In this document: positions 1 through 64,000 of the stretch, piece by piece
Numbering within the stretch: position 1 is the stretch's first letter
Layout of the letters: each line of letters starts with the position of its first letter
Assembly (NCBI GenBank): GCA_963805065.1
Contig: CAWDSS010000010.1
Location: 1,112,359 to 1,176,358 of the forward strand
Reading direction: 5' to 3'
Length of the DNA stretch: 64,000 nt
Source: Candidatus Omnitrophota bacterium
GTDB taxonomy: Bacteria > Omnitrophota > Gorgyraeia > Gygaellales > Profunditerraquicolaceae
Position numbers and translations under genes: made by a program
Notes under the pieces: model-generated
What the model was told of the DNA's origin: nothing
The model's database searches: none
What the model saw: only the letters and a program-made list of their open reading frames with translations

Positions 1-2217
1 TTTGAGGCAGATGATGTTATTGCCGCCATAGCCCGTAAATACCAGGATAAAGCCATATCCATAACCATTGTCAGCTCTGATAAGGATATATTGCAATTAG
101 TAGGAGATAAGACAATTGTATTTAGCCCTTATAAGGATACAGGAGTGACTTACGACCAGGAAAAAGTTATTGAGCGCTATGGAGTACCCCCTGAATCTAT
201 ACCTGATATAATCGCTCTTATGGGTGATCAGGTTGATAATATACCTGGGATCCCGGGCATAGGAGAAAAGACATCCAGAGAATTAATCAAAAGCTTTGGC
301 TCGCTTGACAACTTGTTAAAGAATATTGAAAAAATAAAACAAGAAAAACTAAAAAGTAATATTCTTAATAATTTGGAAAAGATAAAACTCAACAAGGAAC
401 TAGTGGTTTTAAACCAAAACGTGGATATTGATTTTAATTTGAATGATTTGACCACAAAAGAGCCTGACTCAAAAGAACTATTCAGGTTGTTCAAGCACTT
501 AGAGTTTAAGAAGCTGTTAAAGGAATTACCCCAGGAGGAACAGGAAGCGCAGGATATCGTAATTGAGAAAATCAGTGACGATGGGTTAAAAGAAGCGTTC
601 GATAAGGCTGATGAGCTACTGCTGCAGGCAGATTTTGCAACCAACCATGTATTTTATGCGAAAAACAAATTTTTTAAAACAGATTCCATAGGTGATAATT
701 TTAGAAATGTTTTATCAGATTCTGCCATAAAAAAGACCAGTCACGATTTAAAAAAATTAAACATATCTTTAGCTAAATCTGACATCGCCTTGGCGGGTTT
801 ACATTTCGATACCATGATTGCCGCATACGTGTTAAATCCGGCAAAAACCGGATACGGCTTAGCTGATATAGCTTTTGATTATCTTGGCTCACCCGTCATA
901 GCGCAAGTCAGCGATCCCGTAAAAGCGCTGGATTTGATAATGAAACTTAAGCCCAAACTGGAAAAGGAGCTGCAAGATAAAAATTTGGTTAAGCTTTTTA
1001 GCAAAATCGAAATGCCTTTAGTGGAAGTTTTAGCTGACATGGAGTTAACCGGAATCAAGATAGATTTAAAAGTCTTTAAAAGCCTTGCAGCCGAAATAGA
1101 AAAACGATTGATTAAGTTAATCGAGGAAATTTATGCATTAAGCGGCTGCCAGTTCAACATAAATTCTCCTAAGCAACTAAGAGAAATATTGTTTACGAAG
1201 TTGAAATTGCCGGTGATTAAGAGGAGTAAGACCGGGCCTTCAACCGACGAGGAGGTCTTAAGGCGCCTGGCAGATAAGCATGAGCTTGCGGCATTGCTGC
1301 TTGAGTACCGCCAGTTGACCAAGATTAAGAATACATATGTGGATACTCTGCCAGATTTGATAGACAAAAATTCAGGCAGGATTCATACGTCTTTCAATCA
1401 AACAGGCACGGAAACCGGCAGGCTCAGCTCCAGTAATCCCAATTTACAGAATATCCCCATAAAGACTGATATCGGTAAGAATATCAGGCGCGCTATAATT
1501 GCCTTTGATGAAAAAAGTTTTCTTTTTTCCTGCGATTATTCGCAGATAGAGTTAAGGATATTGGCGCATTTGTCCAAAGATGAAAATTTAATTTCCGCAT
1601 TTATCAATAATAAAGATATTCATATTGCCACGGCAGCTTTGATTTACGGACTGGAAGAATCCCAGGTAACCGATCAAATGCGTGAATCCTCCAAGCGGGT
1701 TAATTTCGGGATAGTTTATGGCTTGACTTCTTTTGGATTAAGCAAAGATTTAAGGATATCCCCGGCAGAAGCGCAAAATTTTATCGACACTTATTTCCTG
1801 CGTTATCCTAAAGTCAAAGATTATATCGATACGCAGATCAAGCAGGCTGAAATTGACGGTTTTATTACCACGATTTTTGGCAGAAGAAGGTACCTGCCTG
1901 AGATTAAAAACAAAAACCTGAATATCCGTCAATTTGCCCAGAGGCAGGCGGTTAATACGCCTATACAGGGTTCTGCCAGCGACCTCATTAAATTAGCCAT
2001 GATAGACATACACAACCTTATAAAGAATAAGAATTTGAAATCCCGCATGATACTGCAGGTCCATGACGAATTGGTATTTGATGTGCCTATAAAGGAAGAA
2101 GTAGTGTTAGTTGAATTGGTAAAGGAGAGAATGGAGAATGTTTTAAAGCTGGATGTGCCCATCAGGGTAGATATAAAAAAGGGCCGGAACTGGTTAGAAA
2201 TGGAGGAGGTCAAATGA
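1..2217 (+). CDS. polA: DNA polymerase I (5' end cut by window edge; frame open from nt 1)
   Basis: Translation from nt 1 gives FEADDVIAAIARK...SSDKDILQL (5'-3' exonuclease domain). It continues with GIPGIGEKT (HhH) and family-A polymerase motifs DYSQIELR, KRVNFGIVYG and QVHDEL. Stop TGA at 2215-2217. Confidence 0.95.
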   Translation, partial: FEADDVIAAIARKYQDKAISITIVSSDKDILQLVGDKTIVFSPYKDTGVTYDQEKVIERYGVPPESIPDIIALMGDQVDNIPGIPGIGEKTSRELIKSFGSLDNLLKNIEKIKQEKLKSNILNNLEKIKLNKELVVLNQNVDIDFNLNDLTTKEPDSKELFRLFKHLEFKKLLKELPQEEQEAQDIVIEKISDDGLKEAFDKADELLLQADFATNHVFYAKNKFFKTDSIGDNFRNVLSDSAIKKTSHDLKKLNISLAKSDIALAGLHFDTMIAAYVLNPAKTGYGLADIAFDYLGSPVIAQVSDPVKALDLIMKLKPKLEKELQDKNLVKLFSKIEMPLVEVLADMELTGIKIDLKVFKSLAAEIEKRLIKLIEEIYALSGCQFNINSPKQLREILFTKLKLPVIKRSKTGPSTDEEVLRRLADKHELAALLLEYRQLTKIKNTYVDTLPDLIDKNSGRIHTSFNQTGTETGRLSSSNPNLQNIPIKTDIGKNIRRAIIAFDEKSFLFSCDYSQIELRILAHLSKDENLISAFINNKDIHIATAALIYGLEESQVTDQMRESSKRVNFGIVYGLTSFGLSKDLRISPAEAQNFIDTYFLRYPKVKDYIDTQIKQAEIDGFITTIFGRRRYLPEIKNKNLNIRQFAQRQAVNTPIQGSASDLIKLAMIDIHNLIKNKNLKSRMILQVHDELVFDVPIKEEVVLVELVKERMENVLKLDVPIRVDIKKGRNWLEMEEVK

Positions 2218-3662
2218 GGATAGTCATGGCAGCATCGGAGGTCGTGCCTTTTGCAAAGACAGGCGGTTTAGCAGACGTGGCCGGGGCTTTGCCTTTGGCG
2301 CTGGAAGAAGAAGGCCAGGAAGTTATAATTGTTATACCAAAGTACAAGGCAATTGATGAAGCTAAGTTCGATATCAAGAGACTTTGCGAAGGTATTTCGT
2401 ATGCTGTGATAGGTAAAAATATAAAGGTTTATTTTATCGAGAACGACTACTATTTTAACCGCGACGGATTATACGGAGATAAAAACGGCGATTATAAAGA
2501 TAACTTAGAAAGATTTTCTTTTTTTTGTAGGAGAACATTAGAGCTGTTAAAAGAAATAAATTTCTCCCGCCCAACTATTACTATGTCAGGCGGGATCCCG
2601 CCCGCTATTAATAGCCTGGCGGGAAAGCCCGATATTATTCACGTGCATGATTGGCAGGCCTCACTAATACCGGTATACTTAAAGTTTAGGTATTCTAACG
2701 ACCCGTTTTATAAAAACATTAAGACGGTGCTTACTATACATAACATAGGTTATCAGGGATTATTTTCCAAAGATGAATTTTCTAAGCTGGGTTTGGATTG
2801 GAGTTTATTCAACATAGAGGGTTTAGAGTTTTATGACAAGATTAACATCTTAAAAGGCGGGATGGAATTCTCGGATATTATTAATACAGTAAGCGAAACT
2901 TATGCCAAAGAGATCCAGACCAAGGAATTCGGCTTTGGCTTGGAGGGTGTGCTGAATAGGCGCAAATCCTCGGTATTCGGAATTTTAAACGGGCTTGATT
3001 ACGCTATCTGGGACCCTAAAACCGATAAGTTCATCGCAAAGAATTATTCAGCCAAGGACATAGAAATTAAATACAAAAATAAAGAAGACCTGCAGAAAAT
3101 CTGCAAGCTTCCTTTAAAAAATGATGTCCCGTTATTCGGAATAGTTTCCAGGCTTGCCGAGCAGAAAGGCTTTGATATACTTGCCGAGGGAATAGAAAAA
3201 ATCTGCAAGATGGGTTTACAGTTGGTAATTTTAGGAACGGGAGACTTAAAATACCATTTACTTCTGGAAGAAATGGTCAAGAAATACCCCAAGGTTATAT
3301 CGTTGCATTTAAAATTTGACGATAGTCTAGCGCATAAGATTTATGCAGGCTCTGATATTTTTCTCATGCCTTCCAAATATGAACCCTGCGGATTGGGGCA
3401 ATTGATATCTTTGAGATACGGCACAATCCCCCTGGTGTTTAAAACCGGAGGCTTGGCTGATACTGTAAATAAAGATAACGGGTTTATATTCGATAAATAT
3501 TCAAAAGACGAATTAATCAAGACCATTAAACTTTCAATCAAGGCATTTGAAAGCAAAAAGAAATGGGCTGAGCTGGTCGTAAAGGCAATGAAATATAATT
3601 TTTCTTGGGAGGCGTCAGCCAAAAAGTATCTGGATTTGTATGCCAAGGCAAAGTCAAAATAG
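2214..3662 (+). CDS. glgA: Glycogen/starch synthase (GT5), with an unusual 20-aa insertion before the HVHDW motif
   Basis: N-terminal FAKTGGLADV, then IIHVHDW and C-terminal PSKYEPCGLGQL. ATGA overlap with the polA stop. Confidence 0.9.
   Translation: MRIVMAASEVVPFAKTGGLADVAGALPLALEEEGQEVIIVIPKYKAIDEAKFDIKRLCEGISYAVIGKNIKVYFIENDYYFNRDGLYGDKNGDYKDNLERFSFFCRRTLELLKEINFSRPTITMSGGIPPAINSLAGKPDIIHVHDWQASLIPVYLKFRYSNDPFYKNIKTVLTIHNIGYQGLFSKDEFSKLGLDWSLFNIEGLEFYDKINILKGGMEFSDIINTVSETYAKEIQTKEFGFGLEGVLNRRKSSVFGILNGLDYAIWDPKTDKFIAKNYSAKDIEIKYKNKEDLQKICKLPLKNDVPLFGIVSRLAEQKGFDILAEGIEKICKMGLQLVILGTGDLKYHLLLEEMVKKYPKVISLHLKFDDSLAHKIYAGSDIFLMPSKYEPCGLGQLISLRYGTIPLVFKTGGLADTVNKDNGFIFDKYSKDELIKTIKLSIKAFESKKKWAELVVKAMKYNFSWEASAKKYLDLYAKAKSK
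2565..2624 (+). repeat. Tandem pair of GC-clamped hairpins (TCCCGCC-N17-GGCGGGA, TCCCGCC-N15-GGCGGGA) inserted in frame in glgA
   Basis: Arms read directly at 2565-2571/2589-2595 and 2596-2602/2618-2624. Total 60 nt = 20 codons (SRPTITMSGGIPPAINSLAG). Confidence 0.75.
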
Positions 3663-4254
3663 GCAAAAACTCATTCTTGGGATAACAGGAAGTTTCTCAA
3701 GCGGCAAAACTACAGTTGCCAGGATGTTTGCGTCAGGCGGTGCAAAATTAATAGACGCAGATAAAATAGCTCATTCGGTTCTTAAGCCCGGATGCAGGGC
3801 ATATAAAAAAATAGTCGCAAGTTTCGGCAAAGGCATACTGGCTAAGAATGCGCGAATTAACCGCAAAAAATTATCCGGTATCGTATTCAATAACAAAATC
3901 TTATTAGAGAAATTAAATGCCATCGTCCATCCACGGGTAGTTGGAATTATAAAAGAGCAAATAAAAAATTCCAGATCAAAGGTTATTGTTTTGGATGTGC
4001 CTTTATTAATCGAGGCAGGGTTAGTTAAGCTAGTGGATAAAATAATCGTAGTCAAGGCAAACACAAAGAAACAAATCCAGAGAGCCAAAATTAAAACCTC
4101 TCTTGGGCGTGTAGATATTATGAAAAGAATCAGGTCCCAGATTCCTCTACGCGTAAAATTAGGTTTGGCGGACTTTATAATAGATAATAGCGGCAGTATC
4201 GATAAGACCAGAAATCAAGTAGCGCAAATAAGGAGGCAGTTGTGGAAAAGTTAG
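3640..4254 (+). CDS. coaE: Dephospho-CoA kinase
   Basis: P-loop [12 protein letters not shown] close to the N-terminus, about 200 aa, typical CoaE layout. Start codon choice is uncertain. Confidence 0.85.
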
Positions 4255-5500
4255 ATATCGGAAATTTAAAAGAGATGAAGATTACGGAACTTAACAAATT
4301 AGCCAAAGAGCTAAACGTTAACGGCGTAAGCGGCGTAAAAAAGCAGGATCTTATATTTAAGATACTGCAGGCTCAGGCAGAAAAGGAAGGCTTGATGTTC
4401 GGGGAAGGGGTATTGGAGATACTTCCCGAAGGGTTCGGATTCTTGAGAAGCCCGAATTACAATTATCTGCCCTGCCCGGATGATATTTATATATCTCCTT
4501 CGCAGATCAGGAAGTTTGATTTAAGGACGGGCGATACGGTAAGCGGCCAGATCCGGCCGCCTAAAGAAGGTGAAAAATATTTCGCCCTTCTTAAGGTAGA
4601 AGCGGTGAATTTTGAGAATCCCGAGGATGCTAAAGAAAAGGTGTTATTCGATAACCTGACCCCGATATATCCTCACGAAGCATTTAACATGGAAACCAAG
4701 CCCGAAGAAATATCCATGAGGGTAATGAGTTTGCTTACCCCCATCGGTAAGGGCCAGCGCGGGCTTATCGTCGCCCAGCCTTACAGCGGAAAAACCGTGC
4801 TATTGCAGAAAATCGCCAATTCCATTACCAGCAATAATCCCGATGTGGTTTTGATCGTGCTTTTGATAGACGAGCGCCCGGAAGAAGTTACCGATATGCA
4901 GAGGAACGTCAAGGGTGAAGTAATATCGTCTACTTTTGATGAGCCGCCGGAAAGGCACGTCCAGGTAGCTGAAATAGTCTTGGAAAAAGCAAAGCGACTG
5001 GTAGAGCATAAAAGGGATGTAGTGGTCCTTTTGGACAGTATCACCCGCTTAGCCCGCGCTTATAACGCCGTGGTGCCGCATAGCGGAAAGGTACTTATCA
5101 GGCGGTATTGATTCCAATGCCCTGCAAAAACCCAAAAGATTTTTTGGTGCTGCCCGCGCAGTCGATGAGGGCGGAAGCCTTACGATAATCGCTACCGCGC
5201 TGGTTGATACCGGAAGCCGTATGGATGAAGTTATTTTTGAAGAATTCAAAGGAACCGGCAACATGGAATTACAGTTGGACAGGAATCTATTCCAGAGCAG
5301 AATTTATCCGGCCATCGAGATAAAGCGTTCAAATACCAGGCATGAGGAATTGCTGCTAAAACCTGAACATACTGCAGAAGATTTGGATATTAAGGAAGGT
5401 TTTGAATGAGTTGAGCAATGTAGAGGCAATGGAGCTTTTGATTGAAAAATTATCCAAGACAAAGAATAACGAGGAATTTTTAAACAGCATGAACCAATAA
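4242..5500 (+). pseudogene. rho: Transcription termination factor Rho, reading frame broken by two single-base insertions (near 5097 and 5368)
   Basis: Frame 0 (4242-5096) gives the Rho N-terminal and RNA-binding domains through [23 protein letters not shown]. Frame 1 (5098-5367) gives [58 protein letters not shown]. Frame 2 (5369-5500) gives [43 protein letters not shown]. The joined product is colinear with E. coli Rho. Confidence 0.9.
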
Positions 5501-5545
5501 AAGTTAAAAGTTAAAAGCAAAAAGTAAAAAGTAAAACTTAAAAGG
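5499..5545 (+). repeat. A-rich heptamer array (AAAAGTT x2, AAAAGCA, AAAAGTA x2, AAACTTA) upstream of rpmE
   Basis: 7-nt periodicity read directly. Shares the string AAAAGCAAAAAGTAAAAAGT with the reverse complement of the array at 45285-45326. Confidence 0.8.
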
Positions 5546-5553
5546 AGAAGAAA

Positions 5554-5754
5554 ATGAAAGACAAAATTCATCCGAATTACAAAGACAGCACAATCGTTTG
5601 TGCATGCGGAGAAACAATCCATACCCGCTCCACAAAACCAGCTATCAGGGTAGAGATATGTTCCAAGTGCCATCCATTTTTTACCGGAAAGCAGAAATTC
5701 GTGGATTCCGCAGGCAGGGTAGATAAATTCATGAAAAAATACGGTAAGAAATGA
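5554..5754 (+). CDS. rpmE: 50S ribosomal protein L31
   Basis: MKDKIHPNY...CACG...[13 protein letters not shown] is the L31 zinc-ribbon signature. AAGGAG lies upstream. Confidence 0.95.
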
Positions 5755-6816
5755 TAAAGCTTGAGCAATTAGCAGAAATTAGAAGACCGTTATTGCGAAC
5801 TGGAACAGCTTTTAGCTTCTCCGGAAGTTATTTCCAACAAAGAGCAGCTTAACAGATATGCCAAAGAGTTATCTGACATAAAGCTGCCTGTTTCTTTGTT
5901 TAGAGACTACAAAAAAATTTCTAAAGAGATTGAAGAACTCCAGGCTTTGTCTAATGAAAGGCATGATAAGGAACTGATAGAGCTGGCTAAGCATGAACTT
6001 CAAGACTTAGAAGTCAGGAAAAGCAAGCTGGAACAGGCATTAAAACAGGCCCTTGTCGGGGAAGACAAAGATATTGGCAGGGATGTAATCGTAGAAATCC
6101 GGCAGGGCACAGGCGGAGATGAAGCAGGATTATTTGCAGCCGACCTTTATCGTATGTACACAATATACGCTACGAATAAAGGCTGGACAGCAGAACAGAT
6201 GTCTGGTAACGCTAATGAATTAGGCGGGTTAAAAGAAGTGGTTTTTAGCGTTAAGGGCAGAGATGCCTACAAGAGGCTTAAATTTGAAAGCGGTGTGCAT
6301 CGCGTGCAGCGAGTCCCCACAACTGAAGCGCAAGGCAGGATTCATACTTCTACTGCCACTGTTGCCGTGTTGGTAGAGCCTAAAGAAGTAGATTTGGTCA
6401 TTGAACCTAAAGACCTAAGGATTGATACTTACAGGTCTTCCGGCCCCGGGGGCCAACATATGCAAAAAACCGATTCCGCAGTAAGGATCACGCATATACC
6501 TAGCGGCGTAGTAGTCGCCTGCCAGGATGAACGGTCACAACTAAAAAATAAAAATAAGGCAATGAGGATTTTAGGGGCAAGGATCCTGGATATAAAAAGA
6601 GAAGAGGAAGCCAAAAAAATATCCCAGGAAAGAAAAACCCAAATCGGATCAGGCGACAGAAGCGAGAAAATCCGAACCTATAATTTTCCCGATCGGCGAG
6701 TAACTGACCATCGCATTAATTTTACTTCGCATAGGCTGGAGGCAATATTAGAGGGTGATTTGGATGAGCTTTCAGATGCCTTAATTAGCGCCCAGGAAGA
6801 AAAGAAAAATGAATGA
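5751..6816 (+). pseudogene. prfA: Peptide chain release factor 1, N-terminus displaced by a single-base insertion near 5773-5781
   Basis: ATG 5751 (ATGA overlap with the rpmE stop) gives MIKLEQLAE in frame 0. The RF1-like continuation KLEDRYCELEQLLASPEVISNKEQLNRYAKEL is in frame +1, behind a TAG at 5770-5772. Downstream are RVQRVPTTEAQGRIHTS (PxT region) and SGPGGQHMQKT (GGQ). Confidence 0.85.
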
Positions 6817-7615
6817 AGCTGAATTATTGTTCAGTTCAATTCTAAACTGTGAAAGATTGTCTTTATACCTGAATAAACAATCTGTTCTGGATAGGGATAG
6901 CGCACATTCTATTTCTAGCGCTCTAAGCAGGCGCATTAAGGGAGAGCCAATACAATACATATTAGGCAAGACTGAATTTATGGGCTTTGAGTTCAAAGTT
7001 ACCCCTGACGTGTTGATACCCAGGCCGGAGACGGAAATATTGGTTGAAGTAACTATGAAGCAGCTCTCAGCTCTCAGCTCTCAGCTCTCAGCTTTAAAGG
7101 TTCTGGATGTTGGGACAGGATCGGGTTGTATTGCTGTGGCTTTAGCTAAACTATTTCCCGGAGTAAAAATCGATGCGTTAGATTTATCAGGGAATGCATT
7201 GGAAATAGCCAGAGAAAACGCTAAAGTACATAATGTAAATATTAATTTTATCCCCAGTGATTTATTTTCAAACAATAAGTTGCTGCTTAACACATACGAT
7301 ATAATTATAAGCAATCCGCCTTACATAGCCTCCGAAGAAATCGATAAATTGCAACCGGAAATCAAATGGGAACCACACATGGCTTTGGATGGCGGGATAG
7401 ACGGGTTGGATATTTACAGGAAATTAATCCCCGGATCTTTGTATTATTTAAGGCCAGGCGGTTACCTGATTATGGAGATAGGTTTTAACCAGGCCAGGAG
7501 TTTAAAAAATATTTTCCGAAAATATGAAGATTTTGAGATAATAGATGTAGTCAGGGATTACAATGATATTGAAAGAGTTATAGTCGCACAAAGGAGTGTA
7601 ATGTGTAAAGTGTAA
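6809..7615 (+). CDS. prmC: Release factor glutamine N5-methyltransferase
   Basis: SAM-binding VLDVGTGSGCIAVALA and catalytic IISNPPYI. Overlaps the prfA end. The last 6 codons and the stop come from the GTGTAAT array. Confidence 0.9.
   Translation: MNEAELLFSSILNCERLSLYLNKQSVLDRDSAHSISSALSRRIKGEPIQYILGKTEFMGFEFKVTPDVLIPRPETEILVEVTMKQLSALSSQLSALKVLDVGTGSGCIAVALAKLFPGVKIDALDLSGNALEIARENAKVHNVNINFIPSDLFSNNKLLLNTYDIIISNPPYIASEEIDKLQPEIKWEPHMALDGGIDGLDIYRKLIPGSLYYLRPGGYLIMEIGFNQARSLKNIFRKYEDFEIIDVVRDYNDIERVIVAQRSVMCKV
7061..7095 (+). repeat. Heptamer tandem repeat CAGCTCT x4 (plus a degenerate 5th unit) inside prmC
   Basis: Units at 7061, 7068, 7075 and 7082, then CAGCTTT at 7089. Translated as QLSALSSQLSALK. 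Confidence 0.9.
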
Positions 7616-7727
7616 TGTGTAATGTGTAATGCCAGTGTAACGCAAAAGAAAGTGTAATGTAAAAACCAATTCCATTACACAATTAAACATTACACCCACG
7701 TTACACATTACACATTAAACGTTACAC
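7596..7727. repeat. Long imperfect hairpin built from heptamer arrays: (GTGTAAT)n left arm, (ATTACAC)n right arm
   Basis: Left arm 7596-7667 and right arm 7672-7727. The innermost pair GTGTAATG (7652-7659) / CATTACAC (7673-7680) is perfect. Spans the whole prmC-murA gap. Confidence 0.85.
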
Positions 7728-7738
7728 AAATTTATAAA

Positions 7739-9001
7739 ATGGATAAATTATTGATTGAGGGGGGAGTAAGGCTTAAGGGTGAAGTGACGGTGTCAGGAGC
7801 GAAAAACTCAGCGCTTCCTATCTTAGCAGCTACGCTATTAACTGATGATGCCTGCGTAATCAAAGGCGTTCCGGATTTACGGGATACCTCCACTATGATA
7901 AAGATCCTGCGATCGCTCGGTAAAAACGTGGAATCTGATAAGGGAGTAATAACCATAACTTCATCAAGGAATACCGATTTTGTTGCTGATTATAAACTTG
8001 TTTCAACCATGCGGGCATCTTTTTGCGTATTAGGCCCTCTCTTAGGCAAGCTTAAAAAAGCAAAGGTGTCTCTGCCCGGGGGTTGTATCATCGGAGTGCG
8101 TCCCGTTGACTTACATCTTAAAGGAATGAAAGCCCTGGGTGCGGATATAACCATTGAATCGGGTTATGTTATTGCCAAAGCAGACAAATTAAAAGGTAAT
8201 CATATTTATTTGGGAGGTGTTTACGGCTCATCAGTATTAGCTACGGATAACGTAATGATGGCAGCAGTATTAGCATCCGGTGAGACCACAATCGAATCTG
8301 CAGCCTGTGAACCTGAGGTAGCTGATTTGGCGGAATTCCTGATTAAAATGGGAGCAAAAATTAAAGGACACGGCACTCCCATTATAGAGATTGAGGGAGT
8401 AAAACATCTGCACGGTGCATCTCATACAATAATACCCGACAGAATTGAAGCAGGAACCCTTATGATTGCCAGTTTAATTACCGCAGGAGATATTATCATA
8501 AAGAATGTTTACCCCCAACACCTGGGAGCTTTGATTGATAAATTGGAAGAAGCAGGAGCCTGTATAACTAAAGCCAATCAGGCAATGAGGGTGCGCAGTA
8601 AAAGGAAACTAAGGGCGGTAAATATAACTACACTTCCTTTCCCGGGGTTTGCCACTGACATGCAGGCACAGATTATGGCTCTTATGAGCGTTACCCCCGG
8701 TATCAGTGTGATTACCGAGAAGATTTATCCTGATAGATTCATGCATGTAGCTGAGCTTAACCGTATGGGAGCCCATATCCAGAGAGAAGGGCCTCACGCC
8801 ATTGTGGAAGGCGTGAAACAATTATCGGGCGCTCCGGTCATGGCCTCGGATTTGCGCGCTTCAGCGTGCCTAGTGTTATGCGGCCTTGCTGCACGCGGTA
8901 AGACCACAATCTCAAGAATTTATCACCTGGAGCGCGGTTATGAAAATATTGAAGAAAAGTTAGAGAAGCTGGGCGCTAAAGTCTGGAGAGAAAAAGAATG
9001 A
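7739..9001 (+). CDS. murA: UDP-N-acetylglucosamine 1-carboxyvinyltransferase
   Basis: MDKLLIEGG...[12 protein letters not shown]-terminus and active-site loop [15 protein letters not shown]. 420 aa. Confidence 0.95.
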
Positions 9002-9561
9002 TACTGATGATTGATAATTACGATTCTTTTACCTATAATCTCGTGCAATATTTAGGCGAATTAGGCGAGAATCTAAAAGTTTATAGAAACGATAAAATAA
9101 CATTAAGTAAAATTAAACAATTGGCACCCAACAAGATTGTTATCTCTCCTGGCCCAGGGAGGCCCGAGGATGCAGGAATTTCTTGCAGCTTAATAAAAGA
9201 ATTCGCAGGTAAGATTCCTATACTTGGGGTTTGCCTGGGGCACCAGGCAATAGGATACGTCTACGGAGGCAAAATAGTCGGCGCCAGAAAACTTATGCAC
9301 GGTAAAACCTCACTTATTTATCATAATCAGAAAACCATATTTCGCGGCATAGCCAATCCTTTTGAAGCTACCCGTTACCATTCTCTGGTAGTAGAAAGAA
9401 AGACTTTCCCTGCTTCTCTTGAAATAACTGCCTGGACAAAAGACAAAGAAGTCATGGGTTTAAAACACAAAAATTATCCCTTATGGGGCGTACAATTCCA
9501 TCCCGAATCCATTTTAACCAAAGCTGGCAAAGATATTTTAGCTAACTTTCTAAAACAGTGA
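8998..9561 (+). CDS. trpG: Anthranilate synthase component II / aminodeoxychorismate synthase glutamine amidotransferase
   Basis: Class-I GATase triad context [10 protein letters not shown] and GVQFHPES. Directly precedes trpD. Confidence 0.9.
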
Positions 9562-10568
9562 TCACGGAAGCTACCGCCATATTGTCCCGCAAACTCGATT
9601 TGTCCGAAAGCCTAATGACTTCTGTAATGGAGGAAGTCATGTCCGGAAAAGCCGCTACGCAGGATATCGTAGATTTTTTAAATGCCCTGAATGAAAAAGG
9701 CGAAAGCGTTGAGGAATTGACTGCTGCAGCGCTGGTAATGCGGCGCTTCGTTACTAAGATAAACACAGCGCATAAAATAATACTTGATACCTGCGGAACC
9801 GGAGGAGATAGATCAGGCACATTTAACGTTTCTACAATAGTTGCTTTTGTGGCCAGTGCAAGCGGTATCACAGTGGCAAAACACGGCAACCGTTCAGTAT
9901 CAAGCTGTTGCGGCAGCGCAGACATACTGGAAGCCTTGGGTATAAATATTAATTTAACCAAAGAGGTAGTTGAAAAATGCCTCAATGAAATCGGTATTGC
10001 TTTTTTATTTGCGCAGAATCTTCATCCTGCAATGAAGTATGCTATGCCGGCAAGAAAACAAATAGGCAGGCGCACCATGTTTAATATTTTAGGCCCCTTG
10101 ACTAACCCGGCTGGCGCGACTCATCAGTTGGTAGGAGTTTTTGATAAGCGCTGGACAGAAATCTTGGCAAAAGTTTTGTTAAACCTGGGTACGGTGCATG
10201 CCTTGGTAATCAGCGGAGAAGATGGCCTTGATGAGATAACTACTACTACGAATACTTTTATTTCCGAGGTTTCTGCAGGTGCTATAAACAACTATGAAAT
10301 AAACCCGGAATATTTCGGGTTAAAAAAAGCCAGCCTCAAAGATTTAAAGGGAGGGGATGTCTCCTATAACGTAGAAATTATGATGGACATTTTAGGAGGA
10401 AAACCCGGTGCCAAACGCGACATTGTGCTGCTAAATGCAGCAGCTGCAATTTATGCGGCTGATAAAGTAAAGAATTTACGCGATGGGATAAAGCTGGCTG
10501 CCGAGGCAATAGATTCAGGCAATGCGTTTAAGAAATTCAATCTTTTAAAAGAATTTTCCAATGCCTAA
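9558..10568 (+). CDS. trpD: Anthranilate phosphoribosyltransferase
   Basis: [18 protein letters not shown] and KHGNRS motifs. 336 aa. Confidence 0.95.
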
Positions 10569-11352
10569 ACCAGACAAATTAAAAGAGATTGTCCAGAAGA
10601 AGAAAGAAAAAATCATTTTAGCCAAACAGGAATTTCCCGAAGCTGATTTGAAAGCCAAATTACCTTATGTTGCCGCAACCCGCCCCTTTATCCCAGCCAT
10701 AAATAAGCCGCGCCAGATTTCTCTTATTGCCGAGATAAAGAAACAGTCGCCTTCTGCCGGAGTAATCCGCCAGGATTTCAATCACCAGGAAATCGCCAAG
10801 ATTTATCAGGAAGCAGGGGTTCAGGCGATTTCAGTTCTGACTGAAGAGGATTATTTCGCAGGAAACTTGAATTTTATTAATGAAATAAAGAATTTGGTTA
10901 ATTTGCCCATACTAAGGAAAGATTTTATTCTTGAATCCTACCAGGTTTTAGAATCCAGGGTTTTTGGGGCAGACGCCATACTTTTAATCGCAGATTTATT
11001 GACGCAGGAAGAAATCTCGCAGATGGTTAGTGACGCGGCTGGGCTGGGCATGGATTGCCTGGTTGAGGTGCATTCTGAAAAGGAGCTCAAGAAAGTCCTG
11101 AAATTAAAAGGAGTTTCGCTAATCGGCATAAATAACCGTGACCTGCGCACGCTTGAGGTGGATTTTAAGGTTACGGAAAAGCTTTTCCCGCTTATTCCCA
11201 GAGACAAAACCGTAGTGGTTGAAAGCGGGATTAAGTCTTATCAGGATACCTTGTTCCTTAAAATTCTAGGAGTTAACGCTGTATTAATCGGCGAGGCATT
11301 TATGGAGGCAGCGGATATCGGTAAAAAAATAGAAGAGGTAATGGGTTGGTAA
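10561..11352 (+). CDS. trpC: Indole-3-glycerol phosphate synthase
   Basis: IAEIKKQSPSAG, LRKDF and GINNRDL motifs. Confidence 0.93.
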   Translation: MPKPDKLKEIVQKKKEKIILAKQEFPEADLKAKLPYVAATRPFIPAINKPRQISLIAEIKKQSPSAGVIRQDFNHQEIAKIYQEAGVQAISVLTEEDYFAGNLNFINEIKNLVNLPILRKDFILESYQVLESRVFGADAILLIADLLTQEEISQMVSDAAGLGMDCLVEVHSEKELKKVLKLKGVSLIGINNRDLRTLEVDFKVTEKLFPLIPRDKTVVVESGIKSYQDTLFLKILGVNAVLIGEAFMEAADIGKKIEEVMGW

Positions 11353-11353
11353 T

Positions 11354-11409
11354 AAAACTCAAAAGGCAAAAGGAAAAAGTCAAAACTTCAACGTAAAACT
11401 AAAAACTTT
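11354..11409 (+). repeat. A-rich heptamer array (AAAACTC AAAAGGC AAAAGGA AAAAGTC AAAACTT ...) in the trpC-trpF gap
   Basis: Unit order matches the reverse complement of 60292-60343 (AAAACTC AAAAGGC AAAAGTC AAAACTG TAACGC ...), with one extra unit. Confidence 0.8.
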
Positions 11410-11423
11410 AGTTTAAAATAGAA

Positions 11424-12044
11424 TTGATAAAAGTCAAGATTTGCGGAATAACTAATATTCAGGATGCGAAGGCATCTGTAGCTGCTGGATGCGATGCGCT
11501 GGGTTTTGTATTTTATAAAAAGAGCAGCCGATATATTGTTCCTAAAAAAGCAAAAAAAATAATTGATAAACTCCCTAAGAGAATTTTCAAAATAGGCGTT
11601 TTTGTTAACGGGACAGAAAAATCCGTAAAAGATATTGCAAAATCGTGCAATCTTGATATATTGCAATTTCATGGCGATGAATCGCCTGAGTTTTGCCGTA
11701 AATTCCCAAAATACAGGATAATTAAAGCCTTTAGGGTTAAAGACAGTATAGATTTAGAAAATGTATTAAGATATAAGACCTTTGCCTATCTTTTTGATAC
11801 TTTTACAAAATCAAACATCGGCGGCACTGGCAAGAAATTTGACTGGAAGCTTATCAGGCACATTGGTAAAATAAAACGTCCTATATTTTTATCCGGTGGA
11901 TTAACTGCGCATAATGTAAAGCAGGCCTTACGAATTGTAAAACCGCAGTGGGTAGATGTTTCTAGTTCTGTGGAAAGTGAACCAGGCAAGAAGAGTGTTA
12001 AGAAAGTACAAGAGTTTATTAGGGTGGTTAAAAATCTATCTTAA
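11424..12044 (+). CDS. trpF: Phosphoribosylanthranilate isomerase
   Basis: [10 protein letters not shown]-terminus and QFHGDES. TTG start. 206 aa. Confidence 0.9.
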
Positions 12045-12046
12045 AC

Positions 12047-12385
12047 ATGAAAAAGTGTCCGTTTTGCGCTGAAGAAATTCAGGATGATGCTATAAAATGC
12101 CGTTATTGCGGGGAATTCTTAAAGAAAAAACGCAAGTGGCTCAACTGTTTCTTGGGTTGCCTTGTTTCGTTTTTTGCTTTCATATTTTTATTAATATTTA
12201 TTACCTATTTAAGCTTTTTTCTGTTAAAATTCCTTATCTATAAGATATTTTTCTCCGGCTCTAGCTCTTTGAATAATCCTGTTCCCTTTACCGGGCAGGG
12301 GATTGAGGGCATGCTTAAGGAATTCGGCGATGCGTTCAGGGCAATTTGGGAAAGATTAGCACATAATAACACAACCACATTTTAA
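12047..12385 (+). CDS. Zinc-ribbon membrane protein of unknown function, embedded in the trp operon
   Basis: N-terminal CPFC...CRYCG zinc ribbon followed by a long hydrophobic stretch ([32 protein letters not shown]). Tightly packed between trpF and trpB. Confidence 0.6.
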
Positions 12386-12396
12386 GGAAAATTTAT

Positions 12397-13578
12397 ATGT
12401 TACCTGATAAAAAAGGACATTTTAACGGCTTTGGCGGAAGGTTCGTGCCTGAAACCTTGATTTATGCCTTGGATGAGTTGGAAAAAGTGTATTTAAAAGC
12501 CAAGCGCGATAAAAAATTCCATGAACAACTTGACTATTACCTTAAGGAATATGCCGGACGGCCCACTCCTTTATATTCGGCGAAAAACTTAGGCAGAAAT
12601 CTGGGATTAGATAAGATATATTTGAAACGTGAAGATCTGCTTCATACCGGCGCACATAAAATTAATAACACCTTAGGCCAGGGTTTGCTTGCGTTAAGGA
12701 TGAAAAAAGAGCGCGTAATTGCAGAAACCGGCGCAGGCCAGCATGGAGTAGCCACTGCAACTGTTGCGGCAATGTTCGGCCTTAAATGCGACGTTTACAT
12801 GGGCGAGGAAGATATAAAAAGGCAGGAGCTAAATGTTTTCAGGATGAAACTGTTGGGAGCAAGGGTAATCTCGGTTAAAAGCGGCACAAAAACTTTAAAA
12901 GATGCCATGACCGAGGCGTTAAGGGATTGGGTGACAAATGTCAGGAATACACATTATGTTATAGGCACTGTTGCCGGCCCCCATCCGTATCCTATGATGG
13001 TCAGGGATTTTCAATCAATTATCGGTAAAGAAGCCAGGCGGCAAATATTAAAGCAGGAAAACAGGCTCCCGGATTATTTAATCGCCTGTGTAGGCGGGGG
13101 AAGTAACGCCATGGGTTTATTCTACCCCTTCTTTAATGACAAAAAAGTTAAATTTATAGGGGTAGAAGCAGCGGGATTGGGCATTGCTTCCGGCAAGCAT
13201 GCTGCAACTTTAGTAGCCGGATCTCCCGGAGTTTTACACGGGTCAAAGTCAGACTTACTGGAAGATAAATTCGGCCAGGTTAAGAATGCGCACTCAATCG
13301 CAGCAGGGCTAGATTATCCCGGAGTAGGGCCGGAGCATGCTTATTATAAAAAAATAGGCAGGGCAACTTATGTAGCGGTAAGCGATAAGGAAGCGCTGGA
13401 AGGTTTTAAGCTATTGTCAGAGACTGAAGGCATAATTCCTGCGCTTGAACCGGCACACGCTATTATTTATTTAAAAAAGATGAGTAAGAAAATTAAAAAG
13501 AATTCTATTGTAATTTTATGCCTTTCCGGCAGGGGAGATAAAGATACTTATACAGTGGCGCAAAGGTTTAAACTATGA
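12397..13578 (+). CDS. trpB: Tryptophan synthase beta chain
   Basis: HTGAHKINN (PLP lysine) and GGGSNAMG. 393 aa. Confidence 0.96.
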
Positions 13579-14360
13579 ATAGAATTGAAAGAGCATTCAA
13601 AGATTTAAGGAAGAATAAGAAGAAAGCCTTCATTGCTTTTATTACCGCAGGTTACCCTAATCTGAATATTACGGAGAAACTGATACATGCATTTTCCAGA
13701 ATCGGGGTGGATATTTTAGAGTTGGGGGTACCTTTTTCAGACCCGCTTGCAGACGGGCCGATAATACAAGAGGCTTCGCAAAAAGCTTTAAGAAATAATG
13801 TGCATCTGGCAGACATCTTAAAAGTAGTAAAAAAAGCGAGACACAATACAAATATACCTTTATGTTTAATGACTTATTATAATCCTATATTCTGTTTCGG
13901 TGAGAAAGATTTTGTGAAAAAGGCCATAGAGGCAGGCTTGGATGGAGTAATCATTCCGGATTTGCCTCCTGATGAGGGAAAAACCTTTATTAAGTTAGCG
14001 CAAAAGTACGGTTTAGATGTTATATGTTTTATTTCCCCCACAACTTCCCAAAAGCGTGCAAAATTTATTGCCGCAATATCAAAAGGTTTTATTTATTATG
14101 TTTCATTAACGGGAGTTACCGGCCCGCGTAAGAATTTACCCGCTGACCTGATAAATAACCTGAAAATCATTAAAAGAATAACCCAGAAACCTGTGTGTGT
14201 TGGTTTTGGCGTCTCAACAAACCTTCAAGTCAAACAAATTTATAAAATTGCAGACGGAGTGATTGTGGGTAGCGCTATCGTTAAAAAAATTAAGGATAAT
14301 ATAGGTAAGCAGGATTTAGTGAAAAATGTAGCCAATTTTGTCAGCAGTTTAAAAACATAA
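13575..14360 (+). CDS. trpA: Tryptophan synthase alpha chain
   Basis: [14 protein letters not shown] motif. 4-nt overlap with trpB. Confidence 0.95.
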
Positions 14361-14388
14361 GATAATGACAAATGGCAAAATCCAAAGA

Positions 14389-14456
14389 AAAGGGGACGTT
14401 TCTATTTTTAACGTTTCCTAATTAGAAGAAAAATAGAAACGTCCCCTTTATTCTTA
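14389..14456 (+). terminator. Intrinsic terminator-like hairpin after trpA (21-bp perfect stem)
   Basis: AAAGGGGACGTTTCTATTTTT (14389-14409) pairs perfectly with AAAAATAGAAACGTCCCCTTT (14429-14449). A T-rich tail follows. Confidence 0.7.
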
Positions 14457-14465
14457 ATTTAAGAT

Positions 14466-15734
14466 ATGTATAAGAAATATAAATTAGATAATGGTCTGAG
14501 AATTATTGCGCACCGCATGCCAGATATGCAATCTGTGGCATTAGGCATCTGGATAAATGTGGGCGGCAGGTACGAGTCCGAAGAGAATAAAGGTATATCT
14601 CATTACCTGGAGCATCTGGTTTTTAAGGGCACCAAGAATTATTCCTGCAGGAAGATAAAAGAATCCATTGAAGGCATGGGTGGCTCATTAAACGGCTTTA
14701 CTTCCGAAGAGTTAACCTGCTATTTGGTAAAAATTCCTGCACGCTATTTTGAATTAGCCTTGAATGTTTTATCCGATATGGTGCTAAATCCTACCATACC
14801 CCAGGTAGAAGTAGATAAAGAAAGAACTGTAATCTTAGAAGAAATAAAGATGTATAGGGATTTGCCACAAAGCTACGTCTATGAGTTATTGGATGAATTG
14901 CTTTGGCCAAACCAGCCCCTGGGAGCGCCCATAATCGGAACAGTTGAATCTGTCAGCCGGATTGACAGAACCGATTTATCAGTTTTTAAACAGGATTATT
15001 ACACCCCTGAGAACATAGTAATCAGTGCAGCCGGATTGCTGGATTATGACAAATTACGAAAAAAAACCGAAAAGATTTTTTCTTCATCTAAAGCTAAAAA
15101 CAGAAACATTTTTGTGAATATAAAAGAAGGGCAACAGGCACCCCAGCTAAAATTATTCCATAAACAAACCGAACAGACGCATCTGGCTTTGGGGTTTCAT
15201 AGTTTTAAGCGGGATCACCCTCTAAGGCATGCAGCAGGATTATTGCATGTAATATTAGGCGCTAATATGTCAAGCCGGTTATTTAATGAATTGAGAGAAA
15301 AAAGAGGCCTTGCCTATGAAATCGGTACAACACTGAAACGGTTTGACGATACAGGTGCATTTATCGTTCATGCCGGGATAGATAATAATAAAATAATACA
15401 GGCATTAGGGTTAATTTCAGAGGAGTTGAGAAAGATTAAGGATCAGTTAGTCACAAGCGATGAATTTAAGCGAGCAAGGGAATTTTATATCGGACAGCTT
15501 ATGCTGGCTTTGGAGGATACTCTTGATCATATGCTTTGGATTGGTGAATATACGGCAAGCATCAATAAAACCTATACGTTAAAAGACATAATTAAAGAAG
15601 TCAACAAAGTAACCCGTCAGGACATATTGCAGGTAGCCAAAGAAGTATTCCTTAATAAAGAAGCTTGCCTAGCCTTAATCGGCCCACTGAAAGATAAAGA
15701 AGCGGACATTTACAAAGAGCTTAAGATAAATTAA
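14466..15734 (+). CDS. M16-family zinc peptidase (pitrilysin/insulinase-like)
   Basis: Inverted zinc motif HxxEH in ISHYLEHLVFKGT. 422 aa two-domain size. Confidence 0.85.
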   Translation: MYKKYKLDNGLRIIAHRMPDMQSVALGIWINVGGRYESEENKGISHYLEHLVFKGTKNYSCRKIKESIEGMGGSLNGFTSEELTCYLVKIPARYFELALNVLSDMVLNPTIPQVEVDKERTVILEEIKMYRDLPQSYVYELLDELLWPNQPLGAPIIGTVESVSRIDRTDLSVFKQDYYTPENIVISAAGLLDYDKLRKKTEKIFSSSKAKNRNIFVNIKEGQQAPQLKLFHKQTEQTHLALGFHSFKRDHPLRHAAGLLHVILGANMSSRLFNELREKRGLAYEIGTTLKRFDDTGAFIVHAGIDNNKIIQALGLISEELRKIKDQLVTSDEFKRAREFYIGQLMLALEDTLDHMLWIGEYTASINKTYTLKDIIKEVNKVTRQDILQVAKEVFLNKEACLALIGPLKDKEADIYKELKIN

Positions 15735-15736
15735 AA

Positions 15737-16756
15737 ATGGAAAATGTACTTTCCTGGCCCATGACAATAATATTATTAATAATCTTAGCATTGGTATCGT
15801 GTTTCTTTTCATTATCGGAGACTTCCATAGTCGGTTTAAGCAGGATCCGCCTTCGCCATATGATTTCACGGGGCGTGAGAGGCGCGCAGAGCATACAGCG
15901 CCTGATTACAAAACTGGACAAGTTTATTGTTGCGATTCTGGTAGGGAATAATTTTGTCAATATTGCAATGTCCGCAATTATAACAGGAATTTTCGTTTAT
16001 CATTTCGGTTATAGATTAGGAATACTTCTTGCTACGCTTATTGCCGCGTTGTTTATAGTCATAATATGCGAGATTACCCCAAAGATTTTAGCAATTAAAA
16101 ATACGGAACGCGCGGCTCTATTGGTCGCTCCGCTGATGGAAACATTTATCAAAATATTTAATCCTGTTATCTCTGTTTTTGAAGCCGCAGGCAGCATTAT
16201 TATTAGATTATTAAGAATTAAACACGCAAAAAGATCTCCCCTGGTTACCGAAGAAGAGCTAAGACTGATGATTGAGCTCGGTAAAGAAGAAGGATTCTTG
16301 AGCATAGAAGAGGCAAAGACACTGCAGCGCATTTTTGAATTTGGAAAGATTAAAGTCAGCGACGTAATGGTACTAAAGGATAAGATGATATCCGTAGACA
16401 TCAATATCACTCCGGGACAGCTCCTGGATATTTTTGTAGAAGAGGGTCATGCGAGACTGCCGGTATATAAGGGCTCGCCCGATAACGTCGTAGGAATTAT
16501 TTATGCCAGGGACTTATTGTACATTTTAAGGGATAAAGGATTATTCTTGCTGCAGGATCTTTTGCATGAGCCTTATTTTGTCCCATCTAACATGCAAGTA
16601 AGCGAACTCTTAAAGAGATTCCAACTGGATAAAATTCAGATCGCTATCGTTATTAATGAACATAAAAAGACAGTAGGCTTGGTTACACTTGAAGACTTAA
16701 TTGAAGAGATTGTGGGCGAGATAGAAGAGACACACCACAAGCATCGGCATAGATAA
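15737..16756 (+). CDS. CNNM/DUF21 transmembrane protein with CBS pair (TlyC/CorC-like), lacking a C-terminal CorC_HlyC domain
   Basis: N-terminal multi-TM region with FSLSETS, then a CBS-like region ending LEDLIEEIVGEIE. The ORF ends at a TAA contributed by the hairpin element. Confidence 0.8.
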   Translation: MENVLSWPMTIILLIILALVSCFFSLSETSIVGLSRIRLRHMISRGVRGAQSIQRLITKLDKFIVAILVGNNFVNIAMSAIITGIFVYHFGYRLGILLATLIAALFIVIICEITPKILAIKNTERAALLVAPLMETFIKIFNPVISVFEAAGSIIIRLLRIKHAKRSPLVTEEELRLMIELGKEEGFLSIEEAKTLQRIFEFGKIKVSDVMVLKDKMISVDINITPGQLLDIFVEEGHARLPVYKGSPDNVVGIIYARDLLYILRDKGLFLLQDLLHEPYFVPSNMQVSELLKRFQLDKIQIAIVINEHKKTVGLVTLEDLIEEIVGEIEETHHKHRHR

Positions 16757-16863
16757 GTGAGGACATAAGTTATGGAGAATAAAATTAAAAATGTATCCGA
16801 CATAACTTATCTGTCCGAACTTACCCGGCACATAAATTATGTGCTGGGTTATGGGCTCATTAA
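16753..16863 (+). repeat. Intergenic modular hairpin element, copy 1 (ATAAGTGAGGACATAAGTTATGG... family)
   Basis: The first ~75 nt are near-identical to 38189- and 39271-. Hairpins are GGACATAAGTTATG/CATAACTTATCTGTCC and CCCGGCACATA/TATGTGCTGGG (16824-16848). Ends GGGCTCATTAA. Confidence 0.85.
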
Positions 16864-16867
16864 TTAT

Positions 16868-16896
16868 TTGACATGCAAAAATTACTGTGATAAGAT
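16868..16896 (+). promoter_or_regulatory. Putative sigma70-type promoter (TTGACA-17-TAAGAT)
   Basis: TTGACA at 16868-16873, 17-nt spacer, TAAGAT at 16891-16896. Upstream of the small zinc-ribbon gene, rsfS and argS. Confidence 0.4.
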
Positions 16897-16947
16897 AGAA
16901 CACATTATTGGATAACGTGGCAGTTAAAAAGTTTAAGGAGGAAAGAA

Positions 16948-17097
16948 ATGGCTGAAAAAGGTTATTGTGTAAAATGCAAGAAAAAACAGGAAATGAAAGA
17001 TGAGCAGAAGGTCACGATGAAAAACGGGCGCCTGGCCGCAAAGGGCAAATGCCCTGCCTGCGGAACCGGCATGTATAAGATTTTAGGTAAAAAGTAG
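16948..17097 (+). CDS. Small zinc-ribbon protein (49 aa)
   Basis: MAEKGYCVKCKKKQEMKDEQKVTMKNGRLAAKGKCPACGTGMYKILGKK with CxxC...CxxC. AAGGAGG lies 7 nt upstream. Below the ORF-track length cutoff. Confidence 0.65.
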   Translation: MAEKGYCVKCKKKQEMKDEQKVTMKNGRLAAKGKCPACGTGMYKILGKK

Positions 17098-17116
17098 TTT
17101 AGGAGGTAAAATACTC

Positions 17117-17476
17117 ATAGAAACAAAAAAAATAGCACTGCTTGCGGCAGCTGTTGCAGGTGCCAAGAAGGCTAAAAAAGTAGTCGTGCTTGATATGAAG
17201 AAGGTTGCCAGCCTTTGCGATTACTTTGTTATCTTAAGCTGCACTTCTTTAAGGCAGACAAACGCTGTTGCTTCGGCTATAGAAGAAGAATTAGAAAAGA
17301 ACAGGATAAAACCTCTCTCTAAGGTTCCCAGAAACGACGAATCCGGATGGCTCGTCTTAGATTATGTTTCCGTAATAGTCCATATATTTTACGAACCGAT
17401 GAGAGAGTTTTATTCTTTGGAGCGTCTTTGGTCTGATGCTAAGAAAGTAAGATTGGCAAGCACAAGAAAAAAATAA
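17117..17476 (+). CDS. rsfS: Ribosomal silencing factor RsfS (start codon uncertain, possibly non-canonical)
   Basis: DYFVILSCTSLRQTNAVASAI and WLVLDYVSVIVHIF are RsfS-like. In-frame upstream sequence IETKKIALLAAAVAGAKKAKKVVVLD also looks like the RsfS N-terminus. No ATG/GTG/TTG exists between the TAG at 17084 and the GTG at 17186. AGGAGGT is at 17101-17107. Confidence 0.7.
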   Translation: METKKIALLAAAVAGAKKAKKVVVLDMKKVASLCDYFVILSCTSLRQTNAVASAIEEELEKNRIKPLSKVPRNDESGWLVLDYVSVIVHIFYEPMREFYSLERLWSDAKKVRLASTRKK

Positions 17477-17502
17477 TATCCCTGCCTTAAAAATTTCCTC
17501 TC

Positions 17503-19140
17503 ATGAAAGAAAATATCCAGCAAACATTAACAAAAATTTTAAGAGAAGCTTTAAGCGAACTCAAATTAGATAGCGATTATTGCGGGCAATTTTACCTTGA
17601 TTTTCCTACCGATGTACGCTTCGGAGACCTCTCCACAAATCTCGCCCTCAGGTTAAGTAAAATTTTAAAAAGGCCTCCGCTGGAAATTGCAAAAGAGATA
17701 ACGCAAGTTACAAATAAGCGCCTAGATAGGGACCCTTTAAGAGCTTACGTAAAAGAAATCAAGGCAGAGGGAGCCGGTTTTATCAATTTTTATTTGCAGG
17801 AAAAATATTTCTACGAACAATTAAAAAACATAATTTTAAAAGGTAAGGCTTATTTTAAACTAAATTCTGGTAAAGGAACAAAGGTTTTGATTGAATTCGT
17901 AAGTGCAAACCCCACTGGGCCATTATCTGTTGCCCATGCACGCCAGGCTGCAGTAGGGGATGGCTTGGCAAATATACTGGAATTCTTAGGTTTTAAGGTA
18001 AAAAGGGAATATTACCTTAATGATGAAGGCAACCAGATAAATATATTAGGAAAAAGCGTAGAATTGCGCCTTAAGGAGTTAAGCGGCGAGCATTTGGAGT
18101 TTCCTGAAAATTATTATCAGGGAGATTATATTTACGATATAGCCAGGAAAGTTAAAAATGAAAATTTGAAAGTTAAAGATTTAGGAGAATTCGCAGGCAA
18201 CTATATCCTGGGTATCATTAGAAATGAGTTGGATGATTTCGGCATAGAATTCGACATCTGGTATTCTCAAAAAGCCCTGCGTAAAAGCGGGAAGATTAAT
18301 AAAGCACTTGAATTTTTGAAGAAAAAAGGATTCTTATATGACCAGGAAGGCGCTTTGTGGTTTAAATCTAGCGCATTCGGGGATGATAAGGACAGGGTTG
18401 TGATAAAAAGCGATGGTGTCTATACCTATTTAGCCCCGGATATTGCTTATCATCAGGGAAAATATAAGCGCGGATTTAAGTGGTTGATAAATCTTTGGGG
18501 CCCGGATCATCACGGCTACATCGGCCGGCTTAAGGCAGCAGTTCAGGCACTAGGGTATTCACCAGATTCTTTATCAATCGTAATCGTGCAGTTAGCTACT
18601 ATTTTTCGGGATGGTAAATCAATCGAGATGTCCACCCGCAAAGGCCAATACATAACACTGCGTGAGGTGCTACAGGAAGTTGGAAAGGATTCTTCCCGTT
18701 TTTTCTTTATGATGCGCAGGACCGACAGCCACCTGGATTTTGATCTGGATGTCGCGAAAAAACAGACTCCGGAAAACCCCGTATATTATATACAATATGC
18801 CTATGCCAGAATCTGTAGTATCCTGCGTCAAGGGCAAATTAAGTTGAGAAAAGATGCTGATCTTGCGCTCTTAAAAGAAAAAGAAGAAGTTGGCTTGATT
18901 AAAAAGCTGATACAATTTAGCCCCATATTGAATATCTGCCTGGTTACTCAGGACCCTTACATGCTCACAGTATACCTTCAGGAGTTAGCCGAGGCATTTC
19001 ATAAATTCTACGACCAGCACCGCGTTTTAGGAGACAACGATTCTTTAACAGGCGCCAGGCTCCATCTCATTGAAGCAACGAAAACCGTATTAGCTGCAGG
19101 ATTGGAGTTGCTAGGTATTTCTAAGCCAGAAAAAATGTAA
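17503..19140 (+). CDS. argS: Arginine--tRNA ligase
   Basis: SANPTGPLSVAHAR (HIGH region) and a C-terminal DALR-type anticodon-binding region. 545 aa. Confidence 0.95.
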   Translation: MKENIQQTLTKILREALSELKLDSDYCGQFYLDFPTDVRFGDLSTNLALRLSKILKRPPLEIAKEITQVTNKRLDRDPLRAYVKEIKAEGAGFINFYLQEKYFYEQLKNIILKGKAYFKLNSGKGTKVLIEFVSANPTGPLSVAHARQAAVGDGLANILEFLGFKVKREYYLNDEGNQINILGKSVELRLKELSGEHLEFPENYYQGDYIYDIARKVKNENLKVKDLGEFAGNYILGIIRNELDDFGIEFDIWYSQKALRKSGKINKALEFLKKKGFLYDQEGALWFKSSAFGDDKDRVVIKSDGVYTYLAPDIAYHQGKYKRGFKWLINLWGPDHHGYIGRLKAAVQALGYSPDSLSIVIVQLATIFRDGKSIEMSTRKGQYITLREVLQEVGKDSSRFFFMMRRTDSHLDFDLDVAKKQTPENPVYYIQYAYARICSILRQGQIKLRKDADLALLKEKEEVGLIKKLIQFSPILNICLVTQDPYMLTVYLQELAEAFHKFYDQHRVLGDNDSLTGARLHLIEATKTVLAAGLELLGISKPEKM

Positions 19141-19290
19141 GTGAGGCCATAAGTTATGGAGCGAACACCCGGCTTTATCGGAACAGCCGGTGTGCCGCTT
19201 GTGCGGCAAGCGAACATAACTTATACGGCCGAACTTATCCTTGACACGTAAGGTTCAAATTGAGATGTAATCGAATTCGTGTCAAGGATC
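19138..19290 (+). repeat. Intergenic modular hairpin element, divergent copy 2
   Basis: Starts TAAGTGAGGCCATAAGTTATGGAGCGAACA. Hairpins are GGCCATAAGTTATG/CATAACTTATACGGCC, ACACCCGGCT/AGCCGGTGT and the 12-bp ATCCTTGACACG/CGTGTCAAGGAT. Its TAA is the argS stop. Confidence 0.8.
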
Positions 19291-19302
19291 TAATTCACAT
19301 AA

Positions 19303-20991
19303 ATGCACAGTCATAAGATTCTAAATATCGCCCCGCAAGACTCCCAGCGCCAAAATGATTTCAGTAAGGAGCTCGGCACTTCTAAAATTCTTGCCCAGAT
19401 TTTGATAAATCGAGGGATAAGCAGTATCAAAGAAGCCCAGGAATTCTTAAATCCTTCCTGCAAAGATCTTTACGACCCATTCTTATTTTGCGATATGCAT
19501 AAGGCAGTGGATTTGATTAAAAGGGCTATAAAGAACAAGGATAAAATCCTCATTTTCGGGGATTATGACGTAGACGGCATAACCGCATTAACTTTGCTTT
19601 ATGATACGCTGACAAATTTGGGGGCAAAGGTGATGCATTATCTGCCTCACAGGATAAAAGAGGGTTATGGTTTAAGCAAGGGGATAGTTAACATAGCTAA
19701 GAAAAATAATATCAAGCTCCTTATTACGGTTGACTGCGGTATAACAAACCATAAAGAAATAGAACTCTTAAGGCAGCATAATATAGAAGTGATTATCACC
19801 GACCATCATGAGCCGCAGAACGATATATTGCCTTCTGCCTCCAGCATCATAAATCCGAAAACCAAAGGTTCAAATTACAAATACAGGGATTTGGCAGGAG
19901 TGGGAGTTGCTTATAAGCTTTGCCAGGCCATAAGCGGCTCTGTAATGCTTGAAGATTTAGACCTGGTTTGTTTGGGCACGATTGCCGATAGCGTCCCGCT
20001 CACAGGCGAGAACAGGGTAATTGCTAAAGAGGGATTAATAAGATTATCACAGACCAAAAGAGAGGGTTTGAGAGTTTTGATAGAGAATGCAGGCATTCAA
20101 AACAAGAAATTTACCTCTACCTATGTTAGCTTCATACTGGGCCCCCGCTTAAATGCAAGCGGCCGCATGGACTCGGCAGAAACTTCATTTAATTTGCTGA
20201 TGAGTGAATCCCGGGAAGAGGCAGGTAAGCTAGCAAATACCATAGAAGGGCATAACCGTATGCGTCAGAAGGTTGAGGGTAAGATTCTGGAGGAGGCGCA
20301 GGATTTAATCGATCGGGAAGTCAATTTTAAGGACCATAAAATAATTGTTATTGCCAAAGAGGATTGGCACCACGGAGTCCTGGGAATAGTGGCTTCTAAA
20401 TTAGCCGACAAATTCTATAGGCCGGCAATTGTGATATCAGTCAGCGAAGATTTATGCAAGGGTTCGGCCCGTTCTATAAAAAATTTCCATTTATTTGAAG
20501 CACTTCTGGATTGCAAAGAATTTTTAAATACTTTCGGTGGCCATAGCCATGCAGCGGGGCTGGTGATTACCAAAAACAATATAGAGGATTTTAAACAGAA
20601 TATTAACCGCCTTGCGCGCGAGAGGTTGTCTTTAACCGACCTGATGCCTAGCGTTGATATCGACGCAGAACTAAACCTGTCGGAATTAAACGAAGAAATA
20701 ATAGCTGAACTGGAAAAACTTGAGCCTTATGGCGCAGGCAATCCCGAACCCCTGATTTTTACCAGGAATCTTAAGCTAAAAGGAGAACCGCAGACTTTAA
20801 GCAGAGAAACCTTGAAATTCTGGGTAACTGACACAAATACAACTTATCAGGCAATAGGGTTTGGCATGAGCGGTATTAAGGATAGTTTCACTCACGCTGA
20901 TTGTTTTGATTTGGTATATACTCCCAGGATTGATAATTGGCGGGGTGATTCAGCTATTCTTTTAGAAGTTAAGGATATATTTTTCCACTAA
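19303..20991 (+). CDS. recJ: Single-stranded-DNA-specific exonuclease RecJ
   Basis: DHH-family motifs GDYDVDGIT, DCG and ITDHHEP. DHHA1 GGHSHAAG. Confidence 0.93.
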   Translation: MHSHKILNIAPQDSQRQNDFSKELGTSKILAQILINRGISSIKEAQEFLNPSCKDLYDPFLFCDMHKAVDLIKRAIKNKDKILIFGDYDVDGITALTLLYDTLTNLGAKVMHYLPHRIKEGYGLSKGIVNIAKKNNIKLLITVDCGITNHKEIELLRQHNIEVIITDHHEPQNDILPSASSIINPKTKGSNYKYRDLAGVGVAYKLCQAISGSVMLEDLDLVCLGTIADSVPLTGENRVIAKEGLIRLSQTKREGLRVLIENAGIQNKKFTSTYVSFILGPRLNASGRMDSAETSFNLLMSESREEAGKLANTIEGHNRMRQKVEGKILEEAQDLIDREVNFKDHKIIVIAKEDWHHGVLGIVASKLADKFYRPAIVISVSEDLCKGSARSIKNFHLFEALLDCKEFLNTFGGHSHAAGLVITKNNIEDFKQNINRLARERLSLTDLMPSVDIDAELNLSELNEEIIAELEKLEPYGAGNPEPLIFTRNLKLKGEPQTLSRETLKFWVTDTNTTYQAIGFGMSGIKDSFTHADCFDLVYTPRIDNWRGDSAILLEVKDIFFH

Positions 20992-20996
20992 AGATT

Positions 20997-21224
20997 TTAG
21001 GCTTTACGAAAATCGCCTTTTTTAATGCATTTTGCGCATACATAAACACTTTTGGGGTGTTTATTGATTAATATACGCATCTTTTGAAGATTGGGCAGGA
21101 ATTTACGCTTGGACCAGCGGCTTATTTTGCTGCCTGTGCCGCCTTTACTCTTAGCTAGACCTTTTCTAGTTACGACTTTCCCCGTAAGTTCACCTTTGCC
21201 GCATAAAGCACATTTTTTGAACAT
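20997..21224 (-). CDS. rpmB: 50S ribosomal protein L28
   Basis: MFKKCALCGKGELTGKVV...RKFLPNLQKMRI is L28-like. ATG (CAT at 21222-21224) is preceded by GGAG. The longer ORF-track version (to 21380) adds a non-homologous extension. Confidence 0.9.
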   Translation of the reverse strand: MFKKCALCGKGELTGKVVTRKGLAKSKGGTGSKISRWSKRKFLPNLQKMRILINKHPKSVYVCAKCIKKGDFRKA

Positions 21225-21418
21225 TTTGATTATCTCCTTCAATAAGCTTAAATTATGGCATAAAACAAGTGATTTGTAAGTTCGAAGGGACTCCTTGATA
21301 TTTTTTGAGTTGTAGCTTATTTTGTATATAAGGCTTATTCCAAAAAATATCAAGGAATTCAGCCATAAATTTACGTTCACTGTCGTAGATGTAAATTTAT
21401 GGCTGAATTAGAGTATAC

Positions 21419-21446
21419 TTGAAAATAATGGCTTGTCAAGTATAAT
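21419..21446 (+). promoter_or_regulatory. Putative sigma70-type promoter (TTGAAA-16-TATAAT) for the helicase gene
   Basis: TTGAAA at 21419-21424 and TATAAT at 21441-21446, 19 nt before ATG 21465. Confidence 0.5.
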
Positions 21447-21464
21447 AGGGGGGGGTATTATTGC

Positions 21465-24371
21465 ATGGCTGAAGTTCTAGAAGGGTTAAATAAGGAACAA
21501 ATTGAGGCGGTTACGCACAAGAACGGCCCCTTGCTGATTATTGCCGGCGCAGGCACAGGCAAAACTACGGTTATTACCCGTAGAATCACCTGGCTTTTAG
21601 CCGAAGGCCTGGCAAAGACCAATGAGATATTAGCGCTTACCTTTACTGACAAGGCAGCTTTACAAATGCTTGAGCGCGTGGATGTGCTGGTGCCATATGG
21701 ATATACCGATATATGGGTTTCTACATTTCATGCTTTCGGCGATAAAATGCTTCGTGAAAATGCCTTGGTTGCCGGCCTAGATTCTGATTTTAAGGTCTTA
21801 ACTCGGCCCGAGGCAGCAGTATTCGTTCGTGAGCATCTGTTTGAATTCGACCTTTCTTACTATCGCCCGTTGTCTGACCCCACGCGTTTTATCGAGGCAT
21901 TGATTTCAGTATTCAGCCGGGCTAAAGACGAAGATATTTCTCCTGCAGAGTACATTAAATTTGCACAGGCGCTTGTCTTAAAATCGAAAGAAAACCCTGA
22001 TGATCAGTCCTTGCAGGAAGAAGCATTGCAGCAGATGGAAATTGCGGCCGCTTACGCCAGATTCCAGGAATTGTTAGCCAAAAATGGATTAGTTGATTTT
22101 GGCAATCAATTTCATCTTGCATTAAAGCTTTTGAGAGAGCATCCTCTGATTTTAAAAAAGTACCAGCAGCAGTTTAAGTATATACTTGTGGATGAATTTC
22201 AGGATACGAACTTCGCGCAATTCCAGATGGTAAAATTACTTTCTGGCGGGCTTAAAAATATCAATGTAGTTGCTGATGATGATCAATGCATCTATCGTTG
22301 GCGGGGCGCAGCTTACAGTAACGTCTTAAATTTTGTAGATAGCTTTCCCGAAGCCAAAAAGGTCAGCCTGATTCAGAATTATCGTTCAGGACAACAGTTG
22401 TTGGATAGTGCCTATAAGCTGATTCAGAATAATAATCCGGAACGCTTTGAGGTAAAAGCAGGCATAGATAAAAAGCTAAAAGGCCAAGCTGAAGGGGTTG
22501 CCCCACAGCATAAACATTTTGATACTAATTCAGCTGAGGCAGATTGGGTGGCGCAAACAATACGGGATAAAGTTGAATCTAAAAAATTCGACTATAAAGA
22601 TTTTGCCATACTCGTTCGCTCTAATTCTGACGCGCAGGCCTATTTGCAGGCGCTGAATTTGCAAAATACTCCCTGGCAATTTAGCGGCAGTCAGGGCCTT
22701 TATTCAAGGCAGGAGGTTAAGCTGTGTATTAATTTCCTGCGGGTTATTGCCAATCCTTCTGATTCCCTTAGCCTTTATTATTTATCATCAGGCGAAATCT
22801 ACGCATTGGGTATTTCAGATTTAACCTTGTGCATGCATTATGCAAAACGCAGGAATAAAACTTTGTATTCCGTATTCAGGGATCTTGACAACATCGCTGA
22901 ATTGTCCGAGGTAAGCGATAAATCGCGCGATAAAATAAAAGATATCTTGAAAGATATGGATAAATTTATGGAAATTTCCCGTGAAGAAACTAGCGGAAGG
23001 CTGCTTTATGCTTTTTTAACTGAAACAGGATTCTTAAAGGCCCTGACCAAGGATATGAATTCCCAGAAAGAAGCCAAAATTCAGAATCTTGCCAAATTCT
23101 TTAACATTGTGCGTGATTTTGAGCTAGTGGCAAAAGAAGACCGGGTGTTAAATTTCGTAAATTATCTGGACCTGCTAATCGAGGCAGGAGACGATCCTGA
23201 AACTGCCGGAACTGATTTAGATACCGATGCCGTCAACGTGCTCACTATACATAAAGCCAAGGGGTTGGAATTCAGGGTAGTGTTTATGGTAAGTTTGGTT
23301 AATGGCAAGTTTCCCGTAGCTGGCCGCAGGCAGTCAATTGAGCTGCCCGATTCATTAATCAAAGAGATATTGCCGGCGGGAGATTATCATATCCAGGAAG
23401 AACGCCGCTTGTTTTATGTAGGCATGACCCGGGCAAAGCAGGAACTTTTCTTAACCTCTGCGGTTGATTACGGCGGCGCACGCATGCGGCGGATCAGCCA
23501 ATTTGTAATTGAGGCACTGGGTGATGCAGTTAAAGAGAAAGAGAAGCAAAAAACAGGGGCACTGGAAACTATAAAGCGCTTTGCGCCTCAAAAAGAAGCC
23601 CAAAAGAAAGCTATCCGTAATGTAGCGCAGGATGAATTTATTTATTTAAGTTTTTATCAGATAGACGATTACCTTAGCTGCCCGTTAAAATATAAATATG
23701 TGCACATATTGCGCGTGCCGATTATGGAGCATCATACGGTTATATACGGGAGGGCAATGCATGAAGCAGTAACAAAATATTTCCAGTTAAAAATAGCTGG
23801 TAAAGAAATGGAGCTTGCCGATTTATTAAATGCATTTAAGGAAAGTTTTGACCCGCAGGGATTTTTAGATGAAAGACACCAGAAGGAACGTTTTCACATC
23901 GGGCAGGAGGCATTAATCCGTTTTTTTAATTCTGAAGAGAAACGTAGTTCCATGCCCTTATATATTGAAAAAGATTTTGCATTTACCTTTGAAAATAATA
24001 AAATCAGGGGCCGTTTTGACCGTATTGACATGGAGAATGATCTAGCCGTGATTATTGATTTCAAGACCTCAGAAATAACCAAACAAAAAGATGCAGACAA
24101 GCGCGCCAAAGAAAGCATGCAGCTGGCGTTATACGCCCTGGCTTACAAGAATATATCCGGTAAGTTGCCCATAAGAGAGGAGTTGCATTTTCTTGAATCC
24201 GGGCTCATTGGTGTTGATAGGAAAGAGGAAAAAGACCTCGAAAACGTAAAGGAAAAAATAAGCGTAGTCGCCGCTGGTGTGCACAAGCGCGAATTTAGCG
24301 CCACTCCCGGTTACATGGTTTGCAATTATTGCGCTTATAATCAGATTTGCCCATTCGCCAGCATTAAATAA
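21465..24371 (+). CDS. UvrD/PcrA-type superfamily-1 helicase fused to a C-terminal PD-(D/E)XK nuclease with AddB-type Fe-S cysteines
   Basis: Walker A GAGTGKT, VDEFQDT and TIHKAKGLEF helicase motifs. C-terminus has IIDFKT (nuclease motif) and the cysteine pattern C(PLKY)...CNYCAYNQIC (C-x2-C-x5-C). Confidence 0.85.
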   Translation: MAEVLEGLNKEQIEAVTHKNGPLLIIAGAGTGKTTVITRRITWLLAEGLAKTNEILALTFTDKAALQMLERVDVLVPYGYTDIWVSTFHAFGDKMLRENALVAGLDSDFKVLTRPEAAVFVREHLFEFDLSYYRPLSDPTRFIEALISVFSRAKDEDISPAEYIKFAQALVLKSKENPDDQSLQEEALQQMEIAAAYARFQELLAKNGLVDFGNQFHLALKLLREHPLILKKYQQQFKYILVDEFQDTNFAQFQMVKLLSGGLKNINVVADDDQCIYRWRGAAYSNVLNFVDSFPEAKKVSLIQNYRSGQQLLDSAYKLIQNNNPERFEVKAGIDKKLKGQAEGVAPQHKHFDTNSAEADWVAQTIRDKVESKKFDYKDFAILVRSNSDAQAYLQALNLQNTPWQFSGSQGLYSRQEVKLCINFLRVIANPSDSLSLYYLSSGEIYALGISDLTLCMHYAKRRNKTLYSVFRDLDNIAELSEVSDKSRDKIKDILKDMDKFMEISREETSGRLLYAFLTETGFLKALTKDMNSQKEAKIQNLAKFFNIVRDFELVAKEDRVLNFVNYLDLLIEAGDDPETAGTDLDTDAVNVLTIHKAKGLEFRVVFMVSLVNGKFPVAGRRQSIELPDSLIKEILPAGDYHIQEERRLFYVGMTRAKQELFLTSAVDYGGARMRRISQFVIEALGDAVKEKEKQKTGALETIKRFAPQKEAQKKAIRNVAQDEFIYLSFYQIDDYLSCPLKYKYVHILRVPIMEHHTVIYGRAMHEAVTKYFQLKIAGKEMELADLLNAFKESFDPQGFLDERHQKERFHIGQEALIRFFNSEEKRSSMPLYIEKDFAFTFENNKIRGRFDRIDMENDLAVIIDFKTSEITKQKDADKRAKESMQLALYALAYKNISGKLPIREELHFLESGLIGVDRKEEKDLENVKEKISVVAAGVHKREFSATPGYMVCNYCAYNQICPFASIK

Positions 24372-24394
24372 TTACGTTAACAGTAGCAGTTTTA

Positions 24395-24403
24395 TGATAT
24401 AAT
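24395..24403 (+). promoter_or_regulatory. Extended -10 promoter element (TGaTATAAT)
   Basis: TG at 24395-24396 and TATAAT at 24398-24403, just upstream of the structured leader. Confidence 0.45.
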
Positions 24404-24407
24404 GAAG

Positions 24408-24509
24408 CCCTCGTGTTAAAATCCGAGGTTTGCGGGCGGAATACTAGAGCGGTAATTGTTCATTTTCGGCTCGAAGGTCCGCGCCCTTCAGGGCGCGGTT
24501 TTTGCCCGC
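24408..24509 (+). ncRNA. Unclassified structured leader or small RNA ending in an intrinsic terminator
   Basis: Hairpin CCCTCG/CGAGG (24408-24428). Outer helix GCGGGC (24432-24437) / GCCCGC (24504-24509). Terminator hairpin CCGCGCCC-TTCA-GGGCGCGG (24479-24498) plus TTTTT. Confidence 0.45.
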
Positions 24510-24543
24510 GAAAGTATAATTTTAAATTCACAAGGAGGAAACT

Positions 24544-24699
24544 ATGGGGCCTAATGCAGCTGTTACGCTTTTGTTATTATTCCTGCTGGTTTTTATCTTC
24601 GACATTTCTTTTAACCTGCGCAGGTTAATCAAGAACATAGACAGGGTTTGGAGAAAATTAGAAGAAATAAATACCTGCCTCCAGAATAAATCTCTGTAG
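24544..24699 (+). CDS. Small hydrophobic protein (51 aa)
   Basis: MGPNAAVTLLLLFLLVFIFDISFNLRRLIKNIDRVWRKLEEINTCLQNKSL. AAGGAGG lies 6 nt upstream. One predicted TM segment. Confidence 0.5.
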   Translation: MGPNAAVTLLLLFLLVFIFDISFNLRRLIKNIDRVWRKLEEINTCLQNKSL

Positions 24700-24740
24700 T
24701 TTCGCATCGTATTAATTATTTAGCAAGGAAGAAGGTAAAA

Positions 24741-25691
24741 ATGTTTCGTGAAAAAATCAAGGTTTTGGATTGCACCATAAGGGACGGGGGCCTCATAAAT
24801 AACCATGATTTTGACGTCAGGTTCGTGCGCGAGGTATACAAGGCGCTCTCAGCAGCAGGCGTCGATTATATGGAAATCGGCTATAAAAATTCTAAAAAGC
24901 TTTTTTCGCCCAAGGAATTCGGGAAATGGAAATTCTGCGATGATGAGGATATAAAGAAGGTTATTGAGGGGATAGATTCTAAGACAAAAATATCCATCAT
25001 GGTAGATGTCGACAGGGTTGACCCGGAAGACGTCTTGCCCCGCAAGGACAGCCCCGTTAGCATGATACGCGTAGCCTCTTACGTGAAAGATATAGATAAG
25101 GCAATATATTTGGTAAATCACTTTGCTGAAAAAGGCTACGAGACCACGGTAAATATCATGGCCATATCAAAGGCCCTGGACAATGAATTAAACGAATGCC
25201 TGCATCAACTTGAGCAGGAAAGTAAAGCCGCAGTTATATATGTAGTAGATAGTTTCGGAGCGTTATACCAGGAGACAACGGAGTTCCTGATTAAGAAGGC
25301 AAAGAGTATTTTAAAGACCAAGGAAGTAGGCATCCATGCCCACAATAACCAGCAGCTTGCCTTTGGAAATACTATCGAGGCTATAATTCACGATGCTAAT
25401 TTTGTGGACGGCACTGTCTATGGCCTGGGCAGGGCAGCAGGTAATTGCCCGTTGGAACTTATTTTAGGGTTTTTAAAAAATCCCAAATTTGATATACGGC
25501 CTATCCTGGATTTAATATCAAAGGAATTTATCCCCTTAAGGCAAAAAATAGAATGGGGATATATTATTCCTTATGCAATAACCGGCATCCTTGATGAGCA
25601 TCCCAGGGCTGCTATGGCTCTACGCAACAGCGACAAGAAGGAAAATTACAGGGAATTTTACGAGGGCCTAGTGGGAGAGGATGAGAATTAG
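24741..25691 (+). CDS. DRE-TIM metallolyase family aldolase (HMGL-like / 4-hydroxy-2-oxovalerate aldolase-like)
   Basis: N-terminal LDCTIRDGG signature and HAHNN metal-binding motif. 316 aa. Confidence 0.75.
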   Translation: MFREKIKVLDCTIRDGGLINNHDFDVRFVREVYKALSAAGVDYMEIGYKNSKKLFSPKEFGKWKFCDDEDIKKVIEGIDSKTKISIMVDVDRVDPEDVLPRKDSPVSMIRVASYVKDIDKAIYLVNHFAEKGYETTVNIMAISKALDNELNECLHQLEQESKAAVIYVVDSFGALYQETTEFLIKKAKSILKTKEVGIHAHNNQQLAFGNTIEAIIHDANFVDGTVYGLGRAAGNCPLELILGFLKNPKFDIRPILDLISKEFIPLRQKIEWGYIIPYAITGILDEHPRAAMALRNSDKKENYREFYEGLVGEDEN

Positions 25692-25693
25692 GC

Positions 25694-26326
25694 ATGGATG
25701 TTGCAAGATTTAAGAAGCTGCCGGTTATGGGGATTATACGGGGCATTGAGCCCGGGTTATTAGAGCCCCTTATAGAAACAATCATTGCCAGCGGCCTTAA
25801 AACAATTGAAATTACCATGAACACCAAAGGCGCTGGCCAGCTCATCGCTAAAGCGGTTAAATTATCCAACGGGAGATTATGCATCGGGGCCGGGACTGTG
25901 CTTGATATGAGCAGCCTGAAATCCGCGCTTTCCGCCGGGGCTACGTTTGTAGTAATGCCTAGCCTTATTAAAGACGTTATGGAATATTGCGTTAAAAATA
26001 AAATTCCCGTATTTCCCGGAGCGCTTACTCCTACAGAGATATATATGGCATGGCAAAATGGCGCAACCATGGTTAAAGTTTTCCCGGCAAAAGTTTTTGG
26101 CCCGGAATATTTTAAAGAAATAAAGGGCCCTTTTGAGGATATAGAACTTTTAGCCTGTTCAGGCGTTACTCCTGATAATTTGAGCGCTTATTTTTCCTGT
26201 GGCGCAAGTGCCGTGAGTTTCGGGGCAAGCGTGTTTAAAAAAGAGTGGCTAAAAGTAAGGGATTTTGTAAGTATAACAAAGCGCATAAAAGAATATTTAA
26301 GCGTGCTAGAAAAGCCTAAAATATGA
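25694..26326 (+). CDS. eda: KDPG / 4-hydroxy-2-oxoglutarate aldolase family protein
   Basis: Class-I aldolase Eda-like: PVMGIIRG, IEITMNT, GAGTVLD and KVFPA (Schiff-base lysine context). 210 aa. Confidence 0.75.
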   Translation: MDVARFKKLPVMGIIRGIEPGLLEPLIETIIASGLKTIEITMNTKGAGQLIAKAVKLSNGRLCIGAGTVLDMSSLKSALSAGATFVVMPSLIKDVMEYCVKNKIPVFPGALTPTEIYMAWQNGATMVKVFPAKVFGPEYFKEIKGPFEDIELLACSGVTPDNLSAYFSCGASAVSFGASVFKKEWLKVRDFVSITKRIKEYLSVLEKPKI

Positions 26327-26727
26327 GTAACGGATCTTCGGCCAATGAAAAACGCAGGTCCAAACGCTTAAGGGCAAATTTTACTATTTTTTATCAGGTA
26401 GATAAGCCTCCCACCGTGGTGATGAATGTCGGATACGGCATAGAAATAGAATCCCTGATGCTGGATTTAAGCGAAGGCGGGATGGCAATCCTGACAAATT
26501 ACGACCTTCCTGTAAATACAGTCCTTTTGATTAAGTTCATCCTGATAAACCGCGCTTTACAGGGAGATAACAGGGTAATCAAGCTGAGTATGACCGGTAT
26601 AGTATGTTATAATCAGCTATGTGAGAATGAAGAGCACAGGCTGGGGATACGTTTTAGCGAAATCAGCGAAAAAGACAAACAGGCAATAGCAGATTTTATC
26701 AGGTCATACTCTTTGAAGAAAACATGA
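26323..26727 (+). CDS. PilZ domain protein
   Basis: RRSKR...(about 30 aa)...DLSEGGMAIL matches the RxxxR / D-x-S-x-x-G PilZ c-di-GMP-binding pattern. Confidence 0.7.
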   Translation: MSNGSSANEKRRSKRLRANFTIFYQVDKPPTVVMNVGYGIEIESLMLDLSEGGMAILTNYDLPVNTVLLIKFILINRALQGDNRVIKLSMTGIVCYNQLCENEEHRLGIRFSEISEKDKQAIADFIRSYSLKKT

Positions 26728-27065
26728 TTCCTCTAACCAATATTCAGCTCGATAAAGAAATCCATGAGATTAAGGGACTGAATTTTCAGGAAGTAAGGAC
26801 AAACGACAGTGATTTTTTTGAAGCTGTTTTGGTAAAGGCCGTATTAGCTGATTTGACTAAAGGCCTGGAAAAGATTTTCGGGAGAGCCCAGTTTCCGTCA
26901 GAAAAAGCATTGCCCCTGGAGGTAGAGCAGAAAGTCAGCGAATTCGGGGGAATAAGGAGCGGACAGGCATTATATTTCTTGAAGGGCCAGGAATCAATTT
27001 TGTTTGCCATGCTTTGGCCCTGGCAGGACGGCGAGCATATAACACTGAAAATCTTTCGCAGCTAA
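26724..27065 (+). CDS. Hypothetical protein
   Basis: 113-aa ORF with a 4-nt overlap to the PilZ gene. No motif recognised. Confidence 0.5.
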   Translation: MIPLTNIQLDKEIHEIKGLNFQEVRTNDSDFFEAVLVKAVLADLTKGLEKIFGRAQFPSEKALPLEVEQKVSEFGGIRSGQALYFLKGQESILFAMLWPWQDGEHITLKIFRS

Positions 27066-27104
27066 ATTTATGATTAAGAGGTACTTTAACAGAAAGGAAA
27101 ATAA

Positions 27105-27266
27105 ATGATTGAGAAAAGCGAGTACAAAGGCAAGCCTATCATCGTCATAAAAAGAAACGATGAGGACAAATATCCTTTTTCCTTTGGGTTGAGCAAGGCA
27201 AAACTCATATTGGAAAACATTGAAGAGATAAAGAAATTCGTGGAAGAAAATGGCCAATCAGCGTAA
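27105..27266 (+). CDS. Hypothetical small protein (53 aa)
   Basis: MIEKSEYKGKPIIVIKRNDEDKYPFSFGLSKAKLILENIEEIKKFVEENGQSA. GAAAGGAAA upstream. Below the ORF-track cutoff. Confidence 0.45.
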   Translation: MIEKSEYKGKPIIVIKRNDEDKYPFSFGLSKAKLILENIEEIKKFVEENGQSA

Positions 27267-27273
27267 GTTTTGT

Positions 27274-27302
27274 TTGACTTATAATACAAAGTAGCGTATA
27301 AT
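27274..27302 (+). promoter_or_regulatory. Putative sigma70-type promoter (TTGACT-17-TATAAT) for rpsO-pnp
   Basis: TTGACT at 27274-27279, 17-nt spacer, TATAAT at 27297-27302. Confidence 0.55.
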
Positions 27303-27329
27303 TGTTTAAATAAAAGGAGGTGATAAGGA

Positions 27330-27599
27330 TTGGTTTTGGTTAAAGATAAGAAAACAAAGATCATCGATGAGTTTAAGGTTCATGCCAGGGATACAGGATC
27401 TGCAGAGGTCCAGATAGCTATTTTAACTGAAAGGATCAATATCTTAGGAGAACACTTTAAGCTTCACAAGAATGATTTTCATTCTCGCCGCGGCTTGCTT
27501 AGTCTTGTCGGCAGGCGCCGCAGACTCCTCAATTACCTCAAGAAAAAAGACATCAAGAAATACGAAAATGTCTTAGAGAAACTTAGCTTGAGAAAATAA
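27330..27599 (+). CDS. rpsO: 30S ribosomal protein S15
   Basis: [37 protein letters not shown] is the S15 signature. AGGAGGTG upstream, TTG start. Confidence 0.95.
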
Positions 27600-27629
27600 T
27601 TCGGGGCTTTATCCTATAAGATAAATATT

Positions 27630-29714
27630 ATGCAAACAAACATCCTGAAAGTCAGATTCGGCAGAAACGATTTAATTTTAGAGACCGGTAAGATCGCTAA
27701 ACAGGCGAATGGTTCGGTTACTGTGCAATATGGCGGTACTGTGGTCCTGGTAACAGTTGTTATGTCTCATCAAATCAGGGAAGGCCAGGATTTCTTCCCT
27801 TTGACCGTGGAATACCAGGAAAAAACCTATGCAGCAGGCAGGATTCCCGGAGGATTTTTTAAGAGAGAAGGCAGGCCTTCTGAAAGTGAAATCCTCACTG
27901 CAAGGCTGATTGACCGGCCAATACGGCCACTCTTTCCTAAGGGCATGCTCAATGAAGTACAGATTATGGCTATTGTTTTATCCAGCGACGGTGAAAATGA
28001 TCCTGATATCTTGGCTGTAACCGGAGCATCAAGCGCATTATCGATTTCCGACATACCTTTTGATGGGCCGATAGCTTGCTGCCGTGTGGCCCGCGTTAGT
28101 AATGAATTCATTCTAAATCCCACTTATGCGGAGTTGGAGCTTTCTGATTTGGATGTGGTGGTGGCTGCAAACGCCAAAGGCATTATTATGCTTGAATCCA
28201 AGGCCAAGGAAGTGTCAGAGGAGATTTATCAGGAAGCTGTAAAATTCGGGTTTGATAATCTGCAGGCGATAATCAGCGCGCAGGAAGATTTTGCAGCTAA
28301 ATACGCCAAAACAAAATCCGAAGACATTCAATATAGTAAAATCGATTCCTTATTGCTGCAAAGAGTCCAGGAATTAACCAAGGCTAAATTAGAAGATGTT
28401 TATAAATTGAATAACAAGGAAGAGCGCGAGGAAGCCGTAGATTTATTATCCAAAGAATTAGACGAGAAACTTACGCCGGAAGGCTTTGCATCCTTCGATA
28501 TTAAAAACGCCCTTACCGAAATAGAAAAAAAACAGGTAAGAGAGACAATATTGAATGATTCTAAACGAGTCGACGGGAGGGGATTCAAAGATATCAGGCC
28601 TATTTCCTGCGAAGTTTCTTTTTTACCCCGAACACATGGTTCAGCTTTATTTACGCGCGGCCAAACCCAAAGTCTTGCTGTGACTACGCTAGGAACTGGA
28701 GAAGATGAGCAGATGATAGAAGCCCTGGAAGGAGAAAAATTCAAATCCTTCATGCTGCATTACAGTTTCCCGCCGTTTAGCGTAGGAGAAGTAGCTCCGG
28801 TGCGCGGGCCGGGAAGAAGAGAAATCGGCCATGGCGCGTTAGCCGAGAAATCACTTTTAGCAGTAATGCCTGCCAAAGAAAAATTCCCTTATACGATAAG
28901 GGTGGTTTCAGAGATTTTAGAATCCAACGGCTCATCCAGTATGGCTACGGTTTGCGCTGCTACATTATCGTTGATGGATGCAGGTGTGCCTATAAAAGAT
29001 ACTGTTGCGGGAATTGCTTTGGGGTTGGTTAAAGAAGGCCAGAAGTCCGTGATATTGACTGATATTGCCGGCTTAGAAGATCATTTCGGGGATATGGATT
29101 TTAAAGTTGCAGGGACAAAGTCAGGCGTAACTGCAGTGCAAATGGATCTGAAAATTGACGGGATCAATCTTGAATTATTGAAAAAATGCTTACAACAGGC
29201 AAAAGAAGCAAGGCTTGTAGTCTTAGAAAAGATGAATGCAGCCCTACCCACCCCGCGCCAGGATATTTCTTCCTATGCCCCGCGCATAGAAATTCTTAAA
29301 ATAAATACCGAAAAAATAGGTGCTCTTATCGGGCCAGGGGGCAAGACCATAAAAGGCATTATTGCCGCTACCGGAGCAAGCATTGATATTAAGGATGACG
29401 GGACTGTCTTAATAGGCTCTACTGATGCTGCTAAATCCGATGAGGCGATAAAAATGATAAAGGCAATAACGGAAGATGTAGAGGTAGGCAGGATTTATAC
29501 CTGCAAGGTAAAACGTATAACCAATTTCGGAGCGTTCTGCGAGATAGCCCCGGGAAAAGACGGCCTGGTGCATGTTTCTGAACTCGCCGAGAAGTTTGTA
29601 AAGAACGTAGAAGAGATAGTAAAAATCGGAGATGAAATTAAAGTCAAGGTAGTCGGCATCGACGAATTAGGCAGGATTAATTTAAGCAAGAAGCAGGCTG
29701 ACCAGAGTAGTTAA
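27630..29714 (+). CDS. pnp: Polyribonucleotide nucleotidyltransferase (PNPase)
   Basis: Two RNase PH domains, a KH domain (IGPGGKTIKGI) and an S1 domain (GRIYTCKVKRITNFGAFCEI). 694 aa. Confidence 0.96.
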   Translation: MQTNILKVRFGRNDLILETGKIAKQANGSVTVQYGGTVVLVTVVMSHQIREGQDFFPLTVEYQEKTYAAGRIPGGFFKREGRPSESEILTARLIDRPIRPLFPKGMLNEVQIMAIVLSSDGENDPDILAVTGASSALSISDIPFDGPIACCRVARVSNEFILNPTYAELELSDLDVVVAANAKGIIMLESKAKEVSEEIYQEAVKFGFDNLQAIISAQEDFAAKYAKTKSEDIQYSKIDSLLLQRVQELTKAKLEDVYKLNNKEEREEAVDLLSKELDEKLTPEGFASFDIKNALTEIEKKQVRETILNDSKRVDGRGFKDIRPISCEVSFLPRTHGSALFTRGQTQSLAVTTLGTGEDEQMIEALEGEKFKSFMLHYSFPPFSVGEVAPVRGPGRREIGHGALAEKSLLAVMPAKEKFPYTIRVVSEILESNGSSSMATVCAATLSLMDAGVPIKDTVAGIALGLVKEGQKSVILTDIAGLEDHFGDMDFKVAGTKSGVTAVQMDLKIDGINLELLKKCLQQAKEARLVVLEKMNAALPTPRQDISSYAPRIEILKINTEKIGALIGPGGKTIKGIIAATGASIDIKDDGTVLIGSTDAAKSDEAIKMIKAITEDVEVGRIYTCKVKRITNFGAFCEIAPGKDGLVHVSELAEKFVKNVEEIVKIGDEIKVKVVGIDELGRINLSKKQADQSS

Positions 29715-29716
29715 AG

Positions 29717-31900
29717 GTGAAAGAAAGAAGATTAAATGAAGTTAAAGGAGTTGTCCTTGTTGCGATAGGGCTTATGGTCTTGGCAAGCCTTATCAGGTTT
29801 GACCGCCTTGACTTACCACTTTACACATCTCATCCCAATATCCCTCCTCAAAATCTTTTGGGAATATTCGGAGCATACCTTGGTGGAATTATAGTATTTT
29901 TATTCGGTAGGCCCACCAGCTTTATTCTACCTATATTAATCCTGACTTTAGGGGTTAAATTTTTCCGCCAGAATGTACCTTATTTAAGTATCCCCAGGGT
30001 TCTGGGGATGCTGCTTCTTTTGTTATCCCTCAGTTCTCTTATAGGCATGTTTGTCGCCGGTAACGAATACTTAAGGTTTTATTATGCGGGGTTTTCAGGC
30101 ACCGTCATATCAAATATTATTACGGCTTACTTCAGCAGGTTAGGCGGTTTCATTATCTTTACCACCTTCATCATACTGTCATTAGCACTGGTTACAGAAA
30201 TCTTAATATCCTCCCTGTTTCTAAATATTGCAAAACAATCTAAGGCTGTCTTTGGCGCGATATTCAAATTTAAAAGAGAAAAGGCATTCCCGGTAAAAAT
30301 AAAGACAGGACAGGATAATAATTTAAAGATATCCGAGAAGAAAGAAAAAGAAGATTCCCTTGTTTCGCAGCTAAAAATCAAGACAGCTTTACCCAATGAG
30401 TTATCCAAGCCCAAAATACAGATAAAAGCAAAAGTTGCAACTCCAGAAGGAAAGATTAAACCAAGGGAATTGATAATAGGCGATTATCATCTACCTTCCC
30501 TGGATTTATTGGATTCGCCTCCGCCTCTTGAAGCAAGGCAGATCAAGGATGACTTAGAAGCTTCTGCGCGGATTCTTGAAGATACATTGGAAGATTTCGG
30601 TATTTCTGCTAAGGTAACCGATATCGAGCGCGGCCCGGTAATTACCCGTTATGAACTTGAGCCTGCGCCGGGAGTAAAATTAAATCGCATCGTGGCATTA
30701 AATGATGATATTGCCTTGGCAATGAAGGCGCAATCAGTGAGGATTCTTGCGCCCATCCCGGGAAAGGGCAGGGTAGGAGTAGAAGTACCCAATACGCAAA
30801 GTAGTTTTGTCTATTTAAAAGAAGTGCTTTCCTCCGGTGCCTTTCAGAATGCAAAATTTCCTCTTGCGTTAGCCTTAGGTAAAGACATTACAGGTCAGGC
30901 CATAGTTGCTGATTTGGATGAGATGCCTCATCTTTTGATTGCCGGTACCACGGGTTCGGGCAAAACCGTATGCGTTAATTCCCTGATACTGTCCCTTTTA
31001 TTCAAGTCAAGCCCCAATGATTTGAAATTTGTCATGGTTGACCCCAAAATGGTAGAATTAATGCCGTTTAACGGGCTGCCGCATTTATTGTGCCCTGTGG
31101 TCACCGATGCCAAGAAAACATCAGGCGCACTCAACTGGATAGTAAACGAGATGGAAGAACGTTATCAGCTCTTGGCAAAAGCCGGTGTAAGGAACATCGA
31201 GTCCTATAATGAAAAGGAAGAAAGAATACCTTATATTATAGTTATCATCGATGAATTTGCTGATTTGATGACTGTGGCAGCTGATCAGATTGAAAACGCA
31301 GTGACGCGCCTCGCGCAACTTTCCCGCGCAGTAGGCATACATCTTATATTAGCCACACAAAGGCCGTCGGTTGATGTTATCACAGGTGTTATCAAGGCAA
31401 ATTTACCGGCGCGCGTATCATTTAAGGTTGCTTCAAAAGTAGATTCCCGCACAGTCCTGGATATGAACGGAGCGGATAAACTTCTTGGCAAAGGCGACAT
31501 GTTGTTCTTGCGGCCAGGTGAATCAAAACTAATACGCATACAGGGAACCCTGGTGGGAGATAAAGAAATAGAAAAAGTTATGGATTTTATCAAACAGCAG
31601 GCAGAACCGGTTTATAACGAGGAGATTTTAAAGGAAAGCCAGAAATCCCATCTGATTAACGGAGAGAAGGACGAGCTTTACGATGAAGCAGTAAGGGTAA
31701 TTTTGGAGAGTAACCAAGCTTCGGTATCCATACTACAAAGACGCATGCGCCTCGGCTATACCCGCGCAGCACGTATTATTGATACTATGGAACAGGAAGG
31801 CCTTGTAGGGCCTTTTGAGGGAAGTAAGCCAAGAAAGATTTTAGTCGATAGAGAAGCCTGGCTGGCAAATGAAGCAAAACAAATGGGAGAACAAAAATAA
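29717..31900 (+). CDS. ftsK: DNA translocase FtsK
   Basis: N-terminal TM segments, Walker A AGTTGSGKT, Walker B IVIIDEFADL and a gamma wHTH domain (SVSILQRRMRLGYTRAARIID). Confidence 0.95.
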   Translation: MKERRLNEVKGVVLVAIGLMVLASLIRFDRLDLPLYTSHPNIPPQNLLGIFGAYLGGIIVFLFGRPTSFILPILILTLGVKFFRQNVPYLSIPRVLGMLLLLLSLSSLIGMFVAGNEYLRFYYAGFSGTVISNIITAYFSRLGGFIIFTTFIILSLALVTEILISSLFLNIAKQSKAVFGAIFKFKREKAFPVKIKTGQDNNLKISEKKEKEDSLVSQLKIKTALPNELSKPKIQIKAKVATPEGKIKPRELIIGDYHLPSLDLLDSPPPLEARQIKDDLEASARILEDTLEDFGISAKVTDIERGPVITRYELEPAPGVKLNRIVALNDDIALAMKAQSVRILAPIPGKGRVGVEVPNTQSSFVYLKEVLSSGAFQNAKFPLALALGKDITGQAIVADLDEMPHLLIAGTTGSGKTVCVNSLILSLLFKSSPNDLKFVMVDPKMVELMPFNGLPHLLCPVVTDAKKTSGALNWIVNEMEERYQLLAKAGVRNIESYNEKEERIPYIIVIIDEFADLMTVAADQIENAVTRLAQLSRAVGIHLILATQRPSVDVITGVIKANLPARVSFKVASKVDSRTVLDMNGADKLLGKGDMLFLRPGESKLIRIQGTLVGDKEIEKVMDFIKQQAEPVYNEEILKESQKSHLINGEKDELYDEAVRVILESNQASVSILQRRMRLGYTRAARIIDTMEQEGLVGPFEGSKPRKILVDREAWLANEAKQMGEQK

Positions 31901-31903
31901 GGC

Positions 31904-32701
31904 ATGGAACCCGCAGGAATAAGACTTAAGAAAATACGTTTAGAAAAAGGCATAACCTTAGAAGAGGTCCAGAAGAAAACCAAGATACATCTGAATATCT
32001 TAAAGGCCATAGAAGGCGAAAGCCTGACAAATTTAAGCCCGATATATTTAAAAGGCTTTTTAAAGATTTACTGCAAATTTTTAGGGGTGGATCCCGCTGA
32101 ATACATTGAGGACTATAAGGAATCTTCATATAAAATATCCCAGCCAAAGCAGGAAAAACCCGTACTTAAATCTGCTGTTAAGCCTTTAAAGTTACCGCCG
32201 TTTCGCCTGAATAAAAAAGTTATAAAGGCGATTTTGTTTATCGTAATAGTTTTTGTGCTTTGGACAATATTGTTTAATTTAGGTAAAGCAATTTACTCTA
32301 AAAGAAAAGTTATTCTTAAAAAACGAATTCAGATGGTAGAACAAAAAGAAAGCAAAAAGATTGTAAAATCGGAAAAAGCAAAACCGCAGGTAGCGGCCCC
32401 TAAGACGCAGGCAACTGAATCAGTGCGTAAAGAGACCTTATCCGCAATCACCTTAGGCATACGTGCACATGAAAATTGCTGGGTTTCTCTTAAAATCGAC
32501 GGAAAGCTGGTATTCCAAAGGGTCTTGGAAAAGGGCAGGTTCGAAAGCTGGCAGGCAAAAAATAAAATGGAGCTTTCTTTGGGTAATGCCGCAGCAGTGG
32601 AGTTGGAAGTTAATGGCCAGGTATTTTCCAATTTAGGCAGGAAAAAACAGGCAATAAAAAATATTCTGATTACAAAAGAAGGGCTAAAATTAGGCAAATG
32701 A
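31904..32701 (+). CDS. rodZ: RodZ-like cytoskeleton protein (HTH - TM - DUF4115)
   Basis: N-terminal XRE-type HTH (LKKIRLEKGITLEEVQKKTKI), a single TM (AILFIVIVFVLWTILF) and a C-terminal beta-rich domain. Confidence 0.75.
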   Translation: MEPAGIRLKKIRLEKGITLEEVQKKTKIHLNILKAIEGESLTNLSPIYLKGFLKIYCKFLGVDPAEYIEDYKESSYKISQPKQEKPVLKSAVKPLKLPPFRLNKKVIKAILFIVIVFVLWTILFNLGKAIYSKRKVILKKRIQMVEQKESKKIVKSEKAKPQVAAPKTQATESVRKETLSAITLGIRAHENCWVSLKIDGKLVFQRVLEKGRFESWQAKNKMELSLGNAAAVELEVNGQVFSNLGRKKQAIKNILITKEGLKLGK

Positions 32702-33951
32702 AACATAAAGAAAAAGTAGGTATCTTAAGCCTGGGCTGCCCCCGAAATCTGGTGGATTCAGAAAACATACTGGGCAGGCTACATCTAAAAGGCTTTCCCG
32801 TAGTTGATATTAATAAGGCAGATGTTGGTATTATAAATACCTGTGCCTTTATTGAAGATGCCCAAAAAGAATCCATAGAAGCCATACTGGATTTAATCGA
32901 TTTGAAAAGGGAAAGAAAACTTAAAAAAATAATTGTTTACGGCTGTTTAGCCCAGTGTTATAAGCAGGATTTAAGAAAAGAGTTCCCGCAAGTCGATGCT
33001 TTTATTGGCAGGCTGTCATTGAATCATGAGGTCAGGCGTTTCGCCCTTACGCCAAAGCACTATGCGTATCTAAAAATTTGCGAAGGCTGCATCAATAACT
33101 GCAGTTTTTGTGTCATACCTAAAATAAAGGGCAAATTCAGCAGCCTGGATTTTGATTCCATATTCAGAAAAGTAGAGGCATTTAATAAAAATAAACTATC
33201 TGAACTTAACATCATAGGGCAGGATATCACAGGGTTCGGCCGGGATTTATCAGGTAAGCCCCAGTTGGCAGGCCTGTTAAGAAAGATAGTTAAAGAATCT
33301 AGCAATATCGGCTGGATTCGGTTGCTTTACCTGCACCCGGCGCGTGTTTGTGATGAGTTATTACAATTGATTAAAGATACCCCCAAGATCTGTAAGTATA
33401 TTGACCTGCCGGTTCAGCACATAAGCGACAGGATACTAAAATTAATGAACAGGCAAACAACAAAGCGAGAGATATTAAGCCTAATCGAAAAAATACGTAA
33501 AAACATCCCCGGTGTTTGCCTGCGTACATCTGTTATTGCAGGGTTTCCTTCTGAAACAGATGAAGAATTTAAAGAGCTGCTTAAATTCATAGAAGAAGTA
33601 AAATTCGAGAGATTAGGTGCATTCATTTATTCAAGGGAAGAAGGCACAAAGGCATTCAGTTTTAAGAAACAAGTGCCCGAGAAGGTAAAAACGAAACGTT
33701 TTAATATGATTATGGCTCTTCAACAAAGAATTTCTTGCGATAATAACAAAAAATTATTGGGTAAAGTATTAGATGTATTGATTGACGAGAGGGACAAAGA
33801 CATATATCTTGGCCGTACTCAATTTGACGCTCCTGAGGTGGACGGGCTGGTATATGTAAGGTCTAATAAGACTCTAAGGCCGGGAGATTTTGTAAAGGTA
33901 AAAATCAGCGATACTATGGAATACGATTTAACAGGAGAGGTAGTATCATGA
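32698..33951 (+). CDS. rimO: Ribosomal protein S12 methylthiotransferase RimO
   Basis: LGCPRN N-terminal MTTase domain, radical-SAM cluster motif CINNCSFC, and a C-terminal TRAM domain. Confidence 0.85.
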   Translation: MKHKEKVGILSLGCPRNLVDSENILGRLHLKGFPVVDINKADVGIINTCAFIEDAQKESIEAILDLIDLKRERKLKKIIVYGCLAQCYKQDLRKEFPQVDAFIGRLSLNHEVRRFALTPKHYAYLKICEGCINNCSFCVIPKIKGKFSSLDFDSIFRKVEAFNKNKLSELNIIGQDITGFGRDLSGKPQLAGLLRKIVKESSNIGWIRLLYLHPARVCDELLQLIKDTPKICKYIDLPVQHISDRILKLMNRQTTKREILSLIEKIRKNIPGVCLRTSVIAGFPSETDEEFKELLKFIEEVKFERLGAFIYSREEGTKAFSFKKQVPEKVKTKRFNMIMALQQRISCDNNKKLLGKVLDVLIDERDKDIYLGRTQFDAPEVDGLVYVRSNKTLRPGDFVKVKISDTMEYDLTGEVVS

Positions 33952-34050
33952 ACCCCGCACCTTCTAGATATTCCAGTTTTTTAATAGGCAGGTGGTGGCT
34001 TGGGGGTATAACACATTGGTCAATGATGAATAAGAGAGAAGGTGCGGGGT
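33952..34050 (+). promoter_or_regulatory. Long-range 14-bp helix bridging the rimO stop and the pgsA SD/start codon
   Basis: ACCCCGCACCTTCT (33952-33965) is the perfect complement of AGAAGGTGCGGGGT (34037-34050). The 3' arm covers the GAAGGTG SD-like sequence and the first two nt of GTG 34049. Confidence 0.6.
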
Positions 34051-34627
34051 GAATATAGCTAATAGATTGACTATGCTTAGGATCGTGCTTACTTTTGTAT
34101 TTATGTTTTTTCTATTCGCTCATGGACTGTTGGCAAAAGTCCTTAGCCTGGTCGTTTTTATTTCCGCTGCCCTGTCTGATTTCTTCGATGGAATGATTGC
34201 CCATAGGAAGAATATGGTTACTGATTTCGGCAGGCTGATGGACCCTATTGCCGATAAGATTCTGGTATTGGCGGCGTTTGCAGCTTTCGTCCAGATGCAG
34301 TTGATTGATGCCTGGATGTTTGTGATTATTGTGTCGCGCGAAATCTTAATCACGTCGCTACGTTTATTTGCGCTCAATAAGGGTAAGGTATTATCAGCTG
34401 GCAGGGCCGGTAAACATAAGACCGTATCTCAGATGGCAGTAATATTTTCTATTTTAGGATTCATCGTGTTAAAAGAAGTAATGCTCACTTATTACACCTG
34501 GAATCCTGATTGGGAAAAGATATTCCGGCAGGGTATATACATTTTAATGCTGGTTACAGTAGGCCTCACCCTTTATTCAGGCTTAGCCTATCTTTGGGAA
34601 AACCGCAAGGTTATCGCAAGATTCTAG
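34049..34627 (+). CDS. pgsA: CDP-diacylglycerol--glycerol-3-phosphate 3-phosphatidyltransferase
   Basis: CDP-alcohol phosphatidyltransferase motif DFFDGMIAHRKNMVTDFGRLMDPIADK. Confidence 0.92.
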   Translation: MNIANRLTMLRIVLTFVFMFFLFAHGLLAKVLSLVVFISAALSDFFDGMIAHRKNMVTDFGRLMDPIADKILVLAAFAAFVQMQLIDAWMFVIIVSREILITSLRLFALNKGKVLSAGRAGKHKTVSQMAVIFSILGFIVLKEVMLTYYTWNPDWEKIFRQGIYILMLVTVGLTLYSGLAYLWENRKVIARF

Positions 34628-34634
34628 AATTCCC

Positions 34635-35102
34635 ATGAAAATCTCGCAAAAAATAATTATAGCCACAGCCACGTTTTTTTATGTAGGGTTTCTGCCTTTG
34701 ATACCGGGTACGTTCGGCAGTATCGCAGGTATAATTTTGTATTTTTTCGTTAAGAATAACATTTATGTTTTTATGGTTTCTTTGGCCTTGGTTATTATTT
34801 TGGGGTTGGTGTTCAGCGGCAGGGCAGAGAGAATATTTCAGAAGAAGGATGCAAGTTTTATAGTCATAGATGAAGTAGCCGGCATGTTATTAAGCCTGAT
34901 GTTCCTCCCTTTCGATATAAAATTGGTGGCCCTTGCTTTTTTAATTTTCCGCGCCCTTGATACACTAAAGCCTTTTCCTGCGGGCGCACTCCAGGAGCTA
35001 AGGGGGAGCCTTGGCATAATGAGTGATGATATAATCGCAGGGTTGTATACTAATATTATTCTTCAGGTGGCTTTGAGGCTGGTTTGTTTTAAGGCTTCGT
35101 AG
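34635..35102 (+). CDS. pgpA: Phosphatidylglycerophosphatase A
   Basis: PgpA family: GTFGS, IVIDEVAGM and DTLKPFP motifs. Confidence 0.88.
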   Translation: MKISQKIIIATATFFYVGFLPLIPGTFGSIAGIILYFFVKNNIYVFMVSLALVIILGLVFSGRAERIFQKKDASFIVIDEVAGMLLSLMFLPFDIKLVALAFLIFRALDTLKPFPAGALQELRGSLGIMSDDIIAGLYTNIILQVALRLVCFKAS

Positions 35103-35635
35103 ACAGGCCCTTTTGGGGTAAGGGTGCTTTTAAACAAAGTAATCTTCGTAACAAGAAATTCCAGATTCTCTATTCCAAAATCATTTATCCTTGGTTTTAA
35201 ATCCCGAACTAATTTTACCATATTCAAGCTTGACTTGGTCCTTCCCAGGGTGATATGGGAGGAAAATGGCCTTTTTTCTTTAGGAATGCCTAATTTTTGA
35301 ATTTTTTCTTCCAGGGATTTTGCAATTGCCTTGCTCTCAGTATCTCCTTTATCTAACCCTACCCAGATTACCCGCGGTGAACTGATTCTGGGAAATGCCC
35401 CTACCGAACAAATGCAGATGTCAAATGGCTTTGTGCTCTCGGCAACACTCTCCATAATTGAAATCACCTTATTCAGTTTATCTTCGTTAATTTCGCCGAG
35501 GAATTTCAAGGTCAAGTGAATGTTTTGCGGCTCAACCCATTTGATATCAGCACCGCTTGCCTTTAGTTTATCCTGCAATTGCGCTAATGAATCTTTGATT
35601 TCTTGAGGTAGCTCTATCGCAATAAATGTTCTCAT
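35063..35635 (-). CDS. thpR: RNA 2',3'-cyclic phosphodiesterase (2H family, LigT/ThpR)
   Basis: Two H-x-T/S-x motifs: HLTLKF and HITLGR. 190 aa. Confidence 0.9.
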   Translation of the reverse strand: MRTFIAIELPQEIKDSLAQLQDKLKASGADIKWVEPQNIHLTLKFLGEINEDKLNKVISIMESVAESTKPFDICICSVGAFPRISSPRVIWVGLDKGDTESKAIAKSLEEKIQKLGIPKEKRPFSSHITLGRTKSSLNMVKLVRDLKPRINDFGIENLEFLVTKITLFKSTLTPKGPVYEALKQTSLKAT

Positions 35636-35649
35636 CGCTTACACTTTTT

Positions 35650-36135
35650 TCTAATCAATCTATCGTTCCTCTCGCTTAAGCTATAATTCGCGGGTCCTGT
35701 CTTGGTGTGTTTTTCGCGAGGACGCTCGTTTTGCCCCGGCGTGGCAAAACTTCGCTCATCTCGGCTTCGTCGCTCTGCCTGACTTCATTTACGAGGGGCA
35801 TCCGTGCCCGCTCCTCGCCTCCATGCCTCGCTCAAAATCACCCCAAGCCACCCGCTAATATACTAGACGCTCGGAGGGTAATTGTAAGTGTTGAATGAAT
35901 ATGGCGGAGTGGATACCTGAGTGACTTTTTGTGGGTGACGAGGCTTGATTTGAGCAGCACATAAGGAAGCCGGAGCGGGCATGGTTTGCCTCGTTAGAAA
36001 AGTATCCAAGAGCGAAGGCTTCCGCTTGCGCGAAGCAATTCCACGCTGGGGAATTGCGAGCGATGCTGCGAAAACAAGCCTCGGCAGGACCCACAAAAAA
36101 TCGACTGCGCGACAAAGACCGACAGATTCATTTAA
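35650..36135 (-). ncRNA. GC-rich two-domain structured element, copy A (candidate large ncRNA; sense strand defined by homology to copy B)
   Basis: Reverse complement aligns block by block with 49925-50447. Helix strands are 36076-36099/35925-35944 (domain 1) and 35838-35854/35689-35708 (domain 2). One 60-nt line is 39/60 GC against a much lower background. Confidence 0.6.
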
Positions 36136-36141
36136 TAAGAA

Positions 36142-36612
36142 TTATTTAATTAAATCTTTTAGCAGCTCCAAAGCTTTAGTGGCTGATTTTTTTCGAATCG
36201 TAGCTCTGTTGCCGGAAAAATGAAATTCTTTGCAGATAGTTTGGTATTTGCTAGCTGTGGCAATAAATACTGTTCCTACGGGTTTTTGTGCAGTTCCTCT
36301 TGTAGGGCCGGCTATGCCGGTAATACCGATTCCATAATCGCTCTTCGCTATTCTTCTTACTGATTGAGCCATGTTTTGAGCTGTTGCTTGGGATACGGCG
36401 CCTTTTAGCGCAATAATGCTTTTGGGTATTTTTAAGACATTTTGCTTGGCTTTATTGCTGTAGGCCACGACTCCCAAAAGCAAATATTTGGAACTGCCTG
36501 GGATCGCAGTCAACGCAGCAGAGAGGAGGCCTCCAGTGCATGACTCTGCAATAGCAATGGTGTGATGATTTTTTATCAGGAGTTTATGTAATTGCATTAC
36601 AATGGGTTGCAT
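36142..36612 (-). CDS. pncC: Nicotinamide-nucleotide amidohydrolase PncC / CinA C-terminal domain protein
   Basis: IAIAESCTGGLLSAAL motif, GIGITGIAGP. 156 aa. Confidence 0.88.
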   Translation of the reverse strand: MQPIVMQLHKLLIKNHHTIAIAESCTGGLLSAALTAIPGSSKYLLLGVVAYSNKAKQNVLKIPKSIIALKGAVSQATAQNMAQSVRRIAKSDYGIGITGIAGPTRGTAQKPVGTVFIATASKYQTICKEFHFSGNRATIRKKSATKALELLKDLIK

Positions 36613-36729
36613 ATATATTAGATATAATACTTGACATCTTCGATGTCAAGTATAAGTTCGTGCATACAATTTATGTCACTATCATTCCATAAATTGTGCA
36701 CTTGCTTATTATATTCGTTATTAATTATA

Positions 36730-36757
36730 TTGACAAGCTAAATTTTTCTGCTATAAT
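36730..36757 (+). promoter_or_regulatory. Putative sigma70-type promoter (TTGACA-16-TATAAT) of the rib operon
   Basis: TTGACA at 36730-36735 and TATAAT at 36752-36757, about 10 nt before the FMN riboswitch. Confidence 0.6.
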
Positions 36758-36767
36758 TAATTCAATT

Positions 36768-36890
36768 AATCTTCAGGGCAAGGTGAGAATCCTAACCGGC
36801 GGTTTAGCCCGCGAGCCCGATCGAAAGAAAGGGCAGATCTGGTAAAATTCCAGAGCCGATGGTGACAGTCCAGATGAAAGAAGATTAAGA
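36768..36890 (+). ncRNA. FMN riboswitch (RFN element)
   Basis: CAGGGCAAGGTGAGAATCCTAACCGGCGGT...AGCCCGCGAGCC...GATCTGGTAAAATTCCAGAGCCGATGGTGACAGTCCAGATGAAAGAAGA matches the conserved RFN core. Located upstream of ribBA. Confidence 0.93.
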
Positions 36891-36896
36891 TATCAT

Positions 36897-36927
36897 GCCC
36901 GAAGATTATCTCTTCGGGTTGTTTATT
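36897..36927 (+). terminator. Riboswitch expression-platform terminator
   Basis: CCCGAAGA-TTATC-TCTTCGGG hairpin (36898-36918) followed by TTGTTTATT. Confidence 0.8.
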
Positions 36928-36977
36928 AATGAAGACACAACTTACGGAATGAAATGACATAAATTGTGCACTTACTT

Positions 36978-38192
36978 ATGTTTAATACAATTTCAGAGAT
37001 ATTGGAAGATTTAAAAAAAGGCAGGATGGTCATTGTGGTTGATGACGAGGACCGCGAAAATGAAGGCGACCTTGTTATGGCTGCCTCTTTTACTAAGGCC
37101 GAAGACATAAATTTCATGGCGAAATTCGGCAGAGGCCTTATTTGTGTCCCCATGGAAGAAGACCGGCTTAGACTATTGGGTTTAGAGCCGATGTTAAAGG
37201 ATAATATTCATCCTGCGAATAAAGAAGATCCTTTTAAAACTGCCTGGATGATTTCAGCTGATGCTGCTAAAGGCATAACCACGGGAATTTCTGCTCATGA
37301 CCGCAGCCGCACTATAGAAGTTTTAATAAATCCGCTCTCCTTAGCCGAAGACCTGATTCGCCCCGGCCATATTTTTCCTTTAAGGGCGCGCCGCGGAGGA
37401 GTTTTGGTACGCGCAGGGCACACTGAGGCGACAATAGATTTGATGCGGCTTGCAGGGCTGTATCCCGCAGGAGTTATCTGCGAAATCATGAATGACGACG
37501 GTTCCATGGCCCGCCTACCGCAGCTTCTGGAATTTTCCCAACGCCATAATTTAAAGATTTGTTCCATTGCCAGCCTCATAGAATACCGTCGGCGCTCAGA
37601 AATTTTGATAGAACGCGTTACGCAAACACGTCTTCCCACTGAATTCGGAGAGTACAAACTCATACTTTATCGGGACCTTACCAATAACAAAATTCATACC
37701 GCGTTGATTTTGGGGGATGCGGATAATAAAGGAATGCTTGTAAGGGTGCACTCTGAATGTTTGACTGGGGATGTCTTCGGGTCTTTGCGCTGTGATTGCG
37801 GCAGGCAGCTTAAGCGCGCTATGGAAATCATTCATAAAGAAAGAAAAGGGGTAATCCTGTATATGAATCAGGAAGGAAGAGGCATTGGTTTGGTTGATAA
37901 AATACGTGCCTACAGCCTACAGGATAAGGGATTGGATACCGTAGAAGCAAATGAAATGTTGGGCCATGCTGCAGACCTTAGGGATTACGGCATAGGCGCA
38001 CAGATATTGGTGGATTTAGGTTTAAAGAATATCAGGCTCCTGACAAATAATCCGCGTAAGATTGTAGGTTTAGAGGGTTATGGGCTTAAAGTCATTGAGC
38101 GCGTTCCCTTAGAGATTGAGCCCAATCCTATAAATTATAATTACCTGAAGACAAAAAAAGAAAAATTAGGGCACGATCTGAATATTGAATAA
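36978..38192 (+). CDS. ribBA: Bifunctional 3,4-dihydroxy-2-butanone-4-phosphate synthase / GTP cyclohydrolase II
   Basis: [12 protein letters not shown] (DHBPS) and [20 protein letters not shown] (GCHII). ATG 36978 preferred over the in-frame GTG 36966. Confidence 0.95.
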
Positions 38193-38367
38193 GTGAGGAC
38201 AATAGTTTTGGAGAATAAAATTAAAAATGTATCCGACATAACTTATATGTCCGAACTTACCCCACACCCAGAAAGAGATAATTTTAAAACTATCTCTGGG
38301 TGTGGGGTTAATTCGCGCAAATAACTTACGTTGCACTTCGTGCTGCCGTAAGTTATGCGCTCATTAA
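38189..38367 (+). repeat. Intergenic modular hairpin element, copy 3 (ribBA-ribH gap)
   Basis: ATAAGTGAGGACAATAGTTTTGGAGAATAAAATTAAAAATGTATCCGACATAACTTATATGTCCGAACTTAC, then a 12-bp hairpin (38260-38271 / 38296-38307), then ATAACTTACG/CGTAAGTTAT (38321-38330 / 38347-38356), then GCGCTCATTAA. Confidence 0.9.
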
Positions 38368-38378
38368 GGAGGAGGAAA

Positions 38379-38846
38379 ATGTCAAAAGTTATTGAAGCTG
38401 ACTTTATTGCCAAAGGTAAAAAATTCGCTTTAATCGCTTCGCGTTTCAATGATTTTCTCACCAAAGAGCTGGTTTCTGGATGCATTGACACATTAATCAG
38501 GCATGGAGTAGAGGATAAAGACCTGACAGTTGCCTGGGTGCCGGGGGCATTTGAAATTCCATTGATAGCCCAGAAAATTGCCAAATCAAAAGCTTGCGAT
38601 GCAGTAATTTGTTTAGGTACCGTCATACGCGGCTCAACCCCGCATTTCGACTATATCGCTGCTGAAGTATCCAAGGGTATAGCGAAAGTGTCGCTTGATA
38701 CGGGAATTCCGGTAATTTTCGGAGTTATTACTGCGGATACAATTGAACAGGCGGTGGAGCGCGCAGGTACAAAAGACGGGAATAAAGGCCGCGATGCAGC
38801 ACTGTCTGCTATTGAAATGGCCAATTTGTTAAGTCAAATTAAGTGA
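38379..38846 (+). CDS. ribH: 6,7-dimethyl-8-ribityllumazine synthase
   Basis: [17 protein letters not shown] and HFDYIA motifs. ATG 38379 follows AGGAGGAGG. The longer ORF-track start at 38355 lies inside the repeat. Confidence 0.93.
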
Positions 38847-38860
38847 GGATATAAGTATTA
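38839..38860 (+). repeat. Stub of the hairpin-element 5' module (TTAAGTGAGGATATAAGTATTA) in the ribH-nusB gap
   Basis: Matches the first ~20 nt of the family. Its TGA (38844-38846) is the ribH stop. Confidence 0.6.
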
Positions 38861-38864
38861 AACC

Positions 38865-39278
38865 ATGCGTAAACGCACAAAAGCCAGGGAATTTGCTTTG
38901 CAGGTTCTTTATCAGATGGATATAACTCATGATGATGTCGGTGTCTCCTTAGGCAGTTTTTGGCAATCGCTGGAAGAAGATTTAGATACAGAGCTTAAGG
39001 ATTTTACTGAGGCGTTGGTTAAAGGGGTAGCCCAGAATTTAAAGACTATTGATGCAAAGATAACTCAATTTGCCGCCAACTGGAAGCTTGAACGTATGGC
39101 TGTAGTAGACAGAAATATCCTGCGCTTAGGCTGTTTTGAACTTTTGTTTAGAGAAGATATCCCGCCGAAAGTATCAATCAATGAAGGTGTTGAGCTTGCC
39201 AAGAAATATTCAGGCCCTGACGCAGGAAAATTCGTCAACGCTATCCTGGATAAGGTTAAGATAGAGAAAAATAAGTGA
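38865..39278 (+). CDS. nusB: Transcription antitermination factor NusB
   Basis: RTKAREFALQVLYQMD N-terminus and ILRLGCFELLF. ribH-nusB adjacency is classical. Confidence 0.93.
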   Translation: MRKRTKAREFALQVLYQMDITHDDVGVSLGSFWQSLEEDLDTELKDFTEALVKGVAQNLKTIDAKITQFAANWKLERMAVVDRNILRLGCFELLFREDIPPKVSINEGVELAKKYSGPDAGKFVNAILDKVKIEKNK

Positions 39279-39446
39279 GGACATAAGTTATGGAGAATAA
39301 AATTAAAAGTGTATCCGACATAACTTATATGTCCGAACTTACCCCACACCCAGCAATAATATTTGAGTTATATTTTTCTGGGTGTGGGGTTAATTCGCCC
39401 AAATAACTTACGTTCACTTTCGTTCCGTAAGTTATGGGCTCATTAA
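39271..39446 (+). repeat. Intergenic modular hairpin element, copy 4 (nusB-PHP gap)
   Basis: Same three modules as copy 3. The 12-bp hairpin is at 39342-39353 / 39378-39389 with a different loop. Ends GGGCTCATTAA, 1 nt before ATG 39448. Its TGA is the nusB stop. Confidence 0.9.
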
Positions 39447-39447
39447 A

Positions 39448-40266
39448 ATGAAATTCGCCGATTTACATTTACATACCGTATTCTCCGACGGTACCTGTAC
39501 TCCCGAGGAATTAGTTAGGCAAGGAGCAAGTTCAGGATTAAGCGCCCTGGCTATTGTTGATCACGATACTGTCGGAGCTATCGGATTGGCTAACAGGGCA
39601 GCCGAAGGCAAGAATATCGAGATTATCCCGGGAATTGAATTAAGTGCAGAATACGAAACTTTCGAGGTCCATATCTTGGGTTATTTGATTGAGTATGAAA
39701 ACAGCTGCCTGCTGGAGAAATTAAATACACTTAAGAAGAACCGGATAGAACGCGTTTACAAAATTGTGGAGAAATTAAAAGAGATGGGCGTAATTTTGAA
39801 TCCGCAGTCTATATTCGACTTGGCAAAACAGGGTACCGTAGGCAGGATGCATATTGCCAGGGCAATGGTTAATGAAGGAAAAGTAAATTCGGTTTTTGAG
39901 GCTTTTCAAAAATATATTGGGGACAAGTGCCCGGCGTATGTTTTAGGGTTTAAATTCTCTCCAGAAGAAGCGATAAAACTGATTAAAGAAACAAAGGGTA
40001 TTCCTGTTTTAGCGCATCCTTACACCGTTAGAGATGATCTGTTGGTTAAATTTATTGATTTTGGCCTTATGGGTCTTGAGGCGTATTATCCGGAACACTC
40101 GCAATCGATGACTAACTTTTATACTAATCTTGCCGCCAGACATAATTTATTGACTACCGGCGGTTCTGATTTTCACGGAGATGCAAAGCCCGAAGTCAAA
40201 ATAGGCTCAATAAAGATACCTTATACGCTAGTGGAAAGATTAAAGGAAGCCAAGAAGGAATTATGA
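39448..40266 (+). CDS. PHP-domain metal-dependent phosphoesterase (TrpH/YciV-like)
   Basis: N-terminal DLHLHTVFSDG, later DHD and HP motifs typical of PHP phosphoesterases. ATGA overlap with ribD. Confidence 0.85.
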   Translation: MKFADLHLHTVFSDGTCTPEELVRQGASSGLSALAIVDHDTVGAIGLANRAAEGKNIEIIPGIELSAEYETFEVHILGYLIEYENSCLLEKLNTLKKNRIERVYKIVEKLKEMGVILNPQSIFDLAKQGTVGRMHIARAMVNEGKVNSVFEAFQKYIGDKCPAYVLGFKFSPEEAIKLIKETKGIPVLAHPYTVRDDLLVKFIDFGLMGLEAYYPEHSQSMTNFYTNLAARHNLLTTGGSDFHGDAKPEVKIGSIKIPYTLVERLKEAKKEL

Positions 40267-41354
40267 AAAAAGACAATTTATATTTTATGAAATTAGCAAT
40301 GCAGTTGGCGTTGAAAGGCAAGGGTAAGACTTCTCCCAATCCTATGGTCGGCGCCCTGGTGGTAAAAAACGGCAGGATAATTTCAAAAGGCTTTCATGAA
40401 AAATGCGGCTTTGCACACGCAGAGGCAATAGCTTTGAATAAGGCAGGCAACCTTACCAAAGGCGCTACGCTTTACGTAACTTTAGAGCCCTGCGCGCATT
40501 TCGGAAGGACGCCGCCTTGCGTTGAAGGCATCATCAAAAGCGGTGTAAAGAAAGTTGTTGTGGGCATGATTGACCCAAATCCTTTGAATAACACAAGGGG
40601 GATAAATATATTAAGGCAAAATAAAATAAAAGTAGAAGTGGGTTTCCTGGAAGAAGAATTAAGGAGGATGAATGAGGTCTTTATAAAATATATTACCAAA
40701 AGAACCCCCTTTATTACCGTCAAGGTTGCCGAATCTCTTGATGGCAAGATAGCTGCCAGGGGAGGCGATTCCAAATGGATTACCTCTGACAAATCTTTAG
40801 CATTTGGGCACCGTTTACGCAAAGATTATGATGCGATTATGGTGGGAGTTAATACAATTATCAGAGATAACCCCAAATTAAACGCCTGGTTTTCCAAAAA
40901 GAATCCCGTAAAAATCGTGATAGACAGTGAATTAAGCACTCCGCAAGACGCGAATATTTTTTCCGGAAATAGTCAGGTAATAATCGTTACCTTGCCACAT
41001 CCTCCCGGGCAGGAAACTGAAAACAGAGGAATTTTGGAAAAAAAGGCTAAGATTCTGGAAGTAAAAGAAAAATCAGGGGAAGCAAACTTAAGGGATGCGG
41101 TTAAGAAACTTGCTCAGATGGAAATAACCAATATCCTCGTTGAAGGAGGAGGCACATTAATCGGTTCACTGTTTGATGAGGGCCTTGTGGACAAAATATT
41201 ATTTTTTGTGGCACCGAAAATTATCGGCGGAAAAGATGCGATAAGCTCGGTAATGGGGCATGGTATATCGCGCATAGATAAAGCAATAAAAGTTAAAGAT
41301 ATAAAATTTAGGCGCCTGGGAGAAGATTTTCTGTTCGAAGGGCGAATTAGTTAA
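40263..41354 (+). CDS. ribD: Bifunctional diaminohydroxyphosphoribosylaminopyrimidine deaminase / 5-amino-6-(5-phosphoribosylamino)uracil reductase
   Basis: Deaminase zinc motifs HAEAIAL and LEPCAHFGRTPPC, plus a C-terminal reductase domain. 363 aa. Confidence 0.95.
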   Translation: MKKDNLYFMKLAMQLALKGKGKTSPNPMVGALVVKNGRIISKGFHEKCGFAHAEAIALNKAGNLTKGATLYVTLEPCAHFGRTPPCVEGIIKSGVKKVVVGMIDPNPLNNTRGINILRQNKIKVEVGFLEEELRRMNEVFIKYITKRTPFITVKVAESLDGKIAARGGDSKWITSDKSLAFGHRLRKDYDAIMVGVNTIIRDNPKLNAWFSKKNPVKIVIDSELSTPQDANIFSGNSQVIIVTLPHPPGQETENRGILEKKAKILEVKEKSGEANLRDAVKKLAQMEITNILVEGGGTLIGSLFDEGLVDKILFFVAPKIIGGKDAISSVMGHGISRIDKAIKVKDIKFRRLGEDFLFEGRIS

Positions 41355-41355
41355 T

Positions 41356-41955
41356 ATGTTTACCGGCATAGTTGAAGAGCGAGGCGAACTAAAAACAATA
41401 TCCAGAATCAGGAATGTTGTTTTATTGGGAATTAAAGCTAAAAAAACTTTGGAAGATACAAAAATCGGAGACAGTATTTGCGTAAGCGGGGTTTGCCTTA
41501 CCGTGGTCAAAATCGAAGAGGGCTGTCTTTTCTTTGAAGCCATCCCAGAGACATTAAAAGTTACTACCTTAGGGTTACTGAAGATTGGGGATAAGGTTAA
41601 TCTTGAGCGCAGTTTGAAATTAGGCGACAGGATATCAGGGCACTTTGTTTGCGGACATATTGACTACATGGGGATTATCCGTAAGAAAGTATACTTAGAG
41701 GGTAATCTGTGTCTTGAGATTGTTTCTCCCGCAGGATTTTTCGAATATATATTGCCCAAAGGCTCTATTGCCATAGATGGGATAAGCTTGACAGTTGTCA
41801 ATAAAAAATCCAATACCTTCACGGTTTATATCATTCCTCACACATTAAAGAATACTTCGCTAGAATTTAAAGGCCCTTCAGATAAGGTCAATATTGAGTT
41901 TGATATACTTGCCAAAAGAGCATGTTCAGGCAGCAAATCATTGCGAACAAATTAA
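41356..41955 (+). CDS. ribE: Riboflavin synthase alpha chain
   Basis: MFTGIVEERG N-terminus and duplicated lumazine-binding repeats (GDSICVSGVCLTV / GSIAIDGISLTV). Confidence 0.95.
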   Translation: MFTGIVEERGELKTISRIRNVVLLGIKAKKTLEDTKIGDSICVSGVCLTVVKIEEGCLFFEAIPETLKVTTLGLLKIGDKVNLERSLKLGDRISGHFVCGHIDYMGIIRKKVYLEGNLCLEIVSPAGFFEYILPKGSIAIDGISLTVVNKKSNTFTVYIIPHTLKNTSLEFKGPSDKVNIEFDILAKRACSGSKSLRTN

Positions 41956-42110
41956 ATTTCTGATATACTTATATTTTAAGTTAAGATTTAGCCACGGATG
42001 CAAAAAGATTATCGGGGCGGTATGATTATCCCCTTTCGCATTGAAGTCTTTGAAGTAAACGGAACTAGCTAAGGCTTCAGGGGATTTCGCCACGGAGAAC
42101 AAAAAATTAA

Positions 42111-42188
42111 CGGGGCGTGGCTCAGTTTGGCTAGAGCGCAGCGTTCGGGACGCTGAGGTCGACAGTTCAAGTCTGTCCGCCCCGACCA
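42111..42188 (+). tRNA. tRNA-Pro (anticodon CGG), CCA encoded
   Basis: Hand-folded cloverleaf. Acceptor CGGGGCG/CGCCCCG, D stem GCTC/GAGC, anticodon stem CAGCG/CGCTG with loop TTCGGGA, T stem GACAG/CTGTC with loop TTCAAGT, discriminator A plus CCA. Confidence 0.93.
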
Positions 42189-42201
42189 TCACTATTATTC
42201 G

Positions 42202-42471
42202 ATGGAAAAGCAGGTGCATGTATATTATTCAGGAAGAGTCCAGGGCATAGGTTTTCGTTTCACTGCTGAAGTAATTGCCAGAAACCTGGAAGTCAATGGA
42301 TGGGTAAAAAACCTGGATGACGGCAGGGTGGAAATTGTTGCTGAGGCACAAGAAGAAATATTAAAGAATTTTTTACAACAGATAAATGAGCGTTTCAAGC
42401 GCTATATCCGTGATACAGAAGTTGAATTTATTGAGGCAACAGGGCAATTTAAAGAGTTTGGTATCAAGTAG
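42202..42471 (+). CDS. acyP: Acylphosphatase
   Basis: [12 protein letters not shown] and [12 protein letters not shown] signatures. 89 aa. Confidence 0.9.
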
Positions 42472-42498
42472 GGTAGTTGATGCGGAGAGCTGTGCTTC

Positions 42499-45758
<3,260 letters not shown>

Positions 45759-45762
<4 letters not shown>

Positions 45763-46379
45763 TTCTAGAGACCGTTGTAGTAGGCGCTATGCAGGCTAAT
45801 TGTTATATCCTGGCAAACTCTGCAAACTCCCAAGCGATAATTATTGATCCCGGAGACCAGGTGCGTAAAATAAGACAAGTTTTGGACAAACATAAATTAA
45901 GGCCAGCCTTCATCATTAATACCCACGGACATTACGACCACATAGGCTGTGATGACAAGTTCGGCTTACCGGTGCATATACACAAAGACGATATCCCTTT
46001 GTTAAAGGACCCTCAGCTTAATCTTTCAGGCTTATTTTATTTGAATTACAAAGTTAAATCGGAAATAAAACCGCTGGAAGAAGGAAGCGTGATAGAACTT
46101 GATGGCATGAAATTAAAAGTATTGCATACCCCGGGCCATACTTCCGGAGGCATCTCGCTGCTTTTGCAAAATCCGAATAATAAAATTATATTTACAGGAG
46201 ACACGCTTTTTTTTCAAGGGATAGGAAGGACTGATATGGCCGGAGGCAATGAAGCTTTGCTTAAAAAAGCCATAACAGAAAAACTCTTTACCTTAAGCCC
46301 TGATACGCAAGTTTACCCGGGGCACGGGCCTTCTACTACCATAGCCGATGAAAAAGCAAGTAACCCCTTTTTAATTTAA
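45759..46379 (+). CDS. MBL-fold metallo-hydrolase (GloB-like)
   Basis: HxHxDH motif THGHYDHIG, then HTPGHT. Confidence 0.85.
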
Positions 46380-46380
46380 C

Positions 46381-47268
46381 ATGAAAGAATTAATCGATGC
46401 GTTCTTAAATTACCTGTCTGTTGAGCGCGGCTTATCAAATAACACGATAATTTCTTACAGGGAAGACCTTAACTCTTACCTGGATTTTATGACTAAACAA
46501 CATATCGAAGCGCTATCCAGGATAGCAAAAAACGACGTAATAAATTTTATGCTTAACCAAAAAGATAAAGGTATCTCTGCGAATTCCATTGCCAGGAGGC
46601 TTGCTGCCATAAGGATGTTCCACAGGTTCCTTGCCAGGGAAAGAATTTTAAAATCCGACCCCACGAATCTTATCGACTCCCCAAAGCTATGGAAAAAGAT
46701 ACCCGATACGCTGTCTTTAAATGAAGTAGAAGCTTTAATTGCGCAGCCGGATATCAGGGACAAGCAGGGTATACGGGATAAGGCGATATTAGAGACCCTA
46801 TATGCAACTGGTATGCGCGTCTCAGAGGCAACGAACTTAAAAATCGAAAATGTAAATTTGGATGTCGGGTTTTTGCGTTGCATCGGCAAGGGGGACAAAG
46901 AGCGGGTAATACCTTTGGGCAAAAAGGCCATTGCCGCATTAAAAAGGTATTTGGAAGTTTCGCGGCAGCATTTCCTGAAAAATAAGCAATCGGAGTTTTT
47001 GTTCATAAGCCGCCTTGGCAAAAAGGTTTCCCGCCAGTCTTTGTGGAAAATTATTAAGAAATACGCTAAACTCGCGCGCATTAAAAAACCTATAAAGCCG
47101 CATATCTTGAGGCATTCGTTTGCCACTCATTTACTGGAAAGAGGTGCTGATTTACGGTCCGTACAGGAAATGCTTGGCCATTCCAACATTTCTACAACTC
47201 AAATTTATACGCACATTAATAAGGACAGGCTAAAGACAATACATAAGATGTATCATCCCAGGCCCTAA
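46381..47268 (+). CDS. xerD: Tyrosine recombinase XerD/XerC family
   Basis: N-terminal SAM-like core-binding domain. Catalytic ATGMRVSE, HILRHSFATHLL and LGHSNISTTQIYTH (Tyr). Confidence 0.88.
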   Translation: MKELIDAFLNYLSVERGLSNNTIISYREDLNSYLDFMTKQHIEALSRIAKNDVINFMLNQKDKGISANSIARRLAAIRMFHRFLARERILKSDPTNLIDSPKLWKKIPDTLSLNEVEALIAQPDIRDKQGIRDKAILETLYATGMRVSEATNLKIENVNLDVGFLRCIGKGDKERVIPLGKKAIAALKRYLEVSRQHFLKNKQSEFLFISRLGKKVSRQSLWKIIKKYAKLARIKKPIKPHILRHSFATHLLERGADLRSVQEMLGHSNISTTQIYTHINKDRLKTIHKMYHPRP

Positions 47269-47270
47269 AA

Positions 47271-48554
47271 ATGGAAGAATATTTAAATAAGTTACCCAAA
47301 GAATTGCTGGATTTAATATACTTGGCTAAAGAAATAGCCATGCGTAATAATTTGCCAATTTATTTGGTAGGCGGCTTTGTGAGGGATTTAATCCTGGGCG
47401 TAAAGAATTTGGATTTGGATATCGTCGTAGAGGGTAATGGTATAGATTTTGGAGAAGAACTTGCCAAGTGCCTTAAGGCAAGAGTTATCCCCCACCCTAG
47501 ATTCAAGACCGCTACTATCATATTAAGTAACCAGCTTAAAATAGATATTGCTACTGCCAGAAAAGAATTCTATCCCTTGCCGGCGTATCTTCCGGTAGTG
47601 GAAAGCTCTAATCTAAAAGACGACCATTTCCGAAGGGATTTTACCATTAATGCCATGACAATAAGCATAGGCAAAAATAATTTTGGAAAATTAATTGATT
47701 TCTTTGGAGGCAGGCAGGATTTAAGACACAAGAAAATCAGGGTGTTACACACCTTAAGCTTTATTGATGACCCTACCCGTATATTAAGGGCGATTCGTTT
47801 TGAGCAGAGGTATGATTTTAAGATTGAGCCGGGTACGCTTAAATTATTGAAACAGGCAGTAGCGCTTAAAATGCTGGAAAAAATAGAGCCCCAAAGGACC
47901 CGCGATGAATTAATCCTTATGTTAAAAGAAAAACGGCCGATAAAAGAAATTAAAAGGATTAAGAGCTTGGCAGGGTTTAAATTTGTACATAGGCACCTTT
48001 CAGTATCAAAAAGGACATTGAAGCTGTTAGCCTCAATTGAACGTGAAATTAACTGGTTTAAGAAAGTAAATTCTTCCCGCAGGTCTTTGGATACCTGGCT
48101 GATTTATTTTATGGGATTAACGGATTGTCTTTCGGCCAGTGATTTAAAGCAGGTTTGCGCTAAGTTTGGCCTTAAGAAAGGCGAAGAAAAAAGAATGCTT
48201 TCTCTTAAGAAGATAAGGCAAAAGAATGTCCTTGCTTTAAGCACAGTAAAAACCAAGCCCGCAAGAATTTTTAATCTTCTTGAGCCGCTAAGCTACGAAG
48301 CAATACTATTGCTGAAGGCTAAACACAAAGATAATAATTTAAGGCGGCATATCAAAGATTTCTTTGAGATTTACAATGATATGCGGCTGTTTGTTTCCGG
48401 CAAAGACCTAAATAACCTGGGTATACCAGCGGGCCCATATTACCAGAAAATATTCTCTAAAATTCTGAACGCAAAGCTTAACGGCCTGGTTAAAACCAGG
48501 GAAGAAGAAATAGCTTTAATAAGAAAATTAGAAGGAATCCAGTCGCTCAAATAA
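47271..48554 (+). CDS. cca: CCA-adding enzyme / poly(A) polymerase family class-II nucleotidyltransferase
   Basis: GGFVRDLILG...DLDIVV head-domain motifs and RRDFTINA. Confidence 0.8.
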   Translation: MEEYLNKLPKELLDLIYLAKEIAMRNNLPIYLVGGFVRDLILGVKNLDLDIVVEGNGIDFGEELAKCLKARVIPHPRFKTATIILSNQLKIDIATARKEFYPLPAYLPVVESSNLKDDHFRRDFTINAMTISIGKNNFGKLIDFFGGRQDLRHKKIRVLHTLSFIDDPTRILRAIRFEQRYDFKIEPGTLKLLKQAVALKMLEKIEPQRTRDELILMLKEKRPIKEIKRIKSLAGFKFVHRHLSVSKRTLKLLASIEREINWFKKVNSSRRSLDTWLIYFMGLTDCLSASDLKQVCAKFGLKKGEEKRMLSLKKIRQKNVLALSTVKTKPARIFNLLEPLSYEAILLLKAKHKDNNLRRHIKDFFEIYNDMRLFVSGKDLNNLGIPAGPYYQKIFSKILNAKLNGLVKTREEEIALIRKLEGIQSLK

Positions 48555-48593
48555 AAGTTGATTTGATTAACCATGAAATGGAGTTGATTTAAA

Positions 48594-48995
48594 ATGTCAA
48601 GACTTGACAGGGTTACCGAGGCGATAAGAAAAGAAGTGAGCATGATTTTACACGATGAATTAAAAGACCCAAGGCTGGGTTTTGTTACCATAACCAAGGT
48701 TACGATGACTGCTGACTTAAGGTCTGCTAAAGTATTCTTTAGCGTGTTAGGCAAAGAAGAGGAACACAAAAAAAGCAAACTGGCGCTTGATTCAGCGCTG
48801 GGGTTTATCCGTAAATTAGTTGCGGAAAGGATAAATTTAAGATTTGCCCCGGAGATTGCGTTTGTAGAAGACAGGTCAGTTGAATACAGCGTAAGAATTG
48901 AAGAAATCCTGAATGAGATAAAAGCAGAAACACAACCACGAAAGGAAAGCACAGGTGGGGTTAAAAAAAGTCGTAGAGTCCATAAAAAGAAATAA
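48594..48995 (+). CDS. rbfA: Ribosome-binding factor A
   Basis: RVTEAIRKEVSMILHDELKDPRLGFVTITKVTMTADLRSAKVFFS is RbfA-like. Confidence 0.92.
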   Translation: MSRLDRVTEAIRKEVSMILHDELKDPRLGFVTITKVTMTADLRSAKVFFSVLGKEEEHKKSKLALDSALGFIRKLVAERINLRFAPEIAFVEDRSVEYSVRIEEILNEIKAETQPRKESTGGVKKSRRVHKKK

Positions 48996-49929
48996 TAGAT
49001 TCTTGCTTACAGTCCATACAAATCCTGAAGGAGACGCCTTGGGTTCAGAGCTCGCTTTCTATTTTCTGCTTAAAAAAATGGGAAAGCAGGCGTTTATTTT
49101 AAATGAGGATGAAGTGCCCTATGGTTATAATTTTTTGCCGGGGGTAAGATACATTAAGAGACCCGGCACTCAAAAACGTTTTAAGAAAATGGATTTCGAT
49201 TGTTTTGTGGTATTGGATTGTTCTGATCCCCAGAGGACAGGCAGTGTCTATGGGGCTAATGCAAAGGGTAAGCTTATCCTGAATATCGATCATCACATCA
49301 GCAACAATAATTTCGCTGACGTCAATTGGGTAGAGCCGAAAAGTTCTTCCACTTCAGAAATGGTTTATAAGCTATTCAAGAAATTAGGGCTAGCTTTGGA
49401 TAAAGATACGGCTACTTGTTTATATGTGGGCATGCTTACAGATACAGGGTCATTCAGGTATTCTAATACCTCAAGTTCCACCCATAAAGCTGTTGCCAAG
49501 TTGCTTAACTTTAAACTGGATGTCCCGCAGATTTATAAAAATATTTACGAGAATATCCCATTTGAGGACATGAAATTATTAAGCAGGATATTGCCCGATA
49601 TGAAACGGGATTCATTAGGTAAAATTATCTTTTTTCAAATAGGAAAAAAGCTTTTAACCAACAGGAAACTTTCTTTTGACCTTACCGAATCTGTACTCAG
49701 TTTCGGCCGCGCCCTGAAAGATGCGCAGGTAACCGTGTTATTTAAAGAGAACTTAGGCGTTAAGGATGAAGTAAGGGTAAATTTCAGGTCGCAGGGCAAA
49801 GTTGATGTAAATAAGATCGCGCAGTTTTTCGGCGGCGGCGGCCATAAAACCGCAAGCGGCGCCACCATCCACGGAAAAATTAGTCAAGTCAGGAAAAAAG
49901 TTTTAGCTAAAATAAAAACAAGTCTTTGA
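48955..49929 (+). CDS. nrnA: DHH/DHHA1 phosphoesterase (NrnA-like oligoribonuclease / pAp phosphatase)
   Basis: HTNPEGDALGS, NIDHHISN (DHH) and GGGGHKTASG (DHHA1). GTG start overlaps the rbfA end. Confidence 0.85.
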   Translation: MGLKKVVESIKRNNRFLLTVHTNPEGDALGSELAFYFLLKKMGKQAFILNEDEVPYGYNFLPGVRYIKRPGTQKRFKKMDFDCFVVLDCSDPQRTGSVYGANAKGKLILNIDHHISNNNFADVNWVEPKSSSTSEMVYKLFKKLGLALDKDTATCLYVGMLTDTGSFRYSNTSSSTHKAVAKLLNFKLDVPQIYKNIYENIPFEDMKLLSRILPDMKRDSLGKIIFFQIGKKLLTNRKLSFDLTESVLSFGRALKDAQVTVLFKENLGVKDEVRVNFRSQGKVDVNKIAQFFGGGGHKTASGATIHGKISQVRKKVLAKIKTSL

Positions 49930-50447
49930 TGAATCTGATATTTTCTTCGTCAAGCGGTTTTTGCGGGTCCTGCCGAGGCACGTTCCTCGCGTCATCGCTC
50001 GCAATTCCCCAGCGTGGAATTGCTTCGCTCAAGCGGAAGCCTTCGCTCTTGGATACTTGTTTAACGAGGCAAACCATGCCCGCTTCGGCTTCCTTATGTG
50101 CCGCTCGTAACATGCCTCGTCACCCGCAAAAAATCCATTTTGATGCTCGAAATTCAGCCAGATTCATTTACAGCTATTCCCGAGCGCCTGCTATATTAGC
50201 GGGTGGCTTGGGGTGCACCTTGCCTTAAAGGATAGGCAAGTGCGTCCTTTTGGACTGATTTTGAGCGAGGCATGGAGGCGAGGAGCGGGCACGGATGCCC
50301 CTCGTAAATGAAGCCTGGCAGAGCGACGAAGCCGAGATGAGCGAAGTTTTGCCTCGCAGGGGCAAAACGAGCGTCCTCGCGAGAAACACCCCAAGACAGG
50401 ACCCGCGTAATGTAGAAAGCGAGAAAACCGGTAGGTTCATTAGCAAG
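49925..50447 (+). ncRNA. GC-rich two-domain structured element, copy B (candidate large ncRNA)
   Basis: Domain 1 is closed by 49950-49972 / 50105-50125. Domain 2 is closed by 50189-50205 / 50387-50406. Internal hairpins lie at 49993-50015, 50206-50232 and 50346-50368. Fills the nrnA-ribF gap exactly. Confidence 0.6.
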
Positions 50448-50453
50448 GAAATT

Positions 50454-51347
50454 ATGAAAATTATTCGAGGCATTAGCCAGATCAGAAAATTTAAGAACTC
50501 TGTAATTGCGCTGGGCGTATTTGACGGCGTGCATGTAGGTCATAGGATCATTCTAAAGGCTGCCGTAGCGAAAGCCCGCAGCATAAAAGGTACCAGCGTA
50601 GTCTTGACTTTTTGGCCTCACCCGCAAAAAGAAGAAAGCCTCTATTCATTGGAGCACCGCCTAAGATTAATAGAAGAAATAGGCGTAGATATTTGCATAG
50701 TCGTGAAATTCACTCCTAAGTTCGCCAGGATTACCGCAGATAATTTTATAAAGAATATTTTAGTCAAGAAACTTTCCTGCAGGTATATTTATGTTGGCAG
50801 CAATTTTAGTTTCGGAAAAGACGCCAGAGGAAATTACCAAACACTGACAAGGTTCTCCCGTAAATATAATTTTAAATTAAGGGTTTTCTATGTGGTTAAA
50901 CTTAATAATAAACCCATAAGCAGCACCTATATCAGGAAATTAGTGAAGGCAGGCAGGCTAGAAGAAGCAGGAACGCTCCTTACGCGTCCGGTAAGTATCC
51001 TGGGCACAGTCGTAAAAGGTAATGTCCTGGGCCGTTCGTTAGGTTTCCCTACGGCCAACATTAACCCTCATCATGAAGTAATTCCTCCCAGCGGTGTGTA
51101 TGCAGTGCGCGCAATCCTTGAGAATAAAGAATTTAAAGGCATCTGTTATATCGGTACCAGGCCGACCTTAAAAGGCAAAAGAGCCTTACGCATAGAAGTG
51201 CACATGTTTAATTTCCAAAAAAATATTTATAGCAGATATCTAGAGATTCAGTTTATAAAAAAGATAAGGGATGAAAGGAAATTTGATTCTCTCCTATCAT
51301 TAGCAAAACAAATCAGAAAAGACATAATTTCCGCAAAAAAACTGTAA
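50454..51347 (+). CDS. ribF: Bifunctional riboflavin kinase / FMN adenylyltransferase
   Basis: GVFDGVHVGH (FAD synthetase) and GFPTANI (riboflavin kinase). ATG 50454 follows AAGGAA. The ORF-track start at 50295 lies inside the GC-rich element. Confidence 0.92.
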   Translation: MKIIRGISQIRKFKNSVIALGVFDGVHVGHRIILKAAVAKARSIKGTSVVLTFWPHPQKEESLYSLEHRLRLIEEIGVDICIVVKFTPKFARITADNFIKNILVKKLSCRYIYVGSNFSFGKDARGNYQTLTRFSRKYNFKLRVFYVVKLNNKPISSTYIRKLVKAGRLEEAGTLLTRPVSILGTVVKGNVLGRSLGFPTANINPHHEVIPPSGVYAVRAILENKEFKGICYIGTRPTLKGKRALRIEVHMFNFQKNIYSRYLEIQFIKKIRDERKFDSLLSLAKQIRKDIISAKKL

Positions 51348-51438
51348 TTCCTCCCCTCGTCATACCACAATATATGCCCATTCAATAGCAATAAGTCCAC
51401 TACTCATTGTATTATATTAAGTTAGGTAAATATTTTTC

Positions 51439-51467
51439 TTGACAAATAAGAAGAATTTTCATATACT
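51439..51467 (+). promoter_or_regulatory. Putative dcw-cluster promoter (TTGACA-17-TATACT)
   Basis: TTGACA at 51439-51444, 17-nt spacer, TATACT at 51462-51467. Confidence 0.6.
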
Positions 51468-51476
51468 TTGGGTTAC

Positions 51477-51503
51477 AAAGTGGTAATAAGTGGAGTAAAG
51501 TGG
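51477..51503 (+). promoter_or_regulatory. Three direct (A)AAGTGG repeats at exact 10-nt phasing: putative MraZ operator
   Basis: AAAGTGG at 51477-51483, TAAGTGG at 51487-51493, AAAGTGG at 51497-51503. Immediately downstream of the -10 and upstream of mraZ. Confidence 0.65.
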
Positions 51504-51511
51504 CTGAAGTC

Positions 51512-51602
51512 ACAACTTATGGAGCGTAAGCGAACATAAGTTGTATTCAAAATAATTTAAGGAGGATTGACTTATGTCGTCCTTGTGGACTCCATAAGTC
51601 AA
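51512..51602 (+). repeat. Two hairpins of the CTTATG/CATAAG family in the mraZ leader
   Basis: ACAACTTATG (51512-51521) / CATAAGTTGT (51535-51544), with a GGAGCGTAAGCGAA loop related to copy 2. Also TTGACTTATG (51567-51576) / CATAAGTCAA (51593-51602). Confidence 0.75.
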
Positions 51603-51613
51603 GTGCTCAACAA

Positions 51614-52051
51614 ATGTTTTATGGCGAATATCTGCATTCAATAGACCGCAAAGGCCGCCTTATATTGCCTGCCAAATTTCGTGAAGTTGCCAAAGGCAAT
51701 TTTATAGAAAAATTTTTTGTTACCCGCGGTTTGGACAAATGTCTGTTTATGTTTGCGGAAGAGGAATGGCGCGCACAGGAAGCAAAATTTAAGTCCATAA
51801 CTTTTACCAAACAACAGGCACGCACGTTTAACCGGCTTTATTTTTCCGGAGCAGTGGAAGTACTGCCGGATAAGCAGGGTAGGATCCTACTTCCACAGTA
51901 TTTAAAGGATTTTGCCGAGATTAAAAAAGATGTGATGATTGTGGGAGTTTCAAACCGTATAGAAATCTGGGCAAAGAATAAATGGGAAGAATTTTACGGA
52001 ACCTCCCGGCAATCTTTTGAAGAGATAGCTGAAAAGTTAATGGATGTATAA
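51614..52051 (+). CDS. mraZ: Transcriptional regulator MraZ
   Basis: Duplicated SpoVT/AbrB-like halves with DRKGRLILP and DKQGRILLP. Confidence 0.95.
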   Translation: MFYGEYLHSIDRKGRLILPAKFREVAKGNFIEKFFVTRGLDKCLFMFAEEEWRAQEAKFKSITFTKQQARTFNRLYFSGAVEVLPDKQGRILLPQYLKDFAEIKKDVMIVGVSNRIEIWAKNKWEEFYGTSRQSFEEIAEKLMDV

Positions 52052-52054
52052 AAA

Positions 52055-52954
52055 GTGGCACGCAAGTTTCATACCCCAGTTATGTTAAAAGAAGTATTGG
52101 ATTATCTGAATTTAAGTCCAGGTAAGGTCATAGTGGATGCGACCACCGGCACGGGCGGCCATAGCGAAGCTATGCTGGACAGAATCTTACCTGCAGGAAA
52201 ACTTATCTGCGTTGACAGGGACCAGGAATCTTTAACCGTAGCCCGGCAACGCCTATCCAGATTCCAAGATTCCTGTGAGTTTGTGCACGGAAATTTTTCC
52301 GACATAGATACGATACTGGCAAGCCTGAATATTAAAGAAGTGGACGCCATACTTTTTGACTTGGGGATTTCTTCTTTTCAATTAGAGGATCCTCACCGCG
52401 GTTTTAGTTTCCAGAACGAAGGGCCTTTGGATATGCGCCTGGACAGGAACAGCTATATCTCGGCTTACGATTTGGTAAATAATCTTAACGAAGATGAAAT
52501 ATCTGAAATGCTTTGGACTTTTGGTCAGGAGAGATGGCATAACCGCATTGCGCATCTGGTGGTAGAGGAAAGAGAAAAACATCCTATCGCTACCACCCGT
52601 GAATTAGCAGACATAGTTGAAAAGGCAATACCTTATAGGTACCGTAACAGGCATTACCGGATTCATCCTGCAACCAGGACTTTTCAGGCAGTGCGCATTG
52701 CTGTAAACAGGGAATTGGAAACTCTGGAAGTTGCAATAAATAAGGCTATCCTGGCATTGGGCAAAGAGGGAAGAATTTGCGTAATTTCTTTTCATTCCCT
52801 GGAAGACCGGGTAGTCAAGCACAGCTTTCGTAACGCACAGGCAAACGGCTTAATACAAATAATTACCCCTAAGCCTCAAACGCCCATGCGATCGGAAATA
52901 GGAGAAAATCCTTCAAGCCGTAGCTCCAAGCTTAGAGTAGCACAGAGGCTATAA
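52055..52954 (+). CDS. rsmH: 16S rRNA (cytosine1402-N4)-methyltransferase
   Basis: HTPVML, DATTGTGGHS and DLGISS motifs. GTG start. Confidence 0.95.
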   Translation: MARKFHTPVMLKEVLDYLNLSPGKVIVDATTGTGGHSEAMLDRILPAGKLICVDRDQESLTVARQRLSRFQDSCEFVHGNFSDIDTILASLNIKEVDAILFDLGISSFQLEDPHRGFSFQNEGPLDMRLDRNSYISAYDLVNNLNEDEISEMLWTFGQERWHNRIAHLVVEEREKHPIATTRELADIVEKAIPYRYRNRHYRIHPATRTFQAVRIAVNRELETLEVAINKAILALGKEGRICVISFHSLEDRVVKHSFRNAQANGLIQIITPKPQTPMRSEIGENPSSRSSKLRVAQRL

Positions 52955-52957
52955 TTT

Positions 52958-53326
52958 ATGAAACTTCCCAAATTCCTTTCCATAGTCTGTTTTATTACCT
53001 CGTTTTCCCTGCTTTATGTCTACCAGCAGACAGAGATCTTGCGCCTTGGCTACGTCGGACAGAAAAGGTCAACGCTGTACCAGGATTTGCTTGATAAAAA
53101 TAACATCTTAAGATATAATATTAAAACTAAAGCTTCTCTGGTTGAAATCGGCAATACTTTTTCAGGCAATACCGATTATGAAATGCCAAATACCTACAGG
53201 TTAGTCAGGTTATCTCCTTCCAGAGAAGGTGCGAACTTTAAACAGCAGGCGCTAAACAGGGAAACGATCATTTCCCGGCTCTTCGGCATTAAAAGGCAGG
53301 CCGAAGCTAAAACAATCAACCCCTAA
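52958..53326 (+). CDS. ftsL: Cell division protein FtsL-like (single-TM)
   Basis: Short bitopic protein (TM FLSIVCFITSFSLLYVY) in the canonical position between rsmH and ftsI. Confidence 0.65.
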   Translation: MKLPKFLSIVCFITSFSLLYVYQQTEILRLGYVGQKRSTLYQDLLDKNNILRYNIKTKASLVEIGNTFSGNTDYEMPNTYRLVRLSPSREGANFKQQALNRETIISRLFGIKRQAEAKTINP

Positions 53327-53347
53327 CTCTCTAAATTTTAACTCATA

Positions 53348-55072
53348 GTGTATATCAGTAATTATCGCCACAGAAGCGAGGCGGTATTTCTATTTTTTGT
53401 TTTATTCCTGATATTTTGTATTACCCGCCTTTTTTTTATCCAACTCTTCCGTTCAAGCTATCTCACCGGCATAGCCAATAGACAGCACAATCTGTTTATA
53501 GAACTTGAGCCACGCAGGGGCACCATATTTGACTGTAATCTTAAGTCTCAGGCTTTAAACCTGCCGGTAGATTCACTGTATGCCTCTCCCAATGAAATGA
53601 AGGATGCTGATAAAGAAAGAGCCATAAGGCAGCTTAGTGCGGTATTGAATCTGGATCAGTCTTCCTTAATGGATAAATTCTCCCGCAAAAAATCATTTAT
53701 CTGGATTGCCAGAAAAATTACTCCCGAACAGTCACGGGCAGTCAAACAATTAAATATCAGGGGATTGGGATTATTGAAAGAAAGCAGGCGTTCGTATCCT
53801 AACAGCTATCTGGCAAGCCACATCATAGGTTTTGCCGGGTTGGATAATACGGGGCTTGAAGGAGCCGAGGTTTATTATGATAAATACATTAAGGGAGAAG
53901 CCGGATGGGCGATATTCCTGAGGGATGCCCGTCAGAAGAAATTGGATTTATGGGAAAAGATGATTTTGCCTAAGGACGGCTATAATTTGGTATTAACCAT
54001 AGATGAGGTGATCCAGTATATCGCTGAGCGGGAACTGGATAAAGCTTATAAGACCTATCATGCAAAAGGCGCAAGCATAATTGTCATGAATCCGCGAACC
54101 GGGGCAATACTTGCTTTGGCAAACCGGCCGACCTATGATTTAAACCAGCGTTCCAATGTTACAAAAGACCAGATGCGCGACCGTGCGATATGCGACTTAT
54201 TTGAGCCGGGATCGGTTTTTAAAATAGTCACTGCCTCGGCTGCAATAGAAGAAAAGAGGGTCAGCGAAGAAGATAAATTTTTCTGCGAAAACGGCGCTTA
54301 CCGCGTAGCAAACCACATACTTCATGACCATAAATCACACGGATGGCTTACCTTTAGGCAGGTAATAGAAGAGTCGAGTAATATCGGCACAACTAAGGTA
54401 GCTCAGATGTTGGGCCCGGAAGTTATCTGTAAATATGTTAAACTTTTCGGGTTCGGGTCAAAATCAGGCATAGGCCTGCCGGGAGAAGTTTCCGGGATAA
54501 CCAAGGAGGCGCGCTTCTGGTCAAAGACATCAATAGGCGCAATCCCCATAGGCCAGGAGGTAGGCGTAACTGCCTTGCAGTTAGTTTGCGCAATTTCTGT
54601 AATTGCCAATGGCGGGCAACTTATTAAACCCTACATTATACAGGAGATCCGCGATAAAGAAGGCGAAACGATTAAAAAATTCTCTCCTACCGTCATACGC
54701 CAGGCAATATCCATCGATACCGCATTAAGAATTAAGAAAATACTGGCAGGGGCTGTTGAGGAAGGGACAGGGCAGTTAGCTAAGACCCCGGGCTTAACTG
54801 CCGCAGGCAAAACCGGGACAGCGCAAAAATTAGAGCCCAATGGCACCTATTCTCACAATAAATTTGTTGCCTCATTTATCGGTTTTGCGCCGGTAGAAGA
54901 CCCAATGGTTGCTATCGTGGTTTCGGTTGATGAGCCTCACCCTTCTTATTTCGGCGGAGTAGTAGCTGCGCCGGTATTTAAAACAGTGGTAGACGATACG
55001 GTAAGGTATTTAAAAACAAAACGCCAGCCCAATGAAGTTATTGCCTTAAATGAGACTAAAAAATCTAATTAA
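53348..55072 (+). CDS. ftsI: Penicillin-binding protein (peptidoglycan D,D-transpeptidase FtsI class)
   Basis: N-terminal TM, PBP dimerisation domain, and transpeptidase motifs GSVFK (SxxK), SSN and KTGTA. Confidence 0.92.
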   Translation: MYISNYRHRSEAVFLFFVLFLIFCITRLFFIQLFRSSYLTGIANRQHNLFIELEPRRGTIFDCNLKSQALNLPVDSLYASPNEMKDADKERAIRQLSAVLNLDQSSLMDKFSRKKSFIWIARKITPEQSRAVKQLNIRGLGLLKESRRSYPNSYLASHIIGFAGLDNTGLEGAEVYYDKYIKGEAGWAIFLRDARQKKLDLWEKMILPKDGYNLVLTIDEVIQYIAERELDKAYKTYHAKGASIIVMNPRTGAILALANRPTYDLNQRSNVTKDQMRDRAICDLFEPGSVFKIVTASAAIEEKRVSEEDKFFCENGAYRVANHILHDHKSHGWLTFRQVIEESSNIGTTKVAQMLGPEVICKYVKLFGFGSKSGIGLPGEVSGITKEARFWSKTSIGAIPIGQEVGVTALQLVCAISVIANGGQLIKPYIIQEIRDKEGETIKKFSPTVIRQAISIDTALRIKKILAGAVEEGTGQLAKTPGLTAAGKTGTAQKLEPNGTYSHNKFVASFIGFAPVEDPMVAIVVSVDEPHPSYFGGVVAAPVFKTVVDDTVRYLKTKRQPNEVIALNETKKSN

Positions 55073-56513
55073 TATCCTGGATTCTGGCAGGCCAAAAGGC
55101 CTGGTTGATTTTGAAATCAAGGGCATCAGCTGTAATTCAAAAACAGTTAAACCCGGATTTATTTTTGTGGCGATAAAAGGGGTTAAACAAGACGGCAGTA
55201 AATATATTGATGAAGCGATAAACAGGGGCGCTGGGGCTTTAGTCATACAGTCGCACGCTGCAAGCTGCTCGTCCCAAGTAAAAATACCTTTTATAACAGT
55301 TAAAGATTCACGCTGTGCTTTAGCAAAATTGGCCACAGAATTTTACGGGAATGCTTCTTCAAAAATAAAAGTGGTAGGCGTTACCGGTACAAACGGAAAA
55401 ACTACCATTACATATTTAATTGAGAATATATTAAGGAAAGCCAAAACCTCACCCGCAGTAATAGGCACAATTAATTACCGTTTTAAAAACAAATCCGTCC
55501 CTTCAAAAAATACTACTCCCGGCCCTGTTGAGCTTCAGGCAATGTTAGCTGATATGCTTAAGTCTTCGGTGAATTATGCAATTATGGAAGTTTCATCGCA
55601 TGCGCTGGACCAGGATAGGACGCAAGGTGTAAGGTTTCATTCCGCTATTTTTACTAATCTTACACAGGACCATCTTGATTACCATAAAACGATTGGCAAT
55701 TATTTTCAGGCTAAAGCCAAATTGTTTAGGAGCCTGGATGCAAAGGCATTTGCGGTAATTAATAATGATGATAAATATGGCAGGAGACTTAAAGGTATAA
55801 CTAAAGCCCATGTTATTACATATGGCATAAAGAATAAATCTCAAGTCAGAGCCGAAAATATAAAATTTGACGCAAGAAATAGCGAGTTTACATTGAATGC
55901 CTCCGGAAGGAGGATGCATTTAAAAACCAAGCTTATAGGTACACACAACATTTACAACATATTGGCAGCGGTTGCCTGGGCTAAACAAGCGGGGATCAGC
56001 GATGATAAAATAAAGCGCACAATTGAAGAATTTTCTCTTGTGCCTGGCAGGCTGGAAAGGGTTGCCCTCGCAAAAAAATTTTCTGTTTTTGTGGATTATG
56101 CACATACGCATGACGCGCTTAAGAATATCATTAAGTCCTTAAGAGAGGTATCAAAGAAGCGCATCATCGTTGTTTTTGGCTGCGGCGGAGAACGCGACAA
56201 AACAAAAAGGCCAAAGATGGGCAGGGTAGTTACGCAGTTGTCCGATTATGCGATTATCACCAATGATAATCCCCGCTCCGAGGATCCGCAGGCAATAATC
56301 AGGGATATCAAACGCGGAATCAGCAAGAACAATTTTTGCGTAATACCAGAGAGGTGCAAAGCAATAAAGAAGTCTTTAACACTGGCGAACGAAGGAGACG
56401 TTGTACTTATAGCCGGTAAGGGGCATGAGAATTATCAGGTCCTAAAAGACAAAGTCATACATTTTGACGACCGCGAGTGGGTGAGAAAATGTTTACAGTC
56501 AATGAATTGTTAA
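55050..56513 (+). CDS. murE: UDP-N-acetylmuramoyl-L-alanyl-D-glutamate--2,6-diaminopimelate ligase
   Basis: GVTGTNGKTT P-loop and the DNPRSEDP motif typical of MurE. Confidence 0.93.
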   Translation: MRLKNLINILDSGRPKGLVDFEIKGISCNSKTVKPGFIFVAIKGVKQDGSKYIDEAINRGAGALVIQSHAASCSSQVKIPFITVKDSRCALAKLATEFYGNASSKIKVVGVTGTNGKTTITYLIENILRKAKTSPAVIGTINYRFKNKSVPSKNTTPGPVELQAMLADMLKSSVNYAIMEVSSHALDQDRTQGVRFHSAIFTNLTQDHLDYHKTIGNYFQAKAKLFRSLDAKAFAVINNDDKYGRRLKGITKAHVITYGIKNKSQVRAENIKFDARNSEFTLNASGRRMHLKTKLIGTHNIYNILAAVAWAKQAGISDDKIKRTIEEFSLVPGRLERVALAKKFSVFVDYAHTHDALKNIIKSLREVSKKRIIVVFGCGGERDKTKRPKMGRVVTQLSDYAIITNDNPRSEDPQAIIRDIKRGISKNNFCVIPERCKAIKKSLTLANEGDVVLIAGKGHENYQVLKDKVIHFDDREWVRKCLQSMNC

Positions 56514-57859
56514 TTGCCACAAAAGGCAAATTAATTTCCGGCAGGGGGAATGTGAGAGTTCCCGGGGTTTGCATAGACTCGCGTGAAATCCAGCAAAATG
56601 AGGTCTTTATCGCCATAAAAGGAAATAATTTTGACGGGCATGATTTTATCCCGGAAACAATAAAGAAAGGTGCGGGCGCAATTATTGCAGAGCAGAAAGC
56701 GGCGCGGTTAGCATGCAGCGTAAACCCCCCCCTTATTATAGTCAAGGACTCTGTAAAAGCATTGGGCGACATAGCAAGATACTCTCGAAATAAGTTTGAT
56801 ATCCCGCTGATTGCAGTTACAGGCAGTAACGGTAAGACTACAACAAAAGAAATGATTTCCTGCGTATTATCAGCCGGATTCAACGTCCTGAAAAACGCAG
56901 GGACAAAGAATAATCATATCGGAGTGCCTCTGACTTTGGTAAATTTAAGCAGCCAGCATGAAATTTGCGTGCTGGAAATAGGCACCAACCATTTCAAAGA
57001 GGTAAGTTACATTGCCGGCATCTGTAATCCCAATATCGCAATTATTACCAACATAGGCCAATCGCATTTGGAACATTTCCGTAATTTAGAAGGCGTATTT
57101 AAAGAAAAAATTAGCCTGATAAAATATCTTAGGAAGCCGTTTATTGCCATACTGAATGCCGATGACGTTTTCTTTAAAAAAGAAATTTCTCGAAAGCAAA
57201 AAAATAGATTTATCTTAAGTTTCGGGATTAAAGAAAAATCTGACTTCCAGGCAGGCAATATCAAGGCAGGAAACTGCCAGCTCAGCTTCCTGGTTAACAA
57301 AAAATATAAATTTACATTGAACACTACAGGGTATTATAATGTTTATAATGCATTAGCTGCAATAGCGGCAGGAAGGGTCTTCGGGCTGGAATATAAAGAT
57401 ATGATTCCCCGATTATCTGTTTTTAATTTCCCCTCCGGCAGGCTTAACCTAATAGAATTAGACAATATAAAATTTATTGACGATACATATAACTCTAACC
57501 CTAATTCCCTGAAGCAGGCTTTGAGCGCTTTAGAAAACTTAAACACCACCGGCAGAAAAATCTTTGTCATGGGCGATATGCTGGAGTTGGGCAGCCTCAA
57601 AAATACCCTCCACCGCCAGGCCGCTAAGATCGCTGTTAAGGTATGCGACGTATTAATAACAGTGGGCGGCCTTTCCCGGGCAGCAGCCAAGGCAGCAAGG
57701 GATAGCGGCCTGGAAGCGAAAAACATTTTTAGCTGCGATTCAAGTTTAGAGGCGCGAAAGATTCTGTTTGATGAGGTTTTAGCTAATTCCAAAGATATAA
57801 TACTTGTCAAGGGCTCACGGGCAATGAAAATGGAAGAAGTTTTTAAAAAACAGGGCTAA
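56477..57859 (+). CDS. murF: UDP-N-acetylmuramoyl-tripeptide--D-alanyl-D-alanine ligase
   Basis: AVTGSNGKTTTKEM P-loop and Mur ligase domains. The start could be ATG 56489 instead of GTG 56477. Confidence 0.92.
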   Translation: MGEKMFTVNELLIATKGKLISGRGNVRVPGVCIDSREIQQNEVFIAIKGNNFDGHDFIPETIKKGAGAIIAEQKAARLACSVNPPLIIVKDSVKALGDIARYSRNKFDIPLIAVTGSNGKTTTKEMISCVLSAGFNVLKNAGTKNNHIGVPLTLVNLSSQHEICVLEIGTNHFKEVSYIAGICNPNIAIITNIGQSHLEHFRNLEGVFKEKISLIKYLRKPFIAILNADDVFFKKEISRKQKNRFILSFGIKEKSDFQAGNIKAGNCQLSFLVNKKYKFTLNTTGYYNVYNALAAIAAGRVFGLEYKDMIPRLSVFNFPSGRLNLIELDNIKFIDDTYNSNPNSLKQALSALENLNTTGRKIFVMGDMLELGSLKNTLHRQAAKIAVKVCDVLITVGGLSRAAAKAARDSGLEAKNIFSCDSSLEARKILFDEVLANSKDIILVKGSRAMKMEEVFKKQG

Positions 57860-57865
57860 TCTTAT

Positions 57866-58954
57866 ATGCTGTATCATTTACTTTATCCTTTGCACGAAAT
57901 TTTCTCAATACTTAACATTTTCCGCTATATTACGTTTCGTAGCGCCGGGGCAGCCTTAACTGCATTCATTATCAGTTTAATCTTCGGCCCCATCCTGATT
58001 AAGAGGCTACAAAAATTAAAAATCGGAGAAAATGTAAGGGTTGAAGAAAGTAAACGCCTCCATGAATTACAAGCCAATAAACAGGATACCCCGACTATGG
58101 GCGGGATTCTCATATTGGCAGCGATTACCATTTCAACCTTGCTTTGGGCGGATATATCCAATAAATATGTATTAATCGCATTATTCGCTACGCTTTGGCT
58201 GGGCGTCACCGGATTTATTGACGATTATATAAAACAGAAAAAGAAGAAATCAAAGGGCCTCTCCGCAACTGCAAAATTGACCAGCCAAATAGTTCTTGGG
58301 CTTATATTGGGCGTAATCTTATTATTAGATTCACAGATGAACATAAAATTGGATATACCTTTCTTTAAGGATATCAATTTTAATCTGGACGGATTTTATA
58401 TCTTATTTGTAATTATGGTGATTGCCGGCACATCCAACGCAGTAAACTTAAGCGACGGGCTTGACGGGTTAGCCATAGGCATTGTGGTGATGGTAGCAAT
58501 CGCATTTAGCGTGCTGTCTTATGTTTCGGGTAACCTGAAATTCAGCAATTACCTTCTGATTCCTTTTATTAAAGGCAGCGGAGAATTAACAGTATTTTGT
58601 GCAAGCATACTGGGTGCAGGTTTAGGATTCCTGTGGTTTAACTGTTATCCGGCGTCTATTTTTATGGGAGACGTGGGGTCTCTCGCCTTGGGAGGCGCTT
58701 TAGGGACAGTGGCGCTGTTGATTAAGAAAGAATTGCTCTTAATAATGGTGGGTGGAATTTTTGTTTTAGAGGCGCTTTCAGTAATTTTACAGGTATTTTC
58801 TTTCCGGCTGTTTAAGAAACGAATTTTTAAGATTGCTCCTTTGCATCACCATTTCCAATTCCTTGACTGGCCGGAGAATAAAGTTATAGTAAGGTTCTGG
58901 ATTCTAGCTGGTCTATTAGCACTCCTTACAATAGTCACCCTGAAAATAAGATAG
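57866..58954 (+). CDS. mraY: Phospho-N-acetylmuramoyl-pentapeptide transferase
   Basis: Polytopic membrane protein with NAVNLSDGLDGLA and APLHHHF motifs. Confidence 0.95.
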   Translation: MLYHLLYPLHEIFSILNIFRYITFRSAGAALTAFIISLIFGPILIKRLQKLKIGENVRVEESKRLHELQANKQDTPTMGGILILAAITISTLLWADISNKYVLIALFATLWLGVTGFIDDYIKQKKKKSKGLSATAKLTSQIVLGLILGVILLLDSQMNIKLDIPFFKDINFNLDGFYILFVIMVIAGTSNAVNLSDGLDGLAIGIVVMVAIAFSVLSYVSGNLKFSNYLLIPFIKGSGELTVFCASILGAGLGFLWFNCYPASIFMGDVGSLALGGALGTVALLIKKELLLIMVGGIFVLEALSVILQVFSFRLFKKRIFKIAPLHHHFQFLDWPENKVIVRFWILAGLLALLTIVTLKIR

Positions 58955-58963
58955 CCCAATCAA

Positions 58964-60253
58964 ATGATCAATAGAGAATATTTTAAAAACAAGAAAGTAC
59001 TCGTAGTGGGTTTTGCGCGTTCGGGGCTTGCAAGTTCCAATTTGCTTTATGATTTGGGAGCCGACGTACGCATTACCGACAATAAAGACTACGATTCCAC
59101 ACGCAATAACCTTAGGAAACTGAAATCAAGGAAGATAAAAGTTGAATTAGGAAAACACTCTCCGGAATTCGTCAAAGGCAATGATTATTTAATTATTTCT
59201 CCGGGTGTCACAGATACAGCCTTGCCAATTGCCTGGGCCAGGCAATTTAACATACCAATCATGAGTGAGATAGAGTTTGCCTGGATACTTTGCCCGGCAG
59301 GCATAATTGCAGTTACAGGCTCAAGCGGTAAAACTACTGTGACAACTTTAATTGGACAAATCCTGGAAGCCTCTGGCAAAAGAGCCTTTGTTTGCGGAAA
59401 CATAGGAAATCCCTTTAGCGGGGAAGTAGATAAGATGAGTGCCAAAGATTTTGTTTCTTTGGAGGTGAGTTCTTTTCAGTTACAACACATAGTAAATTTT
59501 AGGCCTAAGATTTCCGTGATATTAAACTTCAGCAAGAACCATTTAGACAGGCATAAGGATATGCTAGAATACTTAGATGCCAAAAAACGCATATTCCTGA
59601 ATCAAACTAAAGATGATTTCCTGGTGTTAAATGAGAATGACGCGGTATTAAAAAATCTGGCGGAAGAGACTAGCGCAAAAGTAGTATACTTTTCGCAATC
59701 CCTCCAATTCAATCCTAATCAGGCAGCGGCTGTAGCCGCTTGTTCGATACTGGGAATCTCTAAGGATATATGTATAAAGGTATTTTCTGAATTTAAAGGC
59801 CTCCAGCATCGTTTGGAATATGTTACGCAAATTAACAACATAAAATTTATAAACGATTCCAAGGCGACGCTTGTAGAATCTACTATCTGGGCAATAAATA
59901 ATTTGGCTACGCCGGTAATACTGATTGCCGGCGGCAAAGACAAGGGAGTGGATTATAAAGGCGTAATTGAAGTGGCCAGCAAGAAAGTAAGAGAAGTAAT
60001 TTTAATCGGGGAAGCAAAAGAGAAAATCAGAAATGCTTTTAAGGGACACTTAGCAACCGATGAAGCAGCTACTCTTGAAGAGGCGGTAAACAAAGCGTTC
60101 CGCAAGGCTAAGCCCGGGGATTCTGTATTACTCTCTCCTATGTGCTCTAGTTTTGATATGTTTTCCAGTTATGAGGAAAGAGGCAATTGCTTCAAAAAAG
60201 CAGTTTATGATTTAATGAAACAGAATGACACTTGTGATAAAGTCAAAACGTAA
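58964..60253 (+). CDS. murD: UDP-N-acetylmuramoylalanine--D-glutamate ligase
   Basis: N-terminal Rossmann VVGFARSG and P-loop VTGSSGKTTV. The last codons run into the heptamer array. Confidence 0.93.
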   Translation: MINREYFKNKKVLVVGFARSGLASSNLLYDLGADVRITDNKDYDSTRNNLRKLKSRKIKVELGKHSPEFVKGNDYLIISPGVTDTALPIAWARQFNIPIMSEIEFAWILCPAGIIAVTGSSGKTTVTTLIGQILEASGKRAFVCGNIGNPFSGEVDKMSAKDFVSLEVSSFQLQHIVNFRPKISVILNFSKNHLDRHKDMLEYLDAKKRIFLNQTKDDFLVLNENDAVLKNLAEETSAKVVYFSQSLQFNPNQAAAVAACSILGISKDICIKVFSEFKGLQHRLEYVTQINNIKFINDSKATLVESTIWAINNLATPVILIAGGKDKGVDYKGVIEVASKKVREVILIGEAKEKIRNAFKGHLATDEAATLEEAVNKAFRKAKPGDSVLLSPMCSSFDMFSSYEERGNCFKKAVYDLMKQNDTCDKVKT

Positions 60254-60343
60254 AAGTCAAAACGCAAAACTTAAACGCAAAACTTAAAACGTTTTAAATT
60301 TTGCGTTACAGTTTTGACTTTTGCCTTTTGAGTTTTGAGTTTA
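60238..60343. repeat. Heptamer-array hairpin (AAAAGTC/AAAACGC/AAAACTT arm; TTTTGCG/TTTTGAC/TTTTGAG arm) in the murD-ftsW gap
   Basis: Left arm 60238-60291, right arm 60292-60343, turn at AAAACG|TTTT. The right arm is the reverse complement of the array at 11354-11409. Confidence 0.85.
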
Positions 60344-60373
60344 TTCTGTTATTCGAATTTTGTCGCTTCGCTT

Positions 60374-61469
60374 ATGGTAAGAAACATACGCATTAATATA
60401 TTCACGGTTTCAATAATTTTGATATGCATAGGCATTGTGATGATTTACAGCGCCTCAAGCATATATGCCTGGGAAAAATACCACGATAGCTTTTACTTTT
60501 TAAAACGCCATTTAAGTTTTTTATTTATCGGGGCATTGTTCACTTTCTTTGTTATGACCATAGATTACAGGAAGTTCAGGAGATACGCAAAGCCGCTGGT
60601 TTTAGTATCGATATTTTTACTGGTTTTGATATTGGTCCCCGGGAGTAGGCAGGGAAGTCGCCGGAGCGCGCAGGTGGTTTAGGTATAAATTTATCAGTTT
60701 CCAGCCTTCGGAGTTGGCTAGCATGGCAGTAATTATTTACGTGGCGGATTTTATTGCCAGAAAGGGCGATTGCATTAGGCAATTTGTAAAGGGCTTTCTT
60801 CCTCCTATATGCGTTTTGGGAGTTTGTGCTTTGCTAATTTTAATTCAACCTGATTTAGGTACTACCGTGGCCTTGGGAAGCGTTGTTTTTATTATGCTGT
60901 TTATCGCCGGAGTACGGGCGTCGTATCTTTTATCCATAATCCTGGCAAGTCTTCCCGTCTTATATTTATTAATCTTTAGTGTCCCTTACAGAAGGCTGCG
61001 GGTGCTAGCCTTTTTAAACCCCTGGCTTGACCCCAAAGGAAGCGGATTCCAGATTATTCAATCGCAGATTGCTCTGGGCTCGGGAGGGATATTCGGAGTG
61101 GGCTTGGGTCATTCCAAGCAAAAATTATTTTACCTTCCGGCAGCGCATACGGATTTTATTTTTTCCATTATCGGAGAAGAGCTGGGGTTGCTGGGAACAT
61201 TGGGGGTAATATTCTTATTTATCATCTTTATACGCGAGGGCATTAAGATAATAAAGTATTCCAACGATAAATTCGGATATTTCCTTGCCTTGGGATTAGT
61301 GTTGATTATTTCACTTAAGGCAATAATTAATATAGGCGTGTCTTGCGGGCTATTGCCGACAAAAGGTTTGCCGCTGCCGTTTATCAGCTATGGCGGCTCA
61401 TCGTTTATATTTGATATCGTTAGTGTAGGCATACTTATAAATATCGCCCGCACCGGAGAATATCCATGA
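60374..61469 (+). pseudogene. ftsW: SEDS-family peptidoglycan polymerase FtsW, frame broken by one extra base in the CCCCGGG run at 60637-60643
   Basis: The first frame (from ATG 60374) gives MVRNIRINIFTVSIILICIGIVMIYSASS...LLVLILVPG. The +1 frame from 60642 gives GVGREVAGARRWFRYKFISFQPSELASMAVIIYVADFIARK..., which is colinear with FtsW. Confidence 0.88.
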
Positions 61470-62554
61470 AAGTATTGGCAGTTGCCGGCGCAAGCGGAGG
61501 CCATATTTTCCCGGCTGTTAGTTTCCTGAAGGAGTTTAAGAAAGAGTATCCCGATTCTAAAGCTCTTTTAGTAATTCCCAGAAGAAGTGAAACACTTGAT
61601 TTGGTTCCAGAGGGCTTCAAGATACAATATATTTCAATTTGTCCGCTTAAGGCCGGCATCAAGCCTGCTAACTGCAGGGCTTTATTAAATTTTATAAAAG
61701 GATCATTTGAAAGCTTAAATTTAATGTTTGATTTTGCGCCGGATGCAGTAGTAGGTTTCGGGGGAATAGAATCAGTGCCTTTGGTAATGTTGGCCTGGTT
61801 ATTCAGGTTAAAGACTGTGGTGCACGAGCAGAATGTCCTTCCGGGAAAAGCCAACAGGCTCTTGGCAAAATTCAGCGATAAAGTCGCCCTGTCCTTTTTA
61901 GAAACCAGGGAATTCTTAAGGCTGCGGCCGGAAAAAATTATTTTTACGGGTAACCCTGCTTGCCAGCGCTTGCCAGCAGTAAGCAAACAAGAAGCGCTAA
62001 ATTTTTTCGGGCTTAAGCAAAACAAGTTCACTATATTGGTTATCGGCGGAAGTCACGGCAGCCACAGCATAAACAATGCCTTCTTGGAAGCAGTTACCAC
62101 TATGAATGATAATTATAAGCTTCAGGTTATTCATATAACCGGAAGCGAGGACTACGATTATTTAAGCAGAAGATATAAAGATTTAAGCATCAATGTAAAT
62201 TCAAAAGTATTTAGTTTCTTAAAAGAAATGCAATACGCCTACAGTGCAAGCGACGCGGTAGTTTCACGGGCAGGGGCTTCTACAATTTCCGAGTTAATGC
62301 GTTTCAAGCTTCCTTGCGTGATTATTCCGTATCCTTATGCCTATAAGCATCAGATGGAAAATGCAAAGATACTGCACAGTTTAGGCGTAGCAGATATTAT
62401 TGATGACGATGAGTCGCTGGATATAAACTTAAGATCCGCTTTGGAAGAATTTTTGAATAATGCTGAAAAAATTAACTCCCTGCGCAATAACTTTAATAAT
62501 TATGATATACAATATAACTCGGCTGAATTGTTAATACAGGCATTATCACAATGA
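61466..62554 (+). CDS. murG: UDP-N-acetylglucosamine--N-acetylmuramyl-(pentapeptide) pyrophosphoryl-undecaprenol N-acetylglucosamine transferase
   Basis: AGASGGHIFPAVS N-terminal motif, GT28 architecture, position in the dcw cluster. Confidence 0.93.
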   Translation: MKVLAVAGASGGHIFPAVSFLKEFKKEYPDSKALLVIPRRSETLDLVPEGFKIQYISICPLKAGIKPANCRALLNFIKGSFESLNLMFDFAPDAVVGFGGIESVPLVMLAWLFRLKTVVHEQNVLPGKANRLLAKFSDKVALSFLETREFLRLRPEKIIFTGNPACQRLPAVSKQEALNFFGLKQNKFTILVIGGSHGSHSINNAFLEAVTTMNDNYKLQVIHITGSEDYDYLSRRYKDLSINVNSKVFSFLKEMQYAYSASDAVVSRAGASTISELMRFKLPCVIIPYPYAYKHQMENAKILHSLGVADIIDDDESLDINLRSALEEFLNNAEKINSLRNNFNNYDIQYNSAELLIQALSQ

Positions 62555-63930
62555 GTAGAGACAACCATTACCATTTGATAGGAATCGGCGGGATAGGAAT
62601 GAGCGGGATCGCCGCATTACTTTTATCTAGCGGGAAGAAAGTAAGCGGTTCTGACCTGAAAGAAAACAGGATAACCCGGGAACTTGAAAAACAGGGCGCG
62701 CAAATTTTTATCGGCCATAGCCAAGATAATATAAAAGATGCGGATTGCGTAATTTATTCCTCTGCCATTAAAGAAGATAATCCGGAAATAATCAGGGCAA
62801 AAGCCTTGAGGGTCCCCTTGATTAAGCGCGCAGAGGCGCTGGCTAGGTTAATGCGGGAAAAAGAAGTTATTACCGTTACCGGCAGCCACGGCAAGACCAC
62901 TACGACTTCCCTGGCATCTTATCTTTTATTAGAGGCGGGATTGCTGCCAACGGTAGCCATAGGAGGCATCTTAATAAATCTTGACACGAATGCGTGCTTC
63001 GGTAACGGGAAATTTTTTGTGGCTGAAGCAGATGAATCGGACGGGTCATTCTTATATTACCGCCCGCACTATTCCATAATCACCAATATAGACCGCGAGC
63101 ACCTTGATTATTACAAAAACTTTGACAAAGAGATTCAGGCCTTCGGGGAATTTATAAACCGGACAGAAGAGGGCGGCTGTGTATTTGCTTGTGAAGATGA
63201 CGCGGTGTTAAAAAAACTGCTAAAAGATTACAAAAATAAACACCTGATGTTCGGACTTAGCGAAAGTGCCGACATATACCCAAAGAATATAGAATTAAAA
63301 GGCTTAAGTTCGCAGTTTGACTGTTTCTACAAAGGTAAATTCCTGGATAGGTTTAGTTTGGCTTTAGGGGGCAGGCACAATATTTCCAACGCCCTTTCAG
63401 TAGTTGCCCTCGGCATGGAATTAGGCATAGATTTAAAATTCATAAAAATTGCCCTGAATAATTATAAAGGCGCAAAACGCAGGCTAGAAATTAAATTTAA
63501 GGATAATGGAATAATGGTCATTGATGATTATGCGCACCATCCTACTGAAATCAAAGCTAGTCTAGCTGCGGTAAAGAATTTAGGCCATAAAAGGATTATT
63601 GCCGTATTCCAGCCTCACCGTTATACGCGCACAAAGATTCTTCTGGAGGAATTCGGCAGGAGTTTTGAATCAGCTGACCGTGTGATTGTTACGGATATTT
63701 ACGCTGCCAGCGAACCAGAATTAGAAGGGATAAACGCTAAGCTAGTTTGCCAGGAAATTAGTAAACTATCTCCTGAAAAAAAGGTGGAATTTTTAGCAAA
63801 AGGAGATATTTTGGACTACCTGCAAAAGATCATTCAACCAGGGGATTTAATCATAACCTTAGGAGCGGGAGACATCGTAAAAATCAATGATGAATTGGTG
63901 GAAGAGCTTAAAAGGAAAAGTTCGGTTTAA
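62551..63930 (+). CDS. murC: UDP-N-acetylmuramate--L-alanine ligase
   Basis: [14 protein letters not shown] and [12 protein letters not shown] motifs. Confidence 0.95.
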
Positions 63931-64000
63931 TGAACCGCTAAAGAAACATACTACGTTTAAAATCGGCGGGCCTGCCAGGTTTTTTGTAGAGCCCAGGGAC
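63887..64000 (+). CDS. murB: UDP-N-acetylenolpyruvoylglucosamine reductase (3' end cut by window edge)
   Basis: [38 protein letters not shown] matches the MurB N-terminus (TTFKIGGPA). Overlaps the murC end by 44 nt. Confidence 0.8.

Follow-up and report, generated by a model that had tools for sequence, protein, structure and literature searches.

Introduction

REPINs, which occur together with RAYT transposases, are inverted pairs of folded repeats (REP sequences) separated by a short spacer, and single REP sequences are apparently decayed remnants of such pairs (PMC3116915, PMC3337134). The bacterial MITEs include Correia, ERIC, bcr1 and MITEAba12, and composite units bounded by MITEs have also been described (reviewed in PMC10969869).

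Here we analyse a 486-base element at positions 35650-36135 of a 64-kb stretch of DNA (the window) from Candidatus Omnitrophota. Omnitrophota are a widespread, mostly uncultured phylum, and these repeats are apparently undescribed in the literature; full-text searches found nothing on Omnitrophota repeats or RNAs. The element resembles a REPIN in being an intergenic, non-coding, non-autonomous inverted repeat pair with many copies and no obvious target duplication, and nine of ten close unit pairs in its family stand head to head. It differs from a REPIN mainly in its unit. A REP is an imperfectly palindromic hairpin of 20-40 nt tagged with GTAG or CGTC, whereas the unit measures ~185 nt, has a three-way junction and four helices, and ends in TTAGCG, TTTGCG or TTAACG with neither tag. 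Some unit pairs carry cargo genes, and no RAYT gene was found flanked by units as its own repeats, classical GTAGGG REP/RAYT systems being separate in some of the same genomes. The likeness to MITEs comprises the short length (<~600 bp), absence of coding capacity, terminal inverted repeats, intergenic position, multiple copies, presence or absence between relatives, internal-deletion derivatives and pairs bracketing other genes. In contrast to MITEs, each inverted end is ~200 nt long with its own covarying structure and a strand-specific mismatch pattern, and neither a target-site duplication nor a parent insertion sequence was found. The element thus works most like a REPIN or a MITE yet fails the defining tests for both, since no short GTAG-tagged REP, cognate RAYT, target duplication or parent insertion sequence could be identified.

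More distant parallels exist. The attC sites of integrons are recognised by structure as a folded single strand and adjoin small accessory genes, many of unassigned function; they are simple hairpins of 57-141 nt, arranged in direct orientation in arrays next to intI. The units may be compared with them by analogy, as they also stand beside small accessory genes and may be recognised as a folded strand, but they are inverted and dispersed among housekeeping genes with no integrase nearby. The inverted terminal repeats of AAV, which are viral, eukaryotic and 145 nt long, are GC-rich and form a T- or Y-shaped three-way junction with repeated GAGC motifs bound by a HUH protein. GC-rich terminal inverted repeats, a three-way junction and repeated GAGC motifs offer a possible analogy here too; however, the present elements are chromosomal, have no sequence homology with AAV, and no Rep-like gene was found. 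The large non-coding RNAs and transposon RNAs of Rfam (OLE, ROOL, GOLLD, raiA, HEARO and the IS605-orfB RNAs) share with the unit their size range, a covarying multi-helix fold and conserved junction nucleotides. In contrast, the units match none of the 4227 Rfam 15 models, no TnpB, IscB or reverse transcriptase gene lies alongside, and there is neither orientation bias nor any transcription signal.

Materials and methods

A search pattern was derived from the positions conserved in all four arms of the two copies of the element and run on a species-representative genome collection. The covariance model, built from 50 units, has 181 positions, 50 pairs and four helices, and its search of the first 100 sources gave 126 units. 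For the pncC-thpR junction, relatives with ThpR proteins 66-69 % identical were compared, in which the synteny is kept (ribBA, CinA, ThpR, PgpA onward). Loci are referred to by L numbers.

Results

The two copies and their host genes

A sequence-only reading had matched the reverse complement of 35650-36135 (copy A) to a second element in the window. The match was confirmed by blastn at 49925-50449 (E 6.6e-124, 78 % identity over 499 columns including gaps), and an alignment of the reverse complement of 35640-36145 with 49915-50460 gave 87 % column identity. No third copy of the composite element was found in the 64-kb window with blastn, and the covariance model detected exactly four units there, two per copy. 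The composite elements are 486-521 bp long, and the GC content of the element region is 0.51-0.55, compared with a background of ~0.40.

The flanking genes are those named in the earlier reading, as verified with Pfam. Copy A lies on the downstream side of pncC (CinA domain; 36145-36612, minus strand; PF02464, E 6e-57) and upstream of thpR (LigT-like phosphoesterase; 35066-35635, minus strand; PF02834, E 2e-35), and spans from 7 nt past the pncC stop to 14 nt ahead of the thpR ATG. Copy B (49929-50449) lies between an nrnA-like gene (DHH/DHHA1; 48955-49926, plus strand) upstream and ribF (50454-51344, plus strand) downstream, and spans from the last base of the nrnA stop codon to 4 nt ahead of the ribF ATG. 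That the element fills the whole intergenic gap, as had been proposed, is therefore true almost completely at both copies.

Two further features were noted in these regions. An FMN riboswitch (36765-36889, plus strand, 115 bits) is located upstream of ribBA (36966-38189), divergent from pncC, and this arrangement is also kept in L110-L113. Downstream of ribF, the intergenic stretch 51345-51613 is 74-82 % conserved in L005, L095 and L013; it matches no Rfam family and possibly represents a leader or a small RNA for the next gene (51614-52048).

Anatomy of the inverted pair

The 486-base element consists of one ~185-nt unit in two inverted, head-to-head copies, alpha and beta. Their 5' ends face each other across a variable spacer of ~60 nt and the 3' ends form the outer edges, so that the units point outward and each DNA strand of a pair carries one unit in the folded, G-rich sense. 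Neither composite as a whole was assigned a strand. The alpha arm adjoins the upstream gene in both copies.

In copy A the alpha unit (35924-36103) has its G-rich folded sense on the plus strand, antisense to pncC and thpR, and matches the full model, positions 1-181 (cmsearch 157.2 bits, E 6e-42). The beta unit (35681-35862; 157.0 bits, E 7e-42) is on the minus strand, its G-rich sense being that of the host genes, and ends 45 nt ahead of the thpR start. The central spacer or linker (35863-35923, no strand), the most variable part of the element, separates the 5' ends of the two units as read in G-sense. In the four-arm alignment, the outer extension on the pncC side (36104-36135, minus strand; TAAATGAATCTGTCGGTCTTTGTCGC...) is the inverted counterpart of that on the thpR side (35650-35680, minus strand; ...GCGAGAGGAACGATAGATTGATTAG), and the motif GCGAGAGGAACGATAGATTGATTAG also terminates the element at the orthologous site in L112. 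The alpha unit of copy B (49954-50134) has its G-rich sense on the minus strand (155 bits, E 2.5e-41), and its beta unit (50192-50415) on the plus strand (cmsearch 50233-50415, 118.8 bits; nhmmer 50192-50413). The hairpin insert of ~40 nt reported in copy B proved to be real: it is 42 nt long, has two hairpins, lies within the beta unit at 50203-50244, and occurs at the same position in one unit of another genome (L060).

Within a copy, the alpha and beta arms share ~66 % column identity, or ~73 % over aligned positions (5' halves compared with the reverse complement of the 3' halves). Their homology reaches from the outer tips (TAATGAATCT...AGATTSATTA) to the inner ends (...CACCCGC), and flanking A/T bases extend the inverted repeat at the element edges. 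Between the copies, identity is 90 % in the alpha arm and 95 % in the beta arm, ~77 % in the outer extensions of ~30 nt, and 70 % with indels in the central spacer, in agreement with the differing linker noted previously. It follows that the composite was duplicated as a whole, and that the arms are more constrained than the centre. Open reading frames inside the element are not kept between the copies, as indels of 1, 3, 8 and 42 nt break the frames.

The whole element folds to -190 and -192 kcal/mol on the two strands of copy A and to -218 and -220 kcal/mol on those of copy B (z from -6.3 to -7.2), the equal stability of the strands being due to its quasi-palindromic nature. Each arm, however, pairs with itself. 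The local hairpin is formed by GCAATTCC-loop-GGAATTGC in alpha and by GTTTTGCC-loop-GGCAAAAC in beta, and this internal pairing is kept despite the differing sequence, which indicates a self-contained folded unit and not a long arm-to-arm duplex.

Fold of the unit

On the G-rich strand, P1 is a long closing stem with a conserved tandem GA/GA loop, which leads to a three-way junction. One junction arm is the hairpin P2, whose loop is CCNCGCNGGGG and which has GAGCGAAG and CGAGCG on its flanks. P3, the second arm, carries the internal loop GAGCGGGCAYGGUU/AGAGCGA and the hairpin P4, which is of very variable length. Four near-invariant GAGCG motifs are located at the feet of P2 and P4.

A fold shared beyond shuffled controls had been asked of the two copies, and it was found both in the z-scores of the whole element and in the covariation of the unit. 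Among the 126 units, 85.6 % of the paired cells were standard pairs, compared with 61.6 % in column shuffles and 33-46 % with slid partners. The covariation score was 0.514 (control 0.147), a value reached in none of 500 shuffles. Changes on both sides were seen in 48 of the 50 pairs in an alignment that was fitted to the model and so favours the structure; in a plain MAFFT alignment, double changes were seen in 18 of 22 pairs proposed by RNAalifold. The P2 stem was Watson-Crick in 433 of 440 cells, with all four pair types used.

Mismatches in the robust helices, as read on the G-rich strand, comprised 150 G·A versus 12 C·U and 73 G·U versus 48 A·C. Several of the G·A pairs are position-specific, and one position switches between G·A and A·G. 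The mismatch types show that the maintained fold is that of the G-rich strand. This strand was also the more stable by folding energy in all 101 single units considered; a strand call on energy was nevertheless discounted as partly compositional, the whole element folding equally on both strands. GNRA or UNCG tetraloops were seen at only 2 of 111 P4 tips, either strand considered. Pairing of the GGCAYGG bulge with the P2 loop as a pseudoknot was considered and dropped, as on inspection the variable positions showed no covariation. We lean towards single-stranded DNA rather than RNA as the folded form of the unit, a distinction that computation cannot make. The lean away from an independent RNA gene comes from the lack of a conserved promoter or terminator, the lack of orientation bias and the near absence of GNRA and UNCG loops.

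In five loci from high-GC genomes (L017, L068, L079, L082 and L088; GC 0.70-0.79) the model matches the core only, at positions ~36-141, without P1. These matches cover P2, P3/P4 and the GAGCG motifs, and the full unit may be younger than the core or less widely distributed. In L015, L020, L051, L069 and L089 the outermost part of P1 is replaced by the perfect palindrome CCTGCCTGCCGGCAGGCAGG, which looks like another short repeat inserted at the unit end.

Distribution of the family

The search pattern matched more than 109 stretches, nearly all in Candidatus Omnitrophota MAGs and a few in genomes labelled Planctomycetes or Margulisiibacteriota. Among the first 80 loci, the unit was present in at least 52 different species-representative Omnitrophota MAGs, and a second pattern matched more than 120 metagenome contigs. 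Most loci contain one full unit, not a pair, and in other MAGs several units may be present within an 8-kb locus. A plasmid, phage or viral origin was rejected, as no units were found in the viral contigs of IMG/VR and no similarity in plasmid and phage records. Identity with a known RNA family was likewise ruled out by the Rfam searches: no family matched the element at gathering thresholds (4227 Rfam 15 models), at which only the FMN riboswitch and one tRNA were detected over the window, and searches at E values up to 10 over the element and L112 gave only weak chance matches of at most 20 bits.

Filled and empty junctions

The pncC-thpR junction is differently occupied in the relatives. It is empty in L111 (a gap of 1 nt) and L110 (~22 nt), whereas the 92-nt gap of L113 holds an internally deleted mini-unit of which only P1 is left. 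In L112 the gap is 448 nt and contains an alpha-type unit in the place and orientation of that in the window, followed by a different repeat, module 2, instead of beta. As the junction is empty in relatives, the element is not part of how the pncC-thpR operon works. At 66-69 % ThpR identity, the pattern of presence and absence could instead have arisen by deletion or by recombination between repeats, to judge from the sequences compared. A search for direct repeats suggestive of a target-site duplication, at both copies and at the junctions with and without the element, identified none, and multi-copy alignments and filled versus empty sites did not resolve exact ends.

Units of the same subfamily were found in differing gene contexts in different species. 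Multi-copy alignments showed mosaics of full units with mini-units and with 5' or 3' fragments, nested side by side, and internal-deletion derivatives keep the termini. No neighbouring protein was recurrent: an all-against-all blastp of 578 neighbouring ORFs gave only housekeeping synteny and spurious ORFs within units.

Module 2 recurs beside units elsewhere, for example upstream of ribF in L095, a site orthologous to that of copy B. It belongs to a second structured repeat family, a closed hairpin of ~165 nt with the motifs GAAAATTTTCGGC...GCAGCAGACGGCGAAAATTTTC and no Rfam match, which folds to -72 kcal/mol (z = -5) on either strand and often stands in for the second unit beside a full one. 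It was located at L112:2262-2492, L095:1445-1665, L107:2926-3073, L025 from ~3715, L002:1503-1692 and L085:126-284. A third repeat, of ~75 nt (TAAGTGAGGACATAAGTTATGGAGAATAAAATTAAAAATGTATCCGACATAACTTAT.TGTCCGAACTTACCCC), is present in the window at 16754-16826, 38190-38262 and 39276-39348, in each case just after a gene, and also at L035:2307-2371; at two of the three window copies a strong CCCCACACCCAG...CTGGGTGTGGGG hairpin comes next.

Paired units, cargo and the search for the enzyme

Adjacent units less than 400 nt apart were divergent in nine of ten cases (ten of ten under a looser filter), and at distances of 400-3500 nt the pairs were divergent in G-sense in 14 of 23 cases (p = 2.8e-4). 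The distant divergent pairs enclose one or two small, mutually unrelated accessory proteins, mostly without a Pfam match. Those with a Pfam or motif assignment include ORF6N, AbiGi, DUF5677, SIR2_2 and a pilin-like protein. Two further cargo ORFs, L109:2633-3229 (minus strand) and L093:385-1101 (plus strand), have no Pfam match and contain Rx4H motifs (RNKVAH and RHALAH), which suggest that they may encode HEPN-type toxins. Together with AbiGi and SIR2_2, these motif-based candidates hint that the element may carry defence genes. The 486-nt element of the window appears to be an inverted-repeat element with a variable centre and, in this form, no cargo, which explains why the linker is its least conserved part.

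No transposase or recombinase tied to the units was found, and no parent autonomous element sharing their ends was present among the 241 loci (~1.4 Mb) around units. In L154 the cargo gene is a RayT-like Y1 transposase (PF01797, 28.9 bits; NF047646, 56 bits, below the cut-off of 80), and RayT homologues are common in Omnitrophota. The L154 gene and six homologues are flanked by 30-nt GTAGGG...CCCTAC REP hairpins; the covariance model found no units beside the six homologues, and the window contains neither a RAYT gene nor GTAGGG REPs. RAYT was therefore rejected as the enzyme that moves the units, since the L154 gene and its homologues have their classical GTAGGG REPs and the homologues are without units. 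Classical REP/RAYT systems were also observed in their own right in Omnitrophota and neighbouring candidate phyla (L154:1089-1304 and 2955-3225; Y1_Tnp flanks of L234-L241), and this GTAGGG(N)CCCTAC system is separate from the 185-nt unit family.

Orientation and transcription signals

The sequence-only reading had proposed that the element acts at the RNA level, because the same strand was in the sense of the flanking genes in both operons, and had named random orientation of further copies as the refuting outcome. The common orientation is literally true, the alpha arm being beside the upstream gene in both copies; however, the element is a quasi-palindrome, and with n = 2 the agreement has a chance probability of 0.5. 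The argument from strand-consistent placement fails, as a unit in the folded sense is present on both DNA strands. The survey of 123 units from related genomes gave the outcome named beforehand: relative to co-directional neighbour genes, 47 units were in opposite and 35 in the same orientation (p = 0.22). What stands of the proposal is that the conserved fold, maintained on one strand, makes action as a single-stranded nucleic acid plausible.

The gene downstream of a unit was in the same sense in 47 cases and in the opposite sense in 57, and with this inconsistency a cis-regulatory RNA of the leader or riboswitch type is not indicated. There was no information content in the 70 nt upstream or the 60 nt downstream of 108 units, and an independent ncRNA gene is not indicated, as no promoter and terminator of its own was found at conserved distances in these 108 units. 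Scans with promoter and terminator consensus sequences found none at units or in the copy A spacer; the consensus used was that of sigma-70, from which Omnitrophota promoters may differ. As no internal promoter or terminator was detected, read-through transcription probably includes the element.

Discussion

We consider it probable (roughly 60 %) that the element is a cargo-less, non-autonomous, non-coding mobile element spread over Omnitrophota, similar to REPINs or MITEs and with unusually large structured ends. The folded unit would serve in cis as the recognition module for an enzyme encoded elsewhere, and this enzyme would cut and join the element ends. The centre contains either a spacer of ~60 nt, as in the window, or a small insert of one or two accessory genes. 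Where it now lies, the element is presumably read through with pncC and thpR, and in such a transcript the two arms could pair to an imperfect duplex of ~190 bp, a consequence rather than a demonstrated function.

Near-invariant junction motifs throughout a phylum are unusual for a transposase site and would fit a conserved host partner or a functional RNA. The unit could be a functional structured RNA that has multiplied in these genomes. It might then act in processing or stability, regulate in cis or mature independently as an ncRNA, and could be a ribozyme or a scaffold that binds proteins. The multi-helix fold, strong covariation and junction motifs fit such an RNA, as do the position-specific G·A pairs and the tandem GA loop, which are typical of RNA motifs, the excess of G·U over A·C mismatches on the G-rich strand (73 versus 48), and a core conserved phylum-wide, including the core-only matches in high-GC genomes. 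We nevertheless regard it as unlikely, as orientation to neighbour genes is unbiased (47 versus 35), there is no conserved promoter or terminator, GNRA and UNCG loops are near-absent from the variable hairpin (2/111), relatives have the pncC-thpR site empty, copies with truncations or internal deletions are frequent, and no family of Rfam is matched even when E values up to 10 are allowed. It also seems improbable that the unit represents a functional folded nucleic acid of a new class, for example an RNA that processes itself, recruits proteins or serves as a guide or scaffold, and that it forms both ends of an undescribed cargo-carrying mobile family. If that were true, the four GAGCG junction motifs would be its active or recognition core, and the accessory, defence-like genes between unit pairs would be moved by the system.

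The inverted pairs with decayed single units also recall a giant REPIN, in which a RAYT-type (HUH, Y1) transposase would act on folded single-stranded DNA to move two paired REP-like units. This would be consistent with the single-strand-specific fold, the lack of a detectable target duplication, and the P1 ends (TTAGCGGG...CCCGCTAA), which resemble a REP stem bearing a large insert; in addition, two divergent units in L154 enclose a RayT-like gene, and RayT homologues are common in the phylum. It is quite improbable all the same, since the L154 RAYT and its six homologues are flanked by ordinary 30-nt GTAGGG...CCCTAC REPs and the homologues lack units, the window has neither RAYT nor GTAGGG REPs, and the unit is ~5 times the size of any described REP. 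Use by the host at the transcript level, in which the ~190-bp arm duplex would be an RNase III site, a stabiliser or an insulator uncoupling pncC from thpR and nrnA from ribF, appears very improbable. The full element is indeed very stable (-190 to -220 kcal/mol, z = -6.3 to -7.2, for both strands) and occupies whole intergenic gaps between co-directional genes, the pairs being translationally coupled in relatives (the 1-nt gap of L111), and with no internal promoter or terminator detected, expression of thpR and ribF needs read-through. However, relatives do without the element at this junction, the family consists mostly of single units, in which the long duplex is impossible, and covariation keeps the local fold of the unit and not arm-to-arm pairing, the P2 stems differing between arms and each being self-complementary.

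With the mobile element as the preferred reading, a covariation signal like that of a riboswitch or ribozyme is found in a repeat that nevertheless behaves selfishly, and the range of REP- and MITE-type elements would be widened from simple hairpins to a 185-nt multi-helix module. The unit family provides a handle for finding the enzyme and for deciding whether single-stranded DNA or RNA is the recognised form. The unit pairs around defence-like genes point to a simple route of gene shuttling in small genomes.

On the practical side, units can be used as strain markers, and masking them in annotation avoids spurious ORF calls. Such ORFs, of 63-115 amino acids, are present within the elements at 35707-35898 (plus strand), 35855-36115 (minus), 35981-36223 (plus), 49926-50225 (plus) and 50196-50543 (minus). 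They arise from the GC-rich repeat, and the clustering of homologous 'proteins' over nine loci is due solely to their position within units; automated gene calling will probably list them as hypothetical proteins.

Follow-up and report, generated by a model that had tools for sequence, protein, structure and literature searches.

A previously undescribed three-hairpin palindromic repeat family between stop and start codons in Omnitrophota operons

What fills the gaps of the ribBA-ribH-nusB-PHP stretch of the riboflavin operon in this Omnitrophota bacterium, and why do the fillings fit stop and start codons so closely? An earlier note had described modular hairpins in all three gaps, and these are indeed present in the window (the whole 64-kb stretch of DNA analyzed), as two full copies with all three modules and a stub. 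They are members of a previously undescribed palindromic repeat family of Omnitrophota, about 180 bases long and built of three hairpins. We consider it probable that the family is a non-autonomous, mobile, palindromic DNA repeat of the REP/BIME/REPIN-MITE kind, specific to Omnitrophota. The three occupants of the operon gaps are as follows.

38189..38367, + strand: copy 1, ribBA/ribH gap; H1 38190-38259, H2 38260-38307, H3 38308-38367
38840..38860, + strand: stub TAAGTGAGGATATAAGTATTA in the ribH/nusB gap; 16 of the 17 first nt of the 5' arm match, 5' arm with 4 mismatches
39271..39446, + strand: copy 2, nusB/PHP gap; H1 39272-39341, H2 39342-39389, H3 39390-39446

Folding of both full window copies gives three abutting hairpins, H1, H2, and H3, joined by linkers of zero length. 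The two copies are identical in 149 of 179 aligned columns; copy 1 has a degenerate 5' arm, GGACAATAGTTTTG, which departs from the consensus at 3 positions. Each basic unit folds into a hairpin of 55-100 nt with a variable tip, in which an outer 5-bp A/T helix (TAAGT/ACTTA) is followed by an internal loop (tandem G.A/A.G), a G/C helix of 4 bp (GGNC/GNCC), a bulge of 2 nt, and a 10-bp helix, ATAAGTTATG/CATAACTTAT. Terminal inverted repeats are present (TAAGTGAGGNCATAAGTTATG compared to the reverse complement of the 3' end, TTAATGAGCNCATAACTTACG). A covariance model of H1 scores H3 with 48-55 bits (E about 1e-8) when H3 is read on the opposite strand and with only 12-17 bits on the same strand; copy 1 scores 71.9 bits on + for H1 and 48.7 bits on - for H3, and copy 2 scores 88.5 and 50.5 bits, respectively. 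This inverted-doublet arrangement is seen in both full window copies and at most loci. H3 is an inverted homologue of H1, and the full element consists of a first unit (H1), a GC-rich hairpin that evolves fast (H2), and a second unit, inverted and diverged (H3), a mirroring that points to symmetry at the level of DNA.

The middle module had been reported as a perfect 12-bp hairpin whose loop differs between copies, and copies 1 and 2 do share one 12-bp stem, CCCCACACCCAG/CTGGGTGTGGGG, with unrelated loops. A perfect H2 stem of at least 8 bp lies at the exact position in 56% of copies, compared to 1% of controls, and is made from 87 distinct arm sequences. H2 types group by genome (identity 0.589 versus 0.460, with 0 of 300 permutations as high), which points to amplification or homogenization within genomes.

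Selection on structure is apparent in the helices. Fold z-scores are -8.5 for copy 1 and -8.2 for copy 2, with none of 200 shuffles equally good, and the covariation check that the earlier note proposed returned compensatory changes in both H1 and H3. The only freely varying pair of H1 is AU in 82 copies, CG in 14, GC in 9, GU in 2, and other in 4, and 10 of the 17 pairs of H3 show compensatory changes, as does an indel that covaries across the stem (TTAAAT/ATTTAA versus TTAAT/ATTAA). The H1 and H3 helices are supported by these changes, and their structure is under selection. A cloverleaf closing stem joining the 5' and 3' ends is not supported, as the covarying indel places the pairing of the tail within H3.

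The shape of H1 invites comparison to sites of single-strand DNA recombination, either of the integron attC type or like the ends of IS200/IS605 elements, with H1 as the folded substrate. As is generally known of folded attC, there is an outer box (here 5 bp), an unpaired spacer (the 2x2 internal loop), extrahelical bases (the 2-nt bulge), and a variable tip, and a location directly 3' of ORFs is typical of cassettes. However, the core RYYYAAC...GTTRRRY is absent from H1 and H3, there is neither a cassette array nor an integrase, and the flanks are housekeeping genes in conserved operons (rib, S10, str, and groESL). IS200/IS605 ends have both hairpins on one strand, whereas the units here are mirrored. 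We regard a recombination site of either type as very improbable, and the attC-like version is disfavored because it lacks the core motifs.

H1 also contains GAGGA-N9-ATG (MENKIKNVSDITYMSELTPHP...), which raises the question of a small protein-coding ORF, or of a relay ORF that carries ribosomes to the next start. An SD-like GAGG does stand 9 nt before a conserved ATG in most copies, but the reading frame differs between short-tip and long-tip versions, and the frames, 3 to 76 codons long, have their ends scattered between 228 nt upstream and 52 nt downstream of the element end. The conserved positions are the paired positions. With stops so scattered and no conserved frame, we reject an ORF from the H1 ATG, a reading to which we give almost no credence.

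The window holds more than the operon gaps: besides the two full copies and the stub, there are two more H1-bearing copies and several partial or variant modules. The count in the earlier note, two full copies and a stub, was correct as far as it went and too low, as the following were missed.

16754..16863, + strand: copy lacking H3, after the CNNM/CBS gene; H1 16754-16823, 89 bits (H1 model)
19138..19299, + strand: argS/recJ copy; H1 19138-19237, 64.1 bits (H1 model)
33952..34048, + strand: solo H2-type hairpin CCCCGCACCTTCT...AGAAGGTGCGGGG, filling the gap between two same-strand genes
36629..36708, + strand: partial element upstream of the FMN-riboswitch promoter; H2-type hairpin ACTTGACATCTTCGATGTCAAGT 36629-36651, H3-type unit 36653-36708
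36926..36980, + strand: collapsed variant unit, TGAAGACACAACTTACGGAATGAAATGA joined to CATAAATTGTGCACTTACTTATG; weak, 13.7 bits
51505..51613, + strand: variant pair; weak, 19.3 bits on - and 18 bits on +

In the first of these, the CNNM/CBS gene has its stop in the TAA at 16754-16756, H2 (CCCGGCACAT..ATGTGCTGGG, one G.T) spans 16824-16848, and the tail TTATGGGCTCATTAA spans 16849-16863. The argS stop is likewise the TAA at 19138-19140; this copy has a compensated GGCC/GGCC pair and a branched GC-rich tip in H1, an H2 of TCCTTGACACG...CGTGTCAAGGA at 19238-19288, and then a degenerate TCTAATTCACA. The stem type of the solo hairpin serves as H2 in L019, L031, L038, and L089. The partial element scores 55.4 bits with the H1 model on the - strand (E 1.2e-9), and the final three bases of the collapsed variant are the ribBA ATG, with both of its halves recurring at ribD/ribE in L074 around a 122-nt insert. 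The variant pair consists of an H1-inner-like hairpin, ACAACTTATGGAGCGTAAGCGAACATAAGTTGT, an SD, and an H3-type hairpin with a 7-codon mini-ORF, followed by the ATG at 51614. Window-wide motif counts also exceed expectation: TAAGTGAGG occurs 6 times (0.36 expected), CCCCACACCCAG 4 times (0.07 expected), and the 23-nt 3' arm 4 times exactly and once with 3 mismatches (0.02 expected).

Further copies beyond the window, which had been set as a test of the family, are many. The exact 23-nt arm motif is found at more than 114 loci in at least 53 assemblies, nearly all labeled Omnitrophota, and the repeat density is roughly one per 10-15 kb. Viral contigs gave 0 matches. In the window, Rfam at the gathering threshold recovered only the FMN riboswitch and a tRNA and did not match the element; at E<=10 it added only generic miRNA-precursor hairpins, far below threshold. 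With no Rfam family at or above the gathering score, identity with a known RNA family is rejected, in agreement with the earlier remark that the family was not a recognized one. In the literature we found no paper tying Omnitrophota to REP, MITE, or structured intergenic repeats.

Comparison of orthologous junctions, using 8-kb slices around elements and the one 64-kb window, bears on how the copies arrived. The nusB/PHP junction is empty, with an ATGA overlap, in 5 of 8 relatives (L116, L118, L119, L121, and L122), and its sequence in L119, GAAAAAAATAAATGAAATTC, comes close to what the window is predicted to have had before insertion. The ribBA/ribH site is empty in 6 of 8 relatives, and L033 lacks an element at S10/L3 and rpsG/fusA, where three to four other species have one; filled and empty states are found at these four sites and at more than 20 other junctions. 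Since close relatives have empty sites, the elements are insertions. Remnants occur in L117, in L121, and as the window stub, which is probably a deletion remnant retaining both element termini; its gap holds a similar TTAAGTAAGGGTAAATAAACC in the relative L116 and a full element in L064. The elements were inserted and later eroded to stubs, and the suggestion of insertion-site selectivity is supported by these filled and empty junctions. TAA is found at both element ends, base-paired within H1 and H3. A TAA or AA duplication fits the filled/empty comparisons only with a 1-2-nt discrepancy, the best comparison being ambiguous by one nucleotide. None of the 114 loci showed an ORF enclosed by an element copy.

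The fit to stop and start codons is equally plain. The ribBA stop is the TAA at 38190-38192 in copy 1, the ribH stop is the TGA at 38844-38846 in the stub, and the nusB stop is the TGA at 39276-39278 in copy 2, so that the elements supply all three stops as claimed (flanking gene identities were confirmed with Pfam). The 3' ends abut the next SD or start, also as described: copy 1 has the tail CTCATTAA, then GGAGGAGGAAAATG of ribH, its 3' end adjoining AAGGAGGAGGAAAATG, and copy 2 adjoins AAAATG of PHP, whose ATG at 39448 lies one A past the tail and has no SD. Across the family, about 70% of copies (80/114) start within the stop codon of an ORF that has at least 60 codons and runs on the same strand; a location inside a long ORF is seen for only 1 of 121. 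In 69 of 111 scored copies the 5' TAA serves as the in-frame upstream stop, compared to 9 copies for each of the other two frames. Placement is nonrandom with respect to stops and starts. On the other side, in about 85% of tailed copies the 3' CTCATT(A/T)AA adjoins either an SD or an ATG that lacks one; of the 87 tailed copies, 43 show no SD but an ATG within 5 nt, and in about 30 the ATG is preceded by AAGGAGG. Elements contribute stops, starts, and even N-terminal residues, as for guaA in L050 and PHP in L120.

Such precision could mean that the element, once mobile DNA, is now a domesticated intercistronic RNA element, kept for the job of its transcribed triple hairpin in polycistronic mRNA. 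One such job would be to set segmental mRNA stability, either as a barrier to 3' exonucleases or as a site of RNase III-type processing; another would be a compact fold that keeps the stop near an SD-less start, so that termination-reinitiation coupling survives a 180-nt insertion. Consistent with this, the hairpins abut without linkers, and in about half of the tailed copies the stop coincides with the first base of H1 and only 0-3 nt separate the last H3 pair from the start. Across at least 53 species, the arms are more conserved than the flanking coding DNA. The helices, longer than 20 bp and broken by small internal loops, are also of a form generally known from RNase III substrates. Essential genes behind the element, rplC in three species and fusA in two, remain SD-less after insertion, as does PHP of the window, while uncoupled genes in those same genomes use a strong AAGGAGG. 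Sense orientation prevails in co-directional gene pairs (62 of 65, about 95%, with 3 antisense), but this bias is confounded by a gene-strand bias of 79% in the loci and 88% in the window and by a GC skew that tracks genes. The rare antisense copies (L032 and L007) are antisense to genes and to GC skew alike, and sense orientation cannot be separated from replication-strand bias.

Other evidence weighs against domestication. The same junctions are element-free in most relatives. There is no sense-strand G.U excess among helix mismatches, where the counts are small and contradictory (G.T 14 versus A.C 30 in a first count, GU 12 versus AC 6 in H3), and the antisense strand folds slightly better than the sense strand (-71.0 versus -67.2 kcal/mol, z -10.8). 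In sense RNA, H3 carries U.C/C.U mismatches and a UUC triloop as a result of the mirror symmetry, and the stable G.A/GAA forms lie on the opposite strand. The earlier proposal of REP/BIME-type intra-operon RNA elements is supported as to an interspersed, modular, palindromic repeat; its mRNA-stability role is not supported, given the lack of G.U excess, the better antisense fold, and the mirroring of H1 by H3. We consider domestication as a whole unlikely.

A bolder idea, which we hold to be quite doubtful, is that the triple hairpin is "translationally transparent," with stop and start brought close and reinitiation at the 3' base, as in ribosome shunting, or with cutting at the 3' base to yield near-leaderless cistrons. 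Either route would explain colonized junctions of the ATGA or TAAATG type before rplC and fusA, in many species, without gain of an SD. That these genes stay SD-less suggests more than mere tolerance, namely an element that translation downstream can work with or even benefits from. Three further observations count against a mobile repeat: the near-invariance of the arms across at least 53 species, the occupancy of shared junctions in different species (groES/groEL in 4, S10/L3 in 4, upstream of tuf in 3), and the prevalent sense orientation. A 60-nt H3 unit also recurs unchanged in another species at another locus (window 38308-38367 and L061:2529-2588); together with the arm invariance, this exceeds what is usual for decaying selfish DNA and would also fit a host function.

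We nevertheless favor the mobile palindromic repeat. Copies are gained at, or right after, TAA in the very short stop/start junctions of packed operons and are later worn down to stubs. A putative mobilizing enzyme may act in trans, recognizing the near-invariant arms, possibly as hairpins in single-stranded DNA. The 5' TAAGTGA would provide stops in two frames, with the 3' end passing straight to an existing SD or ATG, and elements may persist because they are nearly harmless. Lying inside operons, they would be co-transcribed, placing stable hairpins at the 3' side of the preceding cistron and directly before the next start. A role at the RNA level, in mRNA stability, processing, or translational coupling, is plausible.

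Omnitrophota is an uncultured phylum of mostly ultra-small bacteria with compact genomes, and nearly all that is known of it comes from metagenome bins. Assembly breaks, gene calling, and operon prediction are all affected by a repeat that recurs roughly every 10-15 kb; it needs annotation, and its near-invariant 23-mer is a possible clade marker. The family shows mobile DNA thriving in very compact genomes by way of their sole free space, the stop/start junctions. Most intriguing are the intact SD-less essential genes downstream, rplC and fusA, which amount to a natural experiment in which many independent 180-nt structured inserts stand between a stop and the SD-less start of an essential gene.

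Several known systems invite comparison. Phage T7 early mRNA carries long, imperfect intercistronic RNase III hairpins with a small internal loop. The likeness is one of possible working only, that of an intercistronic hairpin in polycistronic mRNA, with the Omnitrophota element known here from its sequence; the T7 hairpins are single-copy, phage encoded, and not mobile. Bacterial MITEs come closer. Correia/NEMIS in Neisseria, ERIC/IRU in Enterobacteria and Yersinia, BOX and RUP in pneumococcus, and RPE in Rickettsia are 100-200 bp long, with inverted termini, A/T-rich insertion sites, and a modular build (A-B-C in BOX), and they lie in operon gaps, where they are co-transcribed; the long hairpins that they form are open to processing by RNase III or RNase E. 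The Omnitrophota element shares the size class, inverted termini, A/T-rich insertion sites, modules, operon-gap insertion, and long hairpins. Yet each of its termini is a complete hairpin, giving three tandem hairpins rather than one long one, neither a clear target-site duplication nor a parent IS with matching ends was found among the loci compared, and the stop/start fit is much tighter than reported for MITE families.

REPs are short (20-40 bp) imperfect palindromes in which one end bears an unpaired GTAG or CGTC tag, and the termini of GTAG REPs are able to supply the stop codon of a flanking ORF (PMC3733652). REP units can be arranged as inverted doublets with a spacer between them (PMC3116915). 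The Omnitrophota unit is longer (55-100 nt), has the head TAAGTGAGG with GTAG or CGTC at neither end, and surrounds a middle module that is itself a variable GC hairpin; in at least 53 species of a phylum for which the literature describes no REP family, its arms hardly vary. In common with REP, BIME, and REPIN, it consists of interspersed extragenic palindromic units that for the most part follow directly on coding regions and lie between co-directional genes, with two inverted units and a spacer module that can fold into larger structures. Both kinds of family reach many copies per genome, are long-lived, and have a terminus that can be an ORF stop. In REP/REPIN genomes, such repeats flank a single-copy RAYT (Y1/HUH) gene. 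The three-hairpin repeat of Omnitrophota is a relative of known REP/BIME/MITE-type bacterial repeats and not a new kind of regulator.

Modular hairpin elements occupy the gaps of the riboflavin operon, and our reading of the sequence both confirms and extends this earlier observation. By Pfam, the flanking genes are ribBA, ribH, nusB, a PHP-domain gene and ribD. The two full copies, each made of three hairpins (H1, H2 and H3, 5' to 3'), agree in 149 of 179 aligned columns, with identical 12-bp GC stems in H2 and unrelated intervening loops. The ribBA stop is the TAA of TAAGTGAGG, and ribH and nusB stop at a TGA four bases deeper in this motif. Across the window, TAAGTGAGG occurs 6 times (0.36 expected), CCCCACACCCAG 4 times (0.07 expected) and the 23-nt 3' arm of H1 has four exact matches (0.02 expected). 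The copies and related pieces are as follows.

38189-38367: copy 1, between ribBA and ribH
38840-38860: stub, between ribH and nusB
39271-39446: copy 2, between nusB and the PHP gene
16754-16863: further copy after a CNNM/CBS gene, in which H1 is followed by another GC hairpin and H3 is reduced to its tail
19138-19299: further copy between argS and recJ, whose H1 has compensated GGCC/GGCC and another tip, the second hairpin differing too
33952-34048: solo GC hairpin
36629-36708: partial or variant piece
36926-36980: partial or variant piece, providing the ribBA ATG
51505-51613: partial or variant piece

The genome is very compact, same-strand gaps in the window being mostly overlaps or 1-3 nt, and an H1-bearing element lies in 4 of the 8 such gaps of at least 100 nt. 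Upstream of ribBA are a promoter-like TTGACA-17-TATAAT (about 36729-36757), an FMN riboswitch (Rfam RF00050, 115 bits; 36765-36889) and a terminator-like hairpin (about 36898-36927). Downstream of the 16754-16863 element, a gap of 429 nt holds a 49-aa zinc-ribbon-like ORF with its own AAGGAGG (16948-17097; Pfam DUF5679, E 5e-18). Other repeats and hairpins are also present. A long palindrome of GTGTAATGT-type units (GTAATGTGTAATGTGTAATG ... CATTACACATTACACATTA), its sequence unrelated to that of the H1/H3 family, occupies a same-strand gap at 7616-7738; a 20-bp hairpin interrupted by a single mismatch (AAAGGGGACGTTTCTATTTTT ... AAAATAGAAACGTCCCCTTT) and a following T-rich run, between same-strand genes at 14361-14465, looks like an intrinsic terminator; and A-rich periodic AAAAG(N)AAAAC repeats lie at 5500-5559, 11362-11408, 45226-45272 and 60246-60334, forming a long hairpin at 60250-60340.

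To define the family, one genome per species was scanned for exact matches to CATAACTTATNNGNCCGAACTTA. Beyond the copies first described, the motif is found at no fewer than 114 loci in at least 52 assemblies (at least 53 counting the window), and almost every match listed carries the label Candidatus Omnitrophota, a few being given as Planctomycetes-type MAGs. The same exact scan gave no match in viral contigs, no Rfam family matches the element, and the literature searched held no report tying Omnitrophota to such repeats. One groundwater MAG (L029:1799-6185) reads rpsG, element, fusA, element, tuf-S10, element, rplC, so that three elements fall within 4.4 kb, among the operons expressed most highly. 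At another locus (L054:927-2196, minus strand in element orientation), a 423-aa ORF lies 149 nt downstream of an element in antisense orientation; judged by its C-terminus (…LTARKLVRLIWTLLTRGVLY…), it looks like a candidate IS110-type transposase.

The proposed helices are borne out by compensatory changes, and both window copies fold far better than shuffles (z = -8.5 for copy 1 and -8.2 for copy 2). H1 reads TAAGT / GA / GGNC / ATAAGTTATG / variable tip / CATAACTTAT / NN bulge / GNCC / GA / ACTTA, and the one arm position that the search pattern did not fix covaries (AU 82, CG 14, GC 9, GU 2, other 4). H3, unconstrained by that pattern unlike the H1 arms, reads TTAAT / TC / GCNCA / ATAACTTACG / tip / CGTAAGTTAT / GNGC / TC / ATTAA, with compensatory changes in 10 of 17 pairs among the loci listed. 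Because TTAAAT with ATTTAA alternates with TTAAT with ATTAA as a covarying indel, the terminal TAA is part of the H3 helix; a closing stem joining the two ends of the element is contradicted by H3 covariation. Directly between H1 and H3 lies H2, where perfect stems of 8 bp or more occupy the exact position in 56% of copies versus 1% of control positions, with 87 distinct arm sequences among the copies listed. Searched with a covariance model of H1, H3 scores 48-55 bits on the opposite strand (E about 1e-8) and only 12-17 bits on the same strand, a pattern repeated in the other loci listed, so the full element consists of a single hairpin unit in two inverted copies flanking a variable GC hairpin, which is a REPIN or BIME layout. 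The stabilising features, tandem G.A pairs and GAA or GNRA tips, fall on the top strand in H1 and the bottom strand in H3. In several species (L010, L012, L022, L038, L079, L081 and L106) the H1 tip carries, between ATG and GAG, a 20-nt perfect palindrome, CCTGCCTGCCGGCAGGCAGG, that looks like a hairpin nested inside a hairpin; L070 has another insert, of 40 nt, within the H1 5' arm, bordered by TAAG...TAAG.

Relatives, chosen as RibH homologues of 81-87% identity and traced to their contigs, show that the elements are insertions. At the nusB-PHP junction the genes overlap by 4 nt (ATGA) in L116, L118, L119, L121 and L122, and in L119 the junction reads GAAAAAAATAAATGAAATTC, nearly the window sequence minus the element, with a one-base ambiguity over TAA or AA duplication. 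Between ribBA and ribH, six of eight relatives have an empty gap of 14-23 nt, L116 has an element that has lost H1 and carries another H2, and L117 has a degenerate one. Remnants persist in L117 between nusB and PHP (TAAGTGACCCATT), in L121 between ribH and nusB (GGTTAATTCGCACAACAAATTAA) and as the window stub, which L116 shares; between ribH and nusB, L064 has a full element. Comparing flanking proteins all-against-all over the 114 loci listed, orthologous junctions differ by at least 60 nt in 187 pairwise comparisons; for example, L033 is empty at S10-L3 (TAGCTAAAATG) and rpsG-fusA (TAAGATG), both of which hold an element in three to four further species. H2 types are more alike within a genome (identity 0.589) than between genomes (0.460; 0 of 300 permutations as high, loci listed), which indicates amplification or homogenisation inside genomes.

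In 69 of the 111 copies scored, the first TAA of the element serves as in-frame stop for an ORF of 60 codons or more on the same strand; it falls in each of the remaining frames in nine, and ends no long ORF in 24. Among 87 copies with a CTCATT tail, the next ATG follows within 5 nt and lacks a Shine-Dalgarno (SD) sequence in 43, AAGGAGG precedes an ATG 11-18 nt on in about 30, and 11 lack any long ORF within 120 nt, some standing before short genes. Behind elements, groEL and tuf always have an SD, and rplC and fusA have none. An H3 variant at L050:135-219 gives guaA its SD (AAAGGAG), its ATG and about the first 14 residues of its product, and at L120:3465-3510 the former nusB/PHP ATGA overlap is occupied by a solo GC hairpin, into which the PHP start has shifted. 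A small ORF from the conserved ATG in H1 was rejected, its frame not being conserved and its placement inconsistent. Between co-directional genes, 62 elements are sense and 3 antisense (true antisense copies occur in L032 and L007). This bias is not attributable to transcription, because genes and positive GC skew share the strand: 79% of distant ORFs in the loci have the element's orientation, as do 60 of the 68 genes in the window (ORFs of 70 aa or more, on the + strand, a very strong bias), and window skew is positive throughout (+0.07 to +0.13, at 41% GC).

The evidence for hairpin formation is strong and silent on DNA versus RNA. The main rival, domestication for an RNA-level task in processing, stability or coupling, does not exclude a mobile repeat. 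Several points speak against a plain DNA element: the arms are better conserved than adjoining coding DNA, H3 units of 60 nt are identical between species at different loci, several junctions are filled in several species, and essential SD-less genes stay SD-less behind the element; the element is thus at least fully compatible with downstream translation. Yet one-by-one mismatches in Watson-Crick helices on the sense strand are G.T 14 versus A.C 30, those in the H3 alignment are GU 12 versus AC 6, the antisense strand of copy 2 folds at -71.0 versus -67.2 kcal/mol for the sense strand, and the H1/H3 mirror symmetry is what one DNA- or hairpin-binding enzyme recognising both ends would predict. 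We hold an RNA role to be rather unlikely, and it is still more doubtful that the fold keeps translational coupling across 180 nt. The elements are probably mobile palindromic repeats of a new family, spread across Omnitrophota and inserting at TAA-bearing stop/start junctions, where they may be tolerated because they come with stop codons of their own and do not disrupt the start that follows.

As to known systems, integron attC sites were dismissed, their core motifs being absent. The earlier note had likened the elements to REP/BIME RNA elements; the kind is upheld by inverted doublets downstream of ORFs, and the RNA function is putative. REP/BIME/REPIN sequences, inverted doublets of palindromic units that lie downstream of ORFs, persist for long and provide stop codons from their termini (PMC3733652, PMC3116915), are the closest kind in these features, although the Omnitrophota units have neither the size nor the GTAG/CGTC tag of that class. 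MITEs such as Correia, ERIC and BOX resemble the Omnitrophota element in size, modularity and co-transcription, whereas three tandem hairpins set the Omnitrophota element apart from them.

Follow-up and report, generated by a model that had tools for sequence, protein, structure and literature searches.

The interval between nrnA and ribF in the 64,000-nucleotide stretch of Omnitrophota DNA analysed here (the window), running from the nrnA stop codon to 7 nt short of the ribF ATG at 50454, is filled by a dimeric element with a GC content of 0.53, compared with 0.41 for the window as a whole; within it, two units reach 0.58-0.60 and the linker between them is at 0.39. This element (copy B) has a paralog on the opposite strand (copy A) in another intergenic region of the same window, and alignment of copy B with the reverse complement of copy A delimits what the two have in common: homology spans ATGAATCTG to ATTAG, and identity outside this block is 38%. 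The copies have an identical u1/u2 arrangement at two unrelated sites, with units that are 90% and 96% identical and linkers that have diverged to 56% identity with 12 gap columns; the inverted repeats that connect copy A to copy B (I1, I2, I9, and I20) show 89-93% complementarity, and the indels between the copies measure 1, 3, 8, and 42 nt. A search with the covariance model R1 finds exactly four units in the 64 kb (Table 1).

The C-rich strand of a unit, which we call Y, carries CGCTC motifs, and the G-rich strand, R, carries GAGCG motifs; the Y strand of B-u1 lies on the plus strand and that of B-u2 on the minus strand, so that B-u2 appears in its R form when the element is read in the direction of nrnA and ribF. 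The model match to B-u2 leaves out the remaining 3′ strand of P1, which was placed at 50199-50215 by alignment with A-u2. The optional double-hairpin module of B-u2 recurs at the same position in a unit from another locus (L061) and is missing from the near-twin of that unit (L073), and the gap equivalent to the linker measures 15-118 nt at other loci or is filled with genes. The two outer flanks of copy B are weakly complementary to each other (AATGAATCTG / AGGTTCATT).

Table 1. Dimers, units, helices, and adjoining genes in the window
Feature	Position	Strand	Remarks
thpR-like gene	35063..35635	-	Downstream of copy A; from ORF list, putative name judged from sequence
Copy A dimer	35650..36135		Opposite strand to copy B; between pncC/cinA-like and thpR-like genes
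Unit A-u2	35689..35857	+	Counterpart of B-u2 without the 42-nt module; R1 148 bits, E = 4.9e-34
Unit A-u1	35929..36095	-	Counterpart of B-u1; R1 149 bits, E = 1.9e-34
pncC/cinA-C-like gene	36142..36612	-	Upstream of copy A; from ORF list, putative name
nrnA (DHH/DHHA1)	48955..49929	+	From ORF list; Pfam families found on identical protein; stop codon touches element
Copy B dimer	49929..50445		Whole block common to copy A; between nrnA stop and ribF start
Left flank	49929..49961		Outside B-u1; 53% identical A vs B, compared with 38% beyond element
Unit B-u1	49962..50129	+	R1 142 bits, E = 9.5e-33, full length; 90% identical to A-u1
B-u1 helix P1a	49963-49968/50122-50127	+
B-u1 helix P1b	49974-49982/50111-50119	+
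B-u1 helix P2	49989-49994/50099-50104	+
B-u1 hairpin P3	50001-50023	+
B-u1 helix P4	50035-50041/50087-50093	+
Linker	50130..50198		3′ ends of the two convergent units on either side; AT-rich (GC 0.39)
Unit B-u2	50199..50407	-	R1 117 bits, E = 1.4e-26, on 50238-50407
Optional 42-nt double-hairpin module	50216..50257	-	Inserted in P1b 3′ strand of B-u2; missing from copy A
Right flank	50408..50445		Outside B-u2; 68% identical A vs B
ribF (FAD synthetase)	50454..51347	+	From ORF list; orthologous arrangement with FAD_syn/Flavokinase in relatives

An earlier note on this DNA had described the stretch as a candidate large structured RNA of ~520 nt with two different domains. Its account of the bounds and GC enrichment, of the paralog near 35650-36135, and of a barely alignable linker agrees with ours; all of the helix strings that it quoted are present; both compensatory double changes in the closing helix of domain 1 (GCGGGT/ACCCGC to GTGGGT/ACCCAC, and CGAGGCA/TGCCTCG to CGAGGCT/AGCCTCG) are real; and the hairpin at 50346-50368 does keep its stem and change its loop between copies. 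Several of its coordinates were displaced by 8-10 nt: the closing strands of domain 1 are TTTTTGCGGGTCCTGCCGAGGCA at 49958-49980 (not 49950-49972) and TGCCTCGTCACCCGCAAAAA at 50113-50132 (not 50105-50125), the 5′ strand of domain 2 is GCGGGTGGCTTGGGGTG at 50199-50215 (not 50189-50205), and the GCAATTCC/GGAATTGC hairpin lies at 50001-50023 (not 49993-50015). The hairpin said to be peculiar to copy B, CACCTTGCC/GGCAAGTG, falls at 50216-50242 rather than 50206-50232; it belongs to the 42-nt block that is indeed missing from copy A. The homology of the two "domains" to each other, in inverted orientation, had been overlooked.

In place of two distinct domains, we find a single type of ~168-nt repeat unit present twice, in convergent orientation. 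Since the two are inverted paralogues, they are in the sense orientation on opposite strands, and the stretch does not encode a single ~520-nt two-domain transcript; the part of the proposal that stands is a conserved fold outside the families of Rfam. A protein-coding origin, either as a small gene or as a 5′ extension of ribF, could be imagined from the ORFs of 49-115 codons that overlap the region on both strands and from an in-frame ATG at 50295 that would lengthen ribF. However, all six frames, which had been taken to be open, contain 3-9 stop codons each within 49925-50447; the indels between copies A and B include lengths of 1 and 8 nt as well as 3 and 42; variation across the family is compensatory in the helices and free in the length of P5; and orthologous ribF starts match the position of the ATG at 50454. 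On the stops, indels, and covariation we rejected coding, whose likelihood we regard as negligible.

Fold, covariation, and strand of the unit

As a single strand, the ~168-nt unit has a self-contained fold in which a closing stem of ~25 bp with interruptions (P1a-P1b-P1c-P2) leads to a three-way junction from which a 7-8-bp hairpin (P3) and an arm that varies in length (P4-P5) extend, between unit ends that read (T)GCGGGT ... ACCCGC(TAA). About 45 unpaired nucleotides are near-invariant, and those in junctions and loops comprise CGCTCG, the loop CCNGCGN, CTTCGCTC, TCGCTCT, and ACCNTGCCCGCTC. Every arm contains the same tandem mismatch, CTCG opposite CTCG, which on the other strand becomes CGAG opposite CGAG, a tandem G.A. 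Tandem G.A mismatches in the CGAG context are a stable and common RNA motif. We also considered a K-turn reading of CGAG/CGAG with an AAG bulge and set it aside on inspection, the helix order being at odds with a standard K-turn.

The pairing is strongly maintained by compensatory change. Specifically, i) the two bases can pair in 86.4% of the pair cells of 123 units, compared with 40-49% in slid controls; ii) the same units contain 1,478 double-change cells, compared with 232-392 in the controls; iii) changes occur on both sides in 47 of the 52 pairs; iv) in ~105 of 116 matches the free positions of the P3 stem can pair, and more than 25 different stem sequences are represented; and v) core motifs are conserved even where the search pattern imposed nothing. 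Across more than 200 homologues, the separate closing helix and internal hairpins of each "domain" covary massively, the optional hairpin and variable-length stem prove to be genuine family features, and the covariation support for the unit fold equals that of many riboswitches. The comparison with Rfam that the earlier note had suggested gave no relevant match: at gathering thresholds, cmscan against Rfam 15 returned nothing for the window and for 20 other loci (~30 units), and at E <= 10 it gave only noise.

It is possible, if on balance doubtful, that the unit works as a structured RNA module in the cell, either a protein-binding or catalytic RNA carried within many transcripts or a multi-copy small RNA, in which case the convergent arrangement would ensure that transcription of either strand yields one functional copy. 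Covariation in all helices combined with so many fixed unpaired nucleotides is the usual signature of an RNA with tertiary structure or a bound partner, and the variable P5 and the optional hairpin at a fixed site recall RNA expansion segments; against this, the unit has no Rfam relative, and the strand on which such an RNA would be read is given differently by different indicators. The tandem G.A mismatch belongs to the G-rich strand, which gives the more stable fold for 190 of 194 units and has the better z-score against shuffled sequences (-5.5, compared with -4.6 for the C-rich strand). In contrast, single units lie with the Y form in the mRNA sense strand in 52 cases and in the opposite orientation in 25, a bias that is significant (p = 0.003) and replicated in both data sets. 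The bias is in itself a point for an RNA module, and the one third of single units that are oppositely oriented is a point against. Energetics, in short, favor the R strand and the mRNA bias favors Y, and neither strand is enriched in UNCG or GNRA tetraloops. We do not call the strand from energy, as G-rich sequences fold better anyway and the edge after shuffling is modest; nor from G.U versus A.C pairs, which first numbered 285 and 137 but are roughly balanced (about 170 and 125) outside P4. Much of the G.U excess came from misregistration of the P4 helix, which in one subfamily contains a real extra tandem pyrimidine mismatch (GGCTGC opposite GCCTCC).

Nothing resembling a promoter or terminator is conserved on either side of the units, where conservation does not extend beyond CCGCTAA and P1 is followed by A-runs, not T-runs; this too weighs against an RNA module. 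Because the units appear to have neither, they probably travel as part of read-through mRNAs. Units lie a median of 27 nt past the stop codon, and this position together with the 2:1 orientation bias suggests that the units also act as a 3′ structure that stabilizes or insulates the upstream message.

Distribution and turnover of the family

Over 200 copies of the unit were found, spread across over 100 Omnitrophota genomes and metagenome contigs. A 21-base degenerate pattern matched at least 109 stretches, nearly all from Omnitrophota MAGs, a second and independent pattern matched at least 120 metagenome contigs, and the covariance model detects 123, 92, and 25 units. Every copy is intergenic, with at least six loci in single MAGs; the units occur in both orientations between unrelated housekeeping genes, and all-against-all BLAST of 675 flanking ORFs revealed no recurrent neighbor, only housekeeping clusters. 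The lack of an associated gene class is a further point against a dedicated RNA module. We also considered a phage origin and rejected it, since only two IMG/VR sequences matched the pattern and neither was confirmed by the model.

Copies within a genome resemble each other more than copies from different genomes (mean unit identity 0.76 versus 0.61), and different loci of one genome can contain pairs of units with 0.93-0.97 identity. The nrnA-ribF junction that is filled by the dimer in the window is empty in a relative (L114), where it measures 24 nt, and in another (L111) it retains decayed remains, namely one unit cut short and a mini-unit with an internal deletion. The truncated and deleted copies and the empty orthologous site show that individual copies are dispensable, which counts against an RNA module. 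On the other hand, the same intergenic site can hold units in species whose flanking proteins are just 55-70% identical, and the units in the window have remained 90-96% identical while the linker has fallen to 56%, both of which favor a functional RNA. Shared sites and a core that is invariant across the phylum are more readily explained by a host function than by a selfish repeat.

Neither a transposase nor any other enzyme could be linked to the units. No direct repeat that could be a target-site duplication is present at the borders of copies A and B, and in L114 the vacant site has diverged too far for the junction to be placed. Among ~240 loci, no transposase lies between or beside units except for a Y1/RAYT-like gene in one (L167). 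Like a MITE, the dimer has terminal inverted repeats, inasmuch as its ends are inverted units with GCGGGTCCTG at both outer ends, and it has no coding capacity; with a mean identity of 0.61, and 0.93-0.97 in some within-genome pairs, it is not a family of many near-identical copies, and no parent IS with the same ends was found. The plain MITE foreseen in the earlier note, with near-identical copies between target-site duplications, does not describe this family either.

Convergent pairs, enclosed genes, and relation to known repeats

Neighboring units are usually convergent. This arrangement accounts for 17 of 24 neighboring pairs (same-orientation neighbors for 4), and at gaps below 1.6 kb there are 17 convergent pairs and 1 divergent pair; similarly, a cluster of antisense motifs lies just 3′ of the unit in 35 of 161 cases, and the other three configurations occur 3-4 times. 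Most units have no detectable partner. Partners share 0.57-0.71 identity (mean 0.62), close to the family mean of 0.61 and below the within-genome mean of 0.76; as partners are no more alike than random family members, complementarity between the units of a pair is not maintained and may even be avoided. This bears on the minimum-energy fold of the nrnA-ribF element, which on either strand is one giant hairpin (-228 and -224 kcal/mol, z = -7.3 and -8.3) with the left flank 49929..49961 paired to 50432-50445, and which could be taken for a 520-nt foldback RNA or cruciform DNA, for example an RNase III stalk between nrnA and ribF. That fold is obtained because the two units are inverted paralogues, and given the dissimilarity of partners, the covariation in favor of intra-unit helices, and the many units without a detectable partner, a long hairpin is very improbable as the functional form; separate folding of each domain fits the data better.

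Fifteen convergent pairs, whose units are 376-2144 nt apart, surround one or two genes. The enclosed DNA has a GC content of 0.35, compared with 0.44 for the rest of the locus, and is lower in 14 of the 15 (p = 0.003); the enclosed genes are accessory or defence-like and never alike (AbiGi, SIR2_2, DUF5677, ORF6N, Y1_Tnp, membrane proteins, and unknowns). Where a pair encloses no gene, the spacer is short and not conserved. These observations are what might be expected if the units served as boundaries or as recombination sites in a gene-cassette system. A pair would then be a docking site without cargo or would form both ends of a small mobile cassette, and foreign genes would enter, be exchanged, or be inverted between the 3′ ends of paired units in the manner of integron attC sites or Xer-dependent dif modules, albeit at a different, much larger, and folded site. 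P1, with two short helices, an asymmetric internal loop, and variable distal structure, does resemble a folded recombination site. We nonetheless regard such a system as clearly improbable: no recombinase adjoins any pair, no core sequence is conserved at the inner ends or in the spacers, no site was found to be vacant in one genome but occupied in another, the majority of units stand alone or as tight dimers between housekeeping genes, and both the attC signature RYYYAAC/GTTRRRY and arrays in the same orientation are absent.

The parallel with integrons can be made more exact. The attC sites are 57-141 nt long, diverse in sequence and conserved in structure, and function as folded single strands with two short helices, an unpaired spacer, and a variable terminal structure. 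The Omnitrophota units share this architecture and the small accessory genes of unknown function alongside, but are larger, lack the core and an adjoining integrase, and flank genes as convergent pairs instead of following each cassette singly in one orientation. The dif modules of Acinetobacter plasmids consist of small accessory genes bracketed by inverted Xer recombination sites, and match the cargo-bearing pairs in geometry; the dif site, however, is a 28-bp double-stranded sequence without a fold, whereas the brackets here are folded units of 168 nt. Large structured RNAs such as OLE, GOLLD, ROOL, HEARO, and raiA also form GC-rich islands in AT-rich genomes, with strong covariation and conserved junction nucleotides, but their Rfam models do not match the units, which are multi-copy, lie in both orientations and in inverted dimers, and, unlike HEARO, have no associated ORF.

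Closer analogies are found among interspersed repeats. ERIC/IRU, Correia (NEMIS), RUP, and BOX elements are non-coding intergenic repeats of 100-200 nt with terminal inverted repeats that are co-transcribed and fold in RNA. The units belong to the same size class and are likewise intergenic and non-coding. Those elements, however, are restricted to a genus or family, have copies similar in sequence without systematic compensatory change, and in several cases have target-site duplications and a parent IS; here mean identity is 61% with pairing maintained, and neither a duplication nor a parent element was found. The strongest resemblance is to the REP sequences of Proteobacteria and their derivatives, BIMEs and REPINs, with their RAYT transposases: all are extragenic and multi-copy, with a palindromic unit that folds when single-stranded, inverted doublets with a short spacer, singlets that look like decayed doublets, and long persistence in a lineage. 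REPINs are inverted REP doublets with a spacer, extragenic and long-lived, and the members of a BIME pair can be of different subtypes, as are the Y and Z types of REP, much as the members of our pairs are (PMC3337134, PMC5581495). The differences are equally clear: the unit measures ~168 nt and contains a three-way junction in place of a 20-40-nt hairpin, there is no GTAG at either unit end, the core is conserved throughout a phylum and not a genus, and pairs can enclose genes. Mobilization of a REPIN by RAYT, to which the Y1_Tnp gene in L167 might have pointed, was considered and rejected, as five homologous RAYT-like loci in Omnitrophota are without units and have classical GTAG hairpins of their own instead.

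Weighing these comparisons, we interpret the nrnA-ribF element, with a probability of roughly 55%, as a convergent heterodimer of two ~168-nt members of an undescribed, Omnitrophota-wide family of structured interspersed repeats of the REP/BIME/REPIN kind. We found no description of these repeats in the literature that could be searched. The invariant surface of the unit would then be recognized by a trans-acting factor whose gene lies elsewhere in the genome; this factor may help to copy units, usually as convergent pairs, into AT-rich gene boundaries, where the inserted units would persist for long periods and decay slowly. Such behavior would be like that of REP/BIME/REPIN or ERIC, with units ~5-10 times larger and far more deeply conserved.

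We wish to raise a more speculative proposal, rather unlikely as a whole, in which the unit is the recognition module of a phylum-wide Omnitrophota system whose convergent heterodimers mark or create sites that hold horizontally acquired genes: whether as folded single-strand recombination sites, which would amount to a new form of cassette capture, or as RNA or DNA insulators against read-through from both sides; the empty nrnA-ribF dimer would then be an unoccupied docking site. If the family is a REPIN-like replicator, the concept would extend to phylum-conserved elements ~10 times larger, and a partner enzyme is implied; should the family prove to be an RNA or to mark cassette boundaries, it would constitute a new class. 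The link to low-GC, defence-like genes also offers a practical route to the accessory genes of these MAGs.

The uncultured phylum Omnitrophota occurs worldwide, and its members are for the most part ultra-small bacteria that may depend on a host. To our knowledge, seemingly nothing is known of their non-coding genome, of which this family is probably the most abundant conserved element. The units are a ready marker for the phylum, and they break short-read assemblies: one short-read contig ends exactly at the element.

Inverted homologous units between nrnA and ribF

The GC-rich element between nrnA and ribF (GC 0.53, versus 0.41 window-wide), which the earlier note read as one large two-domain RNA, is a heterodimer: two convergent members of a new family of interspersed repeats in Omnitrophota, deeply conserved and under structural constraint. 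Alignment reveals that 49948-50130 on the plus strand, the reverse complement of 50185-50412, and both halves of a paralogous copy are all four homologous, each containing one ~168-nt unit; in the nrnA-ribF element (copy B), the plus strand carries the "sense" form of the left half and the minus strand that of the right. The paralog (copy A) was correctly placed by the earlier note at ~35650-36135 on the opposite strand. Specifically, i) copies A and B share an identical layout of first and second unit (u1 and u2) at two unrelated sites; ii) the genes flanking copy A are both co-directional on the minus strand, and the two copies are therefore oriented alike relative to their neighbors; and iii) identity between copies is 90% and 96% in the units, 56% in the linker, 53-68% in the short outer flanks, and 38% farther out. 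An FMN riboswitch lies ~150 nt past the pncC-like gene bordering copy A and, since ribF is beside copy B, two riboflavin-related loci adjoin the two dimer copies.

Between the two unit types, the closing-helix segment CGAGGCA/TGCCTCG is exchanged for CTTGGGGTG/CACCCCAAG, and the hairpin GCAATTCC/GGAATTGC for GTTTTGCC/GGCAAAAC; both are fully replaced in sequence yet remain paired, and the intra-unit helices are therefore conserved. The conserved helices and novelty proposed in the earlier note hold, but the single large RNA does not, its two domains being one unit present twice, inverted. All the helix strings it quoted are present, several at coordinates 8-10 nt too low (corrected in the table), and the frames it described as open contain 3-9 stops in each of the six.

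Because the halves of copy B are inverted homologous units, the minimum-energy fold of either strand pairs them as one giant hairpin (-228 and -224 kcal/mol, z ~ -7 to -8). We rule this hairpin out as a selected structure, as partner units are only 0.57-0.71 identical; the partner mean (0.62) equals the family mean and falls below the within-genome mean of 0.76, and the dimers are therefore heterodimers.

Coordinates of features in the window and in other Omnitrophota genome or metagenome loci (L numbers)
Feature	Location	Remarks
Copy B element	window 49929-50445	between nrnA stop (ORF 48955-49929) and ribF ATG (50454)
GCGGGTCCTG	window 49963-49972	
Hairpin GCAATTCC/GGAATTGC	window 50001-50023	
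GCGGGTGGCTTGGGGTG	window 50199-50215	
Double-hairpin module	window 50216-50257; L061 7754-7922	window copy in B-u2
Mini-unit, internally deleted	L111 4044-4110	only P1a-P1b-P1c-P2 kept, short loop: TAGCGGGTCCTGCCTCGGGTATTTTCTTGCGCTCACGCGCTGCGAAAACACCCGAGTCACCCGCTA; nrnA-ribF site as in window
GGCGGTTTTCGAGCGAATGTCGATTTTAGCCAATGGAGCTTGAGCATTTCGGGAATCCC-hairpin-GGGATGGCGATGC element	L062 ~2080-2200; L037 4040-4180; L009; L081; L044; L013; L088; L032	
Contig start or end inside unit	L174 1-142 and 3065-3206; L016 1-118; L001 end; L131; L118; L124; L130; L180	contig ends in the last five
ORF6N-domain proteins	L113 4025-4537; L050 1512-2054; L025 8-517 and 2216-2599	
GTAG REP-like hairpins	L167 2954-3227; L238 2940-3001; L239 2818-3001; L240 2839-3001; L241 500-664	
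FMN riboswitch (RF00050, 115 bits)	window 36765-36889 (+)	ahead of ribBA-like ORF 36966-38192
Second repeat family, 90-170 nt	window 16749-16838; 19133-19240; 38188-38341; 39267-39423	inverted repeat ACATAACTTATATGTCCGAACTTACCCCACACCCAG / CTGGGTGTGGGGTTAATTCG..AAATAACTTACGT
A-rich periodic palindromes, 55-100 nt	window 5494-5559; 11354-11409; 45226-45326; 60237-60344	AAAAGT/AAAACG-like hexamers

The unit, its covariation, and its conserved surface

A scan of one genome per species with the context of hairpin P3, ten stem positions being left free, matched at least 109 stretches; among the matches listed, almost all were labeled Candidatus Omnitrophota, with some uncultured Planctomycetales and one Margulisiibacteriota, and the free positions were complementary in ~105 of 116, with more than 25 distinct stem sequences. 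The 52-pair structure drawn from 47 units comprises P1a, an internal loop, P1b, P1c, a tandem mismatch, P2, and a three-way junction bearing arms P3a-P3 and P4-P5, and 84% of its cells are paired compared with 34-45% in slid controls. The covariance model of the unit (R1) recovers four units and no more in the window, at 117-149 bits, and 123 in 100 loci, where 86.4% of cells are paired (40-49% in slid controls), double-change cells number 1,478 (232-392 in slid controls), and 47 of the 52 pairs have changed on both sides. A second, independent search pattern leaving P3 unconstrained matched at least 120 metagenome contigs, where 92 + 25 units passed the model; in this set the loop CCNGCGN and the CGCTCG junction are still nearly invariant though not imposed. 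Against Rfam 15, neither the window element nor ~30 units from 20 other loci gave a match, and a full-text literature search found no account of such repeats in Omnitrophota, a phylum whose main genomic survey annotated RNA by Rfam only.

Some dimer partners are divergent types missed by the model, a conserved example being GGCGGTTTTCGAGCGAATG...GATTTTAGCC... At least 8 loci have, 27-55 nt 3' of an R1-type unit and convergent to it, a conserved element of a second type (GGCGGTTTTCGAGCGAATGTCGATTTTAGCCAATGGAGCTTGAGCATTTCGGGAATCCC-hairpin-GGGATGGCGATGC), which is probably one such divergent class.

The modeled strand (Y) is C-rich (C 35%, G 26%), and its near-invariant nucleotides are unpaired: CGCTCG, CCNGCGN, CTTCGCTC, TCGCTCT, ACCNTGCCCGCTC, and ACG. 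In every arm CTCG lies opposite CTCG, giving C-G, U.C, C.U, and G-C on the Y strand, equivalent to CGAG opposite CGAG, a tandem G.A, on the complementary G-rich strand (R); the pair adjoining this mismatch covaries between C-G and U-A. The length of P5 runs from ~10 nt to over 70. A 38-43-nt double-hairpin module (TCCnnAAGGAC-GCACTTGCC...GGCAAGGTG), bordered by CAG/CAC or CAGTC/CAGTC, occupies the identical point of P1b in B-u2 and in the L061 unit, from different genomes, and is missing from their nearest relatives, A-u2 and the L073 unit; it may represent either a very small mobile insertion or an optional domain of the fold.

Folding strand and orientation relative to genes

Over all helices G.U cells outnumber A.C cells 285 to 137, with ~113 of the G.U cells in P4, a helix that by inspection the model mis-registers in one subfamily, where it really carries a further tandem pyrimidine mismatch; with P4 set aside, the tallies are ~170 and ~125. 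Judged by folding energy, 190 of 194 units are more stable as the R strand. Against dinucleotide shuffles R reaches a z of -5.5 versus -4.6 for Y and outperforms it in 29 of 36 units, a modest gain that the G.A mismatches probably account for. UNCG and GNRA loops are enriched on neither strand, and the unit flanks exhibit no promoter-like or terminator-like conservation. That the unit is a genuine functional RNA module seems to us the less likely reading. Single units between co-directional genes, which begin a median of 27 nt past the upstream stop codon, place Y in the mRNA sense in 52 cases and R in 25 (p = 0.003; 28:14 and 24:11 in the separate data sets). This bias could reflect a role in mRNA, but could equally reflect a replication-linked mechanism acting on single-strand DNA, because genes are co-oriented with replication.

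Distribution, enclosed genes, and comparison with REP elements

Units neighbor unrelated housekeeping genes, with no recurrent neighbor and no transposase among the flanking genes. Of 24 pairs of neighboring units, 17 are convergent (17 versus 1 at spacings below 1.6 kb); 35 of 161 units have an antisense motif cluster within 250 nt of the 3' end, compared with 3-4 for each of the other three configurations; and same-genome units at separate loci reach 0.93-0.97 identity. In L114, from a relative with 75% identity in NrnA, the nrnA-ribF gap is only 24 nt and lacks the element; in another, at 71% (L111/L112), a gap of 432 nt contains a truncated unit, the mini-unit, a spacer, and, directly against ribF, a full unit. 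Across species with 55-70% identical flanking proteins, units share a common intergenic site, sometimes in opposite orientation, as expected if alternate dimer halves were lost. One short-read contig with identical nrnA stops right at the element, and many metagenome contigs start or stop inside units; the repeats thus fragment short-read assemblies of these genomes.

Fifteen convergent pairs, 376-2144 nt apart, enclose one or two genes (or, in L037, a third unit). The enclosed DNA has a GC content of 0.35 versus 0.44 in the rest of the locus, and is lower in 14 of 15 (p = 0.003); the genes differ each time and look accessory (AbiGi, SIR2_2, DUF5677, ORF6N, one Y1_Tnp, membrane proteins, and unknowns). 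We nonetheless think it improbable that the unit is a cassette-boundary or recombination site. ORF6N-domain proteins recur beside units or at the junction 3' of nrnA, and in L113 an ORF6N gene replaces ribF after nrnA.

The nearest known kind is REP/BIME/REPIN (PMC3337134, PMC5581495), of whose four defining features the units share two, inverted doublets and an extragenic, multi-copy distribution, but they lack the short GTAG hairpin and a flanked RAYT. The L167 Y1_Tnp protein is one of a widespread family to which sources give the name RayT; five Omnitrophota members of this family, located tightly between housekeeping genes, have no units nearby, and these five loci and the L167 gene carry classical ~30-nt hairpins starting GTAG (e.g. 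TTGTAGGGGAGGGTTTTAAACCCTCCCCTACAA). We therefore reject RAYT as an explanation of the 168-nt units; the GTAG hairpins and RAYT-like genes are a separate, ordinary REP/RAYT system which co-exists with them. As for the units themselves, a trans-acting factor may recognize the invariant junction and mismatch surface, the units would spread pairwise into gene boundaries, and resident units might then act within read-through transcripts.

The window also contains a second, unrelated repeat family, each copy with an internal inverted repeat and 86-94% identical to the others, and A-rich periodic palindromes that are self-complementary and alike among themselves.
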